Origin: an uncultured delta proteobacterium
Lineage (GTDB): Bacteria > Myxococcota_A > Polyangia > Polyangiales > Polyangiaceae
Direction of reading: 5' to 3'
Length of the DNA: 64,000 nt
Assembly (NCBI GenBank): GCA_963716725.1
Contig: CAVQUB010000015.1
Coordinates: 384,001-448,000, forward strand
Shown: positions 1 to 64,000 of the stretch, one piece after another
Layout of the letters: each line of letters begins with the position of its first letter
How positions within the stretch are numbered: the stretch's first letter is position 1
The notes under the pieces: model-generated
The model's database searches: none
What the model saw: the letters and a program-made list of their open reading frames with translations, nothing else
What the model was told of the DNA's origin: nothing
Position numbers and translations under genes: made by a program

Positions 1-799
1 GAGCAAGCCGATCGAGATCGCGCGCCAAGACGTGCCCGAAGTACCTCGGCGTGCCCAAGTACCGTCTCGGCAAGAAGGAAGAGCGCGGACGAGATCGGCC
101 TGACCAACGGCCTGTCGGTCACCGACGTACGGCGGCGACATCTGCTCGACTGCGAGGTCTCGGTGGTGCCCGGCAAGGGCAAGCTCATGATCACCGGCCT
201 GCTCGAGAAGGGCATGGAGGAGAGCGCGCAGGCGGCGATGAGCTACGTCCGCTCGCGCGCGCGAGCGCTCGGCCTCGAGCCGGACTTCTACCAGAAGATC
301 GACGTCCACGTTCACTTCCCCGAGCTTCGTGCCGCAAGGACGGCCCGTCGCGCCGGCATCACCATGGCGACCAGCATCGCGCAGCGCGCTGACGCAAGGT
401 GCCGGTGCGGCGCGACGTGGCGATGACCGGCGAGATCACGCTGCGCGGTCGCGTGATGCCCATCGGCGGCCTCAAGGAGAAGCTGCTCGCCGCCCACCGC
501 AGCGGCATCAAGACCGTGCTCATCCCCAAGGAGAACCGCAAGGACCTGCGCGAGATCCCGCGCCGCGTGCTCAAGGCCATGCGCATCGTGCTCGTCGAGC
601 ACATGGACGAGGTGCTGCGCGAGGCGCTGGCGCTCGACCGATCCGGACAACGATGTTCGGCCCGCGCCGGCTGTTCATGGAGTACCGCGACGGCGAGCTC
701 GTCGGCTCCGAGGCGGGCTCACCCGCGCCGGCGGCGCCGCCGGTCACGCCGGTCGCGCCTGGCGACGACGCCCCGGGGCAGCAGCCTGGGATGACCTGA
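1..799 (+). CDS. lon: ATP-dependent Lon protease, C-terminal proteolytic domain (5' truncated by the window edge; several frameshifts)
   Basis: Lon motifs are spread over three frames: [29 protein letters not shown] (163..426), [43 protein letters not shown] (399..794), and a Pro-rich tail ending at TGA 797-799. Confidence 0.92.
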
Positions 800-848
800 G
801 CGGCTGACGGAGGCGCCCGACGAGCGCGTCCACGACGTCGACCGCCAC

Positions 849-1755
849 CTACACGTCTCGCGAAAGCGTGGCCAGGGCCCCGCGAAACCAGCGGTGTGCC
901 GGATCTCCGTGGGCCCGCTCGTGCCAGTACGCGACGAGCGTGAAGCCCTCGAGCTCGAGCGGCACGGGCCGCGCCACCGCCGGCAGGGAGGCCGCGTAGC
1001 TCTGCACCATTCGCTCGGGTCCGACCCACGCCAGATTGGTGACCGCCACCACGTGCGGCGCCACGAGGAACTGGGGCACCGTGAGCGCCACGCGCCGCCG
1101 CCGGCCCAGGGCTGCCAGCTTTGCGTCGACGTAGCTGCCGGGCGTGCCGCGAGGCGCGACCAGCAGGTGAGACAGCGCGCAGAACGCGGTCCAGATCCAG
1201 CTTCTTCCGGGTGGCAGGGTGCCCCTGGCGAAGCAGCGTCAAGAATCGCTCGCGGAACAGGGGCCTCGCGTGCAGCGAGGCGAAGGCCGCGTCCTTGGTC
1301 CCGAGGAACAGATTGATCGCGCCCTCGGTGAGCTGCCGCAACACGTCGGGTACGGCCACGGGACGGAGGACCAGGTCCACCGCGGGCGCGTCCTCCGCCA
1401 GCCGCGCGAGCAGCGGCGGCAAGAGGACGAAAGCGCCGAGATCCGCGCACGCCAGCGTGAACGTGCGCGCGCTCGTCTTGGCGTCGAAAGGCGCGGGCCC
1501 CGCGAGGGTGCGGCGCACGGCCTCCAGGGCCGATGCCAGCGGCGTGCGGAGCTGCTCGGCGCGCGGCGTGGTGCGCAGCCCCAGCGGCGTGCGCACGAAG
1601 AGCGGATCGCCCAGGAGCGTGCGCAGCCGGCCCAGCGCGTGGCTGGTGGCGGGCTGGCTCAGCCCCACCCGCTTGGCCGCCCGCGTGACGCTGCCCTCGG
1701 CCAGGAGCGCCTCGAGCACCACCAGGAGGTTCAGATTGACGGAGGATAGATTCAC
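849..1755 (-). CDS. LysR-family transcriptional regulator (one frameshift near 1188)
   Basis: N-terminal HTH NLNLLVVLEALLAEGSVTRAAKRVGLSQPATSHALGRLR...DPLFVR. The C-terminus YWHERAHGDPAHRWFR is in ORF 849..1091. Divergent from the oxidoreductase gene. Confidence 0.9.
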
Positions 1756-1771
1756 GGGATGAATGAGGAAG

Positions 1772-1795
1772 ATAGCATCCATCGATTGGCTGCAT
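1772..1795. promoter_or_regulatory. Candidate LysR T-N11-A boxes in the divergent intergenic region
   Basis: ATAG-N7-CGAT (1772-1786) and ATCG-N7-GCAT (1781-1795) lie between the LysR gene and its divergent neighbour. The motif is weak, so this is low confidence. Confidence 0.35.
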
Positions 1796-1844
1796 GCGGA
1801 CTCCGCGCGCATGGTTGCCTTCGAACCGGAGAGGAGTCTCGAAC

Positions 1845-2492
1845 ATGCGATATGGAGTGCTCGGTACAGGAACGGTCGGAGAGGCCATCGCCACCAAGCT
1901 CGTCAGCCTCGGCCACGAGGTGAAGATGGGCGCGCGCGACCCGAAGAACGAGAAGGCCGCCGTCTGGGTGGCCAAGCAGGGTGCGAAGGCGTCGCAGGGC
2001 ACCTTCGCCGACGCGGCCCGCTTCGGCGAGTTGCTGTTCAACTGCACGAGCGGCGCGGGCTCGCTCGACGCTCTGAAGGCGGCGGGGGAGGAGAACCTCT
2101 CGGGCAAGGTGCTGGTCGACATCTCCAACCCGCTCGACTTCTCCAAGGGCATGCCGCCCACGCTCTTCGTGTCCAACACCGACTCGCTGGGCGAGCAGAT
2201 CCAGCGCGCCTTCCCCAAGACGCACGTGGTCAAGACGCTCAACACGCTCAGCGCGCACCTGATGGTCGATCCGAAGAGCCTCGCCGGCGGCGATCACGAT
2301 CTCTTCATCAGCGGTAACGACGCGGACGCCAAGGGCAGGGTGAAGGAGCTGCTCGGGACCTTCGGTTGGAAGACCATCCACGATCTGGGCGACATCACCA
2401 CCGCCCGCGGGACGGAGTCCATCCTGCCCGTCTGGATTCGCCTCTGGGGCGCCCTCGGCGACGCCAACTTCAACCTCAAGATCGTGCGCTGA
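1845..2492 (+). CDS. NADP-dependent oxidoreductase, F420-dependent NADP reductase-like family
   Basis: Rossmann GVLGTGTVG, VDISNPL, VVKTLNT and IHDLGDI..ARGTE motifs. GAGGAG RBS precedes ATG 1845. Confidence 0.85.
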   Translation: MRYGVLGTGTVGEAIATKLVSLGHEVKMGARDPKNEKAAVWVAKQGAKASQGTFADAARFGELLFNCTSGAGSLDALKAAGEENLSGKVLVDISNPLDFSKGMPPTLFVSNTDSLGEQIQRAFPKTHVVKTLNTLSAHLMVDPKSLAGGDHDLFISGNDADAKGRVKELLGTFGWKTIHDLGDITTARGTESILPVWIRLWGALGDANFNLKIVR

Positions 2493-2569
2493 AGCCCGGG
2501 CCGCGCGGGCGGCGGCCGACCTTCCGGCGGGCCCAGACGGCGGTCCCGAGCCATGGTTCCGCAGTTGGC

Positions 2570-3250
2570 TCAGCCCGCGTTGGCAGGCGGGCAAGGCAGG
2601 TCGCGACGCGTCCCCGGCTGCACGCCGTCGTTGACGTCGCTCAGACCGATGCTGCCCCGTGACCACAGCGTGCGCTCGACCATGGCGCGGAACACCGCAA
2701 GCAGCGCGCGTTCGACGTCCGGCCCCGCGTCGCCTTCCAAGATCCGGAGCGCGCGCGCGATCGCTTCGAGGGTCGAGAGGCCCGCTCGGTGCGCTTCGGC
2801 GCGCAAGCGATACATCGATGGCTCGCCGGTGGGCAGCGTGACGCAGGGCACGTTGCCCAGTCCCGCCACGCGCTGGCGCACTTTCGAGGCCTGTCGCCAG
2901 TTACCGTCCGGCACAATCAGCGTCACTGGGCGATCGTCATCCGGAATGCGCGCCAGTGAAGCGAGCGGCAGCGCGCCTTCGTGTGGAAAGAGCAACAGCG
3001 GCCGCGTGCGAGGGCTCCAAGTGAGCGCGTCGTCGGGAGCGCCCCTGCGACCGCGCACGATACACCCACTGTTGGGCAGCGCCTCGGTGGCGATCCGCCC
3101 GGAGTTGGTCGGCTTATGCAGCTCGCGGTGGTGCGCTACCAGCACGACGCGCGTCCGCGTGTGCAAGCTGGGAATGAGCGCACATACGCACAGACTCATG
3201 TGCATCTGACACCGCGCGCAGCGGCTGGCGCTGTTGGCTCGCCGGCTCAT
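2570..3250 (-). CDS. DTW-domain protein (tRNA-uridine aminocarboxypropyltransferase, TapT/YfiP-like)
   Basis: N-terminal CxxC..CxC, HHRELHKPTNSG, LLFP, VPDGNWRQASK and LSTLEAIARAL. Confidence 0.85.
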   Translation of the reverse strand: MSRRANSASRCARCQMHMSLCVCALIPSLHTRTRVVLVAHHRELHKPTNSGRIATEALPNSGCIVRGRRGAPDDALTWSPRTRPLLLFPHEGALPLASLARIPDDDRPVTLIVPDGNWRQASKVRQRVAGLGNVPCVTLPTGEPSMYRLRAEAHRAGLSTLEAIARALRILEGDAGPDVERALLAVFRAMVERTLWSRGSIGLSDVNDGVQPGTRRDLPCPPANAG

Positions 3251-3357
3251 GGCACCGAGAGTAGCACCGAGTGTGGCCATGGGCGGCGGGTCCTGAGGAG
3301 CTCGACTCGGGGCGCACTCCCAAGCTGCACGCAGTGTTCATCGCCTCGGCGCAAGCG

Positions 3358-5427
3358 TTACTTGCCCAGTGCGCCCGCGAGCCCGGGCACGTGCGCCGCA
3401 CCGTCGGGCACCTGGATGCTGGAGCCTGCGAAGCCTTTGCCCAAGGGCTCCGCGTGTCCCTTCAAGCAGCCCGCCAGGAAGACCTCGGCCACCGCGTTGA
3501 AGCTGGTCCGGTTCTCGGGTCGCGCGAAGCCGTGCCCCTCGTCGGGGTAGAGCACGTACGTGACGGGGATCTTCTTCTGCTTCATCGCGGCCACGATCTG
3601 ATCGGACTCGGCCTGCTTGACCCGAGGGTCGTTGGCACCTTGGCCGATCAGCAGCGGGCGCTCGATCTTGGCGACGTGCGTCAAGGGCGAGCGCTCCGTC
3701 AGCAGTTTCTTGCCGGCGTCGGTGCGCATGTCGCCGACTCGCGTCAGGAACTCTTCCTTGAATGACTCCCAGTAGGGCGGGATCGACTCGAACAAGGTGT
3801 TCAGGTTCGAGGGCCCCACGATGTCCACGCCGCAGGCGAAGCTCTTGGGAGTGAAGGTGAGGCCGACCAGGGTGGCGTAACCGCCGTAGCTGCCGCCCAT
3901 GATGGCGACTTGATCTTGCCGAGTGACGCCGTGATCGACCGCCCACTTGACCGCATCGATCAGATCGTCGTGCATCTTGCCGGCCCACTCGAGATTGGAG
4001 GCGTTCACGAAGGCCTTTCCGAAGCCGGTCGACCCGCGATAGTTGACGCTGAGCACCGCATAGCCGCGATCAGCGAGCCACTGGTGATACGGGTGATAGC
4101 CCCAGCGGTCCCGCGCCCAGGGGCCGCCGTGCACGAAGAGCACCAGCGGGCTGGTCTTGTCGGCGCGCTCGGAGGCGTCCAGGCTGCGCTCGCGGGGCAG
4201 GGTGAGATAGCTCGGCAGCGCCAGGCCGTCGCGGGCCGCGATCAGCGCCGGGTGCATTCTGGCGAGCTGGTACTTGTCGAGCTCCGGCCGCTCGTTCATC
4301 AAGAGCCTGGCGCGCTTGGCTTTGCGATCCCACAGGTAGTAGCGGGTGGCCGAGGTATCGAGGGAGTAGGCGACGATCCAGCGTTGATCGTCCAGGGATT
4401 GACTGGTCACCTGAAAATCGCCCGGCGCGACGTCTTCGAGCGCGTCGAAGTCGGCCTTGATGCTCGGATCGATGACGGTCCACTCTTGGCGCAGCTGTTC
4501 GCTCGAGGCTGCCCGGGGCTTGTGCGTCAGCGGGTGGGTGAAGACGCCGAGCACGTCGGCCTTGGCGCTTTCTGCGAGGACCGTGGTCTTCTTGCCGGGC
4601 AACTCGACGCGTTCGAGCACGCTCTTGTCGCGGCCGACGCTGGTGGTCCAGTAGAGTTCTTTCCCGCTGCTGTCGAGGGTGACCAGGTTGGTATTGCGAG
4701 TGTCTTCGAAGGGGATCGACGCGTACTTCAGCCAGCGCTTGCCCTGCTTCTGGAGCATCGAGTAGCCGCCGCCCTTGGCGCTCTCGAGGGCGAAGCGCAG
4801 CGCCAGCTCGCTATCCGCGAGGTAGCTGGCCTTGCCCTCGTTCTTCTCGACCATCGTGAGCTTGCCCGTGGTGAGGTCGACGCGGTGCACGTCGTGCCAT
4901 TTCTTGTCGCGGTCGTTGATGCCGACCAGCAGCTCTTTGGGTTTCTTGGGGCTGGCCTGGACGATGCGCGCCTGCACGCCCTTGATCGGGGTCAGATCCC
5001 GCGCCTGATTGGTGGCGAGATCGACGCTGTACACGTGCCAGTTCTCGTCGCCGCCCTCGTCTTGGGCGTAGAGCACGTGGCCGTTGGTGTAGGCCCAAGC
5101 GTGCATGCGGATGCCGCGCTTCTTGTCGGTCGTGACGGGCTTGGCCTTCGCGAGATCGTCGACGGGCCCGACCCAGACGTTGAGCACGCCGTCGACCGGA
5201 GCGAGGAACGAGAGCTGCTTGCCGTCCGGGCTGATCCGCGGGCTGGTGCGCTCCGGGTTGCCGAAGAACACGTCGCGGGGGATGAGCTTGGGCGCCGGGG
5301 TCGCGACCGCAGGCGGCGGAGCGGGCGGAGAGGGCGCGGCGGGAACGGGCGCTTCCGCGGCCGGCGGCGCGCCGCAGGCGGACAGCGCGAGCAGGGTGGT
5401 CAGGGCAAACGCAGGGTGACGCGACAT
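3358..5427 (-). CDS. S9-family (prolyl oligopeptidase / dipeptidyl aminopeptidase) lipoprotein peptidase
   Basis: Lipobox LSAC, propeller N-terminus (ISPDGK), VHGGPW, NYRGSTGFG, catalytic GGSYGG, GANDPRV and DEGHG. Confidence 0.95.
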   Translation of the reverse strand: MSRHPAFALTTLLALSACGAPPAAEAPVPAAPSPPAPPPAVATPAPKLIPRDVFFGNPERTSPRISPDGKQLSFLAPVDGVLNVWVGPVDDLAKAKPVTTDKKRGIRMHAWAYTNGHVLYAQDEGGDENWHVYSVDLATNQARDLTPIKGVQARIVQASPKKPKELLVGINDRDKKWHDVHRVDLTTGKLTMVEKNEGKASYLADSELALRFALESAKGGGYSMLQKQGKRWLKYASIPFEDTRNTNLVTLDSSGKELYWTTSVGRDKSVLERVELPGKKTTVLAESAKADVLGVFTHPLTHKPRAASSEQLRQEWTVIDPSIKADFDALEDVAPGDFQVTSQSLDDQRWIVAYSLDTSATRYYLWDRKAKRARLLMNERPELDKYQLARMHPALIAARDGLALPSYLTLPRERSLDASERADKTSPLVLFVHGGPWARDRWGYHPYHQWLADRGYAVLSVNYRGSTGFGKAFVNASNLEWAGKMHDDLIDAVKWAVDHGVTRQDQVAIMGGSYGGYATLVGLTFTPKSFACGVDIVGPSNLNTLFESIPPYWESFKEEFLTRVGDMRTDAGKKLLTERSPLTHVAKIERPLLIGQGANDPRVKQAESDQIVAAMKQKKIPVTYVLYPDEGHGFARPENRTSFNAVAEVFLAGCLKGHAEPLGKGFAGSSIQVPDGAAHVPGLAGALGK

Positions 5428-5538
5428 GGGCGCGACGATGCGACGGTGTCGGCTGTGCGTCGAGGGGGAGCATGGGCCAACTCCCAGGCGATTTGCTTGT
5501 TGGGCCGGGCAGCGCTACGAGTGCCGCAGGAGGTCCTG

Positions 5539-6309
5539 ATGCGAGCGATCCATGTCTTGGCTTGGTGTGCGGTGGGCACGGTGGCGGTCGGCGCATGCGG
5601 TGGGCGGACCATGGGTGGGGACGACGGCGGCACCGGCGGCACGAGCGGTGGCGGCAGCGGCGGCAGCGGCGCCTTCGGTGGATCCATGGGCGGCGCGGCC
5701 GGCGGCGGCATGGCCGGCATGGCTGGCGGTGGCATGGCGGGTGCGGCCGGCGGCGGCATGGGTGGAGTGTCCGGCGATGGCGGCATGCCCGGCGGGGGCG
5801 GCATGCCCGGCGGGGGCGGCATGCCCGGCGGAGGCGGCATGCCCGGCGGAGGCGGGTCGACGTCGATCTGGCAGAAGGTCGACAAGGTCTGCGCCGCCAT
5901 CAGCAAGCTGCCGTGCAAGCTCCAGAACTGCTTCGGTGAGCTCGCGGACTCGGTGAAGATGGCCGAGAGCGAGGGTTGCGGCGGCGAGCTCGAAGACATC
6001 CTCGACTGCGCGCTCAAGTACCCGTTGATCTGCAAGGGCGGTGAGCCGGTGCTTCCCCCGCAGTGCGACAAGGCGCAGTACTACTTCGAGGAGTGCATCG
6101 GCAGCGGTCCCGGCTGCGACAGTTGGGGCTCGAGCGATGGCAGCTGCGGCATGTCGTGCAACTACTTCGACGTGTCGTGCAAGCCGCTGCCGAACGGCGG
6201 CCTTCAGTGCGTATGCGACACGGGGCCATCCAAGGGCAAGCTGTTCAAGATCGGGGGCTCGTGTGGCTCACCGAACTTCGAAAACGCCGTGACGAACTTC
6301 TGCGGTTGA
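5539..6309 (+). CDS. Hypothetical Cys-rich lipoprotein with Gly/Met/Pro repeat linker
   Basis: GGAGG RBS before ATG 5539, lipobox VGAC, GGGGMP repeats and a Cys-rich C-terminal domain. Confidence 0.75.
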   Translation: MRAIHVLAWCAVGTVAVGACGGRTMGGDDGGTGGTSGGGSGGSGAFGGSMGGAAGGGMAGMAGGGMAGAAGGGMGGVSGDGGMPGGGGMPGGGGMPGGGGMPGGGGSTSIWQKVDKVCAAISKLPCKLQNCFGELADSVKMAESEGCGGELEDILDCALKYPLICKGGEPVLPPQCDKAQYYFEECIGSGPGCDSWGSSDGSCGMSCNYFDVSCKPLPNGGLQCVCDTGPSKGKLFKIGGSCGSPNFENAVTNFCG

Positions 6310-6315
6310 GCGAGA

Positions 6316-7925
6316 TCAGCGTCGGCGCCGTCGCGAGGCGCCGAAGAGCGCCAAGATGGCCAGGGCCGTGAGGCTCGCGCCGCGCTGGCCGCCTGCGGTT
6401 CGACAGCCGCAGCCGTCGTCTTCGGCGGGAGTGGTCCCGGGCAGGTTGCCGGTGCCGCCGAGGGATCCGCCATCTTTGGCGCCGGCTCCGCCGCCGCCGC
6501 TGGCCGCGCTGCCGCCTCCGGATCCGCCGATCACGATGCCTCCGTCGCCGCTCGAGCCGCCGCTGCCGGTGCCCGCGTCGGTGTCGATCAGACATTGCCC
6601 TCCGCTGCAGGCCTGGCCCTTGGGGCAGATCGCACCCTGGCAGTCGTCCACGCAGGTGCCGGCCACGCAGTGAGTGCCCGCAGCGCAGCTCTGGGCGCTG
6701 CAGCCTGAGTCTTCGCATTTGCCGCTGGCGCTGACGCACTCCTTGCCCGCGGGGCAGGCGTCGCAGCCGCACTTCACCTTGCACACGCCGTCGATGCAGA
6801 CGAAGTCCGAATCGCACTTCACGGCCGCGCAGGGATCAGCACACACGCCCTCGACGCACTTCTGCCCGAAGGGACAGCTGACCCCGTCGCAGGCGCCTTG
6901 GCACTGACCGCCGACGCACACCTCGCCGGAGTTGCAGGTCACCGTCTCGCAGGCCGGATCGATGCACAGGCCGTCTTTGCACTTCAGGCCGCCGAAACAC
7001 TGAAACTCCGTCGTGCCGCACTTCGGCACGCAGGTGCCCTTGTGACAGATCTGACTGGGTGGACACAGATCTCCCTCGTCGGTCTGCCCGTTGCAGTCGT
7101 CGTCGAGGGCGTTGCAGCTCTCGGTGGTGGGCTGCCAGGTCTGCACGCACTCGAGCTTGCCGTTCTGGCACTGCATGATGCCGTTCTCGCACTTGCCCTG
7201 CTTTCCGGCCACTTTGCAGGGGTCACCGCCGCCCGAACACTGGATACCGTCCACTCGCGTGAGCAGATCGTCGAAGTCGTTGTCCCCGCCCGAGAGAGTA
7301 TCTTCCCAGCCAAAGTAGAACGAGTTCTTGTGCGCGACGCTGTTGTAAGTGATGAGGTGGACCCAGCTGTTCGGCCCGGTGTTGTCGGGGTTGTACGCTC
7401 GCTCCGAGTAGTAGATGTAGCCGACGGTTCCCGCGACCGGGCCGCCGCCGGGGTTGAATTGCGGACAGTTGCCGCTCGCGCCCTGGGGCGACGCCATGAA
7501 GAAGCCAATCTCGCCGCCCTTGTAGTGGGGGCTGGCCTTGATGCTGAGCACCTTCACCGTGCCCGGTCCGTCGCTGCATTCCAGGAAGGAGTGAGATCCG
7601 AGTTCGGGGGCTTCTGCCCGGCGACGACGTTGTACCAACCGAAGGTGTTCTTGTAGCCGGCGCCGCGCGCGATGACCTTGAAGGTCAGGCTACAGATGGG
7701 CGTGTAGGTCTCGGGCGTGACGGCTGCGGCCGTGAGCGCGTTGATGGTGGCGCTGCCTTCCTCGGCGTTGAGGCAGATCTGCACGTTCTTGTCGCTACAG
7801 GTGGTGACGCTGCCATCGAGCACAGGGATGGTGGTGCCGTTGGCCTGCTGCAGCGCCGCCGCATTGGGCGCCAGGCCAATCATCAGCAGTCCGAAGGGTA
7901 GGCCCGAAGCAATTCGCCCTCGCAT
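6316..7925 (-). CDS. Secreted DUF4114-like protein with MopE-type/Cys-rich repeats and MYXO-CTERM anchor (frameshift near 7594)
   Basis: Signal peptide and GAGYKNTFGWYN in ORF 7554..8039. FGWEDTLSGGDNDFDD, CNALDDDCNGQTDE and the terminal DGCGCR...ALAILALFGASRRRRR are in ORF 6316..7638. Confidence 0.8.
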
Positions 7926-8028
7926 GGACAAATGATGAGGGCAGGGGAGGCGCGGCTCAAGTCCGGACTTGTGCGCCGGAGCCGCCGGCGCGCTTGACCC
8001 CTCCGGGTCCCGCGGGCATTTCCCATCC

Positions 8029-9183
8029 ATGACAGCCAAGAGCTACGACGTCGTCCTCCTGCCGGGGGACGGCATCGGTCGTGAGATCGCGGTGCAGGCA
8101 CGTCGGGTGCTCGAGCGAGTGGGGCGCCGATTCGACCTGCGCTTCGCCATCGATGAAATCCCCTGTGGTGGGCAATATTTCCTCGAGCACGCCCGAGACT
8201 GGCCCGAAGGCTCCGAAGAGCGCTGCAGCAAAGCCGACGTGATCTTGCTGGGCGCCGTCGGCTGGCCTTCACCCAGCGGCAAAGGTCCCGTGATGATGCC
8301 CAACGGGCACATGGCGGGGTACTCGGCGGTGCTCGGCAATCGATCGCGCCTCGATCTCTACGCCAACATCCGCCCCGTGAAGTTGTACGAAGGCGTGCAG
8401 CATCGCATCTCGGGCCGCCACCAGCAGGTGTGGCGACCGGCCGACGTGGACATGGTGTTCGTGCGCGAGAACACCGAGGGCCTCTATTCCGGCATGGGCG
8501 GCACCCTGAGCCCTGGCGGGCGCTCGACCGTGGCGACCGACGTTCGGGTCATTACCCGCACCGCCTCCGAGCGAGTGATCCGCATGGCCTTCGAGCTGTC
8601 GAAGAAGCGCAACGGTGCGCCGAAGGACAAAAAGCGTCGCGTCACGGTGCTGGTGAAGAACAACGTGCTCAACGGTTGCCGTCTGTTCGCCGAGGTCTTT
8701 GACGAGATCGGCCGCGACTACCCCGAGATCGAGAAGGACGTCGCCATCGTCGACGCTTTCACGCAATGGCTGCTCGGACAGCCCGAGTATTACGACGTGG
8801 TGGTGTCCACCAACATGTTCGGGGACATCGTGACGGATCTCGCCTCGGTGCTCCAAGGTGGCATGGGGCTGGCCGTGGGCTGCAACGTCGGCGACCGGCA
8901 CGCGATGTTCGAGCCGATCCACGGCTCCGCACCCAAGCACGCGGGGCAGGACAAGGCCAACCCCATGGCGATGATCCTGTCCACCGGCGAGGCCCTGCGC
9001 TGGCTCGGCGCCCAGCGCAACGATCCGAGCCTGGTCCGCGGCGGCGACGCCATCGAGGCCGCGGTGCGCGCGGTGGTTGCGACCGGCAAGTCGCTCACCT
9101 ACGACCTGGTTGGAGCGGATCGGGCCGCGAAGATGTCCGAGACCACCAGCGCGATCCTGACCGAGATCGACGCGCAGCTATGA
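8029..9183 (+). CDS. Isocitrate/isopropylmalate/tartrate dehydrogenase family protein
   Basis: LLPGDGIGREI, LYANIRPVK, VRENTEGLY, NMFGDIVTD and FEPIHGSAPKHAGQDKANPMAMILS. Confidence 0.93.
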   Translation: MTAKSYDVVLLPGDGIGREIAVQARRVLERVGRRFDLRFAIDEIPCGGQYFLEHARDWPEGSEERCSKADVILLGAVGWPSPSGKGPVMMPNGHMAGYSAVLGNRSRLDLYANIRPVKLYEGVQHRISGRHQQVWRPADVDMVFVRENTEGLYSGMGGTLSPGGRSTVATDVRVITRTASERVIRMAFELSKKRNGAPKDKKRRVTVLVKNNVLNGCRLFAEVFDEIGRDYPEIEKDVAIVDAFTQWLLGQPEYYDVVVSTNMFGDIVTDLASVLQGGMGLAVGCNVGDRHAMFEPIHGSAPKHAGQDKANPMAMILSTGEALRWLGAQRNDPSLVRGGDAIEAAVRAVVATGKSLTYDLVGADRAAKMSETTSAILTEIDAQL

Positions 9184-9220
9184 CTCGCGCCTTGGCGCTG
9201 CGATCGAACACTCCGTCGCC

Positions 9221-10471
9221 GTGGACAACCTGACCCACATCCTCGCGGGGCTCATCGCTGCCGAGGTCGTGACGCGGGTGCGCGCGCGCAAGCTCGAACC
9301 GCGCACCGAGTGGGTGCGAGCGGCGTACTTTGCCAGCGCGCTTGCCAACAACGTGCCCGATCTGGACTTCGCCTACGTCGGCATCAGCGGCCAGAAGCTC
9401 GGCTACCTACTCCACCACCGCGGTCACACTCACACGCTGCTCGGGGGAGTGCCGCTCGGCCTCGTCGCGCTCGCGCTGGTCTACGCCTGGGCGCGGCGCC
9501 GCAAGCACGCCTTCGACCGCGCGGACTGGCTCTGGCTCGGGGCGCTCTCGCTCTTCGGCCCGCTGCTCCACCTGTTCATGGACTCCTGGAACAGCTATGG
9601 GGTGCACCCCTTCTGGCCCTTCGACAACCGCTGGTTTTACGGGGACCGCGTCTTCATCGTCGAGCCCCTGTTTTGGGCGGCGGCCCTGCCGTCGCTGTTC
9701 TTGGCGGCCGGCTCCCGGGGCGGCAAGACCGCGCTGGCTTTGTGGCTGAGCCTCACCGTGCTGCTGCCTTTCGTGAGTCGCATGGTGCCGCTGGCGATCT
9801 GCGTCTTCGTCCTGGTCTGGGTGGTGGGTGCTCTCGCGCTGCTCGCGCGGGCGACCGCCGCCCGCCGAGTCGCGGTCGCGTTGGGCAGCACCCTGGCAGT
9901 GCTGGCGGTGTTTGGCCTGGCCAAGCCGCAGGCGGAGGCCAAGGCGCGCGCGCGGCTCGCGGCGCAGTATCCCGATGAAACGTTGCACGACCTGGTGCTC
10001 AGCCCCAATCCAGCGAACCCTGCCTGCTTCCAGTTCTTGGCGGTGCAGACCGGCCCCGCGGGCAGCTACGCGCTCCGTAGCGGTCGGCTCTCGCTCGTCC
10101 CCGCGCTCATCGCCGCCGACGCCTGCCAGATGCGCGCTGGTTCGCCCACCGCACCGCTCCGAGCCGTCGCCGCCACGAACACCCGCGACGTAGTGATCGA
10201 GCGCGAGTTCGTCGCGAGCGTGTCGGAGCTCCAGAGCCTGGCGCGGCAGAGCTGCGAAGTGGCGGCTTTCTTGCGCTTCTCGCGGGCGCCGTTCTGGACC
10301 GACCAGCCCGGGACGGGGCTGATTGTCGGCGATCTGCGCTACGATCGCGAGCCCGGGATCGGATTTGCGGAGCTGGTCGCGGAGCGCACGCCGCGCACCT
10401 GCCCGAGCTTTGTCCCGCCCTGGGATCCGCCGCGCAGCGACGTGCTCGCGCTGCCGGCATCGGGGCCGTGA
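9221..10471 (+). CDS. Membrane-bound metal-dependent hydrolase (YdjM-like)
   Basis: DNLTH, PDLD, HHRGHTHT and HLFMDSWNSYGVHPFWP, plus several hydrophobic segments. Confidence 0.85.
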   Translation: MDNLTHILAGLIAAEVVTRVRARKLEPRTEWVRAAYFASALANNVPDLDFAYVGISGQKLGYLLHHRGHTHTLLGGVPLGLVALALVYAWARRRKHAFDRADWLWLGALSLFGPLLHLFMDSWNSYGVHPFWPFDNRWFYGDRVFIVEPLFWAAALPSLFLAAGSRGGKTALALWLSLTVLLPFVSRMVPLAICVFVLVWVVGALALLARATAARRVAVALGSTLAVLAVFGLAKPQAEAKARARLAAQYPDETLHDLVLSPNPANPACFQFLAVQTGPAGSYALRSGRLSLVPALIAADACQMRAGSPTAPLRAVAATNTRDVVIEREFVASVSELQSLARQSCEVAAFLRFSRAPFWTDQPGTGLIVGDLRYDREPGIGFAELVAERTPRTCPSFVPPWDPPRSDVLALPASGP

Positions 10472-10640
10472 GCTCGAGATTTCGAGCTGGTGAAAGGCCT
10501 CCGCCAGCGCGGGGGCGTCGCCGTCTCCAGTGCAAGGCTGCGCGCCCCGGTCCTGACCGGCGATAGATGGGCCAGATCGTCCCGTTGTCTGCGAATGCTG
10601 ACTTGCGCTGACCCCTCGGCGGCGGCTACTGGTGGTGATC

Positions 10641-12140
10641 ATGGAGAAGTTCATTCTTGCCAGCGCGGTGCTGTTGCTCGGTGCATGCGGGTCGTCGGGG
10701 GGCGGCGGCGCGGGAACCGGAGGCGCGGGAACCGGAGGCACGGGAACCGGAGGCGGCTACGGGGGCGCGGCGGGTGCGGGCGCCGGCGGATCGGGCGGTA
10801 CTGCGGGCACCGCCGGCACTGGTGGGTTCGCCGGGTCCGGCGGGCAAGGTGGTGGCGGCGGCGCTGCGGCAACCAAGTTCAAGCGTATCGGACGGATGGC
10901 GGCGCCAGGCGCGCTCGGTTCCGTGGAGGTCGGGTTCGGCATCGACGCCGCGGCCAACTGCGTCGTGTTCACCAACAATGCCCACGCCGCGCTGGTGGGC
11001 AGCGAAGACGGGCTCGGATTCAACAGTCAGGTGTATCACCTCGACGTTGCGAGCGGCGCCATCACCCGCGTGAGCGTGGACAACAGCGGCAAGCCCCAAC
11101 CGGGGAGCGGCAAGCCGGACAGCTACTCCCAGTGGTTCTCCGGCGGATCCGGGATGCGCGTGGTGACCTCCGACTGTTCCCGAGTCGTGTTCACCAGTCG
11201 CGCCGGGCTCGAAGGCGGACCAGCTAACACCACCGTCGGCTACATCCGGGATCTGAAGAGCAAGACCACGTCAGTGGCGAGCTTCCCCGACAGCTCATCC
11301 CCTGGCATCGTGATCAGCCACAGCGGCGCGGCGGTGTTCGTGGACTACAAAGAGGGGCGTCCCAACGGACCGCCGTGGACGGCCCCGATAGAACTCTGGA
11401 CTTCGGATCCGACGCCGGGCAATCGAAGCTGGCTGTCGTGGGCTCCCCCTGGTGGAGCGCCGGTCAGCGCCGGCGCGACTACGCCTCAGCTTTCTGACTC
11501 CGGCGCCTGGCTGCTCGCGCGATTGATCGGAACCACGCTCTGCAATGGGGCTCCAAACTGCGTCGTTCGGCGCGAGATGGCGACGGGCAAGTGGGACTTC
11601 GTCGCGACTCGCACCGACGGGAAGCCCGCATCGAGCTCGGGTGCGGCGAGGTACGCCCTCGCTGGTGACGGCATGTCGCTGGTGATGAGTTCGCCGGACG
11701 ACCTGCTGAACGACGGCAAGGACACGACCGGCAAGACCCACGTCTACTACATCGACTTGGTCAGCAAGGGCGTCCGGGTTCTCAACCAGAAGCAGGACGG
11801 TACCTTCGCTTCGGGAGTGACCACCGTGGATATCAATGGCGACGGTCGCTACACCGTCTTCGTGGCGGATGACTCCCTGATCGGCTTGCCGGGCGGCTCC
11901 GGGTTGTTCCGCTACGACGCGAAGCTCGACAAGTTGGAGGCGCTGCACCTTGACGCCAATGGAAAGCCCATCGTCGGTCCTGGCACGAACCCCCCGCGGC
12001 CGTCGTTCCTCTTCCCCCGAATCAGCACCGACGGCCAACGCATCATCGTCATGGCAAAAGAGTGGCCGGGCACCAGCCACGGATTGAGTCCGACCCCGGC
12101 CGACGACAAGGACACCGGGTTCTACCTCTGGGAAGAGTGA
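10641..12140 (+). CDS. Lipoprotein with Gly-rich linker and TolB/WD40-like beta-propeller
   Basis: Lipobox LLGAC and repeated propeller-blade motifs such as INGDGRYTVF, ISTDGQRI and LSDSGAW. Confidence 0.7.
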   Translation: MEKFILASAVLLLGACGSSGGGGAGTGGAGTGGTGTGGGYGGAAGAGAGGSGGTAGTAGTGGFAGSGGQGGGGGAAATKFKRIGRMAAPGALGSVEVGFGIDAAANCVVFTNNAHAALVGSEDGLGFNSQVYHLDVASGAITRVSVDNSGKPQPGSGKPDSYSQWFSGGSGMRVVTSDCSRVVFTSRAGLEGGPANTTVGYIRDLKSKTTSVASFPDSSSPGIVISHSGAAVFVDYKEGRPNGPPWTAPIELWTSDPTPGNRSWLSWAPPGGAPVSAGATTPQLSDSGAWLLARLIGTTLCNGAPNCVVRREMATGKWDFVATRTDGKPASSSGAARYALAGDGMSLVMSSPDDLLNDGKDTTGKTHVYYIDLVSKGVRVLNQKQDGTFASGVTTVDINGDGRYTVFVADDSLIGLPGGSGLFRYDAKLDKLEALHLDANGKPIVGPGTNPPRPSFLFPRISTDGQRIIVMAKEWPGTSHGLSPTPADDKDTGFYLWEE

Positions 12141-12177
12141 CGCGCTGGCTCGAGGGACCGCTTCGCCGCCCCTGATC

Positions 12178-14379
12178 TCAGTTCTGCCCGGGGCGCACCA
12201 CGACGCCGCCACCCTGCTGGAAATCCAGCGGCAGGCGCGAGATCGACGCGACGTGTTTGCCGGTGCGCACCAGCGCGATGTCGTCGACGAACTCGACGTC
12301 GATCTGCATGCGTGACCCGAGGTATTTGCGGAACTCGCTCAGCACCTCGGCCAGCACGTCTTCGGAGTAGCGCCCGCCCTTGACCACCCGGAAGGTGATG
12401 TGACCGGCGCGCTCTTGCACCACCTGGAAGCGCTTGATGGCGTAGTCGAGCTCTTTGAGATAGTGCGCGAAGAAGGTGCCGGGCACGTACTGGCCGTCGC
12501 TGCCCTGGATGATCGACTGCACGCGGCCCTGGATCGCGCCGATGCGAGGCGCGCCGCGGCCGCAGGCACAGGATTCGTCGCTCATGGCCTCCGCGAGATC
12601 GCCGATGCGGTAGCGGATGAAGGGCATGCAGTAGTTGTTCAGATCGGTGACCACGACCTCGCCGATCTCGCCGGGCTTCACCGGTACGCCCTCGCGCAGG
12701 ATCTCGACGATGAAACCCTCGCTCACCACGTGGTGGCCCGCGTGCGCGTCGCACTCGTAGGCGATGCCCGAGAACTCGCGGCTGCCGTATTTGTCGAAGA
12801 CCCGGCAGCCGAAGGCCTCTTCGATCAGCTTGCGGCTCGGTTCCGGCAAGGTTTGAGCGCTGGACATGATGGCCAGCGGGCGCACGCCGGGGTTTCCCGA
12901 GGTTTTGACGAAGTGCGCGATGAAGTCCAGGGCCTCGGCGTAGCCATCGAGCAGGGTCGGCCCGATAGACGCGATGAGCCGCATGGTCTTCTGGAGGTTC
13001 TCTTCCGTCATCTCGAAGACCGGCACGAAGCTGCGGTTCGAGAGGGCGGCGTCGGCGCGCTCTTTGGCGGCCTGCGCCGGGCTCATGCCAATCGTCTGGT
13101 GCCAGAGCCGCACGGTGGGATCGCCAAACTGATACCCAGTCCACTCCTGGGCACGCAGCGTCGCGGCCCAGCGGAACTCGAGCTGAGCGCGATCGGCGTA
13201 GCAGACGAAGGGCTCGCCGGTGGAACCGCTGGTCGAGATCCGGAGCACCTGACTCTTGTCGTGGTTCTCGCTCATGATGTCGAAGAACAGGTGTTTGCGG
13301 ATGTCCGCCTTGCCGAGCATCGGCAGCTTGTGCAGATCCGCCTGCGTCTGGACGTCCTCGGGCCGGAGGCCCGCCTCCTGCAACTTTGCGCGGTAGTAGG
13401 GCACGTTGCGGTAGGCGTGGCGGACCAAGCGTCGCAGCTTCTCGTCCTGCAGTTCGCGCATGGCGCTCGGGGAGAGCCACTGGGTCTTCTGCAGCGTCTC
13501 GTAGTAATGCTCGACGTCGCGGGTGATCATCCAGTGGGTCTGGTTGAACGCCGCCATGTACGCGCGCCAGCGCAGGCTCTGGGCCGGGCTCTTCTCGGGC
13601 GAGCGATCGATCACGGGATGGCGACGGAGAAACTGCAGCGCGACGTCCGGCGGGCGCTTGCCCTGGTACTCCCAGAGCGCCTTGCCCAGATCGTAGATGC
13701 TCTTGACGCTGGCCTGCGCCGCCTTCTTGTCCAGAAAGCTCTCGCCGGCCCGGCGCTGCTCGAAGAGCGTCTCGATCTCTTTGTAGCTGTAGCCCTTGGC
13801 ATGCGCCGCGACCATGATGAAGGACTGCCAGTAGAAGTAGCGCCCCTCGTAGGTGAGCAGATCTTGGAAGACCTCACGCGCGCAGATCACGAAGCCGCTC
13901 TTGTTGTCCTCGAGCTGCATGCCGAAGGCGGTGTTCAGCATGAAGTTGAAGGCTCGGCTGATGTGATAGCGCTTGTCTTTGACGCGACCCACCCAGCTGC
14001 GCCAGCCCTGGACCACGTCGACGGACCGCTCGTAGAGCGCGCGGCGTAGGCGCAAGAGATCTTCGGGTTGGTACTGCAGATCGGCGTCGATGGTCGCAAC
14101 CAAGCGGCCCCGCGCCGCCCCCGCGCCGCTCTTCCACGCCGCGGCCATGCCGCGGTTCTGCTGGTGGAACACGCCCTGCACTCGGCCCGGGTGCGCCTCC
14201 ATCATCGCGCGGATCACCTGCGCGGTGCCGTCCGTCGAGCCGTCGTCGACCAGGATGAGCTCGCCCCTGAACTCGCCTTTGTCGAAGACGCCCAAGATGC
14301 GCGAGGTCAGCTCGGGGATGTTCAGCTCCTCGTTCAGGCAGGGGGCGATGACGGACAGCTCGACGTCGGTGGCGGTCAT
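12178..14379 (-). CDS. Fusion of a GT2 glycosyltransferase and a phenylacetate-CoA ligase/CapK-like adenylate-forming domain
   Basis: N-terminus has SVIAPCLNEE, LVDDGSTDGT and IDADLQY. C-terminus has HAYRNVPYY, STSGSTGEP, DKYGSREF and PFIRYRIGD. One continuous ORF. Confidence 0.88.
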   Translation of the reverse strand: MTATDVELSVIAPCLNEELNIPELTSRILGVFDKGEFRGELILVDDGSTDGTAQVIRAMMEAHPGRVQGVFHQQNRGMAAAWKSGAGAARGRLVATIDADLQYQPEDLLRLRRALYERSVDVVQGWRSWVGRVKDKRYHISRAFNFMLNTAFGMQLEDNKSGFVICAREVFQDLLTYEGRYFYWQSFIMVAAHAKGYSYKEIETLFEQRRAGESFLDKKAAQASVKSIYDLGKALWEYQGKRPPDVALQFLRRHPVIDRSPEKSPAQSLRWRAYMAAFNQTHWMITRDVEHYYETLQKTQWLSPSAMRELQDEKLRRLVRHAYRNVPYYRAKLQEAGLRPEDVQTQADLHKLPMLGKADIRKHLFFDIMSENHDKSQVLRISTSGSTGEPFVCYADRAQLEFRWAATLRAQEWTGYQFGDPTVRLWHQTIGMSPAQAAKERADAALSNRSFVPVFEMTEENLQKTMRLIASIGPTLLDGYAEALDFIAHFVKTSGNPGVRPLAIMSSAQTLPEPSRKLIEEAFGCRVFDKYGSREFSGIAYECDAHAGHHVVSEGFIVEILREGVPVKPGEIGEVVVTDLNNYCMPFIRYRIGDLAEAMSDESCACGRGAPRIGAIQGRVQSIIQGSDGQYVPGTFFAHYLKELDYAIKRFQVVQERAGHITFRVVKGGRYSEDVLAEVLSEFRKYLGSRMQIDVEFVDDIALVRTGKHVASISRLPLDFQQGGGVVVRPGQN

Positions 14380-14459
14380 GGGTTGCTCGACGGCCTTTCT
14401 ACCGCTCGGGGCCCGGACGTTCCAGCTTCTCGACGCGAGGGAGCGATGCGCGCAGTCAG

Positions 14460-14531
14460 TGGGCGGGACAGGGCTTGAACCTGCGACATCCGGCTTGTAA
14501 GGCCAGCGCTCTACCGCTGAGCTACCCGCCC
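14460..14531 (-). tRNA. tRNA-Val (anticodon TAC)
   Basis: Minus strand GGGCGGGTAGCTCAGCGGTAGAGCGCTGGCCTTACAAGCCGGATGTCGCAGGTTCAAGCCCTGTCCCGCCCA folds as a full cloverleaf. CCA is not encoded. Confidence 0.95.
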
Positions 14532-14592
14532 TGGGTGAGCAGTATCTAGCGGGGAAATGCATCCTGAGCAAGGCAGTGTAAAATGCCGGCTC

Positions 14593-17058
14593 ATGCGCGC
14601 TCTCTCGGCTCTGCCCGCCATTGCCCTGCTCTTGCTCCTGTCGCGCTGCGGCTCCGACGACGACGGGGGCGGGGGCGGCAAGCACAAGGTCGATGCGGGC
14701 GCCGACGCGGCGGACGACGCCGCGGATGCCGCCGACGATCAGGACGCCGGACCGAGCGTGCCGGACGCTTTTGCGCGCTACTGCGCCGGCAAGTCGTGGC
14801 GAGACACCTTCGCCGCGGCGACCATCGCCGCTTCGAGTGGGGAGTACCTCGGGGTGCTCAACACCGATTTTGCCGCGGGCATCCAAGAGGCGACCAAGCT
14901 CGTCCCCGATCACCCCTTCGCGGCCAAGGCCATTCGCGTGGGCTTCGGCAAGGGCACGGGCAAGGCGCGCCTCCGTTTGATGCGCACCTTTGGGCGCAGC
15001 TACCCCGCGTCCTTCGCCGACTCGAGTTGGCCCGACTACTCGGAGCCCGTCGATCTGATGCCGCCCGTCGAGGTCGATGTCGAGGTCACGGACGCGAGCA
15101 AAGACGCTTGGCTCGAGGTTCCGATCCCGGAGACGCTGCTCCTGCCCACCGAGCACTACATGCTCGTCTACGAGCACATCGGCGCCGAACCGCGCTTGGC
15201 GGTCGAGAAGGTCGCCGCCGGAGACATGGCGCGATCGCTGGTCTTCGATCCAAGCCAGCCGAGCTCGCCCCCCACCGGCTTCGACGGCAACTACCGGCTG
15301 CGGCTGGTCGGCGATCACTTCTGTCAGTGGACCGACGCGGACCGCTGGTTTTTGCGCGACGACAAGGCCTTCGGAGACACCATCGGGAGCTGGGCGGCCT
15401 GGGCCGATCTCGACGGCGACGGCCACGACGACGCGGTCTTCACCACGGGCCAAGGTCCGACCTGGTTCAAAGGCGACGGAAAGGGCAGCTTTGCCGCGGT
15501 GAGCGCCGCGTTTGCCCCCGACGCGCCGAAAGCGAACTTCTTGGTGTTCGGCGATCTGGACAACGACGGCGACTTGGACGCGTTTGCGTCGCAGTACGTG
15601 CAGACCGACGGCGACGGTGACGGCGTCGGCGTCGACAAAGACTGCAACGACAAGGACGACAAGGTGAAGCCCGGGGCGGCGGAGGTGCCCAACGACGGTA
15701 TCGACAATGACTGCGACGGGAAGGTCGATGACGGCACCGATACCGCCGACGCGGACGCTGACGGAGTCAGCATTGCTGCCGGCGACTGCGACGACACCAA
15801 GGCCGAAACCAAGCCCAGCGCGGCGGAGCTGCTCGACGGACTCGACAATGACTGCGACGGCACCACCGACGAGGACTTCTTCCCGAAGCTCTTGCTGAAC
15901 GACGGCGCCGGAACGCTGAGCTGGAGCCCCAGCCCCGACGTCGAGACCCTCGGGCCGTCAAGCGCGGCGTCGCTCGGCGACGGCAACGCCGACGGGCTGC
16001 TCGACCTGTACGCGGGCTATTGGCTGGTGCACTACCCGAGCTCTCCGACGGTGCCGAGCCGCTATTACGAAGGGCAGGCGGGCGGCAAGATGATCGACGC
16101 TTCGGTCAAGGCGGGCATCACCCAAACACCGTGGCGCCCGGCCTACGGCGTGCTCTGGACCGACTGGAACAACGACTCGTTGATGGACGTGTACGTCTCG
16201 AACTACCAGCTGGCCGCCAATCTGCTCTGGAAGAACTCGGGCGCAGGGAAGTTCCAGGAGGTCGCCGCGAGCGTGGGTGCGGCGGCGGACGACGTGTCCA
16301 TGTTCGGTTACACCGGCGGTCACAGCTTCGGCAGCGACGTGGGCGACATCGACAACGACGGGGACATGGACTTGTACGTTCCGAACATCTCGCATCCGCG
16401 CGTGCAGCCCGGCAGCGATCCGAGCATGTTGCTGGTGAACGGCGGCGCGCCGAACTTCAGCTTCGAGAACAAACGCCGAGACTATGGGCTCATTTACGAC
16501 GAGGGTGACGTCGAGAGCTCGTTTGCTGACTTCGACAACGACGGCGACCTGGATCTGCTGGTGATCTCCACCTATCCGAGCCACTACCCGCGCCTGTATC
16601 GCAACGACCTGCCCAAGGGCTTCACCGACGTGACCTACGAGGCCCACGCGCAGCTGCACCAGGCGCAGACCGGGCTCTGGGCCGACGTGGACGAGGACGG
16701 TGACCTCGATCTGCTCCTGCTCTCGCCGGGTCCGGGTCCGCGCATGCTGCTGCTTCGCAACAAGGGCACTCCGGGAAATCACTTCATCGAGCTCGACCTG
16801 CGCGGCACCACCTCGAACCGGTCCGCCATCGGAGCCCGCGTCAGCGTGACCTCCGGCGGCGTCACGCGCATGCGCGAGATCCAGTCGCAGTCCCGGCACC
16901 CGGGCTCGCGCTGGGTGCACATCGGTCTCGGGTCGAGCATGAGCATCGACAAGATCGAGGTGCGCTGGCCCAACGGGGCCAAGGAGACCATCACGGGCGC
17001 TGCCGCCGACGCGCGCTGGCGCATCGTCGAAGGCAGCGGCAAGGCGACGGCGCCCTGA
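14593..17058 (+). CDS. CRTAC1/ASPIC-UnbV family protein with FG-GAP and MopE-like Ca/metal-binding repeats
   Basis: Multiple DxDxDGDxD repeats, DGIDNDCDG repeats, and C-terminal SNRSAIGARV...VHIGLG...IEVRWP. Confidence 0.85.
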   Translation: MRALSALPAIALLLLLSRCGSDDDGGGGGKHKVDAGADAADDAADAADDQDAGPSVPDAFARYCAGKSWRDTFAAATIAASSGEYLGVLNTDFAAGIQEATKLVPDHPFAAKAIRVGFGKGTGKARLRLMRTFGRSYPASFADSSWPDYSEPVDLMPPVEVDVEVTDASKDAWLEVPIPETLLLPTEHYMLVYEHIGAEPRLAVEKVAAGDMARSLVFDPSQPSSPPTGFDGNYRLRLVGDHFCQWTDADRWFLRDDKAFGDTIGSWAAWADLDGDGHDDAVFTTGQGPTWFKGDGKGSFAAVSAAFAPDAPKANFLVFGDLDNDGDLDAFASQYVQTDGDGDGVGVDKDCNDKDDKVKPGAAEVPNDGIDNDCDGKVDDGTDTADADADGVSIAAGDCDDTKAETKPSAAELLDGLDNDCDGTTDEDFFPKLLLNDGAGTLSWSPSPDVETLGPSSAASLGDGNADGLLDLYAGYWLVHYPSSPTVPSRYYEGQAGGKMIDASVKAGITQTPWRPAYGVLWTDWNNDSLMDVYVSNYQLAANLLWKNSGAGKFQEVAASVGAAADDVSMFGYTGGHSFGSDVGDIDNDGDMDLYVPNISHPRVQPGSDPSMLLVNGGAPNFSFENKRRDYGLIYDEGDVESSFADFDNDGDLDLLVISTYPSHYPRLYRNDLPKGFTDVTYEAHAQLHQAQTGLWADVDEDGDLDLLLLSPGPGPRMLLLRNKGTPGNHFIELDLRGTTSNRSAIGARVSVTSGGVTRMREIQSQSRHPGSRWVHIGLGSSMSIDKIEVRWPNGAKETITGAAADARWRIVEGSGKATAP

Positions 17059-17132
17059 GCCCGTCGCTCCGACCGTCTCGGCCCTGGCTCACCGTCGGCC
17101 GAGTCTCGTGGCTGATCTTTCTCCGCTGGCTG

Positions 17133-17741
17133 GTGCTGGTTTCGGCGGCGGTGGTGTTTGCGTCCCTCGCCGCCGCGGTGCTCGGCGGCTCCACGGGCTG
17201 GCTCGATCTGCCGCTGGTCCGTCTGGCCGAGCGTTCCCGCAGCCCGGGGCTGACTCGCGTCATGTCGGTGCTGACTTGGCTTGGCAACGGGGCCACGCTG
17301 GTCGGCGTGGCGGTGGTCGCGGCGGCTGTGCTGATCGCGATCCGGCAGCGGGTCCCGGCGCTGTTCGTGGCGGCCTCCGCTCTCGGTGCGGGCGCCCTCA
17401 ATGCGCTGCTCAAGATCGCGTTTTCACGGCCACGACCCCTGCTCATGTCCCACCTAGCTCACGCGGGTGGCTACTCGTTTCCGAGCGGTCACGCCATGGC
17501 CGGCGCGGCCATCTACGGTGCGCTGGCGGTGGTGGCGGTGCGGCGCTTTCCGGAGCGGCGTTGGTGGGTGGTCGCGCCCTGCGTGCTGCTCGTGGCAGCC
17601 ATTGGAGTGTCGCGCGTCTACCTGGGCGTGCACTTTCCCAGCGACGTCATTGCGGGTTGGGCAGTGGGAGCGTCGTGGCCGATCTGGCTCGGCCCGCTGC
17701 TGCTCGCGCGAAGCTCGATTGGGCCGGCGCCCGGACCGTGA
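17133..17741 (+). CDS. PAP2-family membrane phosphatase (start uncertain)
   Basis: LKIAFSRPRP, SFPSGHA and SRVYLGVHFPSDV. Confidence 0.92.
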   Translation: MLVSAAVVFASLAAAVLGGSTGWLDLPLVRLAERSRSPGLTRVMSVLTWLGNGATLVGVAVVAAAVLIAIRQRVPALFVAASALGAGALNALLKIAFSRPRPLLMSHLAHAGGYSFPSGHAMAGAAIYGALAVVAVRRFPERRWWVVAPCVLLVAAIGVSRVYLGVHFPSDVIAGWAVGASWPIWLGPLLLARSSIGPAPGP

Positions 17742-17754
17742 TATCTGCGCCCGC

Positions 17755-18855
17755 ATGATCGTCGGAGTTCCGCAAGAGGTCAAAGCCCACGAGTACCGAA
17801 TCGCTCTCCTGCCGGTCGGCGTCGAGGAGCTCCGCCGCGGCGGACACAGCGTGCTGGTCGAGCGCGGCGCCGGTCTCGGCAGCGGCATCTCGGACGAAGC
17901 CTACGCTGCGAACGGCGCGACTTTGATCGACGACCGCGCTGACATCTGGCGGCAGGCGGATCTGATCGTGAAGGTCAAGGAGCCCCAGCCCGAAGAAATT
18001 CCGCTGATGCGCGAGGGTCAGGTGCTCTTCACCTTCTTCCACTTCGCCGCCGACGAGGCCCTGACGCGCGGCTGCGTGGACTCCGGCGCGTCCTGCGTTG
18101 CCTACGAGACCCTGCGCGACGAGCTCGGCCGGCTGCCGTTGCTGACGCCCATGAGCGAGGTCGCGGGACGCATGAGCATCCAGGAGGGCGCGAAGTACCT
18201 GGAGCGGCCCCAGGAGGGGCGCGGCATCTTGCTCGGCGGCGTGCCCGGGGTCGAGCCGGCGCACGTGGTGGTCTTGGGCGGCGGCATCGTCGGCACGAGC
18301 GCGGCCAAGGTCGCCGCCGGCTTCGGCGCCAGCGTCGCCATCTTGGACGTGAACGTCGATCGGCTGCGCTACCTCGACGACATCATGCCCAAGAACGTAT
18401 TCACGCTCTACTCCGATCGACACACCATCCGCGAGCAGATCCAGCGTGCCGAGCTGGTGGTCGGCGCCGTGCTGATCGAGGGCGCGCGCGCGCCGCGGCT
18501 GATCGAGAGGTCTGATCTGAAGACCATGAAGAACGGTTCGGTGATCGTCGACGTCGCCGTTGATCAGGGCGGCTGCGTGGAGACCACTCGGCCGACCACC
18601 CATGGCCAACCCACCTACATCGTGGACGGGGTCATCCACTACTGCGTTGCGAACATGCCCGGCGCGGTCGGTCGGACCAGCACCTACGCGCTCTGCAACG
18701 TGACCTTGCCCTTCGTGCTCAGGATCGCCAATCATGGGCTGGCCGAGGCCTGTCAGCGCGACGCGCGCATCTCGACCGCGGTCAACGTCCGCGGACACAA
18801 GGTCACCAACCGAGCGGTGGCCGAGACCTTCGGCCTCGAGTACACGCAGATCTGA
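17755..18855 (+). CDS. ald: Alanine dehydrogenase
   Basis: [43 protein letters not shown] and [11 protein letters not shown]. Confidence 0.96.
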
Positions 18856-18883
18856 GGCTGAGTCCCGCCGGGTGCGGCAAGTC

Positions 18884-20287
18884 TCAGACGGTGATCACGT
18901 CGCCCCGATCCGGACTGTGCACGTTGCGAAAGCCCTTCTCTCCCAGGAGATCCGAGAGCACGCGCATCGGGACCGGATCGCCGTGCACCAGAATCATGTG
19001 CTCGAGCTCGCCGCGCTTGCGGATCTCGAGCGCGTAGTCCACGAGGTCGCGCTGATCGGCGTGGGCCGAGAAGCCGTTCAGGACGTGCACCTCGGCGTGA
19101 ACGGGCTGCATGGTGCCGAAGATCTTCACCTCCGAGCGTCGCTCGACCAGCCGGCGTCCCAGGGTGTGCGGCGCCTGGTAGCCCACGATCAGCACCGCGT
19201 TCTTCGAGCTGCTGATGCTGCCCTTGAGGTGGTGGAGGATGCGGCCGGCCTCGCACATGCCGCTGGCGCTGATCACGATCGAGGGCTCGCTGGACGAGCT
19301 GACCGCTTTGCTGTCTTCCTTGTCCGAGATGTAGTGCAGGTCGTCGAACTCGAAGGGCGAGTTGCGGCCCTGCAACAGCTCGAGGGCCTCTTCGTCCAGA
19401 CACTCCGGGTGGAGCTTGAACACGTCGGTGATCTTCACCGTCAGGGGTGAGTCGACGTAGATGGGCATGGGCGGCAGCCGCCCGGCTTCCCGCAGCCCTT
19501 TGAAGGCGTAGACGATCTCCTGGGCACGCTCGAGGGCAAACGAGGGAATGACGACCTTTCCGCCGCGGTCGTAGACTTTCTTCACGATCGCCGCCAACTC
19601 GTCGTCCATCTGCTCGATGGGTTTGTGCAGCCGGTCGCCGTAGGTGCTCTCGGTGATCAGCACCTGGGCGCCCTCGGGGACCTCGGGATCCCGAAGGATG
19701 GGCATGCGCCGCCGGCCGAGATCGCCAGTGAACACCAGTCGCTTCTTCTCGCCGCCCTCGTCGATGTCCAGCACGGTGATGGCGCTGCCGAGCACGTGCC
19801 CGGCGTCGAAGAAGGTCAGCATCACGCCGTCGGCGATGGGCAGCTTGCGGTGGTAGGGCATGGCCACCATGCGCGAGAGCACCTCGAGCACGTCGCGCTC
19901 GTCGTAGAGCGGCTCGACGCGCTCCATGTCGCTGTCGCCGCGGTCGATCAGCTTGTTGATGAACTTGGCGTCGCTCTGCTGGATCATCGCCGCGTCGATC
20001 AACATCGCCGCGCACAGATCGCGGGTGGCGCTGGTCGTGTAGATCGGTCCATCGAAGCCCTGCTTGACCAAGGCGGGCAGGGCGCCTGAGTGATCGATGT
20101 GGGCGTGGCTCAACACCACCACGTCGATCTTGGTGGGATCGACGCCGAGGTGTTTGTTCCTCTCGATGGTCTCCCGTCGCGTCCCCTGCCACAGCCCGCA
20201 GTCGAGGAGGATGGTCGCGTGTTTGGTCCGGATCAGGTGCTTCGAACCGGTGACGGTCTTGGCCGCGCCGACGAACTCGATCTCCAT
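18884..20287 (-). CDS. MBL-fold beta-CASP metallo-hydrolase (RNA-specificity domain, Ysh1-like)
   Basis: GAAKTVTGS, LSHAHIDHSG, AGHVLGS, ESTYGDRLH, SASGMCEAGRILHH and FSAHAD. Confidence 0.93.
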   Translation of the reverse strand: MEIEFVGAAKTVTGSKHLIRTKHATILLDCGLWQGTRRETIERNKHLGVDPTKIDVVVLSHAHIDHSGALPALVKQGFDGPIYTTSATRDLCAAMLIDAAMIQQSDAKFINKLIDRGDSDMERVEPLYDERDVLEVLSRMVAMPYHRKLPIADGVMLTFFDAGHVLGSAITVLDIDEGGEKKRLVFTGDLGRRRMPILRDPEVPEGAQVLITESTYGDRLHKPIEQMDDELAAIVKKVYDRGGKVVIPSFALERAQEIVYAFKGLREAGRLPPMPIYVDSPLTVKITDVFKLHPECLDEEALELLQGRNSPFEFDDLHYISDKEDSKAVSSSSEPSIVISASGMCEAGRILHHLKGSISSSKNAVLIVGYQAPHTLGRRLVERRSEVKIFGTMQPVHAEVHVLNGFSAHADQRDLVDYALEIRKRGELEHMILVHGDPVPMRVLSDLLGEKGFRNVHSPDRGDVITV

Positions 20288-20297
20288 GCGACCGAGG

Positions 20298-21053
20298 CTA
20301 GTTGGCCGACGCCGCGGCTACCAGTATGGACTTCAGCGCGGCGAAGTTCTCGGCCTTGCTCAGGTCGTAGGTGGTCAGGTTGAAGGCTGCGATGGGGCGA
20401 TTGTCGGCGTCGAGCACGATCACGTCGCGGTACTCGACGACCCAGTCATTCCAGACGTCCTCAGCCAGCGTGTCTTGCAGCCAGGGCAAGGTACGCCCGG
20501 CCGTGATGATGGAGTTCCCGGATTCGAGCCCGATGCCGTTGACGCCCAGGATCTGGATCTTCTTCTTGGTCGTGGTGCCCGCGAGCTCTTTCTGCATCGT
20601 GTCGAGGTAGCCAAACTGGCTACCGCAATAGCCTCAAGTGGAGTGCCCGAAGTACCAGGCAGACACCTGACCCAGGTAGTCTCGGGGCGAGACCTTCTTC
20701 TTGTACAGGCTCGACGCAGGGTTTTCGTCCACCAGGGAGAAGTCGGGAACGACCGCCGCCACACCACCGTCGCCGCCGTCGGCGCTGTCCGGCGCCGAAT
20801 CGACGCTGGAGTCGGCGACGGCGTCGGAGCCGGAGTCGGCGGGCGCATCGGGCGCATCGGGCGCCGCGTCGCCGCTCGAACCGCCGCCGGAGGGCGTGCC
20901 GCCACTGCCGCTCGTGCCCGCGACGCCGCCTGCGCCCGCCATGCTGGCGAAACCGCCGCCGCCGCTCGAGCTGGCGTTTCGGTCGAGGCGTTCGTCGTGT
21001 CCGCAAGCCATGGCGATGCCGGCAATGAGCAAGAGCGTGGTCGTGAGCTTCAT
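20298..21053 (-). CDS. Thioredoxin/peroxiredoxin-fold lipoprotein, predicted selenoprotein (Sec at TGA 20634-20636, UxxC motif)
   Basis: ORF 20634..21062 and ORF 20298..20597 are in the same frame and separated only by TGA. Read-through gives PDFSLVDEN...VSAWYFGHST-U-GYC-GSQFGYL..MQKEL...IQILGVN...LPWLQD. Lipobox AMAC. Confidence 0.85.
20606..20624 (-). promoter_or_regulatory. Candidate bacterial SECIS hairpin
   Basis: On the coding strand, GGTAGCCA-GTT-TGGCTACC (perfect 8-bp stem, G-first loop) begins 9 nt after the TGA. Confidence 0.75.
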
Positions 21054-21058
21054 CGTCT

Positions 21059-21598
21059 TCAATCCGGTCCGTAGTCCACGCAGCCGTCGCCGTCACCGCC
21101 GGCGCCGTTGACCTGGCAGCCCGATCCCTGGGGCACGGGGCAAGCGATCTCGGGGCAGGCGACGCCCAGGTCGCAGCCCTTGGCGGTCCACTCGGCCTTC
21201 AGCGATTTGAGCTCCTGAAGCGGCGTGGTGTTGGTGGGATTGACGTAGGTGCTGCAGGGGCACGAAAGCTCGGTGTCGATGAGCTCGGTGCACTGGATGG
21301 CGTTGATCATCGCGTTGCACCCCTTGGCCTGGGTGAGATAGGCCGCGTACTTCGCGTCGAGCTCGGCGCATCCGGTGCCGCCAGTCGCGCCGGTGCCGGT
21401 GCCGCCAGTCGCGCCGGTGCCGGTGCCGCCAGTCGCGCCGGTGCCAGTGCCGCCAGTCGCGCCGGTGCCGGTGCCTCCGGTGCCTCCGGACGTGCTGCCT
21501 CCCGTTGCGGAGCCACCGGTGCCTCCGGTGCCGTCTTTCTCGGACTCGCCCCCGCAGGCGACGGCCAAGGCCAGGGTTGCCAGGAAGCGAAGTCTCAC
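21059..21598 (-). CDS. Hypothetical lipoprotein with GGTGTGAT repeats and Cys-rich C-terminus
   Basis: Lipobox LAVAC, 24-bp tandem repeats at about 21370-21480, and a Cys-rich C-terminal domain. Confidence 0.72.
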   Translation of the reverse strand: MRLRFLATLALAVACGGESEKDGTGGTGGSATGGSTSGGTGGTGTGATGGTGTGATGGTGTGATGGTGTGATGGTGCAELDAKYAAYLTQAKGCNAMINAIQCTELIDTELSCPCSTYVNPTNTTPLQELKSLKAEWTAKGCDLGVACPEIACPVPQGSGCQVNGAGGDGDGCVDYGPD

Positions 21599-21694
21599 GA
21601 ACCCATCATAGCTCGGGCCCGAGCAGCTTTCCTGCGGGATTTTTCCTGTTGATCGCAGGGGGGCCTGTGGTAAACACCGCGGGCTTACCGCTTC

Positions 21695-21770
<76 letters not shown>

Positions 21771-21800
21771 CTTCTTCCTTCGACATTACGCAGAGTTCCG

Positions 21801-21880
21801 AGCGCTGTGGTAGCGCTGTGGTAGCGCTGTAGCAGAAGGCCCGTGAGCCCCTGGCTTCGCGGGCCTTGCTACACCAGCGT
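21801..21880. repeat. 11-bp tandem repeat (AGCGCTGTGGT, about 3 copies) followed by a GC-rich hairpin, just downstream of tRNA-Asp
   Basis: agcgctgtggt-agcgctgtggt-agcgctgtag, then AAGGCCCG...CGGGCCTT, flanked by gtagc/gctac. Confidence 0.6.
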
Positions 21881-22291
21881 CTCGAGCGTGGTCGTGGTCG
21901 CGATCATCGGCGCCACCGTGGTCGTGTCCGACGGCCACGGGGAGCTGGATGAGCTTGCCGGTGATGGGCTCGATGCGGAGCTTGAGCACCTCCTCGCAGA
22001 GCAGCGCCCAGGGCAGCGTCCTCCGTTAGCGACCCGGCGCGGATGAGCGGATCGACGACGTAGATCGGCTCAACCAAGGGCGCGAAGATCGCCGCGGTGT
22101 CGAGCACCGCGAGCCGCTCGTGCTTGCGCCCCCTGCTCGACGCGGCGCCGGGGTCGTCGCTCTCGGGCGTGTAGCGGCGCGTCGGTGCGCAGTACGGGAT
22201 TCTCAGAAATCGCGACCGATGAGTGACCAAGTAGCGTTTTTCGCGTCTCGGTTTGCCGCCGTCACGCGGCGGGACGTGCGGCCTTGCGCGG

Positions 22292-22320
22292 TTGACAAGT
22301 GGTGTCACTATTGACACCAT
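22292..22320 (+). promoter_or_regulatory. hicAB promoter with overlapping palindromic operator
   Basis: TTGACA (22292-97), 17 nt, then CACCAT (22315-20). A perfect inverted repeat TGGTGTCA-CTAT-TGACACCA lies at 22300-22319. Confidence 0.7.
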
Positions 22321-22325
22321 GAACC

Positions 22326-22694
22326 GTGGCAAGCATCGACGACCTTCTGGACGAGATGCGAAGCAACCCCGGTGGGGTTCGGTTTGCCGACGCTTGCAAG
22401 GTAGTGACGAGCTATTTCGGCGAACCGAGGCAGGGCGGAACGAGCCACAAGGTCTGGAAGATGCATTGGGCAGGCGACCCTCGAGTCAACATGCAGCGCG
22501 CCGAATCTGGCAAAGCCAAAGCATACCAAGTTCGCCAAGCCGTCCAGGCCATCGACAGGCTGATTGCTGATCGTGCAGCCAGAGCCGCCCAGGTAGACGA
22601 ACACGATGAGAGGAACTTCGAAACGAAGCAGACCCAAGCGAGAAGAACCAAGGCGAAGGCCAAGACCAGAAGTACCAAGAAACGCCGGAGATAG
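22326..22694 (+). CDS. hicA: HicA-family toxin with a basic C-terminal extension
   Basis: NPGGVRFADACKV..YFGEPRQGGTSHKVWK..WAGDPRVN.Q...GKAKAYQVRQ, directly upstream of hicB. Confidence 0.85.
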   Translation: MASIDDLLDEMRSNPGGVRFADACKVVTSYFGEPRQGGTSHKVWKMHWAGDPRVNMQRAESGKAKAYQVRQAVQAIDRLIADRAARAAQVDEHDERNFETKQTQARRTKAKAKTRSTKKRRR

Positions 22695-22697
22695 GCC

Positions 22698-23036
22698 ATG
22701 TCCAAGAAAGTGCCTTTGAGCAAGAAATACACGTACCGCGTGGTGTGGTCCGAGGAAGACTCCGAGTTCGTTGGACTCTGCGGCGAGTTTCCAAGTCTGA
22801 GCTGGCTCGCAGCGTCTCCCGATGCTGCACTGAAAGGGATCATGAAGATTGTGGCAGATGTCGTGGCCGAAATGGCGGCGAGCGATGAGATGCCGCCGGA
22901 ACCCATCGCCACGCGTAACTACAGCGGCGAGTTCAAGCTTCGGGTCCCGCCGCTGTTGCACCGTGCCCTCGTGATGGAGGCCGCCGAAAACAACGTCTCT
23001 CTCAACCGGCTCGTGAACGCGAAGCTAGCAACGTGA
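22698..23036 (+). CDS. hicB: HicB-family antitoxin (C-terminal ribbon-helix-helix)
   Basis: YTYRVVWSEEDSEFVGLCGEFPSLSWLA...YSGEFKLRVPPLLHRAL..EAAENNVSLNRLVNAKL. Confidence 0.9.
   Translation: MSKKVPLSKKYTYRVVWSEEDSEFVGLCGEFPSLSWLAASPDAALKGIMKIVADVVAEMAASDEMPPEPIATRNYSGEFKLRVPPLLHRALVMEAAENNVSLNRLVNAKLAT
22968..23025 (+). repeat. Direct repeat copy 1 (3' end of hicB)
   Basis: 58 bp, 53/58 identical to 31938..31995 by manual alignment. Confidence 0.9.
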
Positions 23037-23039
23037 CCA

Positions 23040-23810
23040 TGCCTTGACCCTGGTCAGCGCTCGAGCTGAGCGAGCAACTCGAGCAGAACCACCCGAAGCC
23101 CCCGCACGCAACTCGCCATCGCAGCTCGAGCACGCGAGTTTCTCCCGACTGTCGCGTCGCACCACCACCTCAGCAGGGATGAGTTCGATCACCTCCGTCA
23201 CATCGTGGCCGATGCATTTGCGCTCGGCGCCGCACTTCGGGCAAGGCCGCTCTGTGGCAGGCACGGCGAGTGGATTGTTGATTCGACGCAGGTGCGCCGG
23301 CGGAGCGCGCCTTAGCGGCGGCTGCGTTCGCGGCTCCCGAGTCTCTTGGGTCCCCACGTCTCGCTGAGCGTGCTCATCGACACCGGCCGCGCTGCGCAGC
23401 CTGAGATTCGCCTCGTCAGGTTCCTTGTCCGTTCCGGCCGCGCTCTCTGCAGCAGTCGCGAGCGCGTCGAGAAACAACAGCAGCTGGTCACGTGAGAGCC
23501 CCTCGTTCTTCTTGCGGCGCCCGCCAATCTCGGCGAGCCGCTTTTCCACCTCGCTGTTCTGGGCGACGAGCTGTTCGAAAAGTGGACCACCTGGATTTTG
23601 CGGCCTTCAGCGAGCAACTCCTGGAGCACGTTACGCCGCCCGGAACACGCACGATCACCCCGAGTTCGCCGCTCTCCGCGTTCCCGACACGCACCGCCGC
23701 GGGCACGAGTCGCGCGAGCGCACGAACGGGCCGCCCCGGACCGCGCTTCGCCTCGGTCCCCAACCGGCGACGCCAGAAATACAGCCGCTGTGCATCGATC
23801 CCGGACACGC
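23040..23810 (-). mobile_element. IS66-family remnant (partial tnpA-like HTH plus N-terminal tnpC; tnpB and the catalytic domain are missing)
   Basis: IDAQRLYFWRRRL...VIVRVPGGV is tnpA-like. KKNEGLSRDQLLLFL...CPKCGAERKCIGHDVTEVIELIPAEVVVRRDSREKLACSSC is the TnpC leucine zipper plus zinc finger, then the gene is truncated. Confidence 0.8.
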
Positions 23811-23942
23811 GCGTCTTTGCCCTCGTAGCGGCTCTTCAGCATTGGGGACAGCAGGAAGCTCCGTCCGCCGGACGGTGACGGACGAAGCGGCGACACGGTC
23901 GGTGGGCGCGAGCGGACGGCCCTTGAACGCGTCGCCGTCGCC

Positions 23943-25667
23943 TCACAGCTGCGGACGCCAGGTGGCCAAGCCTTGCAATACCAAGACATCGACGTCGGAA
24001 CCGAACACGGTGTCGGCGTCCAGGGCGATGTTGAAGTGCCGCGACGGCGAGTACCAAACCGCCATGCCCACCAGGTGCTCGACAAATGCGCTGTCCGCCG
24101 CGGTGTAGCGCGTCACGGCCGGACGGTACCGCGCCGACAGGTCGAGCTTGCGATCGAGCAACTCCAGCCCCGGGCTGAGGGAGACCCCGACGTTGGTCAG
24201 CGCGGTGCTGCGCGCACCCGAGGCCCCGGCATCGACCCGCAGTGTGCCGACGATGTCGATCAGTCGCAGATGCGCGTAACCGCCGATGACGTCGGAATCC
24301 GTGCTCTGAGTGCGCGCGGCGTTCGCGCCAACGGACGCAGAAAGCTGGTCCAGCCGCACTCCCACCTCGCCACTGCCGTGCAGCGTCGCATCGCTGCCAA
24401 GACAAGCACTTGCAGCAGCCGCCGTGGGCCCGGAGACACACAACCATTCGGGCGGTAAGAAACTCGCCAGCCAATTCGAGCGCTCGGGGCGCTGCAAGCC
24501 TCCGCGCGCGGCGAACTCGAGGACGCCCGCGCGCACCGCTGCATCCGCACCCACGGAACTGAGCTCCGTAGTCTCCGCGGCCCAGGGATTGTCCGCGTCA
24601 AAGAACGACACCTCGGCGTGCGCGCCGAAGCGACCAAAGCCCGGCAGCAGGTCCAGGCTGGCGTTGACCCGACGTTCGTCGAGATTGCCCTCGAAGCGCG
24701 AAGCGTGTCCGCCGAGGATCAGCCGTGGGCGCCACTCTGCCTCGAGGTCTTCGAACGCGAACTCACCGCCGAAGCGCGCCGTGGCGGAGGGAACACCCGA
24801 GAGCGGCTCGGGGACCGCGCCACCGAAGGCGCTCACGGAGAGGCCGCCAGCCAGCGGTGCGCGCAGCTTCACGCCATCTAGGTTTCCCAGAAAGCTCGAC
24901 GCTTGGCGCAGGCGGCCGATACTTCCGAGGAACGAGCGTTCGCGCCCATAGGCCGCCTCTAGCCGCCGCACACGCAGGGCGGGGCGCGCGTCGTCCGCGC
25001 GGCGGTCCGAGAGATTGGGCGCGATCCAGGTCTGGCCGCTCACGTCGACGTCGATGGCGAAAGGAGCGGACACAAAGGGCTCGAAGTGCAACTGGCTGCG
25101 CAACTCCGCACGCCCGATCCCTGTTCCACGGTCACCGTTCGCGATGACGCCGTAGCCGTACGCGGAGAAGGTCACGCGGTTCCGACTCTCGTCTTGGATC
25201 AGACCCAGCGGCACCGGTTTGGGCGTCTGGTCGTCGGCTGGACGGCGCGCGTCCGACCACAAGCCTTGGTACGTCGCGACGCTCGGGGGCTTGGGCATGC
25301 GCTCAACTGCCGGTGCCTCCCGCCCGAGTTCGACGTTGGCCTTGCCCTTCGCACCGACGTCTAGGCTTGCGTTGCCAAGCGGCAGCACGGCGAAGGAAGC
25401 CGTCACGGCGATGACTTCGTAGTCGCTCCCACCAAATTGCACACTGTCGCCCACGTTCAGACCTTCGTCGCTTCCTGGGCTGACGTAGATTTTGCCGTCG
25501 GCCACATCCAGCACGGTGATCTTGAGAGTGACTCGCTTGCCGCTTTCGGACTTCTTGTCGACAGCCTTGTCCTTCCCATTGGCAGGCCGCTTCTTGGGCG
25601 CGGCGTCCACCGAGTTCGCCAGTGCCAGAAAGCCCAGCACGATACCAAAGCAGCGCCACGTTCTCAT
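23943..25667 (-). CDS. Putative outer-membrane beta-barrel protein with N-terminal periplasmic domain
   Basis: Signal peptide, about 400 C-terminal residues of alternating amphipathic beta-strands, and terminal strand LQGLATWRPQL. ATGA overlap with the upstream decaheme gene. Confidence 0.65.
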   Translation of the reverse strand: MRTWRCFGIVLGFLALANSVDAAPKKRPANGKDKAVDKKSESGKRVTLKITVLDVADGKIYVSPGSDEGLNVGDSVQFGGSDYEVIAVTASFAVLPLGNASLDVGAKGKANVELGREAPAVERMPKPPSVATYQGLWSDARRPADDQTPKPVPLGLIQDESRNRVTFSAYGYGVIANGDRGTGIGRAELRSQLHFEPFVSAPFAIDVDVSGQTWIAPNLSDRRADDARPALRVRRLEAAYGRERSFLGSIGRLRQASSFLGNLDGVKLRAPLAGGLSVSAFGGAVPEPLSGVPSATARFGGEFAFEDLEAEWRPRLILGGHASRFEGNLDERRVNASLDLLPGFGRFGAHAEVSFFDADNPWAAETTELSSVGADAAVRAGVLEFAARGGLQRPERSNWLASFLPPEWLCVSGPTAAAASACLGSDATLHGSGEVGVRLDQLSASVGANAARTQSTDSDVIGGYAHLRLIDIVGTLRVDAGASGARSTALTNVGVSLSPGLELLDRKLDLSARYRPAVTRYTAADSAFVEHLVGMAVWYSPSRHFNIALDADTVFGSDVDVLVLQGLATWRPQL

Positions 25668-26623
25668 CGCGCGCGTCCCCCGCGATGGCAGTGCACGCAG
25701 CGCTCGCGCACCGGCCCCAAGCGCTGATGCTGGCGGGCGATGCGCACTGGGTTGTGGTTGTGGCAACCCGTGCAGCGCACCAAGCGCGGCGCCTCCAGCG
25801 CGACATGGCAATCGCCGCACTCGAATCCGCGGTGCTTTCCGGTCCGGATCGGAAAGGAAAGTTCATGGCTGCGCGCGGCCAACGGACTCTGACTGAGGCG
25901 GAACTGAAAGCTTGCGGGAACGAAGGCCGGCGTCCACGCGGTGGCTCGATGGCATGTGGCACACTCTTTCGGAAACGGAGGCTGCCCCGCCGCGCCGACA
26001 TGCAATGGGTGGATGTCCGTGCGGCGATAGTCCGAAACGTGACATGCGTAGCAATCCGCGGGTGCGCCGGAAAACTGTCCCTGCGCGCTGCGCTGGTGGC
26101 ACTCGCTACAATCTACGAGCGCGTGCATGCCCGCGAGCGGAAGCCGCGTTCGCCGGTGTAGTTCGATAGCGCGCACGTCTCGAAAGCTGCGTGAGGAGTG
26201 ACAGCGATCGCAGCCTTGGCCGAGGCGACGGCGGTGCGAGTCTTCGTGACAGCCCACACATTCGCGAGTGATCTTGCGATCGCCAGTGTGGCACGCCGTG
26301 CACGCGGTTTGTCGGTGGCCTCCGCTCAGCGGAAACCCAGTGACCGAGTGGTCGAAGCCGCCGCCGCTGCTGCCGCTGGGCGTCAGCCGCCAACTGCTCG
26401 GTGTGTGGCAAGTGGAGCAATCCAGGCCCTTGGTGATCGACGCGCGGTGTGGGCTTTTCGCCTTCGCCTTCGGAGCCGCTGGCCTGGGCTCCTTGTTGGC
26501 CCCCGCTGGAGCGGAGCTGCCTCTTGCCGGGGTTTTCCCGGGCTTGTCGCCCGGCGCCGCGAGGGCGATTGCGGCGGCCAAGAACGACGCCAAGACCAGC
26601 AGGGACGACGGCGATCGGGTCAT
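25664..26623 (-). CDS. Decaheme c-type cytochrome
   Basis: Signal peptide, 10 CXXCH motifs (counted) and FDH..TGFPL.G.H repeats. Confidence 0.92.
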   Translation of the reverse strand: MTRSPSSLLVLASFLAAAIALAAPGDKPGKTPARGSSAPAGANKEPRPAAPKAKAKSPHRASITKGLDCSTCHTPSSWRLTPSGSSGGGFDHSVTGFPLSGGHRQTACTACHTGDRKITRECVGCHEDSHRRRLGQGCDRCHSSRSFRDVRAIELHRRTRLPLAGMHALVDCSECHQRSAQGQFSGAPADCYACHVSDYRRTDIHPLHVGAAGQPPFPKECATCHRATAWTPAFVPASFQFRLSQSPLAARSHELSFPIRTGKHRGFECGDCHVALEAPRLVRCTGCHNHNPVRIARQHQRLGPVRERCVHCHRGGRAR

Positions 26624-28416
26624 GGTTCGGCCTCGGCGTGCGGATCGGCGTGGCAGTCCTTGCAGGCGGAGTAGCCAAGGCGGTAGCGGCGAGCGCGCTT
26701 GCCCCCGCCGAGATCACGTTCCGCGTGGCACTTGGCGCAGTCTGAGCCCGCGTGACGTCCCTCCAAAGGGAATCCAGCGAGCGCGTCGTGACGGAACGCC
26801 TTGATCTTGAACCGGCTGGTGTCGTGACACACGGCACAACCCTTGACGGGTTTGCTCAGGCGGAACTGACCGAGATGCACGTCTTGGTGGCAGCCCGAGC
26901 ATGCGCGCGGCGTGCCACGGTAGCTACCGCCCTTGCCGTGTTTGCGATCGGCGGCACTTGGCGTGTGGCAGCGCGCGCAGGGGGCGCCCGCGTGGGCTCC
27001 CGTCAACGGCCAGCTTCGATGGTCGATTTTCGGGGTATGCCAGTCCAGCGGTGAGTGGCAGGCGGAGCAGCCGTCCTTCTTCATCTCTTTGGCGAACTGG
27101 CTGCCGTGCGGATTGTCGTGGCAAGACTCGCAGCGCGCGGACGTGCCACGCCAATCGAGTCGCTGGCCGCCCTTGGGATGTTTGTCGTGACAGCTGCCAC
27201 ACGGAACGGCAGCGTGGTGCCCCTCCAAAGGGAACTTCGTCGTGGCATGCGCCGGCACGCCGAAACTCGCCGGGCGGAAACCGCTGTCCGTATGGCACGC
27301 GGCGCACTCGCCGCCGTCGCGCTTGGCAAACGCGCCGAAGTGCACATCGTTGTGGCACTCGCGGCACTTGTCGAACTTCAGCTCGCGAAAGCGTTGTTGC
27401 GCCGGCTTGGTGGTCACGTGGCAGCCTTTGCAATCGGTCTCGAGGTGTTGGCCGCGGAGCTGAAACGGCGTCTTCTCGTGGGAATCAAGCCCGATCTTCC
27501 TGGATAGGCCAAGCCAGCGAATGCTGGCGTGGCAGCGCCCGCAGCTCTTGCCAAAGTCCGCTTCGTGAATGGGTTTGTGGCAGCTGACGCAGGCACGCCC
27601 CTTGGAAGGCGCCGTGTAGATCCCGCGATCGTGACAGCTACCGCAGCCAACCCGCGCATGTCCGTTGGCCAAGCTCAGCCCGGGGTGCGCTCCGGCTTTC
27701 ATCTGGATCTGCCGCCAGTTGTTCTCGTTGTGGCAGTTGGTGCACTCCTTCGAGAACCGACCCCCATGGGGATCCTTGTGGCACGAGGTGCAGCCGCCGA
27801 AATCCAGTCCCGCATAGCGAGGCGGCGAACCGTGGCAGTTGCCACACTCCGCCTTCGCGTGCGCACCGCGCAACGGGAACCTCGACTGTGCGTGGTTGAA
27901 ACTCTTGAGATTGACCTGTTTCCAGTTCGACTCGTTGTGACAGCCGAGGCAGTTTGTGCCAAAGCGAGTCTTGTGGGGATCCTTGTGGCAGCCAGTGCAC
28001 GCGGTCGCCGCGCCGATCCAGCTGCGGCTCTTGTGGCATTGGTTACACTTGGCCTTGCCGTGCTCCCCGCGCAGGGGCCAACCAGTCTGCCCGTGGTCAA
28101 AACCACTGGGGTTGAATCGCACCATGGCGAAGCCGCGCCCACGGTGGTCGGAATGGCATTTGGCGCAGGGTCCGGAGAACGCCCGCGTGTGCATGCCTTG
28201 ACCTGTAACGTTGCCGTGGCAGCTGTTGCAGAGCCCGTTCGACGTTCCACGCCCGGACGTGTGGCAGCGTCCGCAGTTCCCATCGCCTTCCAAGTCCGCA
28301 TGTGCGGCTGCCAGGGGTCCCGGTGCCATCAACTGTGCGCGCGCTCCGCCCGTCAGGCAGACCAGCGCGACCAGCGCGACCAGCGCGCGTAGGCTACGGC
28401 GCCACAGTCGGTGCAT
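26620..28416 (-). CDS. Large multiheme c-type cytochrome (23 CXXCH)
   Basis: Signal peptide (ARA-Q), 23 CXXCH motifs (counted) in tri-heme repeats, ATGA overlap with the next gene. Confidence 0.93.
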   Translation of the reverse strand: MHRLWRRSLRALVALVALVCLTGGARAQLMAPGPLAAAHADLEGDGNCGRCHTSGRGTSNGLCNSCHGNVTGQGMHTRAFSGPCAKCHSDHRGRGFAMVRFNPSGFDHGQTGWPLRGEHGKAKCNQCHKSRSWIGAATACTGCHKDPHKTRFGTNCLGCHNESNWKQVNLKSFNHAQSRFPLRGAHAKAECGNCHGSPPRYAGLDFGGCTSCHKDPHGGRFSKECTNCHNENNWRQIQMKAGAHPGLSLANGHARVGCGSCHDRGIYTAPSKGRACVSCHKPIHEADFGKSCGRCHASIRWLGLSRKIGLDSHEKTPFQLRGQHLETDCKGCHVTTKPAQQRFRELKFDKCRECHNDVHFGAFAKRDGGECAACHTDSGFRPASFGVPAHATTKFPLEGHHAAVPCGSCHDKHPKGGQRLDWRGTSARCESCHDNPHGSQFAKEMKKDGCSACHSPLDWHTPKIDHRSWPLTGAHAGAPCARCHTPSAADRKHGKGGSYRGTPRACSGCHQDVHLGQFRLSKPVKGCAVCHDTSRFKIKAFRHDALAGFPLEGRHAGSDCAKCHAERDLGGGKRARRYRLGYSACKDCHADPHAEAEP

Positions 28417-29290
28417 CGGAAAAGATCCAACGATAGCCGTAGTGCCAGGCCACGGCGATGTGCACGGTGACGAGCAGAATCATGATCACGGCGGCGAGAC
28501 GATGCACCGACCGCCAACCGCGCATGACGTTGCCCGCGGCCCGCGCGCGCACCTCCCCAAATACGAGCCGAATGGCGTCACTGACGTGAGCGTGCAGCAA
28601 CTGGAACTCGGCAGCGTGCTCACGACCATGGCCCTGCAGAGTCTCTTCGATGGCACGCCGGCGTCTGAAGGCCTCCGCTCGCCACTTGGGCAGCGCAATT
28701 AGCACCGCCAACAGCGATCTCCCGGGTGTCTCGATGCGATCGATGGCGTCGAGTCGCCGCCGGATCTCATCGCCGATCCCAGGTTGGATTCCGTTGAAGG
28801 TGCGGAGGTGGATCGCCAGCCGTTCCATATCCGGGCCCGTGGTGAACGCATGAATGAAGCGCCCCAACAGCCCCGTTAGAATCACAATGGCCAACGCCCA
28901 CATGGTGAAGGACGCGATGGGACTACGAAACTGAAACGCCGAGTGGAACAGCACCAGCAGCCCGCCGATGAGACCCGTCGTCGTGTGCAGGTTGAGCCAG
29001 GCGCGCAGGGATCCCACCGGGAGGGACGGAAACCGTCGCCGCACGATGTAGAGCAAGTTGGTGAAAATCAAGGTGGTGCCCACGATGCCGTAGCCGTGGC
29101 CCACGACTTCCCCTGGGCTCAGCAAGCGGAAGGCTTCGTGGTCGACCCGTTCACCAATGCCGAGGGGGTAAAAGCCTCCACCGTTCGCCCACATCGCGCC
29201 CGCGCTGCCCCCGAGCAAGAACACCAGGATCAGCCAGGGCAGGATGCTCTGGCCCCGGACGTCGGATTCGGTTGCGGAGCCCACGGCCAA
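28394..29290 (-). CDS. Inner-membrane protein, putative diheme cytochrome b-like (start uncertain)
   Basis: About 5 TM segments with paired His: WLNLH...LVLFH and WRSVH...LVTVH. Confidence 0.65.
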   Translation of the reverse strand: MAVGSATESDVRGQSILPWLILVFLLGGSAGAMWANGGGFYPLGIGERVDHEAFRLLSPGEVVGHGYGIVGTTLIFTNLLYIVRRRFPSLPVGSLRAWLNLHTTTGLIGGLLVLFHSAFQFRSPIASFTMWALAIVILTGLLGRFIHAFTTGPDMERLAIHLRTFNGIQPGIGDEIRRRLDAIDRIETPGRSLLAVLIALPKWRAEAFRRRRAIEETLQGHGREHAAEFQLLHAHVSDAIRLVFGEVRARAAGNVMRGWRSVHRLAAVIMILLVTVHIAVAWHYGYRWIFSDAPTVAP

Positions 29291-29392
29291 ATCGAGCGCA
29301 AATCCTTCGTCTTTGCAAGGGCTTCAAACGCAGGGCTCGGGCGCAGGCGGCGGCGCTTTTGCTTCGTACCCGCCTTGGCGTAGCATTCGGCG

Positions 29393-30511
29393 ATGGCGGA
29401 CGGAGGCGGCGCGTCCCGCGGAACCGGAGTGCTGATCATTGCCCTGGGAACCGCGTTCGGTGCGGGAGCCTGCGGCGACGTGCTCTCGGAACCGGGCGAG
29501 CAGCACGTTCAGGTGCGCGCTGGCGACTGCTACTCGTGCCACCAACCGGACTACGAGAACGCCGCGAACCCGCCCCATGTGAACGCCATGCCCACGGTGT
29601 GCGCCGCGTGTCATAGCCAGAGCGCCTGGGCGCCTGCGACCTTCGCGCACAGTTGGCCGATCGCGGGCGCGCACACCAAGCTCGCTTGCCAAACCTGTCA
29701 CACCGGAGCGCCGCCCAAGTATCAGGGAACGCCGACGGAATGTGTGGGCTGCCACCAACAGGACTACGATACGAGTGTCTACCCTGGCCACAACACGTTC
29801 CCGACGGCCTGCGCGACGTGTCATAGCCAAGAAGCTTGGAAGCCCGCGGCGTTCAATCACAAGTGGCCCATCCTCGGTGCGCACACCAAGGTCGCTTGCC
29901 AGAGTTGCCACACCGGCAACCCGCCGAAGTACCTTGGGACGCCGACGCTGTGTGTGGGCTGCCACCAAAAGGACTACGACTCGAGCCCGCACCCCGGGCA
30001 CAACACCTATCCCACTACGTGCGACTCGTGCCACAGTCAGTTGGGGTGGAAACCCGCATCGACCGTCGCCCACCCCTTCCCGCTGGACGGTGCGCATGCG
30101 ACGACTCCCTGCGCGAGCTGTCACGTCGGCAATCCAGCGGTGTACAAGGGCACGCCCAAGGACTGCTACAGCTGCCACACGGACGATTTCAACTCGAGTC
30201 CGTACCCGGGGCACAGCGGCTTCTCACACACTTGTAGCGGCTGCCATTCCACGACGGCATGGAAGCCCGCCACTGGGGGTTCTCATCCGGAAAACAAGTT
30301 CCCCATCAACAGTGGCAAGCACAAGAACATCAAGTGCGCCGACTGCCACGACGCCAGCCTCGGCCCCACCTCGAAGGCCAATACCGCGTGCGTCAGCAGC
30401 TGTCACACCAGCGCCGAAATGAACAACGTGCACAAAGGCGAGAACAAGTACCCCACCGGAACCAGCTCGTTGAATTTCTGTTTGGATTGCCACTCCGACG
30501 GAAGTAAGTAA
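29393..30511 (+). CDS. Multiheme c-type cytochrome lipoprotein (13 CXXCH plus 1 CX3CH)
   Basis: Lipobox AGAC, near-perfect internal repeats (H.WPI.GAH.K.AC..CH.G.PPKY.GTP..CVGCH..DY) and a CVSSCH variant. Confidence 0.92.
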   Translation: MADGGGASRGTGVLIIALGTAFGAGACGDVLSEPGEQHVQVRAGDCYSCHQPDYENAANPPHVNAMPTVCAACHSQSAWAPATFAHSWPIAGAHTKLACQTCHTGAPPKYQGTPTECVGCHQQDYDTSVYPGHNTFPTACATCHSQEAWKPAAFNHKWPILGAHTKVACQSCHTGNPPKYLGTPTLCVGCHQKDYDSSPHPGHNTYPTTCDSCHSQLGWKPASTVAHPFPLDGAHATTPCASCHVGNPAVYKGTPKDCYSCHTDDFNSSPYPGHSGFSHTCSGCHSTTAWKPATGGSHPENKFPINSGKHKNIKCADCHDASLGPTSKANTACVSSCHTSAEMNNVHKGENKYPTGTSSLNFCLDCHSDGSK

Positions 30512-30555
30512 GCCGGCGCCTGCGCGGGCGCGTCACCCGCTGAAGGAGTTCTCGA

Positions 30556-31881
30556 TTGTCTTCCACGCTCGTATTGGGGGGCCTGGTCGCCATCGCAGTG
30601 TTGCTCTGGCTGCTCTGGGAGTGGCGGGATTCCGTGCGCGAAAAGGCGGTGCGCGCAGAAGCCGCGGACGTGGCGGGGCTGGGCGAAGTCGTGCCCACGT
30701 CTCTGCACCCGGTAATCGACCCGAATGTGTGCATGGGCTCCGGCGCTTGCGCTGCGATCTGTCCGGAGCATGGTCCTTTGGGTCTGATTGGCAACCGCGC
30801 GCTTCTCGTCAACCCACTGGGCTGCGTGGGGCACGGCGCCTGCGCAGCGGCCTGCCCGGTCAGCGCCATTCGTTTGGTATTTGGCACCAAGACCCGAGGC
30901 GTGGAGCTCCCAGAGGTCGGCCCAACATTTGAAACCAACCAACCCGGTATCTACATTGTCGGCGAGCTTGGCGGCATGGGCCTGATCCGCAATGCCGTCT
31001 CGCAAGGTTCCCGGGCCGCGCAGAGCATCGCAAGCGGCAGCGACACGGGTGTCCGCCGGGGTGTAGGGGGTGCCCTCGATGTGTTGATCGTTGGTGCAGG
31101 ACCCGCAGGGATCTCAGCGACCCTCGGCGCCATGCAGGCCAAGCTCAACACGGTGCTGGTGGATCGCGAGGCCCTGGGCGGAACCATCACGCACTACCCA
31201 CGTGCGAAAGTGGTGATGACGGGCCCCCTGGACTTTCCACTCTTCGGCCGGGTCGAGAAGAAGACCATGTCCAAGGAGGCGTTGGTCGAGCTCTGGGAAC
31301 AGATCATGGCCAAGTGCCAGCTGCCCTTGGCCACGGGGCATTTGGTGGAAAAGATCGAAGGGCAGCAAAGTGGCATGTGGCGGGTGCAGTCAGCCACGCA
31401 AAGCTGGGAAGCCGCCAACGTCGTGCTGGCGCTGGGCGTGCGCGGTTCGCCCCGCAAACTCGGCGTGCCTGGCGAAGACCTGGCCAAAGTCGCGTATCGG
31501 CTCTTGGAACCCGAACCCTTCGAAGCCAAACACGTCTTGGTCGTAGGCGGAGGCAACAGCGCCGTCGAGACGGCGATTTCACTGGCGGACTTTGGACGCT
31601 GCGCGTCTGTCGCGATCAGCTACCGCCGCGATGCATTTGCACGCTGCCGGGGCGACAATCGTCGGCGCATCGAAGCGGCCATCCAGCAGGGCAGCGTGCG
31701 CGCGCTGATGCCCTCGAACCTCACGGCTATCGAAGAGGGCCGCGTACTATGGAAGGGCCAGGACGAGGTGGTCCAGACGCTGCAAAACGACGCGGTCATC
31801 GCACAGGTCGGCGGCACGGCGCCCGCGGATCTCCTCAAGACCTTTGGCATCAACTTGGTCACGAAGTACGGCGAACGTTAG
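30556..31881 (+). CDS. Membrane-anchored ferredoxin plus FAD/NAD(P)-binding oxidoreductase (TrxR-like fold)
   Basis: AAGGAG RBS, TTG start, N-terminal TM, CMGSGACAAICP and CVGHGACAAACP, IVGAGPAG, VVGGGNSAVE and SYRR. Confidence 0.88.
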   Translation: MSSTLVLGGLVAIAVLLWLLWEWRDSVREKAVRAEAADVAGLGEVVPTSLHPVIDPNVCMGSGACAAICPEHGPLGLIGNRALLVNPLGCVGHGACAAACPVSAIRLVFGTKTRGVELPEVGPTFETNQPGIYIVGELGGMGLIRNAVSQGSRAAQSIASGSDTGVRRGVGGALDVLIVGAGPAGISATLGAMQAKLNTVLVDREALGGTITHYPRAKVVMTGPLDFPLFGRVEKKTMSKEALVELWEQIMAKCQLPLATGHLVEKIEGQQSGMWRVQSATQSWEAANVVLALGVRGSPRKLGVPGEDLAKVAYRLLEPEPFEAKHVLVVGGGNSAVETAISLADFGRCASVAISYRRDAFARCRGDNRRRIEAAIQQGSVRALMPSNLTAIEEGRVLWKGQDEVVQTLQNDAVIAQVGGTAPADLLKTFGINLVTKYGER

Positions 31882-31937
31882 CCCCGTCGCGACGAAGGGC
31901 CGCGTCTTGCTGGCAATGCTGATGCTGGCCCGGCGTG

Positions 31938-31995
31938 CTCGTGGTGGAGGCCGCTGAAAACAAGGTCTCCCTCGACCGGCTCGTGAACGCGAAGC
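31938..31995 (+). repeat. Direct repeat copy 2 (orphan fragment of the hicB 3' end)
   Basis: Translates as LVVEAAENKVSLDRLVNAK, against HicB LVMEAAENNVSLNRLVNAK. Confidence 0.9.
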
Positions 31996-32082
31996 GATGT
32001 TTCGTGCGTGCCGTGGCTGTTCTCGGCACGAAGTTGACGGTCGCCATTTGCGCGTCGCGGTCGCCGCGGCATGCACCGGACC

Positions 32083-32685
32083 ATGACACAGCCGGCCGCG
32101 GACGCCCCGAACTGGGACGCCATCACCCCCACCGTCCTCCAGGCGTGGAAGGAGACCGAGCGGCGCGGGGCGCAGCTCTTGTTCGTGATCCCGTTCTTCG
32201 GGCTGCCCCTGCTCGCAGCTGCCTACTTCGCCATCCCCGCGTCGGCGGTTCCGGCCCTCGTGGTCCTCGGCATGCTGGTGCTTTCACTCGCGTACGTGGG
32301 CGTCGGCCGCCGACGCCTGCTGACCCAGAACGTCCTCTGGATCCGAGGCGGAATCGTCGACAAGAGAATTCACCAGAGCACCGAGTCGAGCGCGCGCCAG
32401 GTCGGTCGACGCCACTACCTGACGCTCGAACCTCGCGAAGCTCGGGCCCTGACCCGCAGTGGCCAGTTCGTCGTCGCCGAGGCGCCTCGCGGCGAGCGAG
32501 CCACGACGACGGAGATCTACGATCGCGTCGGCGTTGGGGACGAGGTGTGGGCTGCCGTGATGCCCCACGACCGGGCCATCTACTTCGTCGTCGCCGCCGA
32601 CGGCGTCTTGGTGGGCGGCGACGGTGCCGCCGCTGACGCGGAGCCCGCGTCGCCGCAGGACAGTCCCAAGCCCCCGGCCACTTGA
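32083..32685 (+). CDS. Hypothetical protein with two TM helices
   Basis: Open frame with a hydrophobic hairpin and GC-rich third codon positions. Confidence 0.65.
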   Translation: MTQPAADAPNWDAITPTVLQAWKETERRGAQLLFVIPFFGLPLLAAAYFAIPASAVPALVVLGMLVLSLAYVGVGRRRLLTQNVLWIRGGIVDKRIHQSTESSARQVGRRHYLTLEPREARALTRSGQFVVAEAPRGERATTTEIYDRVGVGDEVWAAVMPHDRAIYFVVAADGVLVGGDGAAADAEPASPQDSPKPPAT

Positions 32686-32777
32686 AGTGGCTCGCCGCCA
32701 CTCGAGCCGAAGGAGGGAAGCCTTGAAGGCAGCTCATGGCGCTCCTGCTCGGAGCCGCCCGGCCTGCTGGTCCAGCA

Positions 32778-32807
32778 GTCGCGGTCGCAGTCGCGGTCGC
32801 GGTCGCA
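32778..32807. repeat. Intergenic 6-bp tandem repeat GTCGC(G/A) x5
   Basis: gtcgcg gtcgca gtcgcg gtcgcg gtcgca, between convergent genes. Confidence 0.7.
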
Positions 32808-32811
32808 AGCG

Positions 32812-34077
32812 TCACGGCACGCAGTCGAGCCGGGCCATGTACACACGGTACTGCCCCCCCACGTTCTCAGACCAGGTCGCGACCACACCTTCGCCGTCGG
32901 GCGGGCCGTACAGTGCCGTGGGCGACATGCTGTTGCCGGAGACCAGGGTGGCTTCCGCGGTCTTGGTCAGCGACTCGTCCCAGATCGACACCACCAAGTT
33001 GGGCCCGTCGCGCTGGGCGACTGCGAGCTTGTCGCCGACCGCGCCGGCGGTGAACGATGTGTTCCCGGCGCTTGCCGCCACGATCTCGACGGGGCCGACC
33101 GTCAGGCCGGTGTTCCGCTCCACCCGTGCAGCGAATACGCGGGCTCCGGTCACTACGGAGCGGCTCCAGACGGCGTAGAGCCCCGCTGGATGCGGCGCCG
33201 CGTGGACGTCGATGATGGTGTCGCCGGTGCTGAAGCCAACCAATGCGGCGTGGGGCCCGCCGGGATTCACCTCGAGCACCGTGAGTTCGGTGGGCGCGCC
33301 GCTCGAGCTCGTCTCGCAGCCCGCGGCGAGAGGGCTGCGTGAGATCGCCACCAGCCAGTGATCTTGGAAGGGCACCGCCGCTGCGCGCAGCGGTTGTCCG
33401 TTCGCGCAACCCAGCGGCTCGAGCTCGGTGGGCGTGCCCGCCGCGTCGACGAAGGTGGCGCGCACCACTTGACTCTTCGCCATCACGTCGAAGGTACCGA
33501 CCAGGTGCGCTTCGGGTCCCGTGAGCCGGCGCGACACGAACACCGGCTCGATGCCGGGCAGGGGGATCTGCGCTGGCGGCGTGCCTCCTTGTTCGGCGGC
33601 GAGCCCGCGAATGAACCGCGGGTCAGCGACCGCGCGTACGACCGCTGCCCACTCGCTGGAGCCCGAGCGTCCGACCTCGAAGCGGGAGGTCGACTCGATG
33701 CCGGGTGCGTGCATTGGCCCGAGCGCGGAGTCCTGAGGCCAGTCGTCCCAGGGCCTCAGGGTCGTGTGGCGGAGCGCGAACGTGCCTGCCGCATCCTTGC
33801 GAGCGAAGACGGCGGTGATCCGACGTCCGTCGTCGCTGGTGGGCGTGACCTGCAAGAGGTCATCCTGGCCGCTGGGGGGGACGTCTTTCGGACTCAGGAC
33901 CGTGCCGAGGGGCAGGAGGCCGAGGCACGGAGCCGTGTTCACTCCGCCACCGGTCGATGAGCCACCGGCGCCGTCGGCACTGGGGGCGAACATCCCCAAT
34001 CTCGAGCCGCAACCCAGAGCCAGGAGGCCGAGGAGTAGGTAGCGACCCAGCGATGGGAGCGTGGGCTCGCTCGACAT
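32812..34077 (-). CDS. Hypothetical lipoprotein (beta-rich)
   Basis: Lipobox LALGC and a 421-aa ORF. Confidence 0.7.
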   Translation of the reverse strand: MSSEPTLPSLGRYLLLGLLALGCGSRLGMFAPSADGAGGSSTGGGVNTAPCLGLLPLGTVLSPKDVPPSGQDDLLQVTPTSDDGRRITAVFARKDAAGTFALRHTTLRPWDDWPQDSALGPMHAPGIESTSRFEVGRSGSSEWAAVVRAVADPRFIRGLAAEQGGTPPAQIPLPGIEPVFVSRRLTGPEAHLVGTFDVMAKSQVVRATFVDAAGTPTELEPLGCANGQPLRAAAVPFQDHWLVAISRSPLAAGCETSSSGAPTELTVLEVNPGGPHAALVGFSTGDTIIDVHAAPHPAGLYAVWSRSVVTGARVFAARVERNTGLTVGPVEIVAASAGNTSFTAGAVGDKLAVAQRDGPNLVVSIWDESLTKTAEATLVSGNSMSPTALYGPPDGEGVVATWSENVGGQYRVYMARLDCVP

Positions 34078-34133
34078 GAGAGCAGGCTAACACATCGAGC
34101 GTGTTGGCTCGCCGCTCACGGCGTGTGCGAGGC

Positions 34134-34836
34134 CTACTTCGCGCGCGTTGCGACCACCTTCACACTGCAACCTCCCATGGAGAAGCCGTCGCCAGCGAAG
34201 CTGTAGGTGCCCGTGGCCGTGTCTCCGCTGATGTCGAGCTTCAGAATCGCGAGACTCCGAGCCCGTCTCGTACTGGTCGTACTCGTAGTAGTCGTGGAGG
34301 TGGAGTTTGCACCCATCTGCGGAGACGCTGGCGTCCCACTCCGACTTCAGTGATCCATTTGGACCTGGAAGCACGCTGACCTTCGAGGGGGGCCCGTTGG
34401 TGCCACACCACTCGTCGGGACCGGCGGGCTCGGCATCGATTGACCACGTGCCCAGCGGGTTGCAGCTCGAGCCCGAAGTGCAGGTGCCCGTGTCCGACTC
34501 GGACCAAGTTCCGCCGCTGCACTCGACCTCGGTCGGGGTGAAGCCGCAGGCGTCCGAGTAGTCCGCGTAGCTGCACGTCATCGCGTTGGTGCAGGGCGTG
34601 CCGACGGCGGGAGGGCTCTCGGGGCAGGCCGGCTTCGGGGTGGGGGTGGGTTTCGGCGTTGGCTTCGCGGGCATGTCGACTGGGTCCTTCGGGGGTTCCG
34701 GTGCGACCTCCAGCTCGTCGCAGCCCGCCCCGGGCGCCGGGCCCGGATCGGCGCAGCGATCGTCGTTCGTTCGTCCCGCACAACCTGCGGCCGCCGCCCC
34801 GAGAAACACCGCGAGAACCCAGAACCCTCGTCGCAT
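34134..34836 (-). CDS. Hypothetical Cys-rich lipoprotein (frameshift near 34245)
   Basis: Lipobox AAGC and CPESPPAVGTPC. The C-terminus LKLDISGDTATGTYSF...VVATRAK is in another frame. Confidence 0.6.
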
Positions 34837-34901
34837 GGCCAAGGTGATTGCAACGGTCGTGCCTCGCGGGCTGGCGCACTTTGGCACTATCTTCACCGGT
34901 C

Positions 34902-35726
34902 ATGGCGAGCTTCGAAGACGTGATGCCGACGGCTGCCGATCTGGACCTGGCGCTCCTTGGACGCAGCGTGGCCACGACGGACCGAGCCGTGGCCATCTTG
35001 GTCAGCGGTCGCGCGGTGCAGCGCTCGAGTTGGAGCGACGAGGTGGAGGTGAGTGAGACCGATTTCGATCGGCTGCTCACCGAGAAGCCACCGCCGCCCG
35101 ACGTCGACGACTTGAACGGTGCCAAGTTCCGCACCCTCGATCCGAAGTCACGCGCTGCGCAGCGCCGGCGGTGCAGCGCCTGTCAGTTCGCCCTCCAGAA
35201 CAATCGCTGCCTGCGTTGCAGCGGCACAGGTCGAGTGGCGACCAGCGGGAACGAGACCGAAAAGTGCTCGGCGTGTGACGATGGCGTCGCGCGTCCGTGC
35301 GCGGTCTGCGGCGGGACGCGTCGCTCGGTCACCGTGAAGATCGTGTTCGGCGAGGACGTCGTGCGCCACTTCGCTCACATCTTCTTGCCCGAGCTGCCGG
35401 CGCCCATGCAGGAGCCGCTGAGCCGGTTCTTCAAGTCGCGAGGGGCGGTGCCGGACGTGCTGAGCATCGATCTCGCGGACGATTTCGCCGCAGCGGACGC
35501 CTACCGCGGCCGTCGCTCGCGGGCGGAGGTGAGGGGACACCGCGCCGACTCGGCGCTGGCCCTTGCACGCACCTACGCGGAGCGCGTGACGCGCCTGCCG
35601 ACCATGGCGGCGGTGCGGGTGGCAGCCTTCGCCTGGCCCCTGGTGATCGGAAGCTACGCGGGCGACGTCGATCCCGCGTTCGTCGTGGTCAAGGACGAGC
35701 TCGGCAGCGTTTGTTTGCTGCCCTGA
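34902..35726 (+). CDS. Hypothetical protein with DnaJ-type CxxCxGxG zinc-finger repeats
   Basis: CSAC, CLRCSGTG, CSACDDG and CAVCGGT. Confidence 0.7.
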   Translation: MASFEDVMPTAADLDLALLGRSVATTDRAVAILVSGRAVQRSSWSDEVEVSETDFDRLLTEKPPPPDVDDLNGAKFRTLDPKSRAAQRRRCSACQFALQNNRCLRCSGTGRVATSGNETEKCSACDDGVARPCAVCGGTRRSVTVKIVFGEDVVRHFAHIFLPELPAPMQEPLSRFFKSRGAVPDVLSIDLADDFAAADAYRGRRSRAEVRGHRADSALALARTYAERVTRLPTMAAVRVAAFAWPLVIGSYAGDVDPAFVVVKDELGSVCLLP

Positions 35727-35733
35727 GCGGGCC

Positions 35734-37392
35734 TCAGGGCATCGGCTGGGAGCGGTTCGTCGGCCCGCCGTACATCGTCGGCCACCCCGCCTCGAAGCCG
35801 ATGCGATCGACGAGCACGAGTCGGCCCGGAGCTTGCCCCGCCTTGCCGCCGAGCCACGAGTGGTAGACGTGGACCCAGTCGCCCTTGGGTGATCGCACCA
35901 CCGAGCCGTGACCGGGGCCCGCCCAGCCGGGCTTGCTCACCACGATCGGCGCGCCGTGCTTGGTGAAGGGCCCCGTCGGCGAGACCGAACGCGCCACGCC
36001 CACCGAGTAGCTCGGGCTCGCGTAGCCGCTGCCGCTGTAGAACAAATAGTAGTAGCTGCCTTCGTGGATCATCCACTGGCCTTCGACGAGGCCGCCCTCC
36101 CAACCCAGGGTGTTGGTCAGGATGGTGGTCGCGCTGCCGGTGCGCGAGAGGCCGTCGGCGGCCAAGGGCTGGATCCGGATCGGCGTCGATTTGCCCACCG
36201 CGTTGCCGTCGACCTTCCACAGCACGTAGTGCGTGCCGCTCGGGGCCTTGAAGTAGTGGGCGTCGATCACGCCAGGTGTCGGATCTTCGACCAGCGGCTT
36301 GCCGATGTCTTGATAGGGGCCAAGCGCGCTGTTCGACCACGCCGCGCCCACCGCGAAGGCGTTGTTCTTCGACGCGCGTGCGCTGAAGTACACCACGTAT
36401 TTGCCGGCGACCTTGTGCATCTCGGGCGCCCAGAAATCGCCCGAGGCCCATTTGGGCTTGGTGCTCGAGTCGAAGACGGTGCCTTCCAGCTTCCAACTCA
36501 CGAGATCGGACGACGATCGAATGGGGTAGCCCGGTCCGCCCGAGGTGCAGACCATGTAGTACTTGGATCCGTCCTTCAGCACGCCGGGATCGGGACAGTT
36601 GGCGTTCACGACGGGGTTGGCGAAGAGCCCGCCGCACTGCGTGTGTCGAAACGCGAGGTCGCAGGAACTCGAGCCTTGAAAGTGAGGCCCCCAGCCGTTG
36701 CTGAGGCGGGCCGACGAGTCCGAGCCCGCGGCGCTGCACACGCCGTCCCAGGTCACGACGCCTGAGACGTCGTCGTGCTTGGCCGGATGGTTGGGCGCCG
36801 CGAGCCACTTGGGTCCGTAGGAAATCCGCGTGGCGCAAGCGCCGGGCGCGGGGCTGCAGGCGCCGCTCGAGTCGAGGGCAATCACGCAGCTTCGACCCTG
36901 AAAGACGGGCTTCCAGCCGTTGGAGAGGGTCGCGGACGCGTTGCCGGAAGAGTCGACGGTGCAGCTGCCGTCCCAGGTCACGACGCCCGAGACGTCGTCG
37001 AAGCTGCTGGGATGGTTGGGCGGGTGCAACCACGTGTTGCCGTAGGTGATGCGGGTCGTGCACGGCTTCGGCGTCGTGCCTCCGCTGCCGCCGCTGCCTC
37101 CTGACGAAGCGCCTCCGCTGCCGCCGCTGCCTCCTGACGAAGCGCCTCCGCTGCCGCCAGACGGTGAGCCTGCGCTGCCGCCCGTCGAGCCGCCGCCGGA
37201 CGAGCCGCCGGAGCCGGAGCTGCCGCCACCGCCCGCCCCGCCGCCGGACGAGCCGCCGGAGCCGGAGCTGCCGCCACCGCCCGCCCCGCCGCCGGACGAG
37301 CCGCCGCCGTTCGAGGGGGACGAGTCAGCGTCGTCGCTTTGCCCGCACCCCGCGAGGGCGAGCGCGACGCAGATCGAGAGCTCGAGGCGCAC
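35734..37392 (-). CDS. GH43 glycoside hydrolase lipoprotein with two N-terminal repeat domains
   Basis: Lipobox LAGC, CPDPGVL, FWAPE, VIDAH, LVEG and GPGHGSVV. Confidence 0.9.
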   Translation of the reverse strand: MRLELSICVALALAGCGQSDDADSSPSNGGGSSGGGAGGGGSSGSGGSSGGGAGGGGSSGSGGSSGGGSTGGSAGSPSGGSGGASSGGSGGSGGASSGGSGGSGGTTPKPCTTRITYGNTWLHPPNHPSSFDDVSGVVTWDGSCTVDSSGNASATLSNGWKPVFQGRSCVIALDSSGACSPAPGACATRISYGPKWLAAPNHPAKHDDVSGVVTWDGVCSAAGSDSSARLSNGWGPHFQGSSSCDLAFRHTQCGGLFANPVVNANCPDPGVLKDGSKYYMVCTSGGPGYPIRSSSDLVSWKLEGTVFDSSTKPKWASGDFWAPEMHKVAGKYVVYFSARASKNNAFAVGAAWSNSALGPYQDIGKPLVEDPTPGVIDAHYFKAPSGTHYVLWKVDGNAVGKSTPIRIQPLAADGLSRTGSATTILTNTLGWEGGLVEGQWMIHEGSYYYLFYSGSGYASPSYSVGVARSVSPTGPFTKHGAPIVVSKPGWAGPGHGSVVRSPKGDWVHVYHSWLGGKAGQAPGRLVLVDRIGFEAGWPTMYGGPTNRSQPMP

Positions 37393-37411
37393 GATCCGGA
37401 GCCTATCACGG

Positions 37412-39646
37412 CTATGGGTTGGATGACGCGGCCGCCGCGCCGATCCCCAGAGAGCTGCGGACCTTGGCGCAGCGCGCCGAGACCGAGAATGGGATCAAAT
37501 CGCGGATCCGATCCGCGGCGCTGAGTCCTCCGACCACGCGTCCATCCACGGCCAACATGCGGGCGGCCGCGGTGATGTCGCCGCAGACCAGGAGTCCGGC
37601 GCGGCACGACGCTAGCTCGATGGCTCGGATCCAGGGCTTGAGGTCGAGTCGACCGCCACGGGCCTGCAGCGCCTCCACGACGCGCTCGAGCTCGGCGCGA
37701 TGCGCGGGATCGATGCGGGCCTGCAGCCCATCGCGCAGCTGCAGGACATCGGAGGGCAGGCTCGAAGGCAGGACCTGCGCGACGCCCGCCACGAGCACCG
37801 ATCGGAGCTCGGGCATGGTCGGGTAGAACGTGACGAGGCGGCGGGTGAGGTGCTGACACGCGAGCTCGCGCCCGATGGCGAACGCGAGCTCGGGAACCGA
37901 GCGTCCGGTGAGCATCGACTTGCCGAGCAAGAGCGCAGGCTCAGGCAAGGGCAAATGCGCGATGCCGCCCGGCAGGTCCTCGGTCTTCGCGTACACATCG
38001 GGGACCGGGATGCCGAGCACCGCGCAGGCCCAGGCCACGGTACGCACGGCGGTCAGGGTCGTCTTGTCTGGATCGTGGCGCTCGGCCGAGCTGAGATCCG
38101 GCATGCGTCGGCTAGCGCGCAGCTGCTCGATTCGCAGTGCCGTCGCGGCCGGCGCTACCGCGTGCACGATGCGCGAGACGACCTCATCGTGCTCCGGCGC
38201 GTAGATCTCGGCCCAAGCCCCAGCGTCGAGGGGGGCTCGGGGGCGGGGAGTCGTCTCCGGCGCAAAGCGACGGTAGATCTCCTGTTCCTCGACGTCGGCT
38301 TCGCCGAGGTGGACGAGCACCGCGCAGGCGCAGTAGCCGCGGTCCACGTCGCCCAGGCGGTCGCAGACGCGACGCAGATCCCGAAACGTCTCGGGCCGAG
38401 TCGGGCCCCACTCGGCGGCGGTCTCGAGGCAGCGTGCGGCGAGCTCGACCTCGTTGGTGCGCTCGAGCAACGACGCCAACCGCACGCGTGCTTCGACGTT
38501 CGACGGCGCGAGTACCACCAGCTGATCGAGGGCGACGATGGCGCCCCGCATGTCGTACAGGCGGTCGGCGCGCAGGGTGGCCAGCCGATCGAGCAGGCCG
38601 GTGGCGGCGGCCGTCTCGCCGCGCTCCACCAGGCGCTCGAGCTGCCGGGTGGTGGCGCGATCGATGCCCCCGAAGTCCTCGTTTCTCAGCAGAACGGCTT
38701 CGATGGCCTCGAAGGCGCCGGGCGCCGAGGGATCGTCAGCGATGGCGGCTTCGTAGAGCGCGACGGCGCGGGGCACGTCGTTGGTGCGCCGAGCGCACAT
38801 GCCCGCGGCGGCCGTCATGGCCCGGGCCCGATCGCGCGGATTCTCGATGGTCTCGGACAGCGCCACTTTCGCGTCTACCGCGTCGCGCCAGCGACCAGCT
38901 GCCTCGAGGGCAGCTTGCAGCCGCTCGAGCAGGCGAGGATCACGTGGTCGGAGCGTGAGCGCTTGCTCGAGCGCTTCGATGGTGGCGGTCAGCGAGTCGT
39001 CCGCGATGGACGAGAGCAGATCCGCGCGTTCGGTGGCAGTCTCGACGTGACCGAGCAGGCGTCGTCCGAGGGCGGCAGAGACGGCGGCCTCGTGGGAGGC
39101 CCGCGCCAGATCGATGCGTCGACGGAGCCCCGCCTGATGGTCTGGAAAGATCGCCAGTGCTCGATCCAGGAGCGCCGACGCGGCTGCGTCCGACCCGCGC
39201 GCGGTCTCGATCTTTGCCAGGCACACCAACACCTCGGCGCGTCGCGGCCCGTGCTCCCAAGCGAGCAGCGAGTCGGCCGTGGCGTAGGCGCGGTGGGCGC
39301 GCTCCCAGTCGCCCCGATCGAAGTGCTGCGCCCCTTCGGCGATGGCGCCTTCGATGGCCGGATCTTCCACGGGCTCGATGCGGCGCACGCGTCTCGCGAG
39401 CTCCAGCGCGTCCCAGTCCCGAGCGTCGCAGCGCCCGCTTCCCGCGCGGGCAAGCACCACGAAGCCGCCTTCGCCTGGCTCGTGCTGCCCGAGCGCCTCA
39501 GCGAGTGCGCGAGTCAAGGGGTCGACTCCGGGCAGGGTCACGAGCGCTGCGCTGCCTGCGTCAACGGCTTCGCGCAGCCAGGCCGCGGGGCTGGTCTTGT
39601 AGATCGGCGGATCGAGGACGACGACGATGCGCATTGGGGAGCTCAC
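37412..39646 (-). CDS. TPR/helical-repeat protein with a myxobacterial-type C-terminal domain
   Basis: All-helical repeats (AVALYEAAIADDP) and C-terminal ELAFAIGREL...RAGLLVCGD..AA. Confidence 0.7.
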   Translation of the reverse strand: MSSPMRIVVVLDPPIYKTSPAAWLREAVDAGSAALVTLPGVDPLTRALAEALGQHEPGEGGFVVLARAGSGRCDARDWDALELARRVRRIEPVEDPAIEGAIAEGAQHFDRGDWERAHRAYATADSLLAWEHGPRRAEVLVCLAKIETARGSDAAASALLDRALAIFPDHQAGLRRRIDLARASHEAAVSAALGRRLLGHVETATERADLLSSIADDSLTATIEALEQALTLRPRDPRLLERLQAALEAAGRWRDAVDAKVALSETIENPRDRARAMTAAAGMCARRTNDVPRAVALYEAAIADDPSAPGAFEAIEAVLLRNEDFGGIDRATTRQLERLVERGETAAATGLLDRLATLRADRLYDMRGAIVALDQLVVLAPSNVEARVRLASLLERTNEVELAARCLETAAEWGPTRPETFRDLRRVCDRLGDVDRGYCACAVLVHLGEADVEEQEIYRRFAPETTPRPRAPLDAGAWAEIYAPEHDEVVSRIVHAVAPAATALRIEQLRASRRMPDLSSAERHDPDKTTLTAVRTVAWACAVLGIPVPDVYAKTEDLPGGIAHLPLPEPALLLGKSMLTGRSVPELAFAIGRELACQHLTRRLVTFYPTMPELRSVLVAGVAQVLPSSLPSDVLQLRDGLQARIDPAHRAELERVVEALQARGGRLDLKPWIRAIELASCRAGLLVCGDITAAARMLAVDGRVVGGLSAADRIRDLIPFSVSARCAKVRSSLGIGAAAASSNP

Positions 39647-41229
39647 TCGCGGAAGAGTACCGCGTACTCATCGCGACGAAACTCCCGGGCCAGGCTGGCG
39701 ACGGAACGGACGTAGTGATCGGGGCGTTCAGTGAAAAAACCGCCGTGATCGAGCTCGAAAATGAAGTTTACCGCGTCCCCGCGCCGCGCTGCGGCCACCG
39801 CCTTGGGGTAGCGACGCATCAGCATGTCGACGTAGTCGAGGGCTCCGTGCTCCGGAGCTTCGTAGCTGCGGAAGCGGGCCCGCACGCGCAGGGTCTTGTC
39901 TTTGGTCTCTTCCCAGGTCCACCAATTCGCGGTGCCACCGTCGGGAGCACGCCCTTTCAGGCCGGCGTAGTTGAAGTCGACCATCCAGCGACCGCGTCCG
40001 GTCTCGAGAGCCCACTGTGCCCAGAGCACGCTGATGACTTCTTCAGTCGCCTGTTCGTTTGTGAGGTGTTCCCACGCCTGAGCCAAGTAGCGCGTGGCGT
40101 TGTTGGCGGACATGGGCGTGGGACGGCGCGGGCGATCGATGCGCTTCGGCTTTGGTGCGGGGCGCTGGCGCGCGGCGCTGGGTCGGAGAGTGGGCGGCGG
40201 CGCTGCGACGGGAGGCGGCGGCGCAACAACCGGAGGCGGCCGCGGCGGTGCGGCGGCGGGAGGCGGAGGCGGCGGCGCAACAACCGGAGGCGGCGGCGGC
40301 GGTGCGGCGGCGGGAGGCGGCGGCGGCGACGCAACAACGCGAGGCGGCGGCGGCGGCGCAACCACCCGAGGCGGCGGCGGCGGGGCTGGCGGCGCAACGG
40401 CCGGAGGCGGCGGCGGCGCAACCACGCGAGGCGGTGGCGGCGCAACCACGCGAGGCGGTGGCGGCGGAGCTGGCGGCGCAACAACCGGAGGCGGCCGCGG
40501 CGCAACAACCGGAGGCGGCGCGGTCCTGGACGGAGGAGGCAGTTTCGCGGCGACTGCGGGGGCCGGCGCCGTCAGTGGCGCGGATTCGGCCGAGCGCGGC
40601 GGCGCGGGAGCAGACGCGAGGGGCGTTGGATCCGAGGGGCGTGCGATGCTGGCAGGCACGACGTCGTCGAGCAGCTGCGGCGGGCGGCGCGCGGCGACGA
40701 TCCCAGGCGTGGGCTCGGTCTGCGCGACCGCGTTGGGGATGGTGAGCGAGGCCGGGATCGTCGCGGGTCGCGCTGCGGCGTGCGGCGGCGGGTCGGGGCG
40801 CGCAGGTGCCCGCTGCAGCTGCGGCTCCGCGGCCTTCGCCGCTGCGAGGGAGGCGCGCGACTTGGGCGCGGGCGCTTGGGCGACCATCGGTGGTTCGGGC
40901 GACGGCCTGGGTGCGCTGCGCGCGATCACCACCAATGCGTGCCGAGCCATGGCCGGGAAGCGAAGACCACGGCGGAGCACCAGCTTGGGCATGGGCTGCG
41001 GCTCGTCCGTCGCCAGGCTCGGGGTGGGTTCGGGGCCGAGCAGCGTGGTGACCCAAGAGGGCTCGGACTTTTTCGCGGCGGACTCGCCACTGCAAGCGTG
41101 CGCAAAGAGCCCGACGCTGAGCGCGCAGACGCCGAGGCTCGGACCCACGTCGACCGCACATGAGCGCACGCGCGCCCAGAATCCAGGACGTCGCGAGGGC
41201 GGGGGCCAGCTCAGGGATCGAACGCGCAC
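39643..41229 (-). CDS. Pro-rich protein with C-terminal GH73/FlgJ-like glucosaminidase domain (start uncertain)
   Basis: AQWALETGRG...FNYAGLKG...TWE...RARFRSY...DY, after a long PPPPVVA linker. Confidence 0.7.
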   Translation of the reverse strand: MRVRSLSWPPPSRRPGFWARVRSCAVDVGPSLGVCALSVGLFAHACSGESAAKKSEPSWVTTLLGPEPTPSLATDEPQPMPKLVLRRGLRFPAMARHALVVIARSAPRPSPEPPMVAQAPAPKSRASLAAAKAAEPQLQRAPARPDPPPHAAARPATIPASLTIPNAVAQTEPTPGIVAARRPPQLLDDVVPASIARPSDPTPLASAPAPPRSAESAPLTAPAPAVAAKLPPPSRTAPPPVVAPRPPPVVAPPAPPPPPRVVAPPPPRVVAPPPPPAVAPPAPPPPPRVVAPPPPPRVVASPPPPPAAAPPPPPPVVAPPPPPPAAAPPRPPPVVAPPPPVAAPPPTLRPSAARQRPAPKPKRIDRPRRPTPMSANNATRYLAQAWEHLTNEQATEEVISVLWAQWALETGRGRWMVDFNYAGLKGRAPDGGTANWWTWEETKDKTLRVRARFRSYEAPEHGALDYVDMLMRRYPKAVAAARRGDAVNFIFELDHGGFFTERPDHYVRSVASLAREFRRDEYAVLFRE

Positions 41230-41283
41230 GAGTGTCCGACATTGAACATGGACCGAGTGAGTTCGGCCAAGTCTGCGCGACGC

Positions 41284-41967
41284 TCAACGCGAGCACTGGT
41301 CTGGCGACGTGAAGCGTTCACAGACCCCGTTCTCCCACCACTTGCAGCACACCTTCCGTACTTTTGCGGCGGCAACCGAACGTTGTGCGTCGTCTGCGGC
41401 CCGCTCGCCCAGCGCGATGCAAGCGCCAAGCTCGTTGCGGGACGTGCACCGGTGTTCGAGCAGGGCCCGCGCCCGGTCCCTGCTTGGCTCGACGGCAAAT
41501 GGCGTCGCGCCGGGGGTCTGACAGCTCACCAGAGCAGTGCCGACGACGCAGCCGCGCCCGGCCTCGTAGGCTTCGACCACGGCGGCACATGGGCCCTCGC
41601 TCCTGGCGGCGTCGGGATCGGCGGCGAGGGGACCCTGGACCATGCAGGCGGCGTGGGCCCGCGCCAAGACGTTGGATGCGAGCCATCCGCGGCTGGCCAG
41701 TGCGACGACGTAGTACAAGCCGACCGACGCCGCAGTGACGCCGAGCCCGAGCAAGAGACCGCTCGGCTTCAGTCTCGACTTCCAGAAGTAGATGGGGGCG
41801 ATCAACGGGCCGAGCAACACCGTCGCCAGGGTCGACAGGGCGACGCTCGGTCCTGATTCGCCCGGCGCGCGGCGAGAGCGCATGAAGCGAGCCTCGACCA
41901 GGTACGAGACCGACAGCGCCGAGAACATCACCAGCCACGGGACGACGACTGGAACGAACTCGCGCAC
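41284..41967 (-). CDS. Hypothetical membrane protein with a Cys-containing Sel1-like C-terminus
   Basis: Three N-terminal TM segments and YEAGRG..RDRARALLEHRC..GACIALG. Confidence 0.55.
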   Translation of the reverse strand: MREFVPVVVPWLVMFSALSVSYLVEARFMRSRRAPGESGPSVALSTLATVLLGPLIAPIYFWKSRLKPSGLLLGLGVTAASVGLYYVVALASRGWLASNVLARAHAACMVQGPLAADPDAARSEGPCAAVVEAYEAGRGCVVGTALVSCQTPGATPFAVEPSRDRARALLEHRCTSRNELGACIALGERAADDAQRSVAAAKVRKVCCKWWENGVCERFTSPDQCSR

Positions 41968-42014
41968 GGGGCGGAGTATGCCGGGCCCCGCGGGGGACGT
42001 GCTAGGACTTTGCC

Positions 42015-43175
42015 GTGAGCGAATCACCCGCGCGCCCGTCACCCGCGCGCCCGCCGCTGTGGAAACGCGCGGCGGTGTTGCTGCTGTGCTTGCTCGCGAC
42101 GGCCAGCGTGGTCCCCCGCCATGTCGCGGGCCGGGGAGCGCGCGCGCTGTTTCGGGGAGATCTCAGCGAGCAGGACGCGCTCGCGCGGCGAGTGGTCCGC
42201 AGCGTGATGCAGCAAGAAGATCTGCTGTTTTATCGCACCGGGCAGAGTCGATTCGACGGGCAGAGCGCCATCGCCATCTACCAGATGACGCTGCTGGGGC
42301 TCGGGCAGATCGTGCTCGACCATCCCGAGAAGAAGCCGGACTACCTGCCCGCCATGCAGCGGGCCGCCAATCGGCTCGCGGATCCTCGCACACTCGCCTA
42401 CGCGGCGCAGGTCTACGGCGCTCACGGGGTGTCGCGTATGCGTGACGGCGAAGGGCACGCCTACCTGGGCTACGTGAACCTCGGGCTCAGTATGCTGCGG
42501 GCGGTCGAGCCCGACACGCGCCACGCGGCGCTCAACGACCGCATCACCGACGAGCTGGCTCGACGGGTGTTCGCCGCACCCACGGGCATGACCGAGACCT
42601 ATCCGGGTGAGACGTGGCCTCCGGACGTGGCCGCTGTCGTCGGATCCATCGGGCTGCACGCGCGAGCCACCGGCCGGGATCGCTCCGCCGAGTTGGAAGC
42701 GTGGGCGACCCGCTTCTCGAAGTGCGCGGTCCACGTCTCGGGCTACTTGGTGCAGCGCTCACGGAGCGGGACCTGCATTCCGCTCGACGCCCCGCGTGGC
42801 TCGGGCACCGCGGTGGGCGCCTATTTCCTCAGCTTTGCCCACCGTGGGCTGTCGTCGCGGCTTGCGACGGCCGTCGTGGGCAGGGGGCGCCGCTCGCTCT
42901 TCGGCTTCGGCGCGATCCGAGAGTACGCCGACGGATTCGAGGGCAAGGGCGACGGGAACGCCGGCCCTATCGTGCTCGGAGTATCGGTGGGCGCGACGGG
43001 GTTCGGCATCGGCGCTGCGCGTGCCCACGGCCACGCCGACTCGTTCGTCGAACTCGCACGCACCGCGTCGCTCTTCGGTGTCTCGGTTTCGCCCGGGGAT
43101 GAGCGCGGTTTTGCCATTGGAGGTGCGCTCGGAAACGCTCTGCTCTTGGCCATGCTCACGGCGAGGCCCGGATGA
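42015..43175 (+). CDS. Hypothetical protein, possibly linalool dehydratase/isomerase-like alpha/alpha barrel
   Basis: AYLGYVNLGL, TETYPGETWPPD, PRGSG, IREY and D..AGP..GVS..ATGF motifs resemble that family from memory. Confidence 0.55.
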   Translation: MSESPARPSPARPPLWKRAAVLLLCLLATASVVPRHVAGRGARALFRGDLSEQDALARRVVRSVMQQEDLLFYRTGQSRFDGQSAIAIYQMTLLGLGQIVLDHPEKKPDYLPAMQRAANRLADPRTLAYAAQVYGAHGVSRMRDGEGHAYLGYVNLGLSMLRAVEPDTRHAALNDRITDELARRVFAAPTGMTETYPGETWPPDVAAVVGSIGLHARATGRDRSAELEAWATRFSKCAVHVSGYLVQRSRSGTCIPLDAPRGSGTAVGAYFLSFAHRGLSSRLATAVVGRGRRSLFGFGAIREYADGFEGKGDGNAGPIVLGVSVGATGFGIGAARAHGHADSFVELARTASLFGVSVSPGDERGFAIGGALGNALLLAMLTARPG

Positions 43176-43432
43176 AACGCGCGCTTTGGGTCGGTGTGGC
43201 CTGCGTTGTGTTGATCGTGAGCGACCAGATCTTCGCGCGCGTGCTCGCTTCGCGTGAGCCGCTGCAGGCCATCCTCACGGGGCAGTTCTGGGTCGGTCTG
43301 CTCGCGGTGGCCGCACTCGGGCTGCGGCTCGTGGTCTGTTGGGCGCTGCCGGCTTGGTTGGCGGCGAGCGCGATTGAAGGTGTGCTCCGCTGGCGCGAGC
43401 GCGGACGTTCAGCGCCGGCACGCCCGCGCTGA
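43172..43432 (+). CDS. Small membrane protein
   Basis: ATGA overlap with the upstream gene and two hydrophobic segments. Confidence 0.6.
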   Translation: MKRALWVGVACVVLIVSDQIFARVLASREPLQAILTGQFWVGLLAVAALGLRLVVCWALPAWLAASAIEGVLRWRERGRSAPARPR

Positions 43433-43441
43433 GCTCGACCG

Positions 43442-44116
43442 TCACGACAGGCGGTCGAGGCGCGACAGATGGTGGTGGTCCCCGAGCAGGGCCAAGACGT
43501 CTTTGTCACGTAGCCTCTCGTCGGCGCTGGGAGAGACCTTGGTTTGCTGGCCATCGTCGTCGTCGGCACCCCGCTGGATGGCGATCAGCGTCAGTCCGAA
43601 GCGAGGGCGCAATTCCAGCTCGCGGAGCGTCTTGCCCACGAAGGACTTGGGGCAAGAAACTTCCACGATCGAGTAGTCGCGTGACAGCTCGATGTAGTCG
43701 AGGACATTGGGCACGAGCAGGCTGCGCGCCACTCGCACCGCCATGTCGTGTTCGGGATAGACCACGCGGGTCACCCCCAACTTCTGCAAGATTTTGCCGT
43801 GCAGCGGCGTGGCCGCCTTGGCGATGATCTCGCGAATGCCGAACTCCGCGAGCTGCATCACGATCAGCACGCTGGACTCGATGTTCTCACCGATCGACAC
43901 GACCGCTACGTCGGCGTCCTGGACCCCTGCGGCCTTCAGCGCGCGCTCGTCGACGGCGTCGAGCACGACGGTCTGACTGAGCGTGTCCGCCAAGTCGGCG
44001 ACGCGCCCCTCGGAATTGTCGATGCCGATGACCTCTTGCCCCAGCTCCATCAGAGTTGTCGCCATGGCCGTCCCGAAACGGCCGAGCCCGATCACCACAA
44101 AGGTACGATGGTCCAT
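43442..44116 (-). CDS. ktrA: Potassium uptake NAD-binding subunit (KtrA/TrkA)
   Basis: VIGLGRFG, IIAKA, VVYPEHDMA and a C-terminal RCK_C domain. Confidence 0.93.
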   Translation of the reverse strand: MDHRTFVVIGLGRFGTAMATTLMELGQEVIGIDNSEGRVADLADTLSQTVVLDAVDERALKAAGVQDADVAVVSIGENIESSVLIVMQLAEFGIREIIAKAATPLHGKILQKLGVTRVVYPEHDMAVRVARSLLVPNVLDYIELSRDYSIVEVSCPKSFVGKTLRELELRPRFGLTLIAIQRGADDDDGQQTKVSPSADERLRDKDVLALLGDHHHLSRLDRLS

Positions 44117-44120
44117 GAAT

Positions 44121-45461
44121 TCATCCGATCAGAACCCGGCCCTCGGGGTAGCGCAGTCGTGCTCGCTCGCGACGGGCCGCGAAGGCGATCGCGACGGTGA
44201 GGGGACCCACGCGGCCGACGAACATCATGACTATCACGAGCAGTTTGCCCGCGGGAGAGAACTGCCCGGCCAGGCTCAGCACGCTGCCCGAGTGGCCCAT
44301 CGACAACCCGGCGGTGCTGAGCGCCGACGTCGTTTCGAACAAGGTCTCCAACAGACCCCGGCCCTCGATCATCAGAGTCACGATTGCAGCGCAGTTCAGT
44401 GCCAGGAAAGCGATGAAGGAAATCAGGAACGCCTTGAACACGACTTCGAGGCCGATCCGGCGTTTGAAGACCGTCGGTTCTCGGTCGCCGCGCACAGTTG
44501 CCCACAGCGCGAGCACCGTCACCCCGAAGGTGGTGGTCTTTACGCCACCACCGGTTCCTCCGGGCGACGCTCCCACGAACATCAGCGCCATGATCACGAA
44601 CAGGCTCGGAATGGTCAGACCGGCCATGTCCAGTGTGTTGAAGCCTGCGGTGCGTGGCGTGACAGACTGGAACCAGGCCGCCAGCAATTTGGTCTGGAGC
44701 GGGAGCGGTCCCAGCGTCTTTGGGTTCGACCACTCCAACAGCAAGATGGCCAGCATGCCGCCGAGCAACAGCGCTGCGGTGACGACTAGGGTGAGGCGAG
44801 TGTGCAGCATGAGGCGATCCCAGCGCTTGCGCGAGCGGAGCTCCCGCAGCACCAAGAAGCCGAGACCTCCGAGTATGACGAGCGCGGTCATCACCAGGTT
44901 GACGCTCGGATCCGACCGGTAAGACACGAGATTATCCGAAAACAGCGCGAATCCGGCGTTGTTGAAGGCCGAGACGGCGTGAAAGATGCCGTACCAAGCC
45001 GCCCGTGGCAGCCCGAACTCGCTCGTCCAGCGCGCGGTCAGGATGCTCGCGCCGACCAGCTCCACCACCATCGTCGTCTTGAACACGACGAGAACGAAAC
45101 GAACGAGGTCGTGCCTCGAGTCGAGGTTCAGTGATTCTTGGACCGTGATGCGCTCCTGCAAGCTGAGCTTTCTACCCAGCGCCACCGCCAGAGCCGTGGA
45201 CAACGTCATGTAGCCGAGTCCCCCAGCTTGAATCAGCAACATGATGATCAGCTGCCCGGTCGGCGAGAAGTCCACCGGCGTGTCCTTGACGATCAGGCCG
45301 GTGACGCATACCGCCGAGGTGGAAGTGAAGAACGCGTCCAAAGTCCCCACGAATTTTCCTGGGGCGGCGCTCATGGGTAGGCGCAGGAGCGCGCCGCCCA
45401 AGGCAATCAGAGCCAGAAACGAGACAGCCAGAAACTGCGGCGGGGAGAGCTTTCGCGGCAT
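44121..45461 (-). CDS. ktrB: Potassium uptake membrane subunit (KtrB/TrkH)
   Basis: FTSTSAVCVTGL, SAFNNAGF, FQSVTPRTAGF, GASPGGTGGGVKTTT and MFVGRVGPLT. Confidence 0.95.
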   Translation of the reverse strand: MPRKLSPPQFLAVSFLALIALGGALLRLPMSAAPGKFVGTLDAFFTSTSAVCVTGLIVKDTPVDFSPTGQLIIMLLIQAGGLGYMTLSTALAVALGRKLSLQERITVQESLNLDSRHDLVRFVLVVFKTTMVVELVGASILTARWTSEFGLPRAAWYGIFHAVSAFNNAGFALFSDNLVSYRSDPSVNLVMTALVILGGLGFLVLRELRSRKRWDRLMLHTRLTLVVTAALLLGGMLAILLLEWSNPKTLGPLPLQTKLLAAWFQSVTPRTAGFNTLDMAGLTIPSLFVIMALMFVGASPGGTGGGVKTTTFGVTVLALWATVRGDREPTVFKRRIGLEVVFKAFLISFIAFLALNCAAIVTLMIEGRGLLETLFETTSALSTAGLSMGHSGSVLSLAGQFSPAGKLLVIVMMFVGRVGPLTVAIAFAARRERARLRYPEGRVLIG

Positions 45462-45572
45462 GCGCTCGTGGCGGCGATGGTAGTTCCTTGGCGCACGCGC
45501 CACCAGAGTTCGGCCTGGAGCTGGCCAAAGCAGTGACTGGGGGCCGCTTCGGATCCGGTGTATGGCCGGGTC

Positions 45573-47345
45573 ATGGGGCTTTTCGATCGCTTCACCCGCA
45601 AGCCGACTGCGCCGCCGCCCCCGCTCGCTCCGCTCGTCGCGCTGCCAGTCTCCGCACAGATCGCCAGCTTCGACGTCACTGACGCCGTGGGCACCTTGGT
45701 GCTGGACGCATCGACGCGCTTGCGCTTCGGTCGTTCGGCCTGCCACGGATTCGAGCCGGTGGTGGGAGCGAAGGTCAGCGTCCGAGAGGTGGAGCCCAGT
45801 CGCTTCGGGCCGCGAGCAACCCGGCTGGAGCTCGACCCAGACGACGCGGACTATGATCGTCTCCTGCGCGAGCGCGACGCGAAGGCGGGCATTCACCCAG
45901 AAGAGCAGCCGGAAGACGCCGCGGCGGCAGCCCGGGCGCTCGCCTGGATCACGATCCTATTGGATCGTCCAGTTCCGCAGGGACCGCAGGCTCAACGCGC
46001 CTGGGTGGGCGAGATCGGCCTCGAAGAGCCGGGTCTCGAAATCAAGACCGACGCACGTCTCGGGTTCCGCTTGCTCGGACACGATTTCCTGACTCACGTG
46101 AGCGATCAGGGGTTTCCTCGAGCCGATCTCGATCTGCGCGACGTGGGCGACGACTTCGACCTCGGCGCGGGCTTCGTCGCGCTGGGGCTCGGAGAGCCGG
46201 GCATGTTCCGCGCATCACGCGCCCTCGGAGACCTGCCCGACGTGTGGGCGCCCAAGGGGGCGCTCCGCGCGCTGTCGAAGCTCGCGGCGACGCTGGTGCA
46301 GCACGGCCGCGGCGTCGTCCTGCACCGCGCCGGCAACTTGGTGGTCGGCAAGAGCGACTTCCTCCGGCAGATCGGCGATCTCGACGATCCAGAGTGCATT
46401 CCCTTCTCTGCCTGGCTCGACTTCACCATCGAGGGCGCGACTCCGGTGTACCGCAGCTGGGGCATGGACGCCTTCGCGTTTCCCGACGTCGAGGTGGCCG
46501 TAGATCCGGGTGACAGCTGGCAACGCTCGCGGCGTCACGAGGCGGTGATTGTCGCGTGCGCACGCATGGTGCGCGAGAACCGCGAGCTTGCAGTGGGCGA
46601 TGAGCTGGCGGTGCCCATCGGCGTGCGAGTGGGCGCCTACCCGGTCGCGAGCGCCGAGGGCGACGTCGAACGCTACCGGGTGAGCGGCGCAGCGGGCCGA
46701 ATCGAGCTCACGGCGTCGGGGCCGGCCATCGATCCCGCCGAACGCTGGGCCAGGGCTTCCGCGCCGGAAGGGCGGGATCCGTCGCTGATCGCGCCCAACA
46801 CCTATCGCGCGCTCTTCAGCGGACGATTCTCGGAGGCGTACCCGAGCGAAGTCGTGGCCGATGTGCCGTGCATCGCCGAGGGAGTCGTCCCGCATTCCAT
46901 CGAAGTGCGACGTCCACGCGCCGATCCGGGCTTCGTGATCCTGACGGCGGGGCTCGGCCGGCAGGCGCAAGCCGGCGGTGACGCCGTTGGTTTTCCCCAC
47001 GTGGAGCTGGCGGCCTGGGTCGATGACCACTCCTTCGAGCTGGTCACTTGGGTGGGGCGGCTGGCCCGGACCCTGCACGGTCGCGGATCCGATGCGAAGC
47101 CGTGGAAGACCGGCGACACCCTGCGCGCGCCCATCGCGGAGCTCGACATCGGCGGTTTCGTCCTGGCAGAAGGCGGGTTTGTGGTGATGCCGAAGGGCCA
47201 GCCGGTCACGGTGCTGTCGCTGGTGCCGCTCGCGCCTGCCGAATACGACGAGGCGGCGGGCGCGGGCTCGGAGTGGCTCGAGAAGCACTGGCACGATCCG
47301 GAGGTGCGTTCCCGCGTGCGCGCCCGCTGGCAGAAGTCGACCTAG
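45573..47345 (+). CDS. Multidomain protein with C-terminal SUFU-like domain
   Basis: C-terminal FVILTAGL...HVEL...WKTGDT...GQPVTVLSLVPL..EY, and central YRSWGMDAFAFPDVEV (DUF4261-like). Confidence 0.6.
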   Translation: MGLFDRFTRKPTAPPPPLAPLVALPVSAQIASFDVTDAVGTLVLDASTRLRFGRSACHGFEPVVGAKVSVREVEPSRFGPRATRLELDPDDADYDRLLRERDAKAGIHPEEQPEDAAAAARALAWITILLDRPVPQGPQAQRAWVGEIGLEEPGLEIKTDARLGFRLLGHDFLTHVSDQGFPRADLDLRDVGDDFDLGAGFVALGLGEPGMFRASRALGDLPDVWAPKGALRALSKLAATLVQHGRGVVLHRAGNLVVGKSDFLRQIGDLDDPECIPFSAWLDFTIEGATPVYRSWGMDAFAFPDVEVAVDPGDSWQRSRRHEAVIVACARMVRENRELAVGDELAVPIGVRVGAYPVASAEGDVERYRVSGAAGRIELTASGPAIDPAERWARASAPEGRDPSLIAPNTYRALFSGRFSEAYPSEVVADVPCIAEGVVPHSIEVRRPRADPGFVILTAGLGRQAQAGGDAVGFPHVELAAWVDDHSFELVTWVGRLARTLHGRGSDAKPWKTGDTLRAPIAELDIGGFVLAEGGFVVMPKGQPVTVLSLVPLAPAEYDEAAGAGSEWLEKHWHDPEVRSRVRARWQKST

Positions 47346-47386
47346 GCGTTCGGCGTTCGGCGTTCGGCGTTCGGCGCTGGGCGCTT
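47345..47386. repeat. 7-bp tandem repeat GGCGTTC x4 plus 2 degenerate copies
   Basis: ggcgttc ggcgttc ggcgttc ggcgttc ggcgctg ggcgctt, starting at the stop codon. Confidence 0.8.
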
Positions 47387-47443
47387 ACGCTGGCTTCGCG
47401 AAGGCGGGGGCGAGATTGAGAAGAATGCTCTAACCTCGCGCTG

Positions 47444-47803
47444 ATGGCCTACCGGGACTCGGGCTCGCAGCTGCTCTCCAAGGTCCTCGAACTCGAGGCG
47501 CACCTCGACGGTCTGCGGCCGCGCATCGAAGCCCTCGAGAGCGCCGTGAGCCGACTCGAAGTGCGCGCCGCGATGGCGCCGATCCCCGGGCAACGCGACC
47601 ACGGCGGTGATCTCTCGGTAGCCGTTGCGCAGAACGAAATCCGCGACCAACACGTCGCCAAGCAGGTGGGGCATCTGGCACTACGAGTGAAGTCTCTCGA
47701 ACAACGGCTGGGCGCTGAACCGCCGCCGGCACGGGATCACGATGACCTGCGGGCGCTGGTCGACGAAGAGCTGGCCCTGGGCCCGCCGCATCGGCGGCGG
47801 TGA
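47444..47803 (+). CDS. Hypothetical coiled-coil protein
   Basis: Heptad-like LEAHLDGLRPRIEALESAVSRLE. Confidence 0.55.
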   Translation: MAYRDSGSQLLSKVLELEAHLDGLRPRIEALESAVSRLEVRAAMAPIPGQRDHGGDLSVAVAQNEIRDQHVAKQVGHLALRVKSLEQRLGAEPPPARDHDDLRALVDEELALGPPHRRR

Positions 47804-48007
47804 CACTTCAGGATCTGTCGAACAAAGGGTGATGGATGGATGGCAGCGACTGCGGCGGCGGCCATTCGTACGGGTCGCTGCGCGTCGCCGACGTGATCCA
47901 TCGGCCGGCGGGGCACGGCCCGTGCGGGAGACCGGCTCAGGTCGTCGTGGTGGTTGGGAGTGTCGAGGCGGCTGGCGTGTGGAAGGTCGGCTGCCGTCGA
48001 CGCTGCG

Positions 48008-48594
48008 TCAGCCGAGCAGCTTTGGGGCGTGCCGCAGGAGGTTGGAAGAGATGGCGTTGAGCAAGATCACGCAAGTGATCTTGGCCGCGCCGCGGACGAG
48101 CACCTGGGTGATGCCGTGATGGGTCTTCTGGTGATCCGCGTGCCGTCCTGCGCCACCAGATCGAGCGACAGGAGCCCCTTGTGCCTCAGCGACGCGAGGA
48201 TGTCGGTCATCAACTGGTCGAGCGCCTCGCCGTGGTCGACGCGAAACGACGACAGCGTGTGATGGCTCACCTTCAGGTCCCCGATGATCCAGCGATACGC
48301 ATCGTCGCTGCCGGTCAGGCGCTCGATCTCAGGCGCGCCGCCGACGGCCTGCGAAATGGCGTACAGCCAGAGCACCAGCTTCATTCGCGGTGACAGCGTC
48401 TTGCGCCCGACTGTGCCCTCCACCGCCTTCACACCGTCGAGAAACGCGCCGAGGTCCAGCGTGCCCACCACGTTCCAAAGCACGCGCGCCGGGTGCGTCG
48501 GCGCAAGCGCCTCCTCCGGCAGCTCGAATCGGATCACGCACTGGCTCCGCTGCGGCTCTTTGACTCGTGGCTTGCCACCGCGCTCGTCGTTCAT
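48008..48594 (-). pseudogene. IS1182-family transposase with large internal deletion
   Basis: N-terminal DUF772-like HPARVLW..V..LDL...LWLYA...YRWI.G...SHHTLSSFR...VAQDGTRI is joined out of frame to the C-terminal KTHHGITQVLVRGAAKITCVILLNAISSNLLR. Confidence 0.85.
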
Positions 48595-48637
48595 GCCTAC
48601 GGCACAGGAGCCAGCCGATTTCCATTTCCGGAGACTT

Positions 48638-49960
48638 TCATTCTTGGGTCTCCTCACATCTTCGTGGATGCGGGGAGTAGCCACCGTCGGGGAGGCCGCG
48701 CCGGCGAGTCGGGTCTTCGCCTGCACCAGGGGCTCCGGGGACGCCGGCGCTCCCTCGGCATCGCGCAGGCGACACGGTGGGGGTGAGCTCGGCGAGCGCC
48801 GCCCTGAGGAGCGGCTCGAGCCCGGGCTCGACGCCTCGAGCGCGCGCTTGCTCGACCGCGCGGCGAGCCTTCGCAACGCGAAAGCCGAGCCGTACCAGTG
48901 CGGCCTGGATCTTCTCTGAGCTCTCGTCCCGCTCGGTCGGCGTGTCCGGACCTGGCTTCTTCTCGCTCGCTTCAGCGATCTTCTTCCGGATCTGATCTTC
49001 GCCGAAGACTTCTCGTGCGCGCAGGGCGTTGTGCGATGAACACAGGAGAGAGAGGTTGTCCACGGTGGCCGGACCGCCGAGCGCGTGCGGCTCGATGTGC
49101 TCGACGGTGACGAAGCGCCGCTCCGAGCAGCGCCGGCCCTCGCTGTCGAGGTAAGTGCACTGCCCGCCATCCCGCTTCCAGACGACGCGGGCGACCTCCA
49201 CGGGGACATGCCGCGAGCCTGGCTCGATCGCGCGTCGCTTGCGCGGCTTGCCCGCGCCGAAGCGGCGCTTCGTCTCGGCCTCGAGCAGCGCCTCGATGGC
49301 GCGCTCGAACAGCGCGGCGAGATCCCCGCTGGGGATGGCGTGGCCCAGGAGGTTCTGGGCCTTCACGAGCTTGTCGTGGAGCGCGGCGCTGGCGGTGAAT
49401 TCGACCCGGTAGCTGGACGCGGAGAGCGGCTGCACTCGGGGCTTCGGAGCCGGCGCGGGCGCGGGCTCCGTGCACGCGCCGGGCGCCGCGGTGGAAGGAC
49501 CATGCTCGAGCATGATCGCTGGACAGCCGGGCAAGGGCGTCACGCTCGGCAGAACGTCCGACCGAGGAAATGAGCGGGCCAGCAAACACTCGAGGTCACG
49601 CCGAGACTTGCCCCGAGCTTCGGCGAGCAGGGCATCGGCGTTCTCCAAGGTCAGCCGCCCCGACAAAAGGAACAGGCCGGTCAGGTGGATTCGCCCGCTC
49701 CGGAGCTCGTCCAGGGCCTGGGGCAGGCGCTGGCAGAGCCGGGCCACGCCGACCCGCACCTGGGCCTCGTTCTCGGAGTAGCCGAGCCGCTCGGTGCAAT
49801 ACGAGGAGAGCGATGAGCACGCCGCCGCTGTGTACAAGCGGCGGCGGTCGAGCTCGCAGAGGTACGCGATGAGCTCGGCGGTGGCTTCGCGTTCGAGAGC
49901 CCGAAGGCTGGGCAAACGCGCGAGGAGAGCCTGGTTGTCGAGAGAGTCGAGCGCGAACAT
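48638..49960 (-). CDS. HNH endonuclease with DUF222-like N-terminus and RuvA-C-like helical tail
   Basis: ELIAYLCELDRRRLY...SL..YCTERLGYSE..A..R, RHVP..V...VWKRDGGQC...C...VEHIEPHALGG..TVDNL.LLC..HN, and AALVRLGF...A..AV. Confidence 0.85.
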   Translation of the reverse strand: MFALDSLDNQALLARLPSLRALEREATAELIAYLCELDRRRLYTAAACSSLSSYCTERLGYSENEAQVRVGVARLCQRLPQALDELRSGRIHLTGLFLLSGRLTLENADALLAEARGKSRRDLECLLARSFPRSDVLPSVTPLPGCPAIMLEHGPSTAAPGACTEPAPAPAPKPRVQPLSASSYRVEFTASAALHDKLVKAQNLLGHAIPSGDLAALFERAIEALLEAETKRRFGAGKPRKRRAIEPGSRHVPVEVARVVWKRDGGQCTYLDSEGRRCSERRFVTVEHIEPHALGGPATVDNLSLLCSSHNALRAREVFGEDQIRKKIAEASEKKPGPDTPTERDESSEKIQAALVRLGFRVAKARRAVEQARARGVEPGLEPLLRAALAELTPTVSPARCRGSAGVPGAPGAGEDPTRRRGLPDGGYSPHPRRCEETQE

Positions 49961-50518
49961 GTCTCGGCATACCACGAGGATTTTCCGGTCCCGCCGCGGC
50001 CACCGAGAGCGACGAACGCAGAGCTCGACGCGTCGAAAGTCATCCGAGAGCCAGAGCGCCGTCGTGGATCATCCTCGCGCTCGCACGCGGCAATTTTCGA
50101 ACGAAGCGTCATCCCCGCGCGTCGTGCGTTCAGAAACCTGTCCACCGAAATCGTGCGAGAAGCGTTCTTTTTCGATTCGCAGCCAGCTGAAGCGTGCGCC
50201 AGAACCACGGTGCTTGCACACCCCCCACACAGAACCAAGCAAAGGGTCGTGCACGGATTGCCGTCGGTGGGCTTGGCAGCGGCAGCGTCGTGGGTGTGGC
50301 GGCGCGCACGTGAAGCGAAGGTCTCCGGCTCCTGCCTGCGCTCGTCCACATCACGCGCATGCGCGGCTTCCTCGATGCGTGCGGGACGATTGCCGTCGCC
50401 GCAGTCGTAATTGATCGTGAACGCGTCGCTTCTTGCGCCCGTCCGGCCCGACTACCGAGCAAGACTGGCTTCAGACGCCCACGAACATGTCAGGAGAGCC
50501 TCATTTTTCGACAGATCT

Positions 50519-52084
50519 TCAGCCGTAGCGGTCGCGGCCCATCCGCGCGCCGAGCACCGATTGGTCGAATAGATCTCCGGCGAGGGTCTCGATGACCTCC
50601 CGGAGTTCGACCTCGTCGAGCCAACGTGCGGGCAGCGCGGTGGTGCCGTGCGCGGCGCCGAGCAGGCTTCCCACCAAGCTGCCGGTGCTGTCGCTGTCGC
50701 CTCCGTGAGCCACCGCCCGCCACAGCGTCTCGGCGACTGCGTCGCTCGTGAGCGCGCATGAGAGCGCGATCGCCAGCGCGCTCTCGCCCGTCCAGCCGCC
50801 GCCGAAGGACTCGATGTCAGCCGCGCTCGGCGGCCCGCCCATCGACAGCTCCTTGGCCCGAGCCACGAAGCTCTGGGTCTCTTCGGCGCTGAACTCACAG
50901 GCCAGCAGCGCGTCTGCCGCGTCCATCGCTTCGCGCAACTCGCCGCCGCGGGAGAGATCGTGGATCAACGCGGCGAAGTATCCGGCCGACAGGTAGCCGC
51001 TCGGGTGGCCATGGGTGAGTGCGCCGGCGTCTCGACCGAGCTCGAAGGCGACGTCGCGCGAAGCTGCTGCCAGACCAATCGGGGCCGAGCGCATGATCGC
51101 ACCGCAGCCCTTGCTGTCGTTGGCGCGAGCGTTGACACTGAAACGCGCGCTGCCCCGAGCCCGGGCGTTCAGGGCCGAGAGACAGGTGTTGCCGGGGGCC
51201 CGTCGGGCATGCAGCCGCTCCACGGAAGTGAGCCAGCCTCCGACCGGCGGCGAGGTCGCGACTTGGGTGGCGAGCCAGCGCAGATAGGCTTGCTCGATGC
51301 GGTCGAGGGCGTCCCTGGGATCGTCCGCCACGATCAGGCCTTCGGCGGTGAACAACGTCATTTGCGTGTCGTCGGACACCAGCGCCGGCGGCGAGTCGGA
51401 GTAGGCCAGGGGGGCAGGCGCCGTCGGACCCCAGCGCGTCACGATGGAGTGGGCGTTGTCGAACTCGACGGGATAGCCCAGCGCATCCCCGATGGCGCCC
51501 CCGAGCAGGCAGCCTTCGAATCGAGTGAAAGGGACTGGCAACGCTGGGCGCTCCGCGTCGGGTAGCGCGTGGACCAGGTCGAGCTGTTCGCTCGTCTCGA
51601 TGGCGCCGGGGCGTACCTGGCGCACGGCGGCGACGGCTTGCTCGGCGCTGAGGCCGCGCGCTCGCAGGCAGGCGGCGACCACCACTCCGCTGCGTCCGAG
51701 GCCGCCTCGGCAGTGGACCGCCACGTTGTGTCCCTTCGCAGCCGAGTCGATGATGGCGCGAACCAGCTCGTCGAGATCCGATCGAGATCCTGGCACCGAG
51801 GCGTCAACGACGGGAAGTTCACGGAAAACCAGGCCAAAGCTGGCGGCGCGTTCGGGCAGCGCGGCCATGCCGAGTCGCCCGCGCTCGTCGGGCTCCATCA
51901 ACGAGATCAAGTGATCGACGCGATGGACCTCACGCAGCCGCCTCAGATCTTCGTCGAGATCGCGTTGCCAGCGCCCGTCGCATTTTCCTGGTCCAATCGT
52001 GATGCCAATGCGGCCGGCGAGACCGGTGAGGTGGCCGGGGACGAAGGCGACCCGGATCGGGCTCTGGATCGAGGTGACCCCCAT
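50519..52084 (-). CDS. Fusion of a dual-specificity/Tyr phosphatase and an ADP-ribosylglycohydrolase
   Basis: HCRGGLGRS and RPGAIET, then GGAIGDALG.PVEF, SDDTQMT, SKGCGAIMR, THGHP and GDSDSTGS. Confidence 0.92.
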   Translation of the reverse strand: MGVTSIQSPIRVAFVPGHLTGLAGRIGITIGPGKCDGRWQRDLDEDLRRLREVHRVDHLISLMEPDERGRLGMAALPERAASFGLVFRELPVVDASVPGSRSDLDELVRAIIDSAAKGHNVAVHCRGGLGRSGVVVAACLRARGLSAEQAVAAVRQVRPGAIETSEQLDLVHALPDAERPALPVPFTRFEGCLLGGAIGDALGYPVEFDNAHSIVTRWGPTAPAPLAYSDSPPALVSDDTQMTLFTAEGLIVADDPRDALDRIEQAYLRWLATQVATSPPVGGWLTSVERLHARRAPGNTCLSALNARARGSARFSVNARANDSKGCGAIMRSAPIGLAAASRDVAFELGRDAGALTHGHPSGYLSAGYFAALIHDLSRGGELREAMDAADALLACEFSAEETQSFVARAKELSMGGPPSAADIESFGGGWTGESALAIALSCALTSDAVAETLWRAVAHGGDSDSTGSLVGSLLGAAHGTTALPARWLDEVELREVIETLAGDLFDQSVLGARMGRDRYG

Positions 52085-52139
52085 GCTGGCAAGTGTCGCA
52101 CAAGTCGCGATCGATCGGTCAGTCGGCTAGGCTCCGCGC

Positions 52140-53823
52140 GTGCTCGGCCCCTTTGTCCGTGCGGCGATCCCGCTCTTGGTGCTCCTGCCGGCCTGCGGAA
52201 AGAAGCGCTCCGAACCGGCGCCGATCCCGAGCACGATCGTGACGGTAGGGTCGACGGCGGCGGACGCAGCGGCGGGGTCGGTGGCGGCGGACGCCGGGGC
52301 GGCGGCGACGGATCCCGGCGCCGCGCGGCCTCCGAAGCGGACCGCCTGTCCTGACGAGATGGCCCTGATCGACGCGCGCTTCTGCGTCGACCGCTGGGAG
52401 GCGACCACCGTCGAGTCCGGCGGCAAAGCGCACTCGCCGCACCACGCCGTGGGTCCCAAGAAGGTCGAAGCACGCAGCCAGGGCGGTGTACTGCCCCAGG
52501 CCTACATCTCGGCGGAGGAGGGCGACGCGGCCTGTCGCCGCGCGGGCAAGCACCTGTGCACGACCCAACAGTGGCAGGACGCCTGCATGGGCGTGGCCCG
52601 CCCGTATCGCATCTACCCCTACGGCATGGAGTACGAGAAGGGTGCGTGCAACGTCGCCCGGCGCTTGCACCCCGTCGTGCGAGTCCACGGCAAGTACCTG
52701 CACGACTCGGTGATTCTCGAACGATCCGAAGCTCAACCAACTGACCGACACGGTGGCGAAGACTGGCGAGTTCTCTGGGTGTTCGACCCCCGAGGGAGTG
52801 TTCGACATGCAGGGCAACCTGCTCGAGTGGACGCAGGGCGACCAGAAGGCGCTGCTGATGGGCGGCCACTACGTGGAGGCAAAGCTACACGGCAAGGGCT
52901 GCCGCTACGTGACCGCGGGGCACGGCGCCGAGTATCACGACTTCACCACTGGGTTTCGTTGCTGCAAGAAGGCGGACAAAGAAGCGCTGGCGCAGTTGGC
53001 GGATGCGCCCGCGCCCGCGTCCGCGTCCGCATCAGCGCCCGTGGCTTCGAGCGCGCCCTCCGGCGCGGGACCCTCGGATCCGCCGGGCATGCGCGGGTTC
53101 ACCAGCAACACCGGCAAGCTGCCCAAGCTCTCACCGCCCGCCTACGCGGCTCCGGATGCGACCTGCCCAGTCGACATGGCGCACGTCGCCGGCCTGCGCT
53201 GCGCGGAGCCCAGGCAAATCTGCAAGCGCTGGCTTCCGCGGCTCAGCGCCGGGAAGAAGATCGCGTGCGCGGAGTTCGCCGAGCCCAGCGAGTGCGCCGG
53301 CGCACGACGCAAGCTCGACTATTGCATCGATCAATACGAGTTCACGCCGCCGGGCTATTCCCACCCGCTCACCCACGTGAACTGGGGTGAAGCCCAGAAC
53401 CTGTGTCGCGCGATGGACAAGCGTCTGTGTTTCGAGGACGAGTGGGAGTTCGCCTGCGAGGGCCCGGAGGCGCTGCCGTACCCCTACGGATTCGTGCGCG
53501 ACGGTAAGCGTTGCAACCACGATTTTCCCGAAGAACAGCTGGTGACCGGGCCGGATCAGTTCATCGACCGTCGTGTTGCCAAGGACTCGTTGCCCGGCTG
53601 CAAGAGCCCCTTTGGCGTGTTCAACCTGGTGGGCAACGTGGACGAGTGGACGGTGCGCTACAACCAGCCAGCCGGGCGTCGTGCGATCTTGCGCGGTGGC
53701 TGGTGGCTGATCGGGCGCAACCGCTGTCGGGCCGCCACGGACAATCACGGGGAGCAATATGCGGGCGTGCAGACCGGGTTTCGCTGCTGCAAATCCAGCC
53801 GTGGTAGCCTGAAGTCGCAATGA
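52140..53823 (+). CDS. Lipoprotein with two FGE-sulfatase (SUMF1)-like domains (frameshift near 52719)
   Basis: CPDEMA..FCVDRWE, FDMQGNLLEW..TGFRCC, then YCIDQYE, EWEFAC, NLVGNVDEW and TGFRCC. Confidence 0.85.
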
Positions 53824-54083
53824 GCCGGGTGCCGGTGAGCGTGCTGGTCAGCGTGCGGGGAAAGGACGTGCCGCTCGATCAGGTTCGGGATCCTTCCGTC
53901 GTGCGTGCATTCCGTCAGCTCGCGGACGACGTTGGCAAGAAGCTGGCGACGGTCACCTGTGCACAGCACAAGCAGGGACCGACGCAGGTTCGGCTCGCGG
54001 TGGACCACGCGGGCAACGCAGATTTGCGCTACGAATCGTGCTGCCTCGCGCTGCGCGACGCCGTCGGCAAACAGCTTGCTTGA
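53820..54083 (+). CDS. Small hypothetical protein (CxxH...CC)
   Basis: ATGA overlap with the upstream gene and plausible codon usage. Confidence 0.65.
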   Translation: MSRVPVSVLVSVRGKDVPLDQVRDPSVVRAFRQLADDVGKKLATVTCAQHKQGPTQVRLAVDHAGNADLRYESCCLALRDAVGKQLA

Positions 54084-54086
54084 GCC

Positions 54087-55901
54087 TCAGTGCCGCCACT
54101 CGCGATGGTCGGTCCGGCTCACGACTTCGACGGAGGCGAGGGCCGTGCCGAAAGCCTTGTCGTAGAAGCGCTGGGCCGCTCCACGCAGCTCGTCGGGCGG
54201 TTTCGCCAAGATCGCGGTCCAGAGCTGGGCGAAGCGCCCGGGGCGGATCACGCCTTGGCCGACGAGGGCGTCGGAGTCGAGTCCGAGCTCCGCCGCGATC
54301 CCCCGGAAGGCGGCCAGGGCGGCGTGCCAGTAGGTACCGCCGCGGCCGACGAAGACATGCCGGGACAAGAGGACCAGCTCGAGCACTGGCGAGTGAGTGC
54401 TTGCGATCACGCTAGCCAAGTACGCGGAGAGTTCTTCGCGCGCGCGTGCGCGCAGGGTTCCTTCGGGGGCATCGAGAGGGTCGTCGACTCCGAGCTGCTT
54501 GCAGAGGATCTCCGGGACCGGAAACAAACCGCGCGCGAAGTCGATGCGGTGCTGCACCTCGTGGCGCTCGACGGAGCTCGCGTAGAAGTCCCGAAGGCGG
54601 CGAAAAGCTGCGGCCGGACCCGGCCTCGACAGCTCCGCGTGCAGTGAGTCCCACTCGCCGAGCTGGGCGCGAGGCACGCGCAGCGAGAGATCTTCGGCGT
54701 AGTCCGCTTCGGGCACGAGTCGTTCGGGCACGCGCAGCACCTGGCCGAGGCCGGCGAGATCCTTGCGCCAGCTCTCGACCAACGTGCGCCTGCGAGCGAG
54801 CAGCTCGCCGACGCGACGCACCTCGCCGTCGCGTCCCGGATCGGTGGCGGCAAAGTAGCTTCGCACCAGCTCACCCGCGCGGGCGTTCACGGCGGGGACC
54901 CAGCTCTGACCGCGCATATCGGCCTCGTAGTCCGCGGCTTCGTCCACCAGGCTCATCGGCTGCCCCTCGGGCAATGCCGGCAACACGTAGCGCACCAGAT
55001 CGCTCTCGACCTGATCGAGCAGCACCGTCGCGGCGGGCATGCTCGGCCGGGTGTACCCAGTGTAACCCTGCACCACGTTCAGCCGGTCGAGGCGCCAAAG
55101 GTGGACCACCCGATGGGTGTCGCCGCCGCTCTTCATCAACACCTCGCGCTCGACGTAGAACCCCAGCAGGGCGGCTCGGGGCCCCGTCGGTCCAGGCAGC
55201 AGGTCGGTGTCGACAAAGAAGGGATGTTTGCCCTCGGCGAGCGCCCGGTTGAAGGCGCCGGCCGCCAGCGTCATGCGGTGACTGGCCTCCTGGATGTGCT
55301 CGGCGCTCGACGTGCCGCCGACGGCCGCCGCCGCGTCGAGCAGCTCTGCCAGGCGATCGGTGGGCGCGGGCCCGAGGGCCTTCCGCACCGCGGCGCTGGT
55401 CGCGGCGGTTCGGGCTTGGCGCTGAGCCGCCGCGTCCCCGCGGCTCGTCGCGATCACGAAGCTGGTCATGTGCTCGGAGAGGGCTCGACCGTCGGCAGCG
55501 CTGCGGGGATCAAAGGGACGCGTGAGCTTCCACCCCACGAAGGCGGCGAGGGTGGACAACAGCGCGATGGCCACCAGGCTGAGCGTGAGCCACGGGCCGC
55601 GCCGTGGCGGCTTCAGCGTGGCCGCCAGCCCCAACTGCTCGGCGGCGACGGCCGCTATATCGTCAAAGTCCGCATCGGGGGAGCCCTTGGCCACCGACAA
55701 GAAGGCGATGCGGGCCAGGTGGACCGGGTCGTGAACGTTGGTGCCGAGGTGCGCGCGATCCAGGGCCGACAGCAGGATGCGCTTGGCCCGCCAGCGGATC
55801 AGCGGATCGAAGCGACGGAGCTCTTGCTTTGCGAGCTCCGGCCGGCCGCCCTCGATGGCGGCGGCGAGGGCCGCGAGGGTGGCTCGCTGCACTCGCTTCA
55901 T
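54087..55901 (-). CDS. Membrane-anchored hypothetical protein with HEXXH motif
   Basis: Starts MKRVQRATL at a TGATG overlap. One TM segment and VERHEVQHRID...REELSAYL. Confidence 0.7.
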   Translation of the reverse strand: MKRVQRATLAALAAAIEGGRPELAKQELRRFDPLIRWRAKRILLSALDRAHLGTNVHDPVHLARIAFLSVAKGSPDADFDDIAAVAAEQLGLAATLKPPRRGPWLTLSLVAIALLSTLAAFVGWKLTRPFDPRSAADGRALSEHMTSFVIATSRGDAAAQRQARTAATSAAVRKALGPAPTDRLAELLDAAAAVGGTSSAEHIQEASHRMTLAAGAFNRALAEGKHPFFVDTDLLPGPTGPRAALLGFYVEREVLMKSGGDTHRVVHLWRLDRLNVVQGYTGYTRPSMPAATVLLDQVESDLVRYVLPALPEGQPMSLVDEAADYEADMRGQSWVPAVNARAGELVRSYFAATDPGRDGEVRRVGELLARRRTLVESWRKDLAGLGQVLRVPERLVPEADYAEDLSLRVPRAQLGEWDSLHAELSRPGPAAAFRRLRDFYASSVERHEVQHRIDFARGLFPVPEILCKQLGVDDPLDAPEGTLRARAREELSAYLASVIASTHSPVLELVLLSRHVFVGRGGTYWHAALAAFRGIAAELGLDSDALVGQGVIRPGRFAQLWTAILAKPPDELRGAAQRFYDKAFGTALASVEVVSRTDHREWRH

Positions 55902-58012
55902 CAGCGTGCGCCGCGAGGCGCCCCGGTCGGACGTTCGCGCAGACCGCGCGCCGGCCAGGCCGTGACCAATTTGGCTGGTGACATGCTCGTGTTCGGATCC
56001 GAGAACTGCGAATACCGATACTGCGACGTCGCTTGTCCCCACCACTGGAGACTCAAGTGGATGTGGTGATGGTGGTAAGGCCAGCCGCTTCCGTAGGCGA
56101 GGCGGGAGTCGAAGACAGAGAGTTCCTGCGCGCTGAGCTGCTTGGGATCTCCGGCCGCCAGCGCACCGAGATCCTTGGCAGCCTGGGCGATCAGCGGGGC
56201 GAGCACTTGATCGACTCCGATGACCCGGGTTCGAGGGTTGGAGATCAGCTTGGCCATGAAGAAGGCCTGGCGCGGCAGATCGACGGTGTGCTTGGTCTTG
56301 GCGGCGTCGGAGCAGAAGCCGTCGGCGTGCTTCGAGCCGTCGCCGCAGACGATGCGCGAGCGGTTGTCCGGGCCGGTCTGGAAATAGGCGATGTCTTGGT
56401 TGCCGCCCTGGTCGTGGGTTGAGGCCGGGTGCCGCGGATCGTCCACGTCGTAGCCCGGTGTGATGCCGTTGATCTGGCAGGTGTCGATCAGGCCCAGGGG
56501 CTTGGTGCCCGGGAAGGCCTTCTCGGTCTCGGCCAGCGCCGAACGCACCATCATCACCAGCTCGCGGCGCGCGAAGCGGTAGTTCGAGTAGCTGTCCCAG
56601 GCGTAGTTGTCCTCGGCCTTGCCGCTCTTGGTGTCCGGGAAGGGGAAGGGGATAAGTCCCGCTCCGCCCGCCGCTTGGCCGATGCACTCCGCTTCGCTGA
56701 ACACGCTCTGGCAGTCCTTGCCGTCTTGGTAGGCCAGCTCGTCGACGTGCAGGCTGTAGGCGTTCTCTCCGCCCCCAAAGCCGACCACGCGGAAGAAGTA
56801 TTGGTCCCCGCCGGCCTCGGACCACAGCCCGTAGTACTCGGTGTCGGTTTCGGAGCTGCGATCCATGTAGGGATAGGTGTCGCCGATTCGCGAGCCGACG
56901 AGCTTGCCCGCGGCGTCGAAGACCACGAGATCGAGATCGCCGGCCGCGTGAGCGAACTCGATCCCGACGCGCACCACCTTGCCCTTCGGCACCGTGACCT
57001 GCCACCAGTCGCTGTCGCCGTTGCACGAGATCAGGCCTTCGGTCACGCCCTTTGGGGCGGGCTTGGCGGTGGCTTGGGTGTCGTTGTCCTCGAACGAGTC
57101 GTCTTTGCCGTTGCAGACGAAGGGCTCCTTGCTGCAGGTGCCCTGATCGCACCAGCTGTTCTTGGGGCACCAACCGCTGGGCTTCTTGGCCGAGCAGGCC
57201 ACGTCTTCGGGGATGCAGCCCGCGCTGCCGAGGCAGACGAGACCGGTTGGGCACGCCGCAGCCGCGTCGCAGCCGGGGCGACAATAGGTGCCAGATCCGT
57301 CCTCGGTCTTTGCGCACCAATGTCCGACGCGGCAGTCGAGATCCATGCCGCAGCCCTGCACGCAAATGCCGCTTCCATCCGTGGCCGCGGGTTGGCAGGA
57401 GCCCTGCCCACACACGCTCGAGTCTTGGCAGCCGAAGGAGAGGCAGTAGCCCCCGAGCCAGCCGTGCACGGCGCCGGAACCCTCGTAGCAGCTCGCGTCG
57501 GTGGTGGTGCACTCGGTGTCGTCGCTGCATTGGGCGCCGGGCTCCCCGGCGGGCGGCTCGAACAAGTCGCAGAAAGTGCCGCTCGTGGGGTCGCAACTCT
57601 TGCCCTTGATGGGCGCGCACACCTCGTGGCGGTTGATGGCGCCGCCGGTGCACGCCGCCGCGTCGATTTGCGGCAAGCAGAAGCCGTTGCCGCCGAGCAC
57701 CGTCGAGTTGAAGCAGAGGGCGCCCGGATCGCAGGCTTCAGCCGCGCCCGGCGCGGAGCACGGCGCGGTCGCCCGAGTCACGCACAGGCCGTGCAGGCAG
57801 ACGCCCGGGTGGGTCGCGGTGCCATCGCAGCCTGCGTTCGCAGTGCACGCGCTGCCCGGAGGCTGCGGGCCCAGCGCATCCGCGCCCGTGTCGCTGCCCG
57901 CGTCTGGTTTGTTCTGTGCGCCGCCGCCGTCGTCGGAGCTGCATCCGGGGGCGAAGACGAACGCGCCGGCGAGAGCGCCGAACGAGAGGACCGAAATCGT
58001 GCGGAGGGTCAT
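55901..58012 (-). CDS. Lipoprotein with Cys-rich repeats, PPC domain and C-terminal MepA/LAS-type Zn peptidase domain
   Basis: Lipobox APGC, FEDND..ATA..DSDWW...GDLDLVV (PPC), RHPASTHDQGGNQDIAY and HHHHIHLS. Confidence 0.75.
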   Translation of the reverse strand: MTLRTISVLSFGALAGAFVFAPGCSSDDGGGAQNKPDAGSDTGADALGPQPPGSACTANAGCDGTATHPGVCLHGLCVTRATAPCSAPGAAEACDPGALCFNSTVLGGNGFCLPQIDAAACTGGAINRHEVCAPIKGKSCDPTSGTFCDLFEPPAGEPGAQCSDDTECTTTDASCYEGSGAVHGWLGGYCLSFGCQDSSVCGQGSCQPAATDGSGICVQGCGMDLDCRVGHWCAKTEDGSGTYCRPGCDAAAACPTGLVCLGSAGCIPEDVACSAKKPSGWCPKNSWCDQGTCSKEPFVCNGKDDSFEDNDTQATAKPAPKGVTEGLISCNGDSDWWQVTVPKGKVVRVGIEFAHAAGDLDLVVFDAAGKLVGSRIGDTYPYMDRSSETDTEYYGLWSEAGGDQYFFRVVGFGGGENAYSLHVDELAYQDGKDCQSVFSEAECIGQAAGGAGLIPFPFPDTKSGKAEDNYAWDSYSNYRFARRELVMMVRSALAETEKAFPGTKPLGLIDTCQINGITPGYDVDDPRHPASTHDQGGNQDIAYFQTGPDNRSRIVCGDGSKHADGFCSDAAKTKHTVDLPRQAFFMAKLISNPRTRVIGVDQVLAPLIAQAAKDLGALAAGDPKQLSAQELSVFDSRLAYGSGWPYHHHHIHLSLQWWGQATSQYRYSQFSDPNTSMSPAKLVTAWPARGLRERPTGAPRGAR

Positions 58013-58095
58013 GCGGCCGCGGAGGGTGCCACGGCTTCTGCGTCTTGCCAGCTGCTTCGAAAAATGGCGGGTGATTTCGGCTGGGCGCGCGTGCG

Positions 58096-58692
58096 TCACA
58101 GACGCGAGAAGCTTCGCAGACGTTCCATCGCGGACTTCTGCCCGAAGCGCTCGGCGAAGTCCCGCGCACTCCGGCCGGCGTAGTCGGTGGCTCTGCCGTC
58201 GGCGCCGCGGGCCACCAAGACGTCGAGGGCCGCGGTGTGCCCGAAGGCCGCCGCGGCCATCAGCGCGGTGGTGCCTGCGGCGGTGGCGCGCCCTTCCGGG
58301 GCGTAGCGCGCGTTGGGATCGGCGCCGCGTGCGAGCAGGGTCCACACCGCTTCGCCGTGGCCGATCTGCGGCGCTCGAGCGCTCCACGCGGCGGAGCGGA
58401 CGTCGGTCTGGTCCGGATCGGCGAGAAAAGCGTGCAGCGCCGGGTGTCCGGCCGCCGCGGCGAAGAAGATGGGAGCCACGCCTCGGCCGTCCGGCGCGTT
58501 CGGGTTGGCTCCGGATTCGAACAGAACCATCACAACCTCGTTCGCGCCCGCGGCGATGGCGAGGCAGAGGGCGGTTGGGGTGAGTAGCGCGCCCGCAGCG
58601 ATCAGCTCCTGCGCCCGAGCAAGGTCCCCGGCTGCAGCCGATTCTTCGAGCACGGCGGCCAAAGAGGCTCTCGTTGCCTCCTGGTTGGACAT
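58096..58692 (-). CDS. Ankyrin-repeat protein
   Basis: GANPNAPDGRGVAPIFFAA, LLARGADPNA and GTTALMAAAAFGH. Confidence 0.85.
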   Translation of the reverse strand: MSNQEATRASLAAVLEESAAAGDLARAQELIAAGALLTPTALCLAIAAGANEVVMVLFESGANPNAPDGRGVAPIFFAAAAGHPALHAFLADPDQTDVRSAAWSARAPQIGHGEAVWTLLARGADPNARYAPEGRATAAGTTALMAAAAFGHTAALDVLVARGADGRATDYAGRSARDFAERFGQKSAMERLRSFSRL

Positions 58693-58806
58693 GGAGAGCC
58701 GATGGTAGCGCGACGGGGCGCCGCGGGTCGAATGAGCTGCGACGCGAGAGCGTCTGGGAGTGTGAGCGTGTCCGACGGCAGCTTGACCCGAAGCAGGTCC
58801 CGCCGC

Positions 58807-59898
58807 ATGTCCCCACCGCCAATGGCCGATCCCCCGTACCAGAACACCGAGCTTTCGACCGAGCTGCCTGTCGAAAACACCAACCTGACGGCCTTCTTGC
58901 CGCTGCCCGCGCCGCGCGTGGTGAAGGCGGAGTTGCCCGCACCCTCCCTCGTCTCGGAGTTGGTGCTCGCGGCTCGCAGCGAGATCCGCGACGCGATCTT
59001 CGGCCGCGATCTCCGGCGGACAGTGGTCATCGTGGGACCGTGCTCCATCCACGATCCGGACGCGGCCATCGAGTACGCATCCCGATTGGCGAAGGTGCGT
59101 CAGGCGACGCGGGATCGCCTGATCGTGATCATGCGCGCGTACTTCGAGAAACCGCGCACGACCGTGGGATGGAAGGGGCTGATCAACGATCCACATTTGG
59201 ATGGAAGCTGCGACATTGGCACGGGGCTGCGTCGGGCTCGCGAGACCTTGGTTGCGATCAACGCGCTGGGGGTGCCCTGCGGCAGCGAAATGCTCGATCC
59301 CATCACGCCGCAGTACGTCGCCGACTTGCTGTCGTGGGCGTCGATCGGCGCCCGCACCACCGAGAGTCAGACGCATCGCGAGATGGCCAGCGGGCTGAGC
59401 ATGCCCATTGGATTCAAGAACGGGACCGACGGCAGCCTCGACCCCTGCGTCAATGCGTTGATCTCAGCGGGCCACGCCCACCACTTCTTGGGCATCAACG
59501 CCGATGGCGTCACCAGCGTGGTGCAGACTCGAGGCAACCCCGACCGACACGTGGTGCTGCGGGGCGGTGCGAATCCGAACTACGGACCAGAAGACGTGAA
59601 GCTCGCCGCCGCTCGCGTGGCGTCGGCAGCCCCGGACCTCGTGCGCTCGATCATGGTGGACACCTCCCACGGCAACTCGATGAGAGACTGGCGTCGGCAA
59701 CCCGCGGTGTGTCGCTCGGTGCTCGAGCAGATGCGCGCGGGACAGCGAGTGCTCCTGGGCTTCTTGCTCGAGAGCAACCTGGTGGAGGGTAGACAAGACT
59801 GGCAGCAAGGGGTTGTGCTCACCCGCGGGATGTCCATCACCGACGGCTGCCTCGGTTGGGCGGAGACGGAAGCGTTGCTCTACGAAATCGCGGGCTGA
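58807..59898 (+). CDS. 3-deoxy-7-phosphoheptulonate (DAHP) synthase, class I (AroF/G/H type)
   Basis: VGPCSIHD, RAYFEKPRTTVGWKGLINDP, IGARTTESQTHREMASGLS, VDTSHGNS and SITDGC. Confidence 0.96.
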   Translation: MSPPPMADPPYQNTELSTELPVENTNLTAFLPLPAPRVVKAELPAPSLVSELVLAARSEIRDAIFGRDLRRTVVIVGPCSIHDPDAAIEYASRLAKVRQATRDRLIVIMRAYFEKPRTTVGWKGLINDPHLDGSCDIGTGLRRARETLVAINALGVPCGSEMLDPITPQYVADLLSWASIGARTTESQTHREMASGLSMPIGFKNGTDGSLDPCVNALISAGHAHHFLGINADGVTSVVQTRGNPDRHVVLRGGANPNYGPEDVKLAAARVASAAPDLVRSIMVDTSHGNSMRDWRRQPAVCRSVLEQMRAGQRVLLGFLLESNLVEGRQDWQQGVVLTRGMSITDGCLGWAETEALLYEIAG

Positions 59899-59899
59899 T

Positions 59900-60733
59900 T
59901 CAGCAAATGCCGCAGGCAGCGCAGGCGTCGGCGCAGCAATCGCCCCAGACCGTGCAGGCGCTGTCGCAGGCGCAACCGTAGGGGGTCCCAATGCTGCCGC
60001 AATACGCCTGGCACATGCAGGTCTTGCCCGGACAGCCTCCGGGATCGGGGTTCGTGCCGCCGCAGGAGCGCGGGTACTTGCCGCTGGGATCGGAGCCAGT
60101 GAAGCCCGTGCCGCCGCAGGAGTAGAACTTGTTGACGGGATCCCATCCGCAGGGATTGCCCTGGCACGAGCCGGGGCCGCCCTGGAGCTTGCCGCACTCC
60201 CAGTAGTAGATCTCGTTGTTCGAGCCGCAACAGCCGACCGAGCCGTGCGCTTCGCCGCAGCTCTTGGGGATGATGTTGGCGGTGGTGCCGCCGCTGCCGG
60301 TGGTGCCGCCGCCGGACGTGGTGCCGCCCGTTGCGCTGGTGCCGCCGCCGGACGTGGTGCCGCCCGTTGCGCTGGTGCCGCCGCCGGACGTGGTGCCGCC
60401 GCCGGACGTGGTGCCGCCGCCGGACGTGGTGCCGCCGGTTGCGCTGGTGCCGCCGCCGGACGTGGTGCCGCCGGTTGCGCTGGTGCCGCCCGTCGCGCCC
60501 GTGCCGCCGGAGGGGAAGCCCGCCGCGCCCCCGCTCGGAGAGCCGCCATTGCTGGGGAAGCCCGCCGCTCCGCCGAAGGTGTTGCCTCCGCTCCCACCGG
60601 AGTTCTTGTAGCCACCGACGGCAGCGTCACTCAGTGAGCCCCCGCCGAGATCGGCCTCGCCCGTCGCGCAGCCCATCGAGGTCACGAGGCAGAAGCCCGA
60701 AAGTACACCCGAGACGACCCGCGACGCCTTCAC
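59900..60733 (-). CDS. Lipoprotein with Gly/Thr/Ser repeats and C-terminal somatomedin-B-like Cys domain
   Basis: Lipobox-like SMGC, GGTTSG repeats and CQAYCG..YGCACDSACTVWGDCCADACAAC. Confidence 0.7.
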   Translation of the reverse strand: MKASRVVSGVLSGFCLVTSMGCATGEADLGGGSLSDAAVGGYKNSGGSGGNTFGGAAGFPSNGGSPSGGAAGFPSGGTGATGGTSATGGTTSGGGTSATGGTTSGGGTTSGGGTTSGGGTSATGGTTSGGGTSATGGTTSGGGTTGSGGTTANIIPKSCGEAHGSVGCCGSNNEIYYWECGKLQGGPGSCQGNPCGWDPVNKFYSCGGTGFTGSDPSGKYPRSCGGTNPDPGGCPGKTCMCQAYCGSIGTPYGCACDSACTVWGDCCADACAACGIC

Positions 60734-60821
60734 GATCGGGAGCCTAGCAGGAGACCGTCGCCGGCGCGACGACGGGCAGGGAACATCGACGGCCAGGGGC
60801 TGTCCTGGTACGAGCCCGGCC

Positions 60822-62990
60822 ATGCAAGCTCGATCCTTCGCACTCTCCCTCCCGCTTCTTTTCTGCCTCGTCGGCTGCCAGTCCACGGGTCAGAGCAGCG
60901 CGGCGCCCTCCGTCCTGCCCTTGCGTTCTCTCAAGCTCTACGAGACCGGGGTCGGCTACTTCGAGCGGTCTGGGATTTTGGCTCGCGGTGAGGCCACGAC
61001 CCTGCCGCTGCCGACCGGACACCTCGATGACGCGCTGAAGACCCTGGTGGTGGCCGGGAGCCCCGGCGTCACGCTGACGGGGGTCGAATTCTCGAGCAGC
61101 CTGAGCCGCGGCATGGCGCGCGCTCTCGCGGGGCTGCCGCAGAGCGCCGACGAGCCGATGTCGTACCGAGCGCTGCTCGCGAGCCTGAAGGGGGCCGAGG
61201 TCGAGGTCCGCACCACGGGCAAGCAAGCCGAGACCATGGTGGGTCGCCTGGTCGACGTGCTGGAGCCCAAAACCGATGCAGCGCCCGCCGCCGAGAGCGA
61301 CGACGGCGACAAGAAGAAGAATGAAAAGCCCGAGCACCCCAAGCCCGAGTTGACGCTGCTGCTGGTGACCAAGGACGGCGAGCTGCGCAAGCTCGACACC
61401 GCCTCCGTGGCCAGCGTGCGCCCCACGGATCCGACCTACCTCACGCGCATGGGCGCGGCCCTCGATGCGCTCAGCGTGCGCGCCGCGCAGAACCAGCGTT
61501 CACTTCGGTTGCTGGCGCAGAGCGACAAGCCAGTGACCCTCGGCTATTTGGCTGAAGCGCCCATGTGGCGCACGACCTATCGACTGGTGATGGCCGAGGG
61601 CGGAGAGCGCGGCACGCTGCAGGGCTGGGCGCTCATCCACAACGACACTGAAGAGAGCTGGGCCAAGGTTCGCGTCGAGCTGGTCAATGGCCAACCCGAT
61701 TCGTTCTTGTTTCCGCTGGCCGCGCCGCGCTACGGCCGCCGCCCGCTCGCTGAGCCCGAAGAGCGTCTCGCGACGGTTCCACAGCTGCTCGACACGACCG
61801 TTGATCAAATTTGGGGCGACAATCTGGAAGAAGGCACCATCGGCCACGGCTCCGGAACCGGGACGGGACAGGGCTTCGGATCAGGCTACGGTCGAGTCGG
61901 CGGTAGCCATCGGGCACGGTCGCCGAGCGTGCGGATGGGCGCGACGGTCTCGAGCAGCGAATCGCTCAGCGTCGGAAACCTCGCGGCGATCGCCCCCGCC
62001 GAGGGCGTCGAAGCGGGCGCGCTCTTCAGCTACAAGCTGGCGCAGCCCTTGGATCTCCGTGCACACGGCTCTGCGCTCGTGCCCTTCCTGCAGTCGTCAG
62101 GGGTCACCCGCCGCATCAGCTGGTTTTCCTCGCCGGGCACGCCAGGGCGGACCGCCATTCGCTTCGTCAACGCCACGCGACAGACGCTGCCCTCGGGGCC
62201 CATCGCGCTCTACGAGGGCGGAGGGTTCGCGGGCGAGGCGGCGTTGTCCCGACTCAAGCCCACCGAGCGGGCGTTCTTGCAGTTCGGCGTCGACCTCGAC
62301 GTTGAGATCGAGAGCGTGAGCCACGAGTCCAAAGAGGAGTCGCAGCAGATTCGTTTCAATAAGCTGAATCTGGAGGAGGACTTCATCCGCACGAGCGTTC
62401 GGACCATCGCGCTCAAGAATCGCTCGCGGGCCGTCCGCACGGTCTACCTCTCCCTCGACGTGGTCAACAACTCGACCGTCGAGGGCGCCGACGAGCTCGA
62501 CTACGACGCTCAGGGCGCCAAGCCGCTGGCGGTCTTCAAGTCCACGCCTGGCAAGAAGCTCGAGCGGACGCTGAAGATCAAGGAGGGCCTGCAGCGCTCG
62601 ACCCACATGCAGAGCTTGACGGCCGAGCGCGTGACGGAGCTGAGCCAACTCGAGGTCCTGCCCGCGGCCGATCGGGCCGTGCTCAAGGAAGCCGCTGCCC
62701 GGCTCGAGGAGGCCGAGGCGCGGACCAAAGATCACGACGAGACCAAGGAGTCCATCGACGAAGTGAACAAGGACCTCGAGCGCCTGCGGCAGCATCTCGC
62801 CGCCCTCGGCGACAAGAGCGGTCAGGGGGCCAACGCCAACCCGCTGGTCAAGCGCATCCTCGACGCCGAAGACAGGCTGACGGCCCTCCGCGCCAAGTCC
62901 AAGGCCTTGGAAGCCGCCGTCAGCGACAAGCGCAAGGCTGCGCAGACGGTGCTCGAGAAGCTCGTGAAGAAGGACGCGAAGAAGCCCTGA
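60822..62990 (+). CDS. DUF4139-like lipoprotein with C-terminal coiled coil
   Basis: Lipobox LVGC, LYETGVGYFER, LDDALKTL, GY..EAP.WR.TYRL and LQGWALIHN.T.E.W. Confidence 0.8.
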   Translation: MQARSFALSLPLLFCLVGCQSTGQSSAAPSVLPLRSLKLYETGVGYFERSGILARGEATTLPLPTGHLDDALKTLVVAGSPGVTLTGVEFSSSLSRGMARALAGLPQSADEPMSYRALLASLKGAEVEVRTTGKQAETMVGRLVDVLEPKTDAAPAAESDDGDKKKNEKPEHPKPELTLLLVTKDGELRKLDTASVASVRPTDPTYLTRMGAALDALSVRAAQNQRSLRLLAQSDKPVTLGYLAEAPMWRTTYRLVMAEGGERGTLQGWALIHNDTEESWAKVRVELVNGQPDSFLFPLAAPRYGRRPLAEPEERLATVPQLLDTTVDQIWGDNLEEGTIGHGSGTGTGQGFGSGYGRVGGSHRARSPSVRMGATVSSSESLSVGNLAAIAPAEGVEAGALFSYKLAQPLDLRAHGSALVPFLQSSGVTRRISWFSSPGTPGRTAIRFVNATRQTLPSGPIALYEGGGFAGEAALSRLKPTERAFLQFGVDLDVEIESVSHESKEESQQIRFNKLNLEEDFIRTSVRTIALKNRSRAVRTVYLSLDVVNNSTVEGADELDYDAQGAKPLAVFKSTPGKKLERTLKIKEGLQRSTHMQSLTAERVTELSQLEVLPAADRAVLKEAAARLEEAEARTKDHDETKESIDEVNKDLERLRQHLAALGDKSGQGANANPLVKRILDAEDRLTALRAKSKALEAAVSDKRKAAQTVLEKLVKKDAKKP

Positions 62991-63002
62991 GCCCCGCGCT
63001 GC

Positions 63003-64000
63003 TCAGGGCTGCGGGGGCCGCGCCGCCAACGCCAGCCCGATGGCGTGCTCCAGTTGTTCCCAGGTCGCAGGCTTGCCCAGCTGCACCGTGGCGCCTTCGA
63101 GTTCGTCGGCCAAGCCGCTGAAGGCAATGATGGGCAGGTCCGCGGCGATTTCCCGCAGCTGCGCCAGCGTGGCCTCGGGGGGCTGCCCCGGCATGGATCG
63201 GTCGAGGAGCACCACGTCCACTCCTTCGGCCCGGGCGACGCGCACGCCGTCCTCGCCGGAACTCGCGCCGAGCGCTTGGTGGCCCATCAGCTCGAGCAGC
63301 ATGATCGTCGAGCGCAGCACGTGGGGCTCGTCGTCGATGATCAGCACCCGAGCCGACGAAGGAGGCGCGGGCGTGTCGGGCTTGCAGAGTGGTTGCGTGC
63401 CGAGCGAGCGGGATGGAAGCGCGAGCACGAAGGTCGTGCCGACGCCCGGCACCGACTCGCAGCTCAGATGCCCACCCTGGGCCTCGACTGCGCCCCAGGC
63501 CGTCGGTAGCCCCAGGCCCGTGCCCCGGCCGATGGGCTTGGTCGTGAAGAAGGGCTCGAAGATCCGCTGGCGAACCGCGTCGTCCATTCCGTCGCCCAGA
63601 TCGGCGACCCGGATCTCTACGAAGTCGCCCTGCGCGCCCTCGTGCGCGCTGAGCGTCACTGTCCTTCGAGGCGCCGGCAGGTTCTCGACTGCGTCGCGAG
63701 CGTTGACGATCAAGTTGAGGAGCACCTGCTCGGTCCGAGCTCCGTCGACGAACACGCCGCTCGCCGCTTGAAGATCACGGACTGCGACTCTCACCTGCTG
63801 GCCAAAGGTGCGGCCGCAGAGCTCCGCGGCCCGCCGAACCACGACGTCGAGGGCTTCGGGAACGCCCTTGGGATCGGCCTCGCGACGCGCGAAGAGCATG
63901 AGGTCTTTGACCAGCTCCGCCGCGTGCCGAGCGGACTGTAGCGCCAGGTCGAAGAGGTCCGCGTCTGACGGGGTCTTGAGCTTCGCCAGCTCGATCACGG
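63003..64000 (-). CDS. Hybrid sensor histidine kinase / response regulator (5' part outside the window)
   Basis: EQVLLNLIVNARDA, D.G.GM, IFEPFFTTK..G.GTGLGL, and receiver IIDDE...LLDRSMPG. Confidence 0.93.
   Translation of the reverse strand, partial: VIELAKLKTPSDADLFDLALQSARHAAELVKDLMLFARREADPKGVPEALDVVVRRAAELCGRTFGQQVRVAVRDLQAASGVFVDGARTEQVLLNLIVNARDAVENLPAPRRTVTLSAHEGAQGDFVEIRVADLGDGMDDAVRQRIFEPFFTTKPIGRGTGLGLPTAWGAVEAQGGHLSCESVPGVGTTFVLALPSRSLGTQPLCKPDTPAPPSSARVLIIDDEPHVLRSTIMLLELMGHQALGASSGEDGVRVARAEGVDVVLLDRSMPGQPPEATLAQLREIAADLPIIAFSGLADELEGATVQLGKPATWEQLEHAIGLALAARPPQP

Follow-up and report, generated by a model that had tools for sequence, protein, structure and literature searches.

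The minus strand of the window (the whole 64,000-nt stretch of contig CAVQUB010000015.1 that was analysed) carries a frame of 251 codons that runs from an ATG at 21053 to a TAG at 20300..20298. Its sole internal stop is a TGA at 20636..20634, codon 140, in the context W-Y-F-G-H-S-T-TGA-G-Y-C-G. The first-pass annotation had stated that the frame stays open to 20298 and that the TGA sits at the first Cys of a C-x-x-C motif; both statements were exact, with no other internal stop between 21053 and 20298 and the motif context H-S-T-U-G-Y-C. When the TGA is read as selenocysteine (Sec, U), the product has 251 residues including U140 and C143, while the open reading frame (ORF) listing under translation table 11 cuts the gene into a 142-aa ORF (21062..20634) and a 99-aa ORF (20597..20298). 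Judged from the sequence, 20298..21053 (minus strand) is predicted to be a real gene, in which the in-frame TGA codes for Sec and whose product is an exported, lipid-anchored enzyme with a thioredoxin fold.

The predicted protein begins with a lipoprotein-type signal peptide (21003..21053), assigned by sequence reading. Its N-terminus, MKLTTTLLLIAGIAMAC followed by GHDE, contains a hydrophobic stretch and then I-A-M-A-C17, with the putative lipobox Cys17 at 21005..21003; this ending fits the lipobox pattern. A Cys at the signal end is kept in 9 close relatives, in the forms LAAAC-G, LGAAC-G and LALAC-S. Residues 18-99 (20757..21002) form a Gly/Ser/Ala/Asp-rich low-complexity tether, which lies outside the NF053656 match and differs in both length and sequence among close relatives. 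Residues 100-251 (20301..20756) form the thioredoxin-fold domain, assigned from the NF053656 match at residues 102-247, the AlphaFold2 (AF2) model and Foldseek. Within this domain, UGA codon 140 (20634..20636), the predicted first redox residue of U-G-Y-C, precedes the first residue of helix 1, and Cys143 (20625..20627), its putative resolving partner in U-x-x-C, occupies the invariant column C44 of a 38-sequence alignment (A4). A SECIS-type hairpin, GGUAGCCA-GUU-UGGCUACC in the mRNA, lies at 20606..20624 on the same strand.

Upstream of the selenoprotein gene is a gene for a 179-aa lipoprotein (21059..21598, minus strand) with a Gly/Thr-rich linker, made of a (GGTGTGAT)-type repeat, and a Cys-rich C-terminal domain. 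This lipoprotein could not be assigned to a family in Pfam or NCBIfam. The TGA stop of its gene and the ATG at 21053 are 5 nt apart, and the two genes are probably co-transcribed. In the longer ORF 21733..21059 the first 45 codons are spurious, because they overlap a tRNA-Asp gene (GTC, 21695-21769, plus strand); a tRNA-Val gene (TAC) is found at 14459-14531 (minus strand). Downstream, at 18884-20287 (minus strand), is a gene for a beta-CASP metallo-beta-lactamase nuclease. Its assignment as Cas14 was rejected, since it scores 405 bits with the type VII Cas14 model of NCBIfam, far below the cut-off of 800, and the product is a general beta-CASP RNase relative. The upstream lipoprotein and the downstream nuclease were syntenic in only 5 of the 36 loci searched, all of the same genus, and a Pfam search of 125 long open frames, taken from 31 loci of more distant members, gave no recurring partner; neighbours there were unrelated (DUF3160, DSBA, Usp, PFOR, FAD oxidase, kinases and others). 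Because conservation of the neighbourhood ends at the genus, the substrate cannot be guessed from it. Elsewhere in the window, a HicB-family antitoxin gene (22698-23036, plus strand) is preceded by an unassigned 122-aa ORF (22326-22694) which may be the HicB toxin partner, two adjacent multihaem c-type cytochrome genes with cytochrome c7, c3 and MtrC-like domains lie at 25664-28416 (minus strand), and an 833-aa protein with FG-GAP repeats, MopE metal-binding motifs and an ASPIC/UnbV domain is encoded at 14557-17058 (plus strand).

The read-through protein matched NCBIfam NF053656, "TUGYCR motif thioredoxin fold (seleno)protein" (redoxin_TUGYCR), with an E value of 4.8e-66 and 221.2 bits (cut-off 100). 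The match spanned model positions 1-146 of 146, and in a profile search of the whole genome this locus scored 214.9 bits with one TGA. The window gene shares with the family the T-U-G-Y-C motif, the Sec/Cys alternation at one column and the thioredoxin fold. It differs from the motif in the model's name in that it reads H-S-T-U-G-Y-C-G, with Gly in place of Arg after the motif Cys, a position where members show S, R, G or V. It also carries a lipoprotein signal and a long tether, whereas other members are fused to other domains. A Pfam scan of the read-through protein gave no Redoxin, AhpC-TSA or Thioredoxin_8 match at E ≤1 and nothing near threshold, the best relevant match being SCO1/SenC (E 0.12). 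Because the Pfam redoxin models fail at this level, placement in the ResA/TlpA group rests on the fold and on weak profile hits.

The TGA was looked for in independent sequence data, as the first-pass annotation had advised. Logan contigs from three studies, one from a biofilter (X1) and two from wastewater (X4 and X9), cover 20634-20636 and are identical to the window there. They differ from it at seven other positions of a 1001-nt stretch; with 3-7 differences, X4 and X9 come from other strains, and X1 may be the source sample itself. A run from an RNA library (X19) gave a single 152-nt contig covering 20254-20403, which stops short of the TGA and does not demonstrate transcription. The TGA could conceivably be a miscalled or misassembled TGC or TGT, the source genome being a 7.9-Mb draft of 35 contigs and 84% complete. 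Yet the contigs of the three studies agree with the window at this codon, and the TGA is also found in all 8 other close relatives, which leaves an error with practically no probability.

The distribution of the TGA was then followed through the family. Among 61 related genomes, including the source genome, the family was over cut-off in 9, and all 9 places had exactly one in-frame TGA; within the genus, 5 of the other 6 genomes carry it. When 401 genomes were sampled evenly across the phylum, 50 had the family over cut-off, and the 64 over-cut-off places listed had one TGA in 59 cases and none in five. Three of these five (L070, L153 and L156) have TGC, hence Cys, at the TGA column, and the other two (L154 and L155), embedded in frames of about 860-890 aa, have Ala and Ser where the two redox residues would be. 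Cys forms were also obtained by protein search, with HATCGYC in P0002 and P0003 and RSSCGYC in P0004. The pairing of Cys with TGA that the first-pass annotation had suggested checking in homologues was therefore observed at this column. Four further proteins (P0005-7 and P0009) have W there, which probably reflects a TGA translated by another table. A species-wide scan with one genome per species gave 185 relatives, of which the best 80 were taken and 78 scored, two being at contig ends; the TGA was present in 78/78 scored loci. These relatives belong to Polyangiaceae metagenome-assembled genomes (MAGs), other Myxococcota including the cultured Nannocystis exedens DSM 71 and N. punicea FL3, Eisenbacteria, Gemmatimonadota, Planctomycetota, Krumholzibacteriota and Latescibacterota, and the closest among those listed are Polyangiaceae MAGs at 83% identity.

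Some variant arrangements were seen in the family. Two Sec paralogues stand in tandem at locus L051 (G101:C106), the ORF P0008 lies between two TGAs and suggests a two-domain form, and L065 is an in-frame fusion of a family member to six MopE repeats. In another genome, a T4 deiodinase-like gene (PF00837; L068:1836-3236, plus strand) lies beside a family member; the T4 deiodinase-like family is known to include selenoproteins.

If the TGA were a true stop, the locus would be a pseudogene, or would encode two small proteins, a lipoprotein stub of 139 aa and a cytoplasmic protein of 99 aa. The two ORFs of the table 11 listing are in line with this, and truncated N-terminal pieces do occur among public gene calls: a protein search with residues 100-251 returned 20 fragments of 138-159 aa, each covering 24-26% of the query, one of which (P0010) is the window's own product. 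These fragments agree with the first-pass statement that gene callers split the gene. One point needs correcting: curated resources do cover this selenoprotein family, as NF053656. A true stop is hard to reconcile with a TGA that keeps to a single column in 59/64 and 78/78 copies and in several phyla with both halves of the protein conserved, with Cys substituting for it in homologues, with the covarying hairpin directly after it, and with one thioredoxin fold modelled across it at a pLDDT of 97.6; we regard this explanation as extremely improbable. A reassigned genetic code was ruled out as well, because TGA is otherwise a normal stop and ends 7/7 neighbouring ORFs. Recoding of the TGA to Sec is the reading followed below.

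The first-pass annotation had also described a perfect hairpin 9 nt after the TGA with a G opening the loop, and this was read as claimed at 20624..20606 (minus strand): GGTAGCCA-GTT-TGGCTACC, with a perfect 8-bp stem and a 3-nt loop starting with G. The minimum-energy fold has this same hairpin at its centre. The folding energy of the 71-nt stretch was not significant against 200 shuffles (z = -1.0; 30/200 as good), and perfect 8-bp hairpins with loops of 3-5 nt occur 5 times in the window, compared with a mean of 9.6 in 20 Markov-1 simulations. Since such hairpins are not rare and the folding energy is unremarkable, chance considerations alone settle nothing. What goes beyond chance is the placement directly after a TGA at the C-x-x-C position together with compensatory conservation in relatives.

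In 9 close relatives, the window copy included, the six core pairs were formed in 54/54 cells, and double changes were present in 4/8 pairs. For a wider set, 37 loci were scanned; L064, L069 and L071 gave no motif match, L031 (below cut-off) and L070 (Cys form) were left out, and L051 gave two copies, resulting in an alignment of 33 TGA members (A3). A core 6-bp stem and a loop A-G-U-U-Y were found in this alignment, the pairs being formed in 31, 31, 33, 33, 33 and 33 of 33 members, respectively, while the two outer pairs of the window's 8-bp stem were formed in only 7/33 and 22/33. Compensatory changes affected 5/8 pairs (14 cells), which was matched by 0/500 shuffles, and 84.5% of cells were paired, compared with 21-46% when the partner columns were slid. 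The claim of a SECIS-type stem-loop 3' of the UGA thus gained support from covariation across the 33 members. The hairpin encodes the helix-1 peptide [S/R/G][S/G/N]-Q-F-G-[Y/H/L], and the paired changes swap amino acids: AGC..UAC (S..Y) against GGC..CAC (G..H), AAC..GGU-UAC (N..Y), and AGU..GAC (G to D). Since the compensatory changes alter amino acids, it is the RNA pairing that selection keeps.

In the species-wide loci, all 6 core pairs were present in 73/78 and the loop AGUUY in 78/78, two figures that are biased upward, the scan pattern being the peptide encoded by the hairpin itself. The stem and AGUUY loop past the UGA are common to Myxococcota, Eisenbacteria, Gemmatimonadota, Planctomycetota, Krumholzibacteriota and Latescibacterota. 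Of the 6 core pairs, the three Cys forms (L070, L153 and L156) retain just 4, 3 and 2. The more distant homologue L031, which lies below cut-off and has U-G-F-C, carries another hairpin, GCGUCCA-GGU-UGGACGC, 18 nt past its UGA. Rfam at gathering thresholds gave only two tRNAs and no SECIS family in the whole window, and with permissive settings the 141 nt around the TGA yielded just a chance miRNA-hairpin match (E 2.3), again with no SECIS family; for a hairpin of 19 nt, the missing SECIS match carries little weight. Compared with the SECIS of the E. coli fdhF type, the candidate element is likewise a hairpin within the coding region shortly past the UGA. Its apical loop contains G and U and starts 16-17 nt past the UGA, a spacing like that of fdhF. 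It differs in having a short perfect stem without a bulged U and a loop A-G-U-U-Y, GUU in the window copy.

The genome was searched for the Sec machinery with profiles, as the first-pass annotation had proposed for selA, selB, selC and selD, and all four were found. selA scored 467 bits, selB 280.7 bits (over its cut-off), tRNA-Sec 70.3 bits with anticodon TCA, and selD 302 bits. The tRNA-Sec gene adjoins selB, and selA, selB and tRNA-Sec (L001, L002 and L014) are located within about 12 kb on one contig (C32:262008-273859). The selD gene (L010, C6:227368-228291) has an in-frame TGA of its own at GGG-U-ARK, so that the selenophosphate synthetase would itself be a selenoprotein in the source organism; two candidate hairpins lie past its UGA, one with an 8-bp stem and a GUC loop.

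A different possibility is that near-cognate decoding or a shortage of selenium leads mainly to Cys or Trp at the UGA, and that the working enzyme has a C-x-x-C site. The family does have Cys forms, which are presumably active. Nevertheless, the genome has the complete Sec machinery, with a selD that itself requires Sec decoding, and the SECIS-type hairpin is retained in the TGA forms only; we consider Cys or Trp read-through very improbable. In the preferred reading, decoding as Sec, the locus is one gene: we hold it highly probable that UGA140 is recoded to Sec and that the product is an exported lipoprotein oxidoreductase with a ResA/DsbE/TlpA-like domain and a regular member of NF053656. 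In everything that could be examined in the sequence, from the family match to the hairpin and the decoding genes, it looks like an NF053656 member and a bacterial selenoprotein gene.

To model the fold, residues 100-251 were submitted to AF2 with the 38-sequence alignment A4, with Sec entered as Cys. The model had a pLDDT of 97.6 and a pTM of 0.92 and consists of a single thioredoxin fold across the TGA position, in which the Sec immediately precedes the helix 42-59 (model numbering) and the Cys is in the first turn of the helix. The best match in the PDB by Foldseek was ResA (1su9; E 4.4e-9, TM 0.82), followed by DsbE (3gl3), other TlpA-like reductases and pneumococcal Etrx1/2, and then by SCO1 and AhpE; the probability was 1.00 for the top matches. 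Profile searches against the PDB gave weak hits to DsbE (E 0.008), GPx7 (E 0.013) and ResA (E 0.018). Together with the full-model NF053656 match, the ResA-like fold upheld the earlier assignment as a U-x-x-C thioredoxin-fold protein.

With ResA, DsbE (CcmG) and TlpA (1su9, 3gl3 and 4txo), the modelled domain has the fold in common (TM 0.73-0.82), including the redox pair at the N-terminus of helix 1, and these proteins are membrane- or lipid-tethered outside the cytoplasm, like the predicted window product. It differs from them in that the identity is only 13-20%, their Pfam models fail, Sec takes the place of the first Cys, and the window gene showed no link to cytochrome c maturation genes in the neighbourhoods examined. 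The residue before the first redox residue is Trp in ResA/DsbE/TlpA and Thr in the window protein. The pneumococcal Etrx1/Etrx2 (4hqs, 4hqz and 2yp6) are surface-exposed, lipoprotein-anchored thioredoxin-fold reductases of similar fold, but belong to Firmicutes and have a Cys-only active site, compared with U-x-x-C here. Etrx1/Etrx2 partner with methionine sulfoxide reductase (Msr); no Msr gene was seen among the selenoprotein neighbours in the loci examined.

From the model and these comparisons, the product is likely an extracytoplasmic selenol/thiol oxidoreductase. Its task as a selenoprotein could instead be another one: peroxide turnover as a peroxidase of the Prx/GPx kind, or copper handling in the manner of SCO1 or TlpA, with metallochaperones as its targets. 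Such a role is in keeping with the Foldseek matches to SCO1 (2ggt and 4wbj), AhpE (1xxu) and the TlpA-ScoI complex (4txo), with the weak GPx7 and Pfam SCO1/SenC hits, and with the MopE fusion of L065. On the other hand, ResA and DsbE are the best structural matches, the motif is U-x-x-C and neither the C-x-x-x-C of SCO1 nor the T-x-x-C of peroxiredoxins, and there is no conserved neighbour suggesting copper or peroxide. We therefore judge a peroxidase or copper role to be unlikely, though with an appreciable chance of being correct, and take thiol-disulfide exchange as the preferred role.

A mechanism can be proposed on this basis. UGA140 in the mRNA would be recoded to Sec, with SelB carrying Sec-tRNA(Sec) binding the hairpin 9 nt downstream and delivering Sec to the ribosome, as expected from the bacterial Sec mechanism. 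The lipoprotein signal would export the product, which would be lipidated at Cys17, and the flexible tether of about 80 residues would keep the ResA/DsbE/TlpA-like domain in an extracytoplasmic position. Helix 1 bears the active site U140-G-Y-C143 at its N-terminus; this site would most likely cycle between the selenol/thiol and selenenylsulfide states, which would make the protein a thiol-disulfide oxidoreductase whose substrates are envelope or secreted proteins. Re-reduction could run via a DsbD/CcdA-type membrane transporter; one DsbD-type (DsbD_TM) transporter gene is present in the genome.

The selenoprotein nature of this family is already recorded in a curated NCBI model, and the gene is an ordinary member of it. 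In the literature search, no paper on the NF053656 family was found and the term 'TUGYCR' was absent. The preprint by Haft (10.1101/2022.07.06.499078) explains how such models enter PGAP, and the part of it that was available does not describe the NF053656 family. A table in a 2026 review of prokaryotic selenoproteomes (PMC13188914) gives UxxC redoxin families, namely cd02966 thiol-disulfide isomerase-like, Prx-like thiol:disulfide oxidoreductase and PF08534, and the accessible portion of the review text contains no 'NF053' accession. The Sargasso Sea study (PMC1088965) likewise names a 'thiol-disulfide isomerase-like' UxxC family in the section available. As described in these two sources, the earlier families resemble the window gene in having UxxC on a TlpA/redoxin-type fold and in being predicted from genomics, a likeness of descriptions.

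Beyond the preferred reading, we entertain with considerable doubt, as rather improbable, that the hairpin constrains this protein more than the protein's own function does, that gene and SECIS form a cassette exchanged between phyla, and that the enzyme is a selenol reductase or isomerase for Cys-rich secreted lipoproteins. If this were true, gene and SECIS would travel between phyla together, and the substrates would be proteins such as the Cys-rich lipoprotein encoded upstream or the MopE repeats fused in L065.

In conclusion, the gene at 20298..21053 is predicted to encode a regular NF053656 selenoprotein, and its biology is ordinary for a Sec-using myxobacterium; since the curated NCBI model already captures the family, it represents no new kind of biology. 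The case demonstrates that a genuine selenoprotein, split in two by ordinary gene callers, can be found by reading raw sequence by eye. The very uniform SECIS, with its paired amino-acid changes in helix 1, shows cleanly how an RNA structure can shape a protein sequence. The family is widespread, being found in 50 of the 401 genomes sampled from the phylum and in several other phyla, and since cultured Nannocystis strains carry members of it, experiments on these selenoproteins are feasible.
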